28,424 nucleotides of DNA from a virus (taxonomy: Duplodnaviria; Caudoviricetes): the IMG/VR virus record IMGVR_UViG_3300014656_000101, positions 1 through 28,424 of that record. The stretch is one strand, 5' to 3'. The notes under the pieces are model-generated. The model was not told where the DNA came from, searched no databases, and saw only the letters and a program-made list of their open reading frames with translations. Both the position numbers and the translations under genes were made by a program. The first letter of the stretch is position 1, and every line of letters starts with the position of its first letter. Below, one piece after another: positions 1 through 28,424 of the stretch.

Positions 1-1
1 G

Positions 2-406
2 TCTGAGAAGAACAAGGGGTGTGAGGGATTACATAGTGAGAAATATACGGCTGGCAATTATTCGCAAAGCCCAGTATGCAAAACTTGTGGTTTAACACTA
101 AATGGTACAAATGACCACTCCAAATGTTCAGGAGAAGTCTACTACAAGGATATGCCAAGTAAGCATACTCATAATAATCATCCAACTATAAAGCCCCTCA
201 AGCTCATGTCCTACCTGATAACTCTAGGCAGCCGTAAAGGTGATACTATCCTTGACCCTTACTGTGGCTCGGGAACAACTCTATTAGCAAGCTCCCTACT
301 CGACCGTCACTGTATTGGTATTGATAACCACGAGCCTTATTGTGAAATTGCATCCAGACGTTGTGCTGCCGATGCCGTAGCCCGTATCCGAAGAGGAGAG
401 TACTAA
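2..406 (+). CDS. DNA N6-adenine/N4-cytosine methyltransferase, C-terminal part (5' truncated)
   Basis: Frame is open from base 2 (SEKNKGCEG...) into HPTIKPLKLMSYL and the SAM-binding motif I DPYCGSGTT, followed by CIGID. Confidence 0.85.
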   Translation, partial: SEKNKGCEGLHSEKYTAGNYSQSPVCKTCGLTLNGTNDHSKCSGEVYYKDMPSKHTHNNHPTIKPLKLMSYLITLGSRKGDTILDPYCGSGTTLLASSLLDRHCIGIDNHEPYCEIASRRCAADAVARIRRGEY

Positions 407-440
407 ACCAGATGGAGAACCAGATGGAGAACCAGATGGA
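406..440 (+). repeat. 12-bp tandem repeat AACCAGATGGAG, about 3 copies
   Basis: Copies at 406-417, 418-429 and 430-440 (last is 11/12), running into the RBS GGAGGT at 445-450. Confidence 0.9.
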
Positions 441-455
441 AGATGGAGGTTAACA

Positions 456-1172
456 ATGACCAGTACTGGTAAAGATACACAGACGACCGTCCAGGGGGAT
501 TCCCCGGAAGGTATTCCAGCAATAAACTTGTCCCCAGCAGCAATGGTAGACAACATAGCCGACTGGCCGTTCAATCGGGTAGTAGATATGCTCAAGCGCA
601 AAGAGAAGGAGGCTGGCAGCAACTACAGACCTGGTGAGAGCCACTTCTCCTATCGATATGGAATAAAGGGACTGGTTCCCACCATTGATGAGTTAGCAGC
701 AAGATATGGCGCTTCTCGCGGTAGAGTGTTCCGGTGGCTCACGTATCATGGTATTGCCATCGCCCGTGAGGATGCCTTTATAGTTAAGCTCACTGGCATC
801 TATTCTCAGGTCAGGAGGTCTGCTTTGGGGGACCGTGGGACGGATGTGCTGGACATCCTCAACAGCCGATTGCCCTACTCCCCCCGCAATATGAGTGATA
901 CTACGGGATCCATACCCCTTTATGAGCCTTGGGTAAAATCAGATTTCCAGGAGAAGGCTATGGTATGCGGCGTCCACGATTATTCCATAGCTCAGCTGTT
1001 CATTCTGCGCTCTATCTTGACTGCTGACTTTTATGGTCTTGACAGCATATTCCGGGAGTTCGAATCTGAGTCGGAACGATGGGATAAATGGATGCAGGCC
1101 CGGCTGGGGTTCGTCAGCAGTTTGGTGGAGGGAGACCCATTCAAAAAACCAACTACACCCTGTCGAAAATAG
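456..1172 (+). CDS. Hypothetical protein, possibly a tandem ribbon-helix-helix DNA-binding protein
   Basis: 238-aa ORF with RBS GGAGGT; segments FSYRYG..IDELAARYGASRGRVFRWL and GSIPLY..KSDFQEKAMVCGV..SIAQLFI have a strand-helix-G-helix pattern; lies directly before the repeat array. Confidence 0.7.
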   Translation: MTSTGKDTQTTVQGDSPEGIPAINLSPAAMVDNIADWPFNRVVDMLKRKEKEAGSNYRPGESHFSYRYGIKGLVPTIDELAARYGASRGRVFRWLTYHGIAIAREDAFIVKLTGIYSQVRRSALGDRGTDVLDILNSRLPYSPRNMSDTTGSIPLYEPWVKSDFQEKAMVCGVHDYSIAQLFILRSILTADFYGLDSIFREFESESERWDKWMQARLGFVSSLVEGDPFKKPTTPCRK

Positions 1173-1446
1173 GTCAACTACACTATGTCGTAGTTGGGTT
1201 GTTTCTGACATGCCGTAGTTGGGAGAACTCTACTACACTATGTCGTAGTTGAGTCATTTTTAACATAGCGTAGTTGTGTAGACTCTACTACACCGTGTCG
1301 TAGTTGGTCTAACTACACCATGTCGTAGTTGACCTAACTACACCCTACTGTAGTTGAACTGTTTTTAACATAGCGTAGTTAGAGGCATTTTTTTCGGGTA
1401 TTCGAGGCTAAAGTGACAAAATTCACGCCTATACGTGGTGTAGTTG
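1150..1446. repeat. Phased palindromic repeat array (candidate replication origin or centromere)
   Basis: 22-bp units YWACTAC-N8-GTAGTTG at 1175, 1230, 1285, 1310 and 1335, plus half-sites; GTAGTT(G/A) ends at 1196, 1221, 1251, 1276, 1306, 1331, 1356 and 1381. Confidence 0.85.
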
Positions 1447-1597
1447 AGCAATTTTTGAGGCTAAATTGACTGCTGGTCAAGGTCGATTACCCCCTACGCG
1501 CGCGTACGTTACTACGCGTTGAGAGAATGGAGGGGAGGGGTGGGGTGGTAATGCAGTTTTTCGCAGAAATCTTAGTAAAATGCCAAAAAGTTGGTAG

Positions 1598-3214
1598 ATG
1601 ACGAAAAAGGGCAGGGAGGAGAAAATACTAAAAATGCCACTACCGTCACCATCCACATTGTTGGGAATACCTAATTATAATTCGTGGTATGCTGGCCAAG
1701 AAAATGCTTTTTGTAAGATAATGGACTGGTATCACAGCCCGGATCGTTTCTTGGGAATGGCGGCCCCGACGGGTAGTGGTAAAAGCGTATTGGCACTATT
1801 AGCGGCCAGAATGTCGGGTGCTAGAACCGTTATTCTCACTGCTACCAAAGGACTACAAAACCAGTATGCCAAGGACGCAACTTTACTCGGTGGTGCTAAC
1901 GTCGTCGGGCAGAACAATTTTCCCTGTACCCTAGTCCGTGGTCTCCAAGCCGACGAGGGACCCTGCCACGAGGGTATTCCCTGTCCTCTTAAACAGTCGG
2001 GTGGTTGCCCTTATCACCAGCAGCTCCAGAAAGCGTTATCTAGCGGTATCATAATTACCAACTATGCCTACTATCTTGCCCAGACCAACTTCTCTTCGGG
2101 TCTTGGGGACATAGGGCTACTGATATTAGACGAAAGCCATCAAGCATTCTCCGCTATGGAAAGTTATCTCACTATATTCCTGTCCCGACTTGACGTCGAA
2201 CCGATGGGGATAATCTTCCCCGGTGCTGTAGACCAGTGGGCTGTATGGCAGTCGTGGGCTGGGTATTCCCTGCCTGTAGCCAGCGATTTTGTGTCCAGTA
2301 TCGAGTCTGAAATGAAAGCTCTCCGTTCATTGGGACAGCAGGTGCCAGGCGCTATGTCCCGTTCGTACCGTTCTGCCAAGTCCGTCGTTGCCCGCCTTGA
2401 GAGATTATCCGATGTGGGTGAGGACTGGGTGATACAGCAAACCCGTCACGGCTTCAGATTCACTCCCAAGTGGATAGCAGAGTACTCTACATCTCTGTTC
2501 CAGTCCGTCTCCAAGGTGATGCTGATGTCGGCAATCCTATCTCCTAAAACAGCTGACTCGCTTGGCGTTCCTATTGCTCCCGACCGTAGATGGATTGAGG
2601 TCGGATCATACTTCCCATCCCAGAATACCCCTGTATGGCATATCCCTACTGCCCGTATCAGTTATCGCACCGACGATTATGGTTCCACGATATGGGCAGC
2701 CCGCATCGACCAGATAATATCCCGGCGACTGGATAGGAAAGGGATAATATTCACTGTGAGCTATGACCGCGCTAGACTGCTGATGAGCCGTTCCCGGTAT
2801 TCTGGTATCATGGTTACTCACTCTACTGGAGATGTCATTTACATGGTCAACAAGTTTAAGAGTATGAAGCCTCCGGCGGTATTGGTAAGCCCGACTGTTA
2901 CAACCGGGTGGGACTTTCCGGGAAACGGCAGTCCACAGTATATTATTATGGGTAAGATCCCGTATCCTGATACTAAAGAGCCGGTGATGGTGGCACGGAG
3001 AGGGGACGACAAGGACTGGACTAGTTTTCTGGCTATGGAGACTGCTGTCCAAGAGTCAGGAAGGTGTACTCGTGGGTCTGAAGATAAAACGGAGGTGCTG
3101 ATATGCGACGATTCTTGGCGATGGTTCTGGCCTCAGTATAAGCATTTTGCCCCCCAGTGGTTTAGGGATAGGGTAAGGGGTAGTCTATCGTCTGTGCCAG
3201 ACCCGTTGGTTTAG
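1598..3214 (+). CDS. DinG/Rad3/XPD-like SF2 helicase with Fe-S cysteines (start may be ATG 1634)
   Basis: Walker A APTGSGKS, DESH box, four Cys (FPC..GPC..PC..GCPY), MSA motif III, KIPYPD, QESGRCTR motif VI. Confidence 0.9.
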   Translation: MTKKGREEKILKMPLPSPSTLLGIPNYNSWYAGQENAFCKIMDWYHSPDRFLGMAAPTGSGKSVLALLAARMSGARTVILTATKGLQNQYAKDATLLGGANVVGQNNFPCTLVRGLQADEGPCHEGIPCPLKQSGGCPYHQQLQKALSSGIIITNYAYYLAQTNFSSGLGDIGLLILDESHQAFSAMESYLTIFLSRLDVEPMGIIFPGAVDQWAVWQSWAGYSLPVASDFVSSIESEMKALRSLGQQVPGAMSRSYRSAKSVVARLERLSDVGEDWVIQQTRHGFRFTPKWIAEYSTSLFQSVSKVMLMSAILSPKTADSLGVPIAPDRRWIEVGSYFPSQNTPVWHIPTARISYRTDDYGSTIWAARIDQIISRRLDRKGIIFTVSYDRARLLMSRSRYSGIMVTHSTGDVIYMVNKFKSMKPPAVLVSPTVTTGWDFPGNGSPQYIIMGKIPYPDTKEPVMVARRGDDKDWTSFLAMETAVQESGRCTRGSEDKTEVLICDDSWRWFWPQYKHFAPQWFRDRVRGSLSSVPDPLV

Positions 3215-3229
3215 AAAGGAAGTAGTTTT

Positions 3230-3787
3230 ATGGGAAATGGAATAGATGTCAGAGTAGTATGTAAATATCTCGACTTCAGGGGCAAACACAAGGAACTAGA
3301 GAGACAGGCTGTCAAGTTGCGTAAGCATTTGGCTGATATGGAAAGGGAGTTGGAGAGGGTGATATCAGGTGAGTCTGAAGCCTTGTCTCTTATCGACCCC
3401 GACTGCCTTATTACAGCGAAGTCAGTAAAGACCATCAACCAGTTGCTGTTGTCGGTTCGGGGATTGTGTCAACAGGACGGTGTAGTGATGCCTATGTCTT
3501 ATATGGGTCTGGTATTAAAGGGTGGTAAGTTGCGAGTTAATGCTGTGTTTGCCAAGCCTTTATTTGTTGGCTGGGAGACTAAGATACCGTACTACAGCTA
3601 CCAGTCTTGTTCTTTGTCCATAGAGACACCCGAACCACCGAGCGAGAACCATATCCCCCGCTATCAGGTAGTGGTTGACCAAGAGGTGAATGTGTCTTGC
3701 TGGGAGCAGAGGGACGGTGAGGTTAGGTTGTGGGGCGTAGGAGGGATGATGCTGAAGTTAGTATTGGAGGGAGATAATACCCAGTGA
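3230..3787 (+). CDS. Hypothetical protein with N-terminal coiled coil
   Basis: 185-aa ORF, AAGGA RBS, stop overlaps the next start (GTGA). Confidence 0.7.
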   Translation: MGNGIDVRVVCKYLDFRGKHKELERQAVKLRKHLADMERELERVISGESEALSLIDPDCLITAKSVKTINQLLLSVRGLCQQDGVVMPMSYMGLVLKGGKLRVNAVFAKPLFVGWETKIPYYSYQSCSLSIETPEPPSENHIPRYQVVVDQEVNVSCWEQRDGEVRLWGVGGMMLKLVLEGDNTQ

Positions 3788-5829
3788 CAGCGACTTTTAT
3801 TACTGGTCATGTTATTGAGAAACTCAGGGAGTTGCCTGCTGACTCTGTGCATATGGCGGTGACAAGCCCACCATACTATGGTTTGCGAAAATATTCTGGG
3901 GAGCAGGAAGTAGTGTGGGGTGGTGACTTGGAGTGTGAGCATGAGTGGGTTACACATTACCAGTCGCCGAAGGGAGGGCGCAACCTCCCAAACAATATGC
4001 CAAACACTGGTGGTGACCGAACGCAGCAACTGGTAGACAGTCCCCGTTTTGGAGTTTTGAGTAATTACTGTTCTCTCTGTGGAGCATGGAAGGGAGATTA
4101 TGGTGCCGAACCCAGCCCGGAGGTCTATGTTTCTCATTCCGTAGAGATACTCCGAGAAGTGCGCCGGGTTCTGCGCCCGGATGGAGTTGTTTTCTGGAAT
4201 ATCAAGGACTCATATGCTTCTGGTAAAGGAACCTGCTTCAATCCTGGAGGGGGGAACAATAGCCTCGAGGGACATGCTCGCCTGAAAGAACAAGGTGTTT
4301 ATCCACTGGATAGAGGCAACAAGTCCGTACTCGAGGAGCAGGGACTGAAGCCCAAAGACCTCTGCCTCATCCCCCAACGACTTGCTATAGCACTATGTGA
4401 TGACGGCTGGTGGGTGAGGTCTATCGTCTTGTGGAATAAACGGAATCCGATGCCATCCAGTATAAAAGGCTGGAGGTGGGAGAGGCACATGGTTCCCCAG
4501 TGCCCTAACTGTGAATCCTACTCGTCCTTCAAGGGTCGAGTATGTAAGGTGTGTGGCTGGACGAAGCCGAGCAACAGGGGGGAGACCAAGGCATGGAGAG
4601 CGGAGACTGGGCAACAGGAGCGTAGTGATGACGGCGGGTTCAAGTCCGATTCTTTTATGGTTGAGTGTCCTGGTTGTCCCAAATGTTCTCCCAATGATGG
4701 CTACGTCCTTCGCAAGGGCTCGTGGCGTCCTACTGAGTCCCATGAATATATATTGATGCTGGCAAAGTCTGCCAACTATTTTGGGGATGGGGAAGCGGTG
4801 AAGGAGCCTCATACAACGAAGAATTTGGAGTATGAGATGGCAAAGTCGTCTAAGGGGGGGCACAAGAAGAAGATGACCTGTAAGCCGAATGTGGACAAGT
4901 ACTTAGAAGACACACACAGCTACAGTCCTGGTGGTCGTAATCTCCGTTCCGTCTGGGACGACGACGACCCCTTCATGTTCTGGCAGTTCCTCAACAAGCA
5001 TCTTCCCGAAGACCAACTCGATGAACTGGTAGCACAGTACCAGGAATATGCCAGTCAACTCAAAGACGTTTGGACGTTCAGCACGGAACCTTACAAGGGG
5101 GGACATTACGCAGCATTTCCTCCCCGCTTGGCAGAAATCTGCATCAAATCTGGTACTTCCGAAAAAGGGGTATGCTCGAAATGTGGTTCTCCGTGGGTGC
5201 GAGTGCTGAAGAAGGGTTTTACTGCTCACGATGGAGATACGGCGACCGATTATGCTCAGGGGACGAACGCTAATCGTCTGGCACCACTTAGACAGGCTGC
5301 TAGACAGAGGGGTGGCGAATATGGCAGTACTGCTTCTCCCTATGCTACCAAGTATGTGGACGATGCCCTTGGCCCGACCCCGCAAGGTTGTCAGAGGAAC
5401 AAAACCATCGAGGAGGAGCGAGTGCAGAGCCGTAGAGACGCTGTGCTATTGTTTCCTGGGGACGAGAGGGCACAGCAGGATTGCATGAACAGTGTCCATG
5501 ATCACGGCGGATTGACGGCAAGCAGAACCATCGGGTGGAAGCCATCCTGCGTCTGCCTCGATACCGACATTCCAGTTCCTTCAACTGTCCTTGACCTATT
5601 CTCCGGTGTTGGCACTACTGCTATGGTCTGCGAGCGCTTGGGACACTGCAACTCCATCAACATCGACATCTCAGCCGACTACCACGACTTGGCGCGGGAG
5701 CGCCTTGCTAAGGACGAATCCAGACGCATTGAGCAGTTTATCAAGAAAGCCAAACAGACTGCTCGTGCCAATGCCAATACCAACTCCCGTGCTGATGACG
5801 GTAAAGGAGGTGTGCCAATGAAGAAGTAG
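3784..5829 (+). CDS. Beta-class N4-cytosine/N6-adenine DNA methyltransferase with large Cys-rich insertions
   Basis: N-terminal VTSPPYY catalytic motif, RVLRPDG, KPKDL, HEY, HYAAFP, C-terminal DLFSGVGTT. Confidence 0.9.
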   Translation: MTATFITGHVIEKLRELPADSVHMAVTSPPYYGLRKYSGEQEVVWGGDLECEHEWVTHYQSPKGGRNLPNNMPNTGGDRTQQLVDSPRFGVLSNYCSLCGAWKGDYGAEPSPEVYVSHSVEILREVRRVLRPDGVVFWNIKDSYASGKGTCFNPGGGNNSLEGHARLKEQGVYPLDRGNKSVLEEQGLKPKDLCLIPQRLAIALCDDGWWVRSIVLWNKRNPMPSSIKGWRWERHMVPQCPNCESYSSFKGRVCKVCGWTKPSNRGETKAWRAETGQQERSDDGGFKSDSFMVECPGCPKCSPNDGYVLRKGSWRPTESHEYILMLAKSANYFGDGEAVKEPHTTKNLEYEMAKSSKGGHKKKMTCKPNVDKYLEDTHSYSPGGRNLRSVWDDDDPFMFWQFLNKHLPEDQLDELVAQYQEYASQLKDVWTFSTEPYKGGHYAAFPPRLAEICIKSGTSEKGVCSKCGSPWVRVLKKGFTAHDGDTATDYAQGTNANRLAPLRQAARQRGGEYGSTASPYATKYVDDALGPTPQGCQRNKTIEEERVQSRRDAVLLFPGDERAQQDCMNSVHDHGGLTASRTIGWKPSCVCLDTDIPVPSTVLDLFSGVGTTAMVCERLGHCNSINIDISADYHDLARERLAKDESRRIEQFIKKAKQTARANANTNSRADDGKGGVPMKK

Positions 5830-5857
5830 TAATACAGATATAAAACGAATATACCCC

Positions 5858-5887
5858 TTGACAAATAGACAAACATTATGGTATTAT
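5858..5887 (+). promoter_or_regulatory. Sigma70-type promoter
   Basis: TTGACA 5858-5863, 18-nt spacer, TATTAT 5882-5887 preceded by TG. Confidence 0.7.
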
Positions 5888-5976
5888 TATCTTATACCTG
5901 TCCAGTAAGGGAAGTCCCCTAATCCGGGGGCTAAATATAACCCTTGGACAATCCAAGAAGGAGGAAAAAAGGAAAG

Positions 5977-6756
5977 ATGGGAGAATCAATATCACTTAGA
6001 CCAAGCGAGATGGTCGAAGGCGGTGCAGTACCCGTTGACCAGAATCTTACCATCAAGGAAGCCAGATTTTGCTTGTATGACTACAATGGCAAAGCTCCTA
6101 TGACCACTGCTGGGCGTTTGAATCTGGTCAATGACGAGGGCGTGGAGTACACACAGTATTACTCCGTAGGCGACCCGGAGCGGTTTAAGCCGTCCGACGA
6201 TGGCAAGAGGCTCGTTGCTGTAGGGGCAGCGCAGGCGGTAAGCAAGTCCAGCAACTTCTTCATTCTGGCGAACGAGGCGGTTAATGCCGGATTCCCGGAA
6301 AACAAGATCGGTGACGACATTACCGCGTTTGAGGGTCTCTATGCTTTCTGGATAGGCCTGCCCGAACCGAAGAGGTCAGGGCTGGTGAAAGCACCGGTGG
6401 TTGAAGGGCAGACCGTCCGTGAGAAGGTAGTGCTTGTGCCAAGCAAGATTCACAAACTGCCGTGGGAGAAGAAGGCGGCTGGGGCTAAAGCCACTGCCGG
6501 GAAGCCCCCAGTCGGGATGAAGGAAGAGGAAGAACCCGGAGATGTCACTGCTGACGCAGTGGAGTTCATCGGGAAGGTGGTTGCTGATGGTGGTGGTTCG
6601 GCTACTCGCCAAGAAGTGGCCGTCCGAGCATTCAAGGACTTAGCCAATGACCCGAACCGGGATGCTATCGCTGCTGCCATCTATGCCCCGATCACCCAAG
6701 CGGCTCTCATTGCTGATGGGTTCAAGGTGGAAGGTGAGACTATCAGTAAGCAATAG
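5977..6756 (+). CDS. Hypothetical protein, possibly ssDNA-binding or recombination protein
   Basis: ATG 5977 after GGAGG/AAGGA; beta-rich N-domain, K/A/E-rich linker, helical C-domain; function inferred from position only. Confidence 0.7.
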   Translation: MGESISLRPSEMVEGGAVPVDQNLTIKEARFCLYDYNGKAPMTTAGRLNLVNDEGVEYTQYYSVGDPERFKPSDDGKRLVAVGAAQAVSKSSNFFILANEAVNAGFPENKIGDDITAFEGLYAFWIGLPEPKRSGLVKAPVVEGQTVREKVVLVPSKIHKLPWEKKAAGAKATAGKPPVGMKEEEEPGDVTADAVEFIGKVVADGGGSATRQEVAVRAFKDLANDPNRDAIAAAIYAPITQAALIADGFKVEGETISKQ

Positions 6757-6857
6757 CTTGGTCACCAAGAGCACTCCCTGCTGAGATGTGCTCGCTCCGG
6801 TGCCGGGCGGGGGAGCAGGCGGAACCGGGGCACAATTTTACAACTGAATAGCGTTGA

Positions 6858-7127
6858 GGTGCTGGGTGTCGGAATAAGACGATAAGCGTGAGTACCCGAA
6901 TCTTTGCCCCGCTACCGTCAGGTAGTCTAGTCGAGAGTGCCTATACTTTGAAGGTATGGGATGGTAAAGACCCCTGCTCATATCCATTCTTGGAGCCTGG
7001 AGGGGTTGTGACTTTAAGGGGAGCTTCCCAAGCTAGTAAAAGAGCGGTCTGGGCTTGGGATTAGACCAGAATGAAGCCATCAAAGGGTACAGTGCAGGGA
7101 TGAAAGAGCCTTGTCCCAGTACCACCA
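6858..7127 (+). ncRNA. tRNA-like RNA (class II/Leu-like ends) with ~200-nt structured insert
   Basis: 9-bp terminal stem GGTGCTGGG/CCCAGTACC plus ACCA 3' end; D-arm-like GTCGGAATAAGAC; T-arm-like GCAGGG-ATGAAAGAG-CCTTGT; GTACCC/GGGTAC closes the insert. Confidence 0.65.
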
Positions 7128-7399
7128 TATCTGTCCGTAGTCCGCTGTCCTAGGAGGGTTGAGTCCTCGTAGGCTATTCACTGCAATGGAGGTTGTACTG
7201 GAAGCTAGAGAGAGTGTGCGAGAATATCTTTACTACTTGTGTTCTGTGTATCCTCCAGTACGTAGACGAAAACACAAGAGAGTCAAGGTCTATCAGCTTC
7301 CCTTGTGGAGGTCAAAAATATACTCCAAGCTGGACTGTAAAGGGTAAATAAGGGTGCCGTAAATAATCGGCATGAAGGGACGGATGCTATGGACAGATA
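7128..7399 (+). ncRNA. Unknown ~270-nt structured RNA
   Basis: 13-bp closing stem 7128-7140/7387-7399, several internal hairpins, 8-bp loop-loop complementarity 7236-7243/7271-7278. Confidence 0.55.
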
Positions 7400-7400
7400 A

Positions 7401-7502
7401 AGCCGAAACCGGGAGATAGGTGGACAACGACGGTCTATCCAGCAATGGGATAAGACGTGAGCCACAATGCTCCCGGTCTACCGAGAAGGTACTGATGAGG
7501 CT
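7401..7502 (+). ncRNA. Type II hammerhead ribozyme; predicted cleavage after C7478
   Basis: AGCC-GAA-ACCGGGAG...CTCCCGGT-C-TACC-GAGAA-GGTA-CTGATGA-GGCT: complete core, GUC triplet, stems I, II and III all pair. Confidence 0.9.
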
Positions 7503-7533
7503 GTCTGTTATCCTATAGCAGAAGGAGAACCAC

Positions 7534-7740
7534 ATGGATAGTGTAGGTCAGTTAGTGGGGAAGAGTAAGACGAAAGTGGTTGTTATGTATGTCGAAGCCC
7601 CAGGAGGCAGAATACATATCTACGGGTATCGACACCCCGCACCTAGTGTATATGGTCGTTACTCAGTGGATATAGATACAGAGACACAGTGTGAAGCCGT
7701 CAGAGCGTTCATGGAGGAACATAGTAGAGTAAACTGTTAG
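7534..7740 (+). CDS. Hypothetical protein
   Basis: 68-aa ORF with AAGGAG RBS. Confidence 0.7.
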   Translation: MDSVGQLVGKSKTKVVVMYVEAPGGRIHIYGYRHPAPSVYGRYSVDIDTETQCEAVRAFMEEHSRVNC

Positions 7741-7750
7741 GAGGGGTAGA

Positions 7751-8182
7751 ATGGGCGGTTCTTTAGGTAAGTGTAGAGTTTGTGGGGGAGATGCTGGAGT
7801 GGTATATCCATTGTTGCCGGGTAGTCCTGCTTTCTGTTCTGGGCATCATAATCAAGAGAGTGCTGGCCCTTTCGGTTGTGACTTCTCTGGTCCAGACGAC
7901 TTTGACATTCCTTGGTGTGCCGAGGATATTCCGTTTACTTCCCCAAGAGTGCAAAAACTTGACCGTGATACTTTCATTTGGACTGACAAGGGGGAGACCA
8001 AGCATTCTCTTGCGGCTATAGACGACCAGTATCTGCAAAACATCATTAACTACCTAAAGCGGGGTGAAGGTCATACGATTGGAGGAGCACACCGAAGGAA
8101 GAGGGTTATCGACTTTCTGGTAATGGAGCAGACAATATGGGCGGCTGGACGAGACTCCTCAGTAGGAGAGGAGAAAGCATAG
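7751..8182 (+). CDS. Hypothetical protein with N-terminal Cys/His motif
   Basis: AGGAGG RBS; CRVC...FCSGHH. Confidence 0.7.
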   Translation: MGGSLGKCRVCGGDAGVVYPLLPGSPAFCSGHHNQESAGPFGCDFSGPDDFDIPWCAEDIPFTSPRVQKLDRDTFIWTDKGETKHSLAAIDDQYLQNIINYLKRGEGHTIGGAHRRKRVIDFLVMEQTIWAAGRDSSVGEEKA

Positions 8183-8811
8183 TGGAAATACTATTAACAG
8201 AGCAAATAGACCTTGAGCAAGTAGCCGGCCTGTGTGCCGTCGGTGTAAAGCGCAAGCCGCCAACCCCTCGTGACTTTTCCAAGTTCCATGTTACCAACTT
8301 GCTAGAGTCTGCCAGACTCATATCCAGGGGGGATGTCCGGTACCACGAATATGAGGGTCATCCCAAGGGTATCATGTCTCTCGGTCGCATTTGGGAGACC
8401 TCTATGGACTGCTATCTCATCGACTATGCTACCCAGAAGGGTGGGGTGTATATCCCGGATGTGGAGCAGGAACAGGATGGCATAATCGCTTCCCTTGATG
8501 GGATTATGATACTACCCGATTTGGGGGTGATGGTAGTGGAGACCAAGTTACGATTTACTCTCAGAGATGAGATACTGCTCAAGCATCTACAGCAAGTTCG
8601 GGCTTACTGTCACCTCGCGGGCACTGATTTGGTGTGCTATGTGTCCGGGCATTTGACCAGTGCTCCCCCGACTGCTCAGGCATTGTTAAGGATATTCAGA
8701 CTTACTAAGCTCAGTATCAAGGAGACTTGGGAAGGGTTAGTGAATACGAAGGAGTATTTAACAAGTAGGGGGCTTGGGCCGAGTGTAGTTGCAAAGGAGG
8801 GGATGGAGTAG
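8182..8811 (+). CDS. PD-(D/E)XK nuclease (YqaJ/Cas4-like exonuclease)
   Basis: GTG 8182 after AGGAGAGG; ASLDG...VVETK...QQVRAY motifs. Confidence 0.75.
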   Translation: MEILLTEQIDLEQVAGLCAVGVKRKPPTPRDFSKFHVTNLLESARLISRGDVRYHEYEGHPKGIMSLGRIWETSMDCYLIDYATQKGGVYIPDVEQEQDGIIASLDGIMILPDLGVMVVETKLRFTLRDEILLKHLQQVRAYCHLAGTDLVCYVSGHLTSAPPTAQALLRIFRLTKLSIKETWEGLVNTKEYLTSRGLGPSVVAKEGME

Positions 8812-9200
8812 TGTTTAAGAAGGACTTATGGTGTGGTTATTGTGGTACGCAGGACTTTATTGAGCTACCTGATCTAAGGCATCCCGGCGACTCAAGGTAC
8901 TCTGGATGGGAGTGTGTCGCTTGCCGTGCGACCTTCGAGGATAATCCCGGCTACTGGTATTTCACTACTTACTGGGGTGACAATGACGAATGTGACGAGG
9001 GGAAGTACAGCCTCAATACTGGGGAGACACTTGACGATGGCAAGCCGCCGAGAACTCCTGAAGGTGAGGAGCAGGCAAGAGAGTCGGTTGGTGACTTCTT
9101 GGTGGCAATGGATCTGCTTGCCAGTGAATGGTACAGTAGCAGGGATGATGGGGAAGTAAAAAGCAACAAGGAGGAAGAACTGAATGACAAGTCTAAGTAA
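8811..9200 (+). CDS. Hypothetical zinc-ribbon protein
   Basis: GTG start overlapping the upstream stop; CGYC...CVAC; acidic tail. Confidence 0.65.
   Translation: MFKKDLWCGYCGTQDFIELPDLRHPGDSRYSGWECVACRATFEDNPGYWYFTTYWGDNDECDEGKYSLNTGETLDDGKPPRTPEGEEQARESVGDFLVAMDLLASEWYSSRDDGEVKSNKEEELNDKSK
8933..8973 (+). repeat. 41-bp direct repeat, copy 1
   Basis: CTTCGAGGATAATCCCGGCTACTGGTATTTCACTACTTACT; 40/41 identical to 10851-10891. Confidence 0.95.
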
Positions 9201-9945
9201 GGTGGCCGTAACCTATACCCCGACCCAGATAGCCCAGCTCAAGGGGCTCGGTTTTTCGGATGCTCTGGTGGGAACTCCCAGGCGCTTGATAGCATCCGTA
9301 GAGGGTAGAGATAAGACAGGAAAGACCAATTTTGCTCTTACTGCTCCCCCACCGATAGTGTTTTTCAATATCGACATTGGCACTGAGGGAGTAGTAGGCA
9401 AATTCCAAGAAGCAGGCAAGCAGGTATTCGTCTATGATGTCCGTGTTCCCAAGGGGGCTTCACAGAACGTATATACTACCATGTGGTCTGATTTCAAGCA
9501 CCGTATGGGAGTGGCATACACTCTCGGTACGGGGTCGGTAGTTGTCGATACCAGTTCCGAGGGGTTCGAGCTTGCCCGCCTTTCCCACTTCGGTAAACTC
9601 ACTCAGGTTATGCCTCATCACTACACAGAAGTGAACTCAGAATGGCGGGAACTGATGCGACTGGCTTACGATTCTGCTATGAATACTATCTTTGTTCATA
9701 AGCAGAAGCCAAAGTATGTAAACAATGCCCGGACTAGCGAGTATGAACTGGCTGGGTTTGGGGAAATGGGGTATCTGAGCCAGATTAATCTGGTGACTTA
9801 TTGCGAACCCAATATTGCTACAGGTAAGCCAGACTTCAGTGTCTATGTCAAGAACTGCCGACATAATCCTGATGTTAGTGGCCAGGTTCTCCGAGGGCCA
9901 CTGTGTAACTTCGAGTTCCTTTTATCGCTCGTTCATTCTAAATAA
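9184..9945 (+). CDS. P-loop ATPase (AAA_24/Sak4-like phage recombination ATPase)
   Basis: Walker A GRDKTGKT, NIDIGTEG, Walker B VVVDT; close to a PD-(D/E)XK nuclease. Confidence 0.75.
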   Translation: MTSLSKVAVTYTPTQIAQLKGLGFSDALVGTPRRLIASVEGRDKTGKTNFALTAPPPIVFFNIDIGTEGVVGKFQEAGKQVFVYDVRVPKGASQNVYTTMWSDFKHRMGVAYTLGTGSVVVDTSSEGFELARLSHFGKLTQVMPHHYTEVNSEWRELMRLAYDSAMNTIFVHKQKPKYVNNARTSEYELAGFGEMGYLSQINLVTYCEPNIATGKPDFSVYVKNCRHNPDVSGQVLRGPLCNFEFLLSLVHSK

Positions 9946-9963
9946 CAGGGGAGGTATCTACGA

Positions 9964-10221
9964 TTGATATGTGGTCACAGTATACTAAGTTGCATCCTGC
10001 ACGAGTTTTTGCACTGGTGTTTTGCGTTGGCGTGGTGCTTGGCGGTTCTCTTCCTGAACTGGGCAATCTGGCGAACTACTATATGTTCCATTCACGTCTT
10101 GCCATCCATTACTTCAACCAACCGTTTCTGGTACTTGGGGTTCTGGGTGTCATTGTCTGTGGTTTCGCACTATGTAGGCGATAATGTGTGGATAATACCG
10201 TTTTGGGAGATTAGATTATGA
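9964..10221 (+). CDS. Small membrane protein
   Basis: TTG start after GGAGGT; two hydrophobic segments; ATGA overlap with the next gene. Confidence 0.55.
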   Translation: MICGHSILSCILHEFLHWCFALAWCLAVLFLNWAIWRTTICSIHVLPSITSTNRFWYLGFWVSLSVVSHYVGDNVWIIPFWEIRL

Positions 10222-10862
10222 AGATGACTTACATTGGAGCCAGAGATTTACCAGAAGCATGGTTTCTTTGTCTTAAGGGCTGTATGGAGTCAGGCTACGA
10301 ATATACCATAGACTGCGGCAGTCATCAAGGTTCAAAGCGTAAAGAATTTGATTCTGTTACTATATTGGTCAAGTATCCTGGCTCCAGACCACTTGTGCCG
10401 ACTGTCCCCGAAGGTGTTCCATCACCGTCCAGTATGGAGTATGTGGAAAGTTATCTGCCTTATCTAATGACCAGTCATAAGGAGCCTAATGAGCAATATA
10501 CCTACGGGGAAGATTTGGATAGCCAGTTACCCAAGTTGATTGAGATGTATAAACAGGATGGGTTTGGCACTGATCAGGCTTGTATGACAGTAGGTAGTAA
10601 GTCGTCTATACTGCTGAGTGACCCTCCATGTTTGAGGGTGATTGACACCAGAATACGATATGGCAAACTCTATTTCTATGTCTACTTCCGGTCGTGGGAC
10701 TTATGGGGTGGTTTTCCATCGAACTTGGCTGCTATCCAGATAATCAAGGAATATGTGGCTGGTGAGGTCGGAGTAGAGGACGGAGAACTGGTAGCTTACA
10801 GTAAAGGTCTCCATTTATACCAGCACCATTGGGAGCTGGCGAGGGTGGTGCTTCGAGGATAA
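10218..10862 (+). CDS. thyA: Thymidylate synthase family protein (short ThyA-type)
   Basis: YTYG, DPPCLR catalytic Cys, FRSWDL, GFPSN (Asn typical of dUMP-specific enzymes), LHLY. Confidence 0.85.
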   Translation: MKMTYIGARDLPEAWFLCLKGCMESGYEYTIDCGSHQGSKRKEFDSVTILVKYPGSRPLVPTVPEGVPSPSSMEYVESYLPYLMTSHKEPNEQYTYGEDLDSQLPKLIEMYKQDGFGTDQACMTVGSKSSILLSDPPCLRVIDTRIRYGKLYFYVYFRSWDLWGGFPSNLAAIQIIKEYVAGEVGVEDGELVAYSKGLHLYQHHWELARVVLRG

Positions 10863-10891
10863 TCCCGGCTACGGGTATTTCACTACTTACT
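10851..10891 (+). repeat. 41-bp direct repeat, copy 2
   Basis: Matches 8933-8973 with one mismatch; supplies the thyA stop codon. Confidence 0.95.
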
Positions 10892-10897
10892 TAGGAG

Positions 10898-11170
10898 GTG
10901 TTGGCAATGAAAGATAACCCATACGGCGACCATATACACTGGGTCAGCGAAGCCGAATATGAAAAGGCCGTCGGGCAGCTCCGGCTCCAACTAAGTGGCG
11001 TGTTCAAACCTTTCATGCTTTACGGCTTGGGTGTTTTTATTCCAGGTGCTGTCGATGAAGCCGTCAGACTGGCTGAGGACTTCAGCTTGAGAGTGCGTGG
11101 TGTTGATAAGCTACTGAGTTTGGAACAGGTGCGACAACGGAACAGTCGTGGAGGAGGGAGTGGGAGATAG
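10898..11170 (+). CDS. Hypothetical protein (start may be ATG 10907)
   Basis: AGGAGG RBS; coupled to the next ORF. Confidence 0.65.
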   Translation: MLAMKDNPYGDHIHWVSEAEYEKAVGQLRLQLSGVFKPFMLYGLGVFIPGAVDEAVRLAEDFSLRVRGVDKLLSLEQVRQRNSRGGGSGR

Positions 11171-11601
11171 TGTCTAACATAATTTTCGATTTCTGGGCTT
11201 GTCAGCGTCCTCTTACCCGCAAGTGGGGTTCAGGTCAGGTGTTCAACCGTATCAGCAAACAGTTCGGCAGGCCTAATGTGGCTTTTGGTAAAACTGACAA
11301 TATCCCCGATAGTGTCTTCTATGTGGATCACTCTAATGGATTCGAGTGGTCTTGCCTGCCGTTTGAGAACGACACTTTTGAGTTCGGTTACTGGGACCCG
11401 CTCTATGACAAGTTATATAAAAAAGAGGGGCAGGAGATATGGAGGACGTGCCGTAGACTAGCTATCCTCCACACTCACATCTGGCCGAGAGCCTGGCTTG
11501 TGGGAGCTGAGAGGCAGGCTATGGTGGCAATTACTATGGGGCCGATGAAGCAGATACGGTGTCTGCAAGTGTTTGGGAAGAGTAGGAGTAGAGATAAGTG
11601 A
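11170..11601 (+). CDS. Minimal methyltransferase-like protein
   Basis: LPFENDTFEFGYWDPLY resembles the LPFxDxxFD...DPPY motif of small phage amino-methyltransferases. Confidence 0.55.
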   Translation: MSNIIFDFWACQRPLTRKWGSGQVFNRISKQFGRPNVAFGKTDNIPDSVFYVDHSNGFEWSCLPFENDTFEFGYWDPLYDKLYKKEGQEIWRTCRRLAILHTHIWPRAWLVGAERQAMVAITMGPMKQIRCLQVFGKSRSRDK

Positions 11602-11656
11602 CTAGATTACGGAGTAGCCGAGACGTTCATCGTAGTCATGGTTGGAAGCACTGTAG

Positions 11657-11956
11657 GTGGAAGGTATGAGCATATGTGACGTGTTCCTCTATTACGAGGA
11701 AGCTAGGGAGCTGGGCTATAGCTTGCATCACTGTGGCAACGACGGCTCTGGTGGCGTCTCCTATGTCTCTTATGTGAAGAACGGACTATTCTTGGATATC
11801 TGGAGGAACGAGGCCGGGGGATTGCTGGCTAAATTGTCGTTTGTTTTTCCACCAGCAATCACTTCTATACGGTTCAGTCTCCCGAACAAGAACTTTGCTG
11901 TCTTCGAGGATAGGATGATGCGGGCGAAGAGGATCGTCGAGGCAGAGGGGTTATGA
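11657..11956 (+). CDS. Hypothetical protein (start probably ATG 11666)
   Basis: ORF co-oriented with the operon. Confidence 0.6.
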   Translation: MEGMSICDVFLYYEEARELGYSLHHCGNDGSGGVSYVSYVKNGLFLDIWRNEAGGLLAKLSFVFPPAITSIRFSLPNKNFAVFEDRMMRAKRIVEAEGL

Positions 11957-11998
11957 GTTAACCAGTACTGGTCTTGGCGACAAAAAACTAAAACGTAC

Positions 11999-12027
11999 TT
12001 GACAATCTCTGCTGTATAGTGTATCAT
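11999..12027 (+). promoter_or_regulatory. Sigma70-type promoter
   Basis: TTGACA 11999-12004, 17 nt, TATCAT 12022-12027; A-tract upstream. Confidence 0.75.
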
Positions 12028-12052
12028 AATACCAAAACGAACAGGAGGTATT

Positions 12053-12841
12053 ATGATGAACCAGCGAGCAGTGACGGCAGAGTGTTCGGATTATCCTATA
12101 CCGGATACCAGTAATCATATAGAGAGAAACGAACAGGTGGCAATTAACATTGGGGAGTGGATATCATCGAAGCCATCTGGCAGGAAGTGTGGAATGTCCA
12201 TACACTTACAGAACGAATCGAGAAGACATGAGCAGATGATTGTGGGAGTACTCTGTGGTTGCTGGAGTTGCAAAGTGTGTGGCCCATATCTCCAAGATAA
12301 GTGGTTACGCCACTTGTCTGAGAAGCTGGACATAGAAGACACCATATATGCTTTGCAAATACCGATTAGTCGGTGGGAGACGTACAGGATGAGGATAGTT
12401 AGGGCTGGTGGAGAGTATGCCAGAATCGAGTTAGAGAGTGGAGTACTGGTAGTGTTCACAAATGCTCCTGTAGGTAAACCCATAGAGGGCGACTTGTCAG
12501 CTGTCCTCAAGCTGGCTATTAGTTCCGTCACCTTCTCGCATAAACCGATATCTACTTCCCGTGGATGGAAGTTATCAGGTGATGGTAGGGGCTCTTTTAC
12601 TGGGAGAGGATGGAAGCGTATAGGTCAACTATCTGCAACGGTAGAAGAGGCAGAGAAAGTAGTACGGAGTATGGGAGTAAGTGTCCACACATTCTGCCAT
12701 ATTGGCAAGTATGGATTCTACATTCATCTTCCTTACGAATGGGATGACGATAAAATTAGAGAGTTTGCTTGCACTCTGGGCAGATTAATCCCTGTAGAGG
12801 AGGCGAGTCCTGACTATTTTCTGCACCAACCAACGAAATGA
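12053..12841 (+). CDS. Zn-finger protein, possibly a degenerate rolling-circle Rep homologue
   Basis: AGGAGGT RBS; CG...CGCWSCKVCG.....KW; STSRGW; no HUH motif. Confidence 0.65.
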   Translation: MMNQRAVTAECSDYPIPDTSNHIERNEQVAINIGEWISSKPSGRKCGMSIHLQNESRRHEQMIVGVLCGCWSCKVCGPYLQDKWLRHLSEKLDIEDTIYALQIPISRWETYRMRIVRAGGEYARIELESGVLVVFTNAPVGKPIEGDLSAVLKLAISSVTFSHKPISTSRGWKLSGDGRGSFTGRGWKRIGQLSATVEEAEKVVRSMGVSVHTFCHIGKYGFYIHLPYEWDDDKIREFACTLGRLIPVEEASPDYFLHQPTK

Positions 12842-13586
12842 TCAAGACCTGGTAAAAGCACTCGGGTCTATGGCAGTGTCTATTCCTCTACCCCACGCGG
12901 ATATCTTGTTTTTCGGAGTAAATGATGCCAGGGAACCCATTCGCATCGGAATTGAGAGAAAAAAACTTGGCGATATGGTTAATTCTATCCTCGGTGGTCG
13001 CTATCTCCATCAAGTTCAGGCAGCAAAGGAGATGGGGGTAGACGTCCTTGTTCTGGTAGTCGAGGTGGAGAGAATGCGTCCCAGTCCGGAGGATGGCTTG
13101 ATAGAAGTCCCGGTATGGCGTTCTGTGATGGTTCCCGGTTCTCTTAAACCGAAGACGAAGCAGGTATGGGAACCACTCAAACCATCTATCTCCTACAGCA
13201 GGTTCGACCAGTATCTTACTGAGCTGGACTACTTGGCTGGCATAATTGTGAAACGGTCTGTGGATGTGCGAGAAACTGCTGCCATCGTGAAGGCGTTGTG
13301 GCTGAACTTCCAAACTCCACCAAGCAAGCACCAATCTCTACACTCTATCTATACTGCTCCCTCGGATAAGGTATTGCTTCGTAAGCCTGGTCTGGTACAG
13401 CGAGTTGCCAAAGAAATTGACGGGATAGGATGGGAGAGGTCTGCCGATGTTGCTCGTAAGTTCCCGACTGTGAAGTCAATGGTGGATGCGGACGCGAAGG
13501 ACTGGCTGGAAATTGATGGGATAGGGAAGATTACGGCTCAGAAGGCAGTATCCAGCTTGAATGGGGGCATACCCGATGCCAGATGA
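12810..13586 (+). CDS. ERCC4 (XPF/Mus81/Hef-type) nuclease with C-terminal HhH2; probable CTG start at 12810 (first ATG 12870)
   Basis: GIERKKLGD (ERKxxxD), GRY..Q, LVVE, two HhH motifs IDGIG; GAGGAGG 6 nt before an in-frame CTG. Confidence 0.85.
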   Translation: MTIFCTNQRNDQDLVKALGSMAVSIPLPHADILFFGVNDAREPIRIGIERKKLGDMVNSILGGRYLHQVQAAKEMGVDVLVLVVEVERMRPSPEDGLIEVPVWRSVMVPGSLKPKTKQVWEPLKPSISYSRFDQYLTELDYLAGIIVKRSVDVRETAAIVKALWLNFQTPPSKHQSLHSIYTAPSDKVLLRKPGLVQRVAKEIDGIGWERSADVARKFPTVKSMVDADAKDWLEIDGIGKITAQKAVSSLNGGIPDAR

Positions 13587-13770
13587 CATCAATGTCTGTT
13601 GTCCTCATCTGTATCTGCTGGGCTGCGCTAACACGGGTGAACACCAACACATAACCTGTGACAGCAAAAGTGGCTTTGACGGCAATCCTATAATCGATAA
13701 TGAGTGGGTCAAAGTCCACTGTTTGGGTGAGTCCTTCGCCTCCTGTCCCTATTTCCCCAGAAGTGGGTAA
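13576..13770 (+). CDS. Small Cys-rich hypothetical protein
   Basis: CPHL...ITC...HC....SCPYF. Confidence 0.6.
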   Translation: MPDDINVCCPHLYLLGCANTGEHQHITCDSKSGFDGNPIIDNEWVKVHCLGESFASCPYFPRSG

Positions 13771-13799
13771 AAATATTTCCACTTTTTTCGTTTACCCCC

Positions 13800-13828
13800 T
13801 TGACAAGTAGTCAAAGATGTGGTAATAT
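13800..13828 (+). promoter_or_regulatory. Sigma70-type promoter
   Basis: TTGACA 13800-13805, 17 nt, extended TG, TAATAT 13823-13828; T-tract upstream. Confidence 0.7.
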
Positions 13829-13865
13829 TGTATGGTAGTATGGGAATAAGTAGGAAAAGTAAGTT

Positions 13866-14039
13866 ATGCAAGACACAGGAATGATACTGAAACTGAGAGA
13901 GGCAGCTGAGCTACTCCGCATCAATCCAGAAAGCCTCCGCCGTCTATCTGAGTCGGGCAAGGTTAATGGGGCTTTTAAGATTGGTAAGCTGTGGCGGTAT
14001 CACAGGCCGGAGTTGATTGGAAAGGCGGAGCCGAAATGA
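13866..14039 (+). CDS. Excisionase-like winged HTH protein (57 aa, not in ORF track)
   Basis: MQDTGMILKLREAAELLRINPESLRRLSESGKVNGAFKIGKLWRYHRPELIGKAEPK matches the HTH_17/Xis pattern. Confidence 0.85.
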   Translation: MQDTGMILKLREAAELLRINPESLRRLSESGKVNGAFKIGKLWRYHRPELIGKAEPK

Positions 14040-14248
14040 AAACGGTAGAACAGGTAAAGGACTATCGCAGGCACATCATCCGGTATGTGGAGAGGAAGTG
14101 CCAGAAGCACCGACTCACTACTACTGTACTGTGTCTTTACAATACCACCGATGATGATATAGTCTACTGGGACAGATGCTTCAAATCCTGTAAGCGGGGG
14201 CGACGGTTTGGTGATGTAGAGTTCGAGTTGGGAGAGAAGCAGCAATGA
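14036..14248 (+). CDS. Hypothetical protein
   Basis: ATGA overlaps at both ends. Confidence 0.65.
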   Translation: MKTVEQVKDYRRHIIRYVERKCQKHRLTTTVLCLYNTTDDDIVYWDRCFKSCKRGRRFGDVEFELGEKQQ

Positions 14249-14871
14249 GTTACAGAGAACGTGACAGCAATCCTTTCATCCGATATGTCCCCAGAGAAGA
14301 AGAGGCATGGACGTGGCTTGTCTCCGACCCTCATTTTGACCATGAGAACATCATCCGGTATTGCGACCGTCCATTCGAGACCGTAGCAGAGATGAACGAT
14401 TGCATTCTCAGTAACTGGAATAATAACATCAAACCAGACGACCTCGTTTTCTTTCTTGGTGATATGGCATTCGGTAGGGGTTCACGGAAGCCAAGATGGT
14501 GGCTCGGTGAGCTGAATGGCCGTAAAGTCTATCTCAAGGGGAGCCATGACAATGGTATTCGCTCAGCTTCTGCTGGCTTGGGTGATAATGTCTTGTGTGT
14601 TGCCGATGTGGCTATACTGGTCACGGATGTCTGCTCATACATGCTGGTACACGACCCGTCTAATGTTCCAGACTGGTGGAGGGGATGGGTTGTTCATGGA
14701 CATGTCCATGACAACAGACCATATATGGATACTAAGACGTGGTACAGGCGTAGATACGTGAATGTGAGTGTTGAGGTGACTGGGTATAAACCGATTACTG
14801 TCAAACAGTTGGTGGCTGATACGATTAATGGAGAAATAGAAAACAGTGAACCTCTGGAGGTGAAGAAATGA
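14245..14871 (+). CDS. Calcineurin-like metallophosphoesterase
   Basis: SDPHFDH, LGD, GSHD, VHDP, HGHVH, NVSVE. Confidence 0.9.
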   Translation: MSYRERDSNPFIRYVPREEEAWTWLVSDPHFDHENIIRYCDRPFETVAEMNDCILSNWNNNIKPDDLVFFLGDMAFGRGSRKPRWWLGELNGRKVYLKGSHDNGIRSASAGLGDNVLCVADVAILVTDVCSYMLVHDPSNVPDWWRGWVVHGHVHDNRPYMDTKTWYRRRYVNVSVEVTGYKPITVKQLVADTINGEIENSEPLEVKK

Positions 14872-15248
14872 AAGAGCATAAATACAGAGCGAGAAGTTTT
14901 AAGGGAGAATGGTTTTACTTTGAATTATTTGAAGTAACAAATCATTTTCCCGACAGTGATACATTCTATGTGGGGGGAGTGGCTCTTGATAAGGGTACAG
15001 TAAGTCAGTGTACGGGACTCCAAGATAGAAACGGCAGGGATGCTTATCATAAAGATATTGTGTGTAGAATGGATACTCTCTACACGATAGAATGGCATGA
15101 TAATTTAGCGGGTTGGTACTTGAAATCCTTAACCGGCGGCTGCTGGCATGGTATAACTAAAAGCGATATGGCTCTTATGTGTGCAGTTGTTGGTGGCATC
15201 AAAGAGAGTCCTGAGCTTTTGGAGGCTGATGATGAGCACAAGCGGTGA
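14868..15248 (+). CDS. YopX family protein
   Basis: KYRA...TVSQCTGLQDRNG.....DIV...VVGGIKESPELLE. Confidence 0.85.
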   Translation: MKEHKYRARSFKGEWFYFELFEVTNHFPDSDTFYVGGVALDKGTVSQCTGLQDRNGRDAYHKDIVCRMDTLYTIEWHDNLAGWYLKSLTGGCWHGITKSDMALMCAVVGGIKESPELLEADDEHKR

Positions 15249-15342
15249 TAAGGTCGTGATAGTCATCAAGTCGATTGTGGTGCTGATAGTATTACTGATA
15301 GTCGAGGCGCTGTGGATTTGGATATTTGGAATGGAGATATGA
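15229..15342 (+). CDS. 37-aa single-pass membrane peptide (not in ORF track)
   Basis: GGAGG RBS; MMSTSGDKVVIVIKSIVVLIVLLIVEALWIWIFGMEI. Confidence 0.55.
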   Translation: MMSTSGDKVVIVIKSIVVLIVLLIVEALWIWIFGMEI

Positions 15343-15346
15343 TGAA

Positions 15347-16084
15347 ATGAAAGAACTAAATGGTGATACTAAGTTTTTTGTGGATGTGCAGCATGGGTCT
15401 CATTATCATGTGGCTGGGTGCCACGTACTCTCTTGGTGGCCACCCACATGCTACGTAGAACTCCCCTATTCTGAGATAAGAGAGTTGAGGAACAAGAGGA
15501 ACGGTGGTGCGTTTGTTGCTCACGGTTGCGTGGTTGATGCGGTGGTACTCCACTCTATGGATACTGGCACCGTTCCCTGTCGTATATGTGGTATCCAGAT
15601 ACCCACGACGAGCACAAAGCTCTGTAACCGTTGCTGGGAACTGGAGACCCGTATCAAGGACGATCCCGAGTTGGCTGCAGGGATACTCAGCAGGATTGGG
15701 AAACTGAGGATTGTTTATCGTGGCTGGCCAGGGCATTTCATAATGGGCAATCGGTGTGTCTTCCACTTGAATACCTTGATTGAGTATATGGGTATCCGAA
15801 TAGTAGTCAGTACGGTCGGTAATCTCCAATCCAATCCCTTGAAGTCGAGGAAACCAGAGGAGGTCGGTGCTGGTCGGTATTATGAGACTATGGCCTTCCA
15901 TGCCCGATTTGATGACGGGTACTGGGACACAGACACAGATACCAGTAAGATGATATCATTACAGGGCAAGACTGCTGTCACCAAGATGACCTGGGAGAGT
16001 GATGCTGAGGCACAAGAGATGCACGAGGTTGCTGTTCAGGAGACCGTCAGGGGAGTGCGGGAAGGGAGGATCAGGAATGAATAG
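15347..16084 (+). CDS. Hypothetical multi-segment protein with central Zn finger
   Basis: GGAG RBS; CRIC...CNRC; GWPGHFI...VSTVG...YYETMAF. Confidence 0.7.
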   Translation: MKELNGDTKFFVDVQHGSHYHVAGCHVLSWWPPTCYVELPYSEIRELRNKRNGGAFVAHGCVVDAVVLHSMDTGTVPCRICGIQIPTTSTKLCNRCWELETRIKDDPELAAGILSRIGKLRIVYRGWPGHFIMGNRCVFHLNTLIEYMGIRIVVSTVGNLQSNPLKSRKPEEVGAGRYYETMAFHARFDDGYWDTDTDTSKMISLQGKTAVTKMTWESDAEAQEMHEVAVQETVRGVREGRIRNE

Positions 16085-16214
16085 AGATAAGCATCTGCGT
16101 TGGGAAGATGATAATAGGTTAAGTGGATTAGGGGCATTCGTTTTCTGGGTTATTTCGTCAGGACTAGTACTTGCTCCGTTTGTTATTCTTTATTTCCAAA
16201 CTAGACAGGACTGA
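16077..16214 (+). CDS. Small membrane protein (45 aa)
   Basis: GGAGG RBS before ATG 16077; hydrophobic C-half. Confidence 0.55.
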   Translation: MNRDKHLRWEDDNRLSGLGAFVFWVISSGLVLAPFVILYFQTRQD

Positions 16215-16262
16215 GGTACAGGTTCAGGAGATAGCCGACAGAGTCAGGAAAGGGGAGTTGAA

Positions 16263-16490
16263 ATGAAGTTTACATCCGGAAGAATAGCGAGTACTGTGGT
16301 ACTTCTGGTGTCAGTGGGCTGTGTCTGCGGCGATATAATACTTGCCCAATGGTTGTTCTCATATTTGCCCGATTTGTCTTGGCTGTTCGGGACTAAACTC
16401 GGTATAAGTGTTCTCGTTGTTGTAATGATGTCCGGGATAGTTACGTATGCTGTATCTTCACACAGGGAATCAGTAAGGTTTGAGAGGTAA
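16263..16490 (+). CDS. Two-TM membrane protein
   Basis: GGGGAG RBS; two hydrophobic helices. Confidence 0.65.
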   Translation: MKFTSGRIASTVVLLVSVGCVCGDIILAQWLFSYLPDLSWLFGTKLGISVLVVVMMSGIVTYAVSSHRESVRFER

Positions 16491-16492
16491 GG

Positions 16493-19225
16493 ATGCCCCA
16501 CGACCGCTACTACCGACAACCTAAGCCATTGCCAGACCCGTCTACTCTACCATTCCCTGGCAATCTTATCCGGCTGTGTACTGACTGCGAGTTGCATAAG
16601 GGTTGCAAAGCACCTGTTCCAGGTCGTGGTCCAACTGCCGCTTATGTGATGTTTGTTGGAGAGGCCCCGGGCCAAGACGAAGATTTATGGGGTTATGAAC
16701 CCTTTGTCGGACGTGCTGGGCAACAACTCAACTCTCTGCTGTTACAGATAGGGCTGTCCAGAGAGACAGCCTATCTCACGAATACTATCCACTGTCATCC
16801 TCCCCATAATAGAGACCCCAAACCATCTGAGGTCAAAGCCTGCTCCCACTGGCTCGACTTAGAAATAGAACTGGTTAATCCCCATATCATAGTGGCAATG
16901 GGTGCTCCCGCTATCCGGCGCTTCCTTGGTGACACTGCTGGCACTGTCGAGCATCTTCATGGCAAACCCGTAGCCGTGCAGGTTGGGTCAGCCGTCCGTG
17001 TAGTTCTTCCCTGTTATCATCCTGCTGCCGGGCTTCGTGTTACTGCTCATCTGCGCCACCTCTATGATGACTTTCAAGTGTTACGAGGATTGGCGGGTGG
17101 TAGGGACTTGGCAGATTACAGGGTGGTGGATGAGTACCCAGAACCAGACTATCGGGTGGTAGATACCCCAGAACTATTGGCTGAAATGGCTGACGATATT
17201 ATGGATTCCGGACAGTTTGCCATTGACACCGAGACGTGGAAGCGAGGTGTGGAACTATGGAGTACTCAAATCAGTGCCAGGCCGGGGACATCATGGTTTA
17301 CTCCTGTGAGGGTTGGATACGGCAGGGATAGAGTAGACCTGACCAAGTTTGGTGCTCATGTCATCGTCCACAACTATCTGTTTGATGTTCAGTGGTTGGT
17401 AATCACCGATGGCAGGTTCACGGACTCAATGGTGCAGGCCTACCTTCTTGGATTGCCGCAGGGCTTAAAAGAACTCGCATCCCGTCTTTGCGGAATGGCC
17501 ATGATAACCTACTCCGAGATGGTTCGTCCTGGGCAGCGGAAACTATCAGTAGACTATCTCACAGAGGCCATATCCCGTGACTGGCCGGACCCGCCAGAAG
17601 TCGAGGAAGTCAAGTGGGACAACAAGGCGGGCAAGATAGTAACTAAGATAAAGCATCCGTGGCATATCACTCGCAAGATGAAGAAGATACTGGCGGACTC
17701 GGTAGATAACCTGGACATAGACCCTTATGACCGATGGAGACACGTAGACCAGCAGGAGAGGGTGGAGGTGGAGAAGGCTCTTGGTATAATGCCGGAATCC
17801 TCGCTTGCAGACATTAAGTTCGAGGACGCCGTGCAATACGCATGTAGAGATTCGGATGCCACCATCCGTGTTAAGCTCAAGATGGACGGACTAATCCGCG
17901 AGGCGGGACTGGGGCTCGTGCTTAACTCCATAGACCTAGCTTGTCTCCCAGAAGTATACGATATGATGCAGAACGGCATGACCGTGGACATACCTTACCT
18001 CAAGGAATTATCCAAGCACTACGCCGAGGGCATGGACAGGGCTGCCTTTCTTGCTGCTGCTAAAGTCGGACATCCGTTCAATCCCAGTTCCAGCAAGCAG
18101 GTGGCCACGGTCATATATGAGGAGCTCGGATTCAAACCCACCAAGCGAACTGCTACTGGACTTATAAGCACCGATGACCGGGAACTCAAGAAGGTATCCC
18201 ATCCGGTGGTCAGCGATATTCTGGAATATCGACGGCTGAACAAGAATAAGGGGACGTTTGCCGATTCGCTGGTGAATAACGCCGTCCCCCACGAGGTAGA
18301 TGGACAGACAGTATATCGTGTTCACACTACTCTCAAAGTAACGAGGACGGAGACTGGTAGATTGTCTAGTTCAGAACCTGTCAATCTCCAGACGATGCCC
18401 GTCAGATCTGAGGAGGGCAGAAAAATAAGGGGTGGGTTCTCGTTTACTCCCGGATATAAAGGGTTAGCTGGCGACTTCATCCAACAGGAAATGAAACTGC
18501 AGGCCCATGAGGCTCAGTGCAGGAGTATGATAGACGTGTTTCTAAGGGGTGACGATCTTCATACCGATACTGCTGCCCAGATATTCGGTGTCCCTATAGA
18601 TGTGGCCGAGAAGATACAGTACCGTTACCCCGCGAAGTCAACGAACTTCGGGATTATTTATCTCATCAGTGCTAAGGGATTGTATGAGAAGATCCATGAG
18701 GATGCTGCCGACATTATTGTGGACGGTAAGCCACTGGATGTCTCGGAGTGGACGCTGGATTCCTGTGAGCGACTTATCAGTGATTGGTATAGGCTCCGCC
18801 CAGAGGTCAGGGACTACCAGATGGAGCGTATTGCATTTGCCCGTCGCCACGGGTATGTTGTTGATATATTTGGCAGGAAACGGTATACCCCGGAGGTGAC
18901 TTGTCCTATTCGTGATATTCGGGAGGCTGGTGAGAGGCAAGTGGTGAACTTTGCTATCCAGGCCGGCAGTCAGGGCATCACCAAACTGGCTATGGCTTCG
19001 GCGTGGAAGAGCAGGAATAGGCTTTACTCCCCCGAAGATGTACGGTTTCTCATGCAAATCCATGATGAACTTATGCTAGAGATTAAGGGCGATGAGGAGT
19101 TTGTGTTAGAGATTGCCAAGTGGTTGAAAGGGATTATGGATAATGTTGTGATGCTGAGTATACCGATGATTTCGGATGTGAAGGTGGGGTATAGGTGGAA
19201 TTCTATGGAGAAGCTGGAACTGTGA
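16493..19225 (+). CDS. polA: Family A DNA polymerase fused to N-terminal family-4 uracil-DNA glycosylase
   Basis: UDG: CTDC, GEAPG, PFVGRAG, HPAA; exonuclease: AIDTET, HNYLFD, YACRD; polymerase: TETGRLSS, NLQ, DFIQQE, RYPAKSTNFGIIY, QIHDEL. Confidence 0.95.
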   Translation: MPHDRYYRQPKPLPDPSTLPFPGNLIRLCTDCELHKGCKAPVPGRGPTAAYVMFVGEAPGQDEDLWGYEPFVGRAGQQLNSLLLQIGLSRETAYLTNTIHCHPPHNRDPKPSEVKACSHWLDLEIELVNPHIIVAMGAPAIRRFLGDTAGTVEHLHGKPVAVQVGSAVRVVLPCYHPAAGLRVTAHLRHLYDDFQVLRGLAGGRDLADYRVVDEYPEPDYRVVDTPELLAEMADDIMDSGQFAIDTETWKRGVELWSTQISARPGTSWFTPVRVGYGRDRVDLTKFGAHVIVHNYLFDVQWLVITDGRFTDSMVQAYLLGLPQGLKELASRLCGMAMITYSEMVRPGQRKLSVDYLTEAISRDWPDPPEVEEVKWDNKAGKIVTKIKHPWHITRKMKKILADSVDNLDIDPYDRWRHVDQQERVEVEKALGIMPESSLADIKFEDAVQYACRDSDATIRVKLKMDGLIREAGLGLVLNSIDLACLPEVYDMMQNGMTVDIPYLKELSKHYAEGMDRAAFLAAAKVGHPFNPSSSKQVATVIYEELGFKPTKRTATGLISTDDRELKKVSHPVVSDILEYRRLNKNKGTFADSLVNNAVPHEVDGQTVYRVHTTLKVTRTETGRLSSSEPVNLQTMPVRSEEGRKIRGGFSFTPGYKGLAGDFIQQEMKLQAHEAQCRSMIDVFLRGDDLHTDTAAQIFGVPIDVAEKIQYRYPAKSTNFGIIYLISAKGLYEKIHEDAADIIVDGKPLDVSEWTLDSCERLISDWYRLRPEVRDYQMERIAFARRHGYVVDIFGRKRYTPEVTCPIRDIREAGERQVVNFAIQAGSQGITKLAMASAWKSRNRLYSPEDVRFLMQIHDELMLEIKGDEEFVLEIAKWLKGIMDNVVMLSIPMISDVKVGYRWNSMEKLEL

Positions 19226-19515
19226 GCATAAGCGATCACTTTGTCTGGACTATGGTGTCTCCTGGCGAGGTACCCCAGTGGATCAAGAAGCGGTTACACA
19301 GAGGGGAACCTGGAGATTGTCGTAGATTGCATGGACGGCATTTTAATTATTTAGTGACTTGCTGGTGTGAGCAGGGACATGTTAATTATCATTGGATTAT
19401 ACGGAGACGTACTAGACGTGCTGTTCTCAACTGCTTTCTGCTCTTTGTGGCTGTTCCAGTGACGCTTCTGCTTTCCACTTGCTGGTTCATCAAATGGTGG
19501 GAGGTAGCAGGATGA
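19222..19515 (+). CDS. Hypothetical protein with C-terminal TM helix
   Basis: GTGA overlap with polA and ATGA overlap with the next gene. Confidence 0.55.
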   Translation: MSISDHFVWTMVSPGEVPQWIKKRLHRGEPGDCRRLHGRHFNYLVTCWCEQGHVNYHWIIRRRTRRAVLNCFLLFVAVPVTLLLSTCWFIKWWEVAG

Positions 19516-19835
19516 TTATCCAGACAACCGTAGTCCACTGCAAACAATCCCCCTACGACATCCTCATAGACCGAACCACCATATTCGGCAATCCGTTCCC
19601 GGAATGGAAATGGGGTCGCGAGGGCTGTATCCAGAAGCACCGAACTTACTTTTATGCTAGACTGGAGAGGGACCCAGAGTTCAAGGCGAAGGTGCTGGAA
19701 CTGGAAGGCAAGGTGTTGGGGTGCTGGTGTAAACCGTTGCTCTGTCATGGGGACACGATTGCAGAATTTCTTAGTGCGTATGGGTGGTTGCAAGACATAT
19801 GGGAGGAGAGTATGAGGGGAATAGAACCAGAATAA
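19512..19835 (+). CDS. DUF4326 family protein
   Basis: VVHCK..YDILIDR...FGNPF...LEGKVLGCWCKPLLCHGD. Confidence 0.9.
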   Translation: MIIQTTVVHCKQSPYDILIDRTTIFGNPFPEWKWGREGCIQKHRTYFYARLERDPEFKAKVLELEGKVLGCWCKPLLCHGDTIAEFLSAYGWLQDIWEESMRGIEPE

Positions 19836-19857
19836 GCATCTCAGGAGGTTTATCCCT

Positions 19858-20088
19858 ATGTGGTACATCTGCCCTTTATGTGATGCCGAATGGGAAGAGG
19901 AGGCAGTAGACGGATACCCTATCATTTGTGCCAGATGCTACTACAAACTGGATAAAGAAGAATTAAGTGATTATGAAAGGAGTTGCCAAGATGACCGAAA
20001 ACGCCAATGCTACCCCCGCCTCATTACCGGACGTCGTCTCCAGTCTCTACCAAGTCCGGCAACAGAAGTCAGCACTAGAAAAGACTGA
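19858..20088 (+). CDS. Small zinc-ribbon protein (3' end overlaps next gene)
   Basis: AGGAGGT RBS; CPLC...CARC. Confidence 0.5.
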   Translation: MWYICPLCDAEWEEEAVDGYPIICARCYYKLDKEELSDYERSCQDDRKRQCYPRLITGRRLQSLPSPATEVSTRKD

Positions 20089-20335
20089 AAAGGTACTGTT
20101 AGAGCAGCTGAAGACGGCAACCGACCCCCAATTCGACAAGCTGGTATCCGAGGATGCCGGGAGCAAAGTGCCTCTTATCGTCGACCAGTTCTCGGTATTC
20201 CGTACCGCTGGTACATCCCGAACTATCAGCGGTGACTTGCTGCTGGAACGAGGTGTTGCCCCGGATATAATAAATTACGCTACCAAGACCACCATCTATT
20301 TCCGGTACCAAGTAAAAGAGACGGGAGGGAAGTAA
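19991..20335 (+). CDS. Hypothetical protein
   Basis: AAGGAG RBS before ATG 19991; N-terminal helix. Confidence 0.7.
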   Translation: MTENANATPASLPDVVSSLYQVRQQKSALEKTEKVLLEQLKTATDPQFDKLVSEDAGSKVPLIVDQFSVFRTAGTSRTISGDLLLERGVAPDIINYATKTTIYFRYQVKETGGK

Positions 20336-20336
20336 A

Positions 20337-20531
20337 ATGACACAGACTGGGAAACCTGTCATCTCTGCTAAAACGAATAAGACGAAACTGTATGTCCGTT
20401 TATCTCCTACTGTCTTGTTCCCTGCTCCTTCCTGTTACGGGCAACACAAGCGGATGGAGGGCTCGGAGAAGTGTTGGCTGTGTGCTGTAGGGAAGCGGTG
20501 TAGGAGTGGCCAATCTACGGAAGAGCGGTAG
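20337..20531 (+). CDS. Small Cys-rich hypothetical protein
   Basis: GGAGG RBS; SCYG...CWLC....C. Confidence 0.6.
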   Translation: MTQTGKPVISAKTNKTKLYVRLSPTVLFPAPSCYGQHKRMEGSEKCWLCAVGKRCRSGQSTEER

Positions 20532-20569
20532 CGCGCCTCTTGACAAGTTCTTATTGGTGTTGCGACACC

Positions 20570-20627
20570 GAAAAATGTAAAATAGCCCAACTGGTGGACA
20601 ACCATATTGGGCTATTTTACATTTTTC
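20570..20627. repeat. Perfect 21-bp inverted repeat (terminator-like hairpin)
   Basis: GAAAAATGTAAAATAGCCCAA 20570-20590 / TTGGGCTATTTTACATTTTTC 20607-20627. Confidence 0.9.
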
Positions 20628-20652
20628 CCCGTCTGCCAGGTAGATACGGGAC

Positions 20653-20681
20653 TTGACAAATAGCCAGTTATATGATATGTT
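20653..20681 (+). promoter_or_regulatory. Sigma70-type promoter; probably gives a leaderless mRNA starting near ATG 20689
   Basis: TTGACA 20653-20658, 17 nt, extended TG, TATGTT 20676-20681. Confidence 0.6.
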
Positions 20682-20688
20682 CAAGTTA

Positions 20689-21021
20689 ATGGTAGCACAT
20701 AAGTTCTATTCCAAGCTGTTTGTGTTATTGTCGGTTCTGGCGCTAATGTTAATGCTATCACCAGTGCTGGCATCCTGCTCTTCGTCTGATGTCGCTGGCA
20801 CTACTGCCGATGCCGAGTCCGGGCAACTAACCCTGCGTGAGCTTGTAGAATCTATTGACGCCAGAACGGAAGCCATCGAAGGATACATAGCTACCCAAAC
20901 CGCTGGCCAGATTAACCAAATGGTGGCAGGCAAGGATACAGAAACAGAGCTGGCCGCTATTAAGACAGAACTGGCTGGCATTAAAAGGCAGCTACAGGAC
21001 ATTAGTGGGAGGATAAAGTAA
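20689..21021 (+). CDS. Predicted lipoprotein with coiled coil
   Basis: Basic N-region, hydrophobic h-region, lipobox LASC, heptad-rich C-terminus. Confidence 0.75.
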   Translation: MVAHKFYSKLFVLLSVLALMLMLSPVLASCSSSDVAGTTADAESGQLTLRELVESIDARTEAIEGYIATQTAGQINQMVAGKDTETELAAIKTELAGIKRQLQDISGRIK

Positions 21022-21022
21022 T

Positions 21023-21184
21023 ATGGTAATGCGTTTACCCAAGTCGGCACTGGAGGAGGATGTCAAGAATGCCATCCAGAAACAGGAGACTGGCAAATCA
21101 GGCAAATATAGAAGTAGAGGGCGGAAGCCCAAGAGGACGACCAGTCCATACGCTGTCGCAAGATTCAGCCAGATAACATATTAA
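21023..21184 (+). CDS. 53-aa basic protein (not in ORF track)
   Basis: GGAGG RBS; MVMRLPKSALEEDVKNAIQKQETGKSGKYRSRGRKPKRTTSPYAVARFSQITY. Confidence 0.6.
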   Translation: MVMRLPKSALEEDVKNAIQKQETGKSGKYRSRGRKPKRTTSPYAVARFSQITY

Positions 21185-21229
21185 TCCAAGTTCCAGTAGG
21201 CGGTCAGCCGAGGGAGGAAACATGGTCAG

Positions 21230-21409
21230 ATGATTAAAGGTCTAATAGGTGTAGCAATAGGGCTCGTCAGCTACATCGTGGTAGCGCAGCTGGTGAGTGC
21301 CTTAGTCACTGGCACGAACACAGGAGACGTCATTATTCAGAATATTCTCGGGTTGGCAGTAGCCATCGGCGTAGTCCTTTTCGCTTTTACGACCTTCTTG
21401 AAGGCGTAA
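21230..21409 (+). CDS. 59-aa two-helix hydrophobic protein, copy 1; candidate major virion protein
   Basis: MIKGLIGVAIGLVSYIVVAQLVSALVTGTNTGDVIIQNILGLAVAIGVVLFAFTTFLKA; GGAGG RBS; synonymous divergence from copy 2 shows coding selection. Confidence 0.9.
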   Translation: MIKGLIGVAIGLVSYIVVAQLVSALVTGTNTGDVIIQNILGLAVAIGVVLFAFTTFLKA

Positions 21410-21496
21410 TGCCATGAACACCACCCGGCCAGGAATATTACTGGAGTCGGTATATAATTGTGATTAGGCGGTCAGCCAGAGGAGACAAATAGACAA

Positions 21497-21676
21497 ATGA
21501 TTAAAGGTTTGATAGGTGTAGCCATTGGACTGGTAACTTATATTGTCGTTTCGCAACTTGTCACTGCTCTAGTGACAGGGACAGCGACCGGTGACGTGAT
21601 CATTCAGAACATTCTTGGACTTGCCGTCGCAATCGGCGTTGTGATCTTTGCATTTACGACCTTCTTGAAGGCGTAA
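21497..21676 (+). CDS. 59-aa two-helix hydrophobic protein, copy 2
   Basis: MIKGLIGVAIGLVTYIVVSQLVTALVTGTATGDVIIQNILGLAVAIGVVIFAFTTFLKA; 54/59 aa identical to copy 1. Confidence 0.9.
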   Translation: MIKGLIGVAIGLVTYIVVSQLVTALVTGTATGDVIIQNILGLAVAIGVVIFAFTTFLKA

Positions 21677-21724
21677 TACGGAGGTCGCCGGTACCAGGGA
21701 CAATAGAATAAGTACGTCCAATCA

Positions 21725-21773
21725 AAGAGAGCAGGGGGAGATCTGACAACAGGTTTCTCCCTGCTCTCTTTTT
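21725..21773 (+). terminator. Intrinsic terminator
   Basis: AAGAGAGCAGGGGGAGATCTG-ACAA-CAGGTTTCTCCCTGCTCTCTT followed by T run. Confidence 0.85.
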
Positions 21774-21836
21774 GTCATCGTATTCGTGCCTGTAAATCTT
21801 TTTTCAACTTTTTTTTCAAAATACCCCTTTGACCCC

Positions 21837-21865
21837 TTGACAAACCCTTGAATGTGTGCTATGAT
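21837..21865 (+). promoter_or_regulatory. Strong sigma70-type promoter for the small-gene array
   Basis: TTGACA 21837-21842, 17 nt, extended TG, TATGAT 21860-21865; T/A tracts upstream. Confidence 0.85.
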
Positions 21866-21898
21866 GAGGGTATCAGGATTAAGAAGGGATAAAAGAAA

Positions 21899-22162
21899 AT
21901 GAAAAAACTAACAATCAAACAGCAATTAACAAGATTACCCAAACTCGGTCACGGATGGTATGATGAGGTGCTTCACAACGGAAATCACAATTTGGCAGTT
22001 GAAGAAGCTGAACACATTGATTCGCATCATATAGTTATATTTAGTGAGGGCGACGGGACGTACAGGATATGGCATAGTGAAGTCTCTAGCAACGATCCAC
22101 ACGATAGGAATGGAAATATAGCCAGATGGTATGACTATGCTATTCTTCAAGACAAGAGTTAG
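21899..22162 (+). CDS. Hypothetical protein
   Basis: 87-aa ORF directly after the promoter. Confidence 0.7.
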   Translation: MKKLTIKQQLTRLPKLGHGWYDEVLHNGNHNLAVEEAEHIDSHHIVIFSEGDGTYRIWHSEVSSNDPHDRNGNIARWYDYAILQDKS

Positions 22163-22246
22163 CCCCATACTGTGAGCGGTAGTTAATCCATCCGCACCGT
22201 GCCGGGGATACACACACTATACCGGCACTAGCGGGGAGATTAGCAC

Positions 22247-22272
22247 CTTAACAACTCAATAGTGGACGGGTA
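22247..22272 (+). repeat. 26-bp element, inverted relative to copies at 22608-22633, 23713-23728 (partial) and 24374-24399
   Basis: CTTAACAACTCAATAGTGGACGGGTA is the reverse complement (24/26) of TACCCGTCCACTATTGAGCGGTTAAG. Confidence 0.9.
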
Positions 22273-22289
22273 GGAAAGGAGCAAAGTTT

Positions 22290-22589
22290 ATGGCATATAG
22301 GAAAAAGACATTACGTCAAATGTCCCCGACAGCTCGGAAGGTTGCCCGGTTGACTGGTGAATTAGAGAGCATCGCTAGACGACTTAAAAACCTGACACCA
22401 GATTTACAGCGATTAGATTTAGATAGTGCATCACTATCTCATGCTAATTCTGGTTTAACCCTATCCGATGCGGATGCGTGGGGCTTACAATCTGCACTAT
22501 TGCATGGGCTACAAGATGGATACCTTAAGGAGAACCAAGAATGGGCTGAAGCAATAATAAAGCGGATTGATAGGTTCAGGGAAAAGTAG
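22290..22589 (+). CDS. Hypothetical protein
   Basis: AAGGAG RBS; 99 aa, helical. Confidence 0.75.
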   Translation: MAYRKKTLRQMSPTARKVARLTGELESIARRLKNLTPDLQRLDLDSASLSHANSGLTLSDADAWGLQSALLHGLQDGYLKENQEWAEAIIKRIDRFREK

Positions 22590-22596
22590 CAATAAT

Positions 22597-22660
22597 ATAA
22601 ATACAATTACCCGTCTACTATTGAGCGGTTAAGCAAATAAATGGAGGTAAAAAGGAAATG
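22597..22660 (+). repeat. ~63-bp intergenic direct repeat (second copy 24363-24427)
   Basis: ATAAATACAATTACCCGTCYACTATTGAGCGGTTAAGCAWATAAATGGAGGTAAAAAGGAA(T)ATG. Confidence 0.9.
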
Positions 22661-22939
22661 GGAAAATCAGTTACATGTAACTATGAGGTACAAGTTCACA
22701 ACCTACTCACTGATAGGCTACATTTAATTGGAGCTATGAACTTTAAGGAAGCCAAGGACAAGCTACTGGCTGAGGCGCAACGCATAGGCGCTGTTACAGG
22801 CTATATCTGGGCACAAACAAAGATAGCTGAGAAGATAATTAACCGCAATGGTGCTGACTACTTAAAGGTAACAATTACAGTCAATACACCTGAGCGCACG
22901 GTGTACACTATAGCAGGCGTAAACATACTTACCAGTTAA
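22658..22939 (+). CDS. Hypothetical protein
   Basis: AAATAAATGGAGGT leader. Confidence 0.75.
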   Translation: MGKSVTCNYEVQVHNLLTDRLHLIGAMNFKEAKDKLLAEAQRIGAVTGYIWAQTKIAEKIINRNGADYLKVTITVNTPERTVYTIAGVNILTS

Positions 22940-23012
22940 TCAGTTGACGCTGGGCACTACTGCCAGAGTGTCCAGGTGAGCAGGTCAGCTCAAATAATAG
23001 TGAGGTAGGAAA

Positions 23013-23195
23013 ATGATAGCACCGCGGGAGTTGATAAAAGAAATCGGAGACTCAAAGATAGCTGGTAGAATATACCAAGAAGCGTGTCAGCTATATCTCA
23101 AAGGATATTCTTTACCAGAAGCGATAGAGAAGGCAAAACAGAATCCAAAACATTGGTCAGTAAATAAAATAATGGAGGTAAGGGAAAATGACTAG
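23013..23195 (+). CDS. Hypothetical protein
   Basis: AAATAATAGTGAGGT leader. Confidence 0.65.
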   Translation: MIAPRELIKEIGDSKIAGRIYQEACQLYLKGYSLPEAIEKAKQNPKHWSVNKIMEVREND

Positions 23196-23517
23196 GGAAC
23201 TAACAAAGGAAGAATTAACCAAACTGGAGGATGCAGGATATTCCTGTGGTGATGGTGAGAAGTTTGACGACCTTTGCAAGGGATTGGGGATGACTAAGGT
23301 TGGTTTTGTCTGCCCCAAATTTGAATCAGCAGCCAGGGAAATGACCAAGTATCAAAGATATGATAGTGAAACTGAAGAATGGGTAGATTTCCCTGAATTT
23401 GTAAAGTTTAATCAACCGACATGGCTAAAAACACCAGAGCACTTCTCGGCATGGGTTATTAAGAATACATCTGAAGGCAGACGGCTATCCTGTGAATTAA
23501 TGCGAGAGGTAAGGTAA
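23188..23517 (+). CDS. Hypothetical protein
   Basis: AATAATGGAGGT leader. Confidence 0.75.
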   Translation: MTRELTKEELTKLEDAGYSCGDGEKFDDLCKGLGMTKVGFVCPKFESAAREMTKYQRYDSETEEWVDFPEFVKFNQPTWLKTPEHFSAWVIKNTSEGRRLSCELMREVR

Positions 23518-23549
23518 ACCGGTCAAATAAATAATATGGAGGTAAGGAA

Positions 23550-23735
23550 ATGAAAACTGAAACTAAAAAGATACTGACAAGGGAAGAGGCGTTTAAACAG
23601 CATGAAGAAGCCTTAACCCACATATCTTGGTGCTACAATTCAGCCATAGAGCACGCACAAGCAACATTGAAAAAGCATCTCCAAGATATCCGTGCTAACG
23701 CCAACAGCTATTCTATTGAGCGGTTAAGCAAATAA
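23550..23735 (+). CDS. Hypothetical protein
   Basis: AATAATATGGAGGT leader; 3' end runs into a partial repeat copy. Confidence 0.65.
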   Translation: MKTETKKILTREEAFKQHEEALTHISWCYNSAIEHAQATLKKHLQDIRANANSYSIERLSK

Positions 23736-23759
23736 ATAAGGAAAGGAGACAGAAAGAAA

Positions 23760-23957
23760 ATGAGTTACGGTATCGGTAGAGTCCCGGTGGATGTAGACCC
23801 GAACACCGAACTAATGGCAGAGCTAGAGGCAGAGAGGCTGCAACCCCGTTCCAAGCCGACCAAACGATGCGGTCACTGCGGACGGCAAACAAATGAGCTA
23901 ATGACATCGGCACATGGCAGCGTCTGCCCCAATTGCTATGATGAATGTAGTGATTAA
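23760..23957 (+). CDS. Small Zn-finger protein
   Basis: AAGGAG RBS; CGHC...CPNCYD. Confidence 0.7.
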   Translation: MSYGIGRVPVDVDPNTELMAELEAERLQPRSKPTKRCGHCGRQTNELMTSAHGSVCPNCYDECSD

Positions 23958-23989
23958 ATAATCCATAAAGAATAGGAGGACAAGAAAAA

Positions 23990-24172
23990 ATGAGTACATG
24001 TGGGGCTATATTCGAGGATAAACAGGGGCGATTGTGCGCCTGTGAAATTGAGACACCATCACCATCACGCCAGGAGCAGAGCCAACTAATGACAATGGTT
24101 GCTCCTTTCCCTGTACGGCACTCTGGCAAACATAAAGGCGTGCCAATCTGCCCTTATATCCCAGAGGATTAA
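23990..24172 (+). CDS. Small Cys/His hypothetical protein
   Basis: AGGAGG RBS. Confidence 0.6.
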   Translation: MSTCGAIFEDKQGRLCACEIETPSPSRQEQSQLMTMVAPFPVRHSGKHKGVPICPYIPED

Positions 24173-24198
24173 ACTAATAAATGGAGGTATGAACAATA

Positions 24199-24357
24199 AT
24201 GAAACCATCAAGGCGTAAAACGCTAAACCTCAAAGTTAATGCCTGCTATTATTGTGGTCATGCTGACAGAAGAGCATTAAGACAAGGTAGACCTTATTGT
24301 ACTGCCGACAATGCAGGTATTCGTAATGGACGTTGTGCTGAATTTATGAAACGCTAA
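24199..24357 (+). CDS. 52-aa Cys-rich protein (not in ORF track)
   Basis: AATAAATGGAGGT leader; CYYC...YC...RC. Confidence 0.65.
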   Translation: MKPSRRKTLNLKVNACYYCGHADRRALRQGRPYCTADNAGIRNGRCAEFMKR

Positions 24358-24424
24358 ATAAAATAAATACAATTACCCGTCCACTATTGAGCGGTTAAGC
24401 ATATAAATGGAGGTAAAAAGGAAT

Positions 24425-24694
24425 ATGAAAACGATAGTAACAAAAGCGGATAGGGAATCCCTTCAGAATCAATTCCGTAAATATGAAGTAACTGCAACCT
24501 CCCTTGAGGACTTCATGGACAGGTATATGAAGGACAGCCGATACAAAGGGCGCAACGATGCCCTGTGGGGATATGACTATTCTGAACATGTATTGGCTAG
24601 TTCTAAGGAATACCTGGACTTGTATGGCGTGTGCATAATCTCACATTTTGATTCAAGGACAGGTGAAATAGTCTCCTATTATCAACCTAAATAG
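24425..24694 (+). CDS. Hypothetical protein
   Basis: ATG 24425 after the repeated leader. Confidence 0.75.
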   Translation: MKTIVTKADRESLQNQFRKYEVTATSLEDFMDRYMKDSRYKGRNDALWGYDYSEHVLASSKEYLDLYGVCIISHFDSRTGEIVSYYQPK

Positions 24695-24718
24695 TTAATA
24701 TGGTAAATAAATGGAGGT

Positions 24719-24919
24719 ATGAATATGGATAGGGATGAGAAAGCAATACAAGAAGCCAGGAATAAATATTTCGATGAGCTGGAAACGGCTCACACAGTAC
24801 GAAATATAGCTTTAGCAAATGCAGAAGATGATTACAACGTAACCCGTGCTAAAGCATGGGAAAGGCGCAACCTGGCTATAACTAAAGCAGGTGGGAAGCC
24901 AACCCCCACTACCTGCTAG
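24719..24919 (+). CDS. Hypothetical helical protein (start may be 24725)
   Basis: AAATAAATGGAGGT leader. Confidence 0.65.
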   Translation: MNMDRDEKAIQEARNKYFDELETAHTVRNIALANAEDDYNVTRAKAWERRNLAITKAGGKPTPTTC

Positions 24920-24951
24920 AGCCACTGAGATGACCGTAGGAGGCTATTACC

Positions 24952-25086
24952 ATGAGAATAGGTAGCAAACCACCAATCAAACAAATAGAGTACCCACATC
25001 GGGTAATACAGGGTAGATTACCGGGCAACTCAACAATCCTGGTGAGACATACTCAGAAAGTAGGGAACCATGCACATAACAGTTAG
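24952..25086 (+). CDS. 44-aa hypothetical protein (not in ORF track)
   Basis: AGGAGG RBS; MRIGSKPPIKQIEYPHRVIQG... Confidence 0.45.
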   Translation: MRIGSKPPIKQIEYPHRVIQGRLPGNSTILVRHTQKVGNHAHNS

Positions 25087-25270
25087 AAAAATACAGAAAA
25101 CAGAACATCGGGTTAATTGTGATGATTGCTATGATTATGAAGAAGCCACATACGAAGTGGAAATAAAGCTAGTCATACGGACTGTGGTAATTTGGCTGTG
25201 CGATAACCACTTAATGGCGTTTTCAGCACAAGCGGGTGTATTATCAAGTGTACTGGAAGGAGGAAAATAA
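25070..25270 (+). CDS. Small Zn-binding protein
   Basis: CDDC...LCDNH. Confidence 0.6.
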   Translation: MHITVRKIQKTEHRVNCDDCYDYEEATYEVEIKLVIRTVVIWLCDNHLMAFSAQAGVLSSVLEGGK

Positions 25271-25881
25271 TGGGAAAAGAATTAATCAAGGTCGTAGATG
25301 TAACTAATAGTACTGGGCATAGGCTCGTAGAACAAACAGCCCGGAATGTACTCAGGGAGGTATTTGGTGAGGAAATTTCTTTGACTATATCGGGATGGCA
25401 AGGAGTTAAATTCACAGCCGTATATGGCGATACTTATTCCTATAATGGTCACACTTTGAAGGGTATCCAAATGGATGTCGGCGATTATGGGCATAAAACA
25501 ATCAGGCGAGTAATGGTGAAGGATGGACATATTGCTGGCACTGTCTTAAAAGCTAAGTTTGCTGAACTCAAGCACCTTGCTGAAAAGATAGCTATAATTC
25601 GAGAAGAGGCGGGGGTCCGACTGAAGCAGTCGCACGATTTAGTAAATAAGATTGCATTAGTAAATAAGATTGCAGTAGAGGTAAGTCACCCTGATAACTG
25701 GTCTTGTCCTGTATTATTATATCCCAGAACACCTGATACCGTGATTTTAGAGGCAGAAGTTAATGGCTCTCAATTAGCTGTTATAGAACAGATGCTTGGT
25801 GAGCATAAAGTGAAAGTCCGCCTTATAGTACCGGCAGACAAAGCAGTTGATGTATATAATGTCATGCTAGGGGGTAAATAA
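25270..25881 (+). CDS. Hypothetical protein with in-frame 18-bp duplication
   Basis: AAGGAGG RBS; LVNKIA-LVNKIA at 25639-25674. Confidence 0.75.
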   Translation: MGKELIKVVDVTNSTGHRLVEQTARNVLREVFGEEISLTISGWQGVKFTAVYGDTYSYNGHTLKGIQMDVGDYGHKTIRRVMVKDGHIAGTVLKAKFAELKHLAEKIAIIREEAGVRLKQSHDLVNKIALVNKIAVEVSHPDNWSCPVLLYPRTPDTVILEAEVNGSQLAVIEQMLGEHKVKVRLIVPADKAVDVYNVMLGGK

Positions 25882-26153
25882 TGAAATTGACAAGAGAGCA
25901 AGCCATCGAGGACTGCAAGAAACTATGGGATGACATCGAGAAGTCGGGACTTAGTAAGGCGGACTTTCTGTTTACTACTGAAGAAGGGGAAGAGTGGTTG
26001 GAGAGATATCCAGGGAACTGTTGTCCACTATGCACCTTGATACTACTAATGTATCGTCAAAGCACCTGTAGCTAAGGTTGCTATGAACTGGGCTTCGAAG
26101 ATGAGACAATCCCCACTCAAGAGTGGCTGGACTGTATTAAGAATCTTGAATAA
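25881..26153 (+). pseudogene. Hypothetical gene with internal TAA (26073-26075), or a 64-aa CDS
   Basis: The same frame continues GCYELGFEDETIPTQEWLDCIKNLE to TAA 26151-26153, just before the next RBS. Confidence 0.45.
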
Positions 26154-26163
26154 GGGGTGAGAT

Positions 26164-26307
26164 ATGGTAACAGCAGCACCACCAAAGAAGAAAAGGTCAA
26201 TACTTCTTAAATGCCCCCGGTGCATTGGGGGCAAAATGTTCTTTGACTTGTTATACCAGGAGTGGCTATGCATGAATTGCGGTCACTCAGAAAGTAAAGT
26301 GAGGTGA
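26164..26307 (+). CDS. 47-aa zinc-ribbon protein (not in ORF track)
   Basis: GGGGTGA RBS; KCPRCIGGKMFFD...WLCMNCGH. Confidence 0.75.
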   Translation: MVTAAPPKKKRSILLKCPRCIGGKMFFDLLYQEWLCMNCGHSESKVR

Positions 26308-26311
26308 TTAA

Positions 26312-26662
26312 ATGGATTATACTAAGGGTAAATGCTTGAATTGTGATGTGCCGACAGAAGGGGGAAGATGGTTGTGTGATGGTTGTATTGGTAGAAGCGT
26401 AGATGCTATGCCACTAGAATCACAAGTTAAAGCAGCCAAGTTAGGAATGATAGCTCTGGTTGATGAAGCTACTGGATACCAAGCGGTTAGAGCTAAAGAC
26501 GAATTGTACCAACTATATTCTAAATATCTTGACAGAACGGAATCGTATGAGGCTCTTCAATCTGCTCGTAAGAAACTAGCATTGCGATATGTCCTTGAAA
26601 ATGCTTGTACCGGTGAAAAACCCACAACAGACCCACTACTGGAAAAGATTGACAAAGCCTAA
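26312..26662 (+). CDS. Zn finger fused to a P63C-associated motif fragment
   Basis: GAGGTGA RBS; CLNC...CDGC; GMIALVDEATGYQ..R.KDEL. Confidence 0.7.
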   Translation: MDYTKGKCLNCDVPTEGGRWLCDGCIGRSVDAMPLESQVKAAKLGMIALVDEATGYQAVRAKDELYQLYSKYLDRTESYEALQSARKKLALRYVLENACTGEKPTTDPLLEKIDKA

Positions 26663-26727
26663 GCAGGTTTTAATCAACCTGAACATCTATAAATTATAAC
26701 CAGTAAATAATATGGAGGTATAAGGAA

Positions 26728-26859
26728 ATGATAGACAAGTATGATATAGATGTTTTGCAATATTGGTTGCGCTTGGCCAAGACGGTTGGAACTGATGCTG
26801 TTAAGATTGTGTCTGGTGATGAACCGAACACGTATAAGGTGACAGTCAGTGTAAGGTAG
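26728..26859 (+). CDS. 43-aa hypothetical protein (not in ORF track)
   Basis: TAAATAATATGGAGGT leader. Confidence 0.6.
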   Translation: MIDKYDIDVLQYWLRLAKTVGTDAVKIVSGDEPNTYKVTVSVR

Positions 26860-27007
26860 TTAAACCCCTTCACCCTAGCCTAGTGCCTCGCCTGTCAAAG
26901 CTTATGAGGAGCGGCCTGCTTGTGCTAGAGCTTCAGCGGAGGCAAGCGGGCAGGCCGGGTGTCCAGGTGAGCCAGTGAGCTCAAATAATAGTGAGGTGAT
27001 AGTAAAA

Positions 27008-27187
27008 ATGGCATATACAGGACAAATCCACATACACGAATGTTCACGTTGCGGACACCGATGGGCTTCCAGAGACAAGAGACCAGTCAGGTGTGCCAAC
27101 TCCCCATGTAAGTCTCCATACTGGGACAAGCCACGCAGGATAATCAGGATATGTTCTCCGTATCTTGCTGGCAATGGGGAAAAATGA
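27008..27187 (+). CDS. Zinc-ribbon protein
   Basis: GAGGTGA RBS; CSRCGHRW......P.RC....CKSPYW. Confidence 0.75.
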   Translation: MAYTGQIHIHECSRCGHRWASRDKRPVRCANSPCKSPYWDKPRRIIRICSPYLAGNGEK

Positions 27188-27197
27188 GATGGGGGTA

Positions 27198-27226
27198 TTG
27201 ACAAACTGCCGGGTTGGGTGTATACT
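27198..27226 (+). promoter_or_regulatory. Sigma70-type promoter
   Basis: TTGACA 27198-27203, 17 nt, TATACT 27221-27226. Confidence 0.8.
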
Positions 27227-27327
27227 GGATGGGTAGGTTATTGGTCAGATATATGTAGATATATAGTGGGGTATAGATAAGGAACAGAGAATAGTAAGTA
27301 GAATCAAACGATAAGGAGGACAAGAAA

Positions 27328-27507
27328 GTGGCTGGAGCAAAGATAGAGAAACCGGAAGGACTGAGATGCCCCAAGTGCAAGGAGAAGAAGGACATTCAGG
27401 CTATCGGGATGGTAGTAACCGTCAGCGAAGGGCGGAAGCAGAGGTTTAAGTGTCAGGAGTGTGGCACTTCTTTTTATTTTACGCCCCGGAAGAAGAGCAA
27501 GAAATAG
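27328..27507 (+). CDS. 59-aa InsA-type zinc-ribbon protein (not in ORF track)
   Basis: AAGGAGG RBS, GTG start; CPKC...IG...GRKQRFKCQECG..F; basic tail. Confidence 0.75.
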   Translation: MAGAKIEKPEGLRCPKCKEKKDIQAIGMVVTVSEGRKQRFKCQECGTSFYFTPRKKSKK

Positions 27508-27550
27508 GTGTACCGGGTAAGTGAGAGAGAGTTAAGGAGGTAATCTAACA

Positions 27551-27877
27551 ATGGCTATTTCGACCAAAAAGGATGTCCATAAGAAATATACTGTTAGTGC
27601 CGGTGGCGGTTCTCGTTTCGCCAAGACTGACACACTCACCGAGGCGAAACAGGCTGGAGCTGCCATTGCTAGGAAGGAAGCGTGGCGTGGTAGATGGAAT
27701 TTGATGTGGCTGACTCTCTCAATCGATAAGCAGGACTCCCCAGGTTCTATCTATTACAGACCGACTGGTTGGAGGATGTATGTCCCGGTTCGCGGTTCTG
27801 GTGTTTCCAGTGACAGGATAGTGGCCGAACTCAAGCAGCGTCACGGGGTGGACCCATTTAAGTGGGTAAGGAAGTAG
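27551..27877 (+). CDS. Basic hypothetical protein
   Basis: AAGGAGGT RBS; 108 aa, K/R-rich. Confidence 0.75.
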   Translation: MAISTKKDVHKKYTVSAGGGSRFAKTDTLTEAKQAGAAIARKEAWRGRWNLMWLTLSIDKQDSPGSIYYRPTGWRMYVPVRGSGVSSDRIVAELKQRHGVDPFKWVRK

Positions 27878-27903
27878 GAGAATATAAGAGGAGGTAATCA
27901 GAG

Positions 27904-28056
27904 ATGGCAAGACAGTTCGTTGGACAGCACTATGGTAAGAATGTGTATTTCGAGAACTACAGCTACAGTTGTCCATTTTATGGGTTGTACGATTATCGTA
28001 CAGAGACTGGTCTGAAAAGAGCAATACGTAAGAAAGCATTGGGTAAAAGGGGGTAA
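27904..28056 (+). CDS. 50-aa basic protein (not in ORF track)
   Basis: AGGAGGT RBS; MARQFVGQHYGKNVYFENY...KRAIRKKALGKRG. Confidence 0.65.
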   Translation: MARQFVGQHYGKNVYFENYSYSCPFYGLYDYRTETGLKRAIRKKALGKRG

Positions 28057-28063
28057 TCTAACG

Positions 28064-28243
28064 ATGCCAATGATTAATATGTTTAACTATTTCGGTGGAA
28101 CGAAGATATACAAGCGGGTATGGGGGTGGTCGTCTAAGGCTAAAGCGCAAGAGATAGCCAAACTGGCACGGAGTAAGGGTAACTTAGCCCGCATCGTCAA
28201 GGAGGCTGACGGCTGGGTAGTCTTTGTACGGAAAGGAAGGTAA
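28064..28243 (+). CDS. 59-aa basic protein (not in ORF track)
   Basis: GGGGGT RBS; SKAKAQEIAKLARSKGNLARIVKEADGWVVFVRK. Confidence 0.7.
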   Translation: MPMINMFNYFGGTKIYKRVWGWSSKAKAQEIAKLARSKGNLARIVKEADGWVVFVRKGR

Positions 28244-28250
28244 TCTAACA

Positions 28251-28424
28251 ATGCCTGAAAATAGGAAAATGATCACATTCTACTGCGTATCCCACCGACA
28301 TAAGTTCACTATCTCCGACCCGGATGTGGTGACACTAAAAGCGGGTAGGAGTAAGGTCAGGATGAAGGCGTATACTGGATTCTGCCCGAAGCATAGAACC
28401 AGAAGTTATCAGTTTATTGGGAAA
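28251..28424 (+). CDS. DUF5679-like small Zn protein (runs off window)
   Basis: FYCVSHR....SDPDVVTLKAGR....AYTGFCPKHRT.SYQFIGK resembles the recalled DUF5679 pattern YCxxC...P....NGR...G.CPxCGT...IGK. Confidence 0.6.
   Translation, partial: MPENRKMITFYCVSHRHKFTISDPDVVTLKAGRSKVRMKAYTGFCPKHRTRSYQFIGK

Follow-up and report, generated by a model that had tools for sequence, protein, structure and literature searches.

The locus studied here raises a question of content: what lies between positions 6757 and 7533 of a 28.4-kb virus record, where 777 nucleotides separate two plus-strand genes, and does this stretch specify one RNA or several? An earlier note, made from the letters alone, had read it as the largest gap without a credible ORF, tiled with abutting structured modules of a polycistronic RNA, and had singled out a piece of about 350 nucleotides as the product. 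We analyzed the window, meaning the whole stretch of 28,424 nucleotides, which is the entire virus record, and compared the gap with related loci. The gap is an ordered array (boxA-like motif, module A, module 2, hammerhead) and not one RNA.

A non-coding, structured gap in a phage operon

Among plus-strand genes in the ORF list, the interval at 6757-7533 is the longest gap, the next being 1173-1597, and it is real and non-coding, as the earlier note had it. The short ORFs inside it lack a properly spaced Shine-Dalgarno site, and no homologue was found for the longest internal plus-strand ORF (62 amino acids). A sigma-70-like promoter (TTGACA-18-TATTAT) at 5858-5887 on the plus strand, predicted from a match to 11 of 12 consensus positions, is the likely transcript start, in agreement with the proposal of abutting modules in one polycistronic RNA. 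Another promoter-like site, at 21832-21864, has CCCCTTGACAAA in common with it.

The 5' neighbor of the array is a conserved phage gene (5977-6756, plus strand; 199 homologues, 1661 cluster representatives) encoding 259 amino acids, and one relative of the protein is labelled Deltaproteobacteria. It belongs to no Pfam or PHROG family. In fold searches with a structure model (pLDDT 84.7), the C-terminal winged helix gave matches at Z 7-7.8 and the N-terminal beta domain a weak, OB-fold-like match (PrgE, Z 6.0, rmsd 5.2), while Foldseek returned no match at E <= 0.001; the protein is left without firm placement, and we infer only that it may be SSB-like. On the 3' side, a ribosome-binding site and the first downstream ORF (68 amino acids, from 7534, in the ORF list) occupy 7523-7740 on the plus strand.

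Elsewhere in the window, Pfam and PHROG family scans identified a helicase, a methyltransferase, a Sak4-like protein, a thymidylate synthase, an ERCC4 nuclease and a UDG-polA protein. The last is a DNA polymerase of family A that has a uracil-DNA glycosylase domain at its N terminus (16493-19225), and the methyltransferase is a 681-amino-acid N6/N4 enzyme whose motifs are set apart by long insertions (3784-5829). Imperfect direct repeats clustered at 1151-1456, right 3' of a 238-amino-acid ORF (456-1172), resemble an iteron origin or operator array. Two tandem, near-identical hydrophobic ORFs of 59 amino acids (21230-21409 and 21497-21676) have a common leader motif, and the first of them has no Pfam or PHROG family. 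Sequencing runs containing window DNA are mostly groundwater metagenomes. The only taxon names among the 120 thymidylate synthase relatives listed belong to two Dehalococcoidales proteins (66-68% identity), a weak hint that the host may be Dehalococcoidales-like. Genome contigs scanned with the upstream protein alignment yielded no relative, and so no prophage or host link.

Folding z-scores against shuffles were -2.1 for the whole gap, -2.7 for 6857-7127, -3.6 for 7128-7400 and -3.5 for 7395-7525, and the gap folds at -276 kcal/mol on the plus strand versus -233 on the minus strand, with 23 G-U pairs. The hairpin cluster that had been counted as a first structured module fares worse: these two GC-rich hairpins (6769-6832, plus strand) lie 5' of the array, their region (6768-6834) has a non-significant z of -1.2 and their membership is uncertain. 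One related contig has 6767-6803 in common, in another context. Competing folds exist in the whole-gap ensemble, where the acceptor stem of module A and hammerhead stems I and II reach a probability of only about 0.26.

No known family accounts for the gap. Rfam gave no match at gathering score across the window and weak matches only in the gap, the sole meaningful one being Hammerhead_II at 7401-7509; 20 related loci gave none at E <= 1, and 14 more, at E <= 5, gave one ordinary tRNA and chance matches. Covariance models of GOLLD, ROOL and other large RNAs, either of which the earlier note had named as families that could cover the region, were unmatched in the window and in both of these sets of loci. 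ARAGORN found nothing in the window or in 48 loci, and the gap had no blastn match among 50,697 phage records. Readings as HDV/theta, pistol or twister ribozymes, 6S, SRP or RNase P RNA were dropped, the consensus motifs and Rfam matches being absent.

A boxA-like motif opens the array

Protein scans with the upstream gene gave 96 loci, 78 of them with at least 150 nucleotides downstream and 64 of these non-redundant; one of the 64 (L002) is an identical copy of the window, and the stop codon is possibly misplaced in a few distant loci. Comparison of these loci brought out a feature absent from the earlier account, a motif at 6836-6850 (plus strand) with its core ACAACTGAATA at 6840-6850. Allowing at most one mismatch within the first 400 nucleotides, ACAACTGAATA occurs in 35 of the 64 loci; 20 shuffles gave 0-2 and the reverse strand none. 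It is single per record in five of five array-bearing phage records.

The motif is boxA-like. The boxA consensus is UGCUCUUUAACA in E. coli and AUGAUCUUUGAAA in B. subtilis, the latter binding NusB, and boxA/Nus antitermination shields rRNA and CRISPR transcripts, according to PMC13753749. The complete UCUUUAACA is present in L021, L055 and L067, and most loci, including the window, retain just its 3' part together with CUGAAUA; in most phage copies the 5' UCUUU portion is degenerate, and the likeness is partial. From this likeness and from its position, the motif is predicted to load Nus factors. A second boxA-like motif, with one mismatch, occurs at 22251-22261 before ORF 22290, in a region of small ORFs.

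Among 201 Bacillota genomes, 10 have a longer form of the motif, at 12 sites in all and never at an rRNA gene; these genomes are often without rRNA and are probably not the host. Four of the 12 sites (L257, L258, L259 and L267, the last with the motif at 1501) lie about 140-240 nucleotides upstream of an Rfam pemK RNA.

Module A, a predicted anticodon-less, tRNA-shaped RNA

Directly behind the motif, module A (6858-7127, plus strand) was delimited by a descriptor, family covariation and related contigs. An acceptor-like stem of 9 bp (6858-6866/7115-7123) is followed by U8-G9 (6867-6868), a D stem (6869-6871/6880-6882), a helix (6892-6897/7085-7090) that encloses a conserved core of about 190 nucleotides, a T-like arm (7094-7114) and ACCA (7124-7127), all on the plus strand. 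A descriptor of this scaffold (acceptor-like stem, U8-R9, 3-bp D stem, insert, 6-7-bp T stem) matches 6858-7123 and nothing else in the window, against no match in 30 shuffles, and has 16 distinct members in all, including this one.

Support for the scaffold as a family comes from three directions. Eight sequences matched a pattern for the 5' arm, and all eight also have the T arm and acceptor strand on the 3' side, a test that is not circular because the pattern covered the 5' arm alone. Among 13 members, excluding the window and chosen partly by pairing, 9 of 16 pairs changed on both sides, as in none of 500 shuffles. Finally, a covariance model built without the window found three further members and three in cultured phages at 55-75 bits, and the family would thus number about 22, three of them in cultured phages. 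Unannotated scaffold RNAs are present in cultured Lactobacillus, Latilactobacillus and Bacillus phages (L269:700-809, L272:694-798, L271:699-810); in Lactobacillus phage ATCC 8014-B2, the source of L269, the unannotated scaffold lies between two tRNA-Arg genes. In the D and T loops of 20 members read by eye, position 56 is C with G at position 19 in 14 members, G with C in 5 and U with A in 1, a complementarity that suggests a tRNA elbow, although two lineages may explain it instead.

The window copy is divergent, with a U-A pair where most members have G10-C25. The model built without it aligns module A end to end with exact ends, at 10.1 bits and E 0.39, and in the same search module A is outranked by a hairpin at 11821-11859. 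This hairpin, the model's best match and possibly a chance one, is palindromic with arms like those of clamp 1 (below) and lies inside ORF 11657-11956. In favor of its membership, other contigs in seven sequencing runs agree with it over 6864-6912, 6918-6970 and 7007-7113, differ in the intervening hairpins, and run into the family consensus arms (5' GGCGGAATAGGT; 3' CCCTAG then CCAGCAAG). Because the contigs match in blocks and continue into consensus arms, the core of about 190 nucleotides is, on this comparison, a conserved, uncatalogued RNA. Module A patterns found chance matches only in viral and genome contigs, and the blanks from one such pattern weigh little because it fixed the window base at 7080, where most relatives differ; against five related phage records, module A gave one 24-nucleotide match only.

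The earlier note had a tRNA-like RNA ending in CCA at 7127. The tRNA-like shape holds and ACCA is present, but NCCA follows the stem in just 2 of 16 scaffold members and is missing in close relatives of module A. The CCA end is therefore probably incidental, and an RNA end at 7127 is doubtful.

Could module A instead be a tRNA with a self-splicing intron, or a divergent tmRNA, the rest of the gap being mere context? Its tRNA-like ends, genomic ACCA, G4-U69 pair and a possible 8-nucleotide pseudoknot (6925-6932/7059-7066) would fit, and the insert sits at the place of the tmRNA P2 helix. However, the branch is 9/6, in place of the 7/5 of a cloverleaf, with a T stem of 6-7 bp, and removal of the insert yields no anticodon arm and no canonical tRNA. 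The P7 R and S motifs of group I introns and the signature motifs of RNase P are absent. As for tmRNA, U3-A70 accompanies G4-U69 and there is no G3-U70, NCCA is as rare as stated, and an internal ORF is stopped in a relative. With ARAGORN and Rfam also negative, this explanation is hardly probable at all. A YrlA-type Y RNA was likewise rejected: the GNCGAAN(0-1)G motif is absent from both modules, and the RNA ends of module A form the acceptor. No Ro60 gene was found among the 22 window ORFs scanned, in a record that may be incomplete.

Module 2 and the type II hammerhead

Module 2 (7128-7399, plus strand; z -3.6) is a predicted 272-nucleotide RNA closed by a 14-bp stem (7128-7141/7386-7399), with pair probabilities mostly of 0.98-0.99, and it agrees with the closed RNA that had been proposed to start at 7128. 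Several pseudoknots are possible in its interior. No nhmmer match was found in related loci, and none of the seven runs had a diverged contig over it, which for these runs carries no proof of absence. Module 2 occupies the clamp-2 position of relatives without the consensus clamp-2 sequence, and its status as a module would rest on folding and position only. A small-peptide reading was rejected, the 62-amino-acid ORF having neither a properly spaced Shine-Dalgarno site nor a homologue.

The hammerhead does begin at 7401, as announced. A type II hammerhead at 7401-7502 is the sole descriptor match in the window, with stem II (7401-7404/7499-7502), GAAA (7405-7408), stem III (7408-7415/7470-7477), GUC, stem I (7479-7482/7488-7491) and CUGAUGA (7492-7498), all on the plus strand. 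All elements of the core (CUGANGA, GAAA, NUH; stems I and III closed, II open) are in place, with stems of 4, 4 and 8 bp, and because the core is intact we predict cleavage after C7478, so that the downstream mRNA would start at 7479. The Rfam model (RF02276) scores 20 bits (E 0.33), where the gathering score is 37, and leaves 57 nucleotides in stem III unaligned. A pseudoknot between loop I and the 3' tail could have about 3 bp as read from the sequence, versus the criterion of at least 4 bp given in PMC3088659, which also reports active type II hammerheads in prophage polycistrons.

Stem III contains a structured insert (7416-7469, plus strand), an 80% identical copy of which, with compensatory changes, exists in L021 (E 2e-8). 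In L021, stem III and the insert follow a different module, and CUGAUGA is lost. A further related contig with the insert was found in run X2, and a hammerhead-insert pattern gave no match in viral contigs. Over the 64 loci, the hammerhead descriptor found 6 strict and 15 relaxed matches (none in 20 shuffles at the relaxed setting), and hammerheads decay in some loci (L021, L093). Cleavage appears dispensable in the family, because by the descriptor the hammerhead is incomplete or missing in 49 of the 64 loci.

The proposal of a single 350-nucleotide RNA (7128-7478) is weakened by these comparisons. Hammerhead and insert occur after other modules or alone, and the recurrence of the insert in L021 behind a different module marks the piece as a composite. 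It would be a join of two independent parts, doubtful as a unit, although it could still arise as a product should no cut occur at 7400. The important unit appears to be the whole variable array.

Order is kept while cargo is exchanged

Arrays reduced to motif and hammerhead are found at six loci (L017, L024, L034, L041, L057, L087); longer ones have one to several stem-closed modules in between, and the most distant locus (L001) has no module. A viral scan for the motif plus a clamp start gave 49 loci, of which 12 were taken as further arrays; the remainder were judged to be duplicates, chance matches or matches in coding sequence. None of the five further array records tested, one of which is complete and one 93% complete, has the upstream gene family, and the arrays of G001, G003 and G004 adjoin other ssb-like or ERF-like genes (ORFs read by eye). 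By loose patterns, 33 of 53 arrays have clamp 1, 19 have clamp 2, 5 have clamp 3, 13 have a hammerhead core and 6 have a tRNA-like start, counts that carry no shuffle control and include 13 arrays picked by a clamp-1-type pattern. In clamp 2, across 20 sequences chosen partly by pairing, 6 of 8 pairs changed on both sides (0 of 500 shuffles). Covariation thus upholds the tRNA-like scaffold family and a sister clamp.

Module interiors are mostly unrelated, and several recur in different positions and scaffolds. The same cargo stands in a different scaffold or position in L013, L031 and L102 (by eye) and in L012, L016, L048, L055 and L067 (blastn). This comparison shows that phages gain, lose and swap cargo RNAs in the slot.

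One recurring RNA family of about 95 nucleotides lies downstream of the SSB-like gene in L012, L016, L022, L023, L047, L048, L055 and L067, sometimes inside hammerhead stem III. Further families recur in L003/L013/L016, L016/L079, L009/L022/L067 and L039/L104, and none of these families had an Rfam match in the loci scanned. In one clade, a conserved ORF of about 60 amino acids stands between the SSB-like gene and the motif (L023, L031, L033, L037-L039, L042, L045, L048, L057, L087, L088, L093).

The array might be a long cis-acting leader, its modules tuning read-through, hammerhead cleavage or translation of the downstream exonuclease and Sak4-like genes, with no RNAs acting in trans. It does sit within an operon, competing folds exist, the 3' strand of the module 2 clamp could pair with the hammerhead tail (7392-7398/7502-7508, read from the sequence), and the motif precedes the cis-annotated pemK RNA at 4 of 12 bacterial loci. 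A leader is nevertheless unlikely: relatives differ freely both in module content and in the first downstream gene, the modules are closed, self-contained domains, and the scaffold is present between tRNA genes too.

Distinctly unlikely is the view that only the motif and hammerhead matter, and that the modules, as tRNA-cluster relics or selfish folded RNAs, gather in a tolerant slot without use to the phage. The many relatives without any module would suit it, as would hammerhead decay in L021 and L093 and the singleton status of module 2, and module A may derive from a class II tRNA-like elbow. What speaks for function is that scaffold and clamps show compensatory changes, that several contigs conserve blocks of the module A interior, with varying hairpins, and that clamp order is kept in phages with different neighboring genes.

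The cassette-like turnover also invites a reading at the DNA level, in which the stems shuffle cassettes as attC-like recombination sites, or act as replication signals that the neighboring SSB and recombinase genes serve. Arrays adjoin ssb-, ERF- or Sak4-like genes in the window, G001, G003 and G004, and single-stranded DNA and RNA motifs are hard to distinguish, as PMC5737381 remarks. Yet hammerhead cores, T-loops and G-U pairs occur on one strand only, no integrase family was found among the 22 window proteins scanned, and the iteron-like region lies elsewhere (1151-1456), making single-stranded DNA structures very unlikely.

A proposed RNA cassette

We propose, with slightly better than even confidence, that the array is an antitermination-protected, ribozyme-terminated expression cassette that releases interchangeable small RNAs, which act in trans as decoys or scaffolds binding proteins. 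Transcription would run from the 5858 promoter through the SSB-like gene, and the boxA-like motif, judging by likeness and position, would load host NusB/S10, sparing the untranslated array from Rho. The modules would then close on their own terminal stems, as family covariation argues for the scaffold and prediction for module 2, with module A forming an anticodon-less tRNA elbow that holds cargo at the variable-arm position. These stems may protect the RNAs, and the tRNA-like elbow may guide cutting of the RNase P/Z type by host enzymes. Hammerhead cleavage after C7478, predicted from the intact core, would detach the array and give the downstream mRNA a 5'-OH hairpin end. Between phages, cargo RNAs would be gained, lost and swapped in the slot, the step that comparison of loci displays.

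That the released RNAs serve as decoys or scaffolds against host or defense proteins is the weakest step and, taken by itself, rather doubtful. Decoys are favored because the cargo is closed, complex, non-coding and variable between close relatives, and because the slot follows a likely highly expressed gene and also takes small accessory ORFs. Counting against the proposed cassette are the divergence of the window modules, the partial boxA, the probability of about 0.26 for key stems and the 49 of 64 loci without a complete hammerhead.

More broadly, and tentatively, the locus might exemplify a system of modular RNA cassettes, with a slot protected by boxA and ended by a ribozyme where conserved clamps and an anticodon-less tRNA chassis carry exchangeable non-coding effector RNAs, an RNA counterpart of anti-defense gene hotspots with many uncatalogued families as payload. 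If so, phages would maintain a changing set of non-coding effectors within a single, strongly expressed slot, just as with small anti-defense proteins. The clamp grammar would offer a means to cut many new structured RNA families, with defined ends, from metagenomes, and the anticodon-less chassis would be a natural counterpart of the tRNA-scaffold trick for stable RNA expression. Since the scaffold is present, unannotated, in cultured Lactobacillus, Latilactobacillus and Bacillus phages, the role of phage stable RNAs becomes testable.

Relation to known systems

The individual parts of the array have precedent. In the literature covered, which includes few subscription papers, the ordered boxA-clamp-hammerhead array and the scaffold are undescribed; supplements of motif catalogues could hold single modules.

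Type II hammerheads of phages and prophages (RF02276; PMC3088659) resemble the one described here in their complete core, open stem II, intergenic place in a phage operon and likely role in splitting a long transcript. Here, in contrast, stem III has a conserved 54-nucleotide insert, a loop I/3'-tail pseudoknot is not clear, the ribozyme closes a non-coding array where the published ones flank single genes, and in relatives stem III stays as a clamp after loss of the core. Theta ribozymes at the 3' ends of phage tRNAs (PMC10879173) share with it the likely role of a small self-cleaving ribozyme in trimming an RNA cluster of a phage; the present one is a hammerhead and not HDV-like, its cut lies 351 nucleotides past the tRNA-like end, and there is no suppressor tRNA.

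As in the rrn operons and CRISPR arrays controlled by boxA/Nus (PMC13753749), a boxA-like motif here directly precedes a long RNA block that is untranslated and flanked by stems. The present case differs in lying within a protein-coding phage operon, and its conserved core lies further 3' than the consensus in E. coli and B. subtilis.

Module A is like the tRNA-like domain of tmRNA and the YrlA Y RNAs (PMC4201824), which keep a D/T elbow, have lost the anticodon and have a large extra domain. Unlike tmRNA, module A lacks G3-U70, a conserved CCA and a tag ORF. YrlA has its acceptor as an internal stem-loop that sits between T arm and D arm (PMC4201824), whereas in module A the D arm precedes the T arm, the RNA ends form the acceptor and the Ro motif is absent.

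The nearest parallel to the array as a whole is the phage tRNA cluster with stable RNAs. T4 RNA C and RNA D are stable RNAs of open function (PMC9697503), GOLLD and ROOL occur near tRNAs (PMC5737381), and polycistrons of irregular tRNAs are described (PMC5389517). Co-transcribed closed RNAs, predicted in our case, and tRNA-like ends are common to both. The array described here differs in having no true tRNA and no Rfam match, in its boxA-like leader and ribozyme end, and in a fixed order of clamps around unrelated, swapped cargo. With its uncatalogued RNA families, it is an extension of the stable-RNA clusters of phages.
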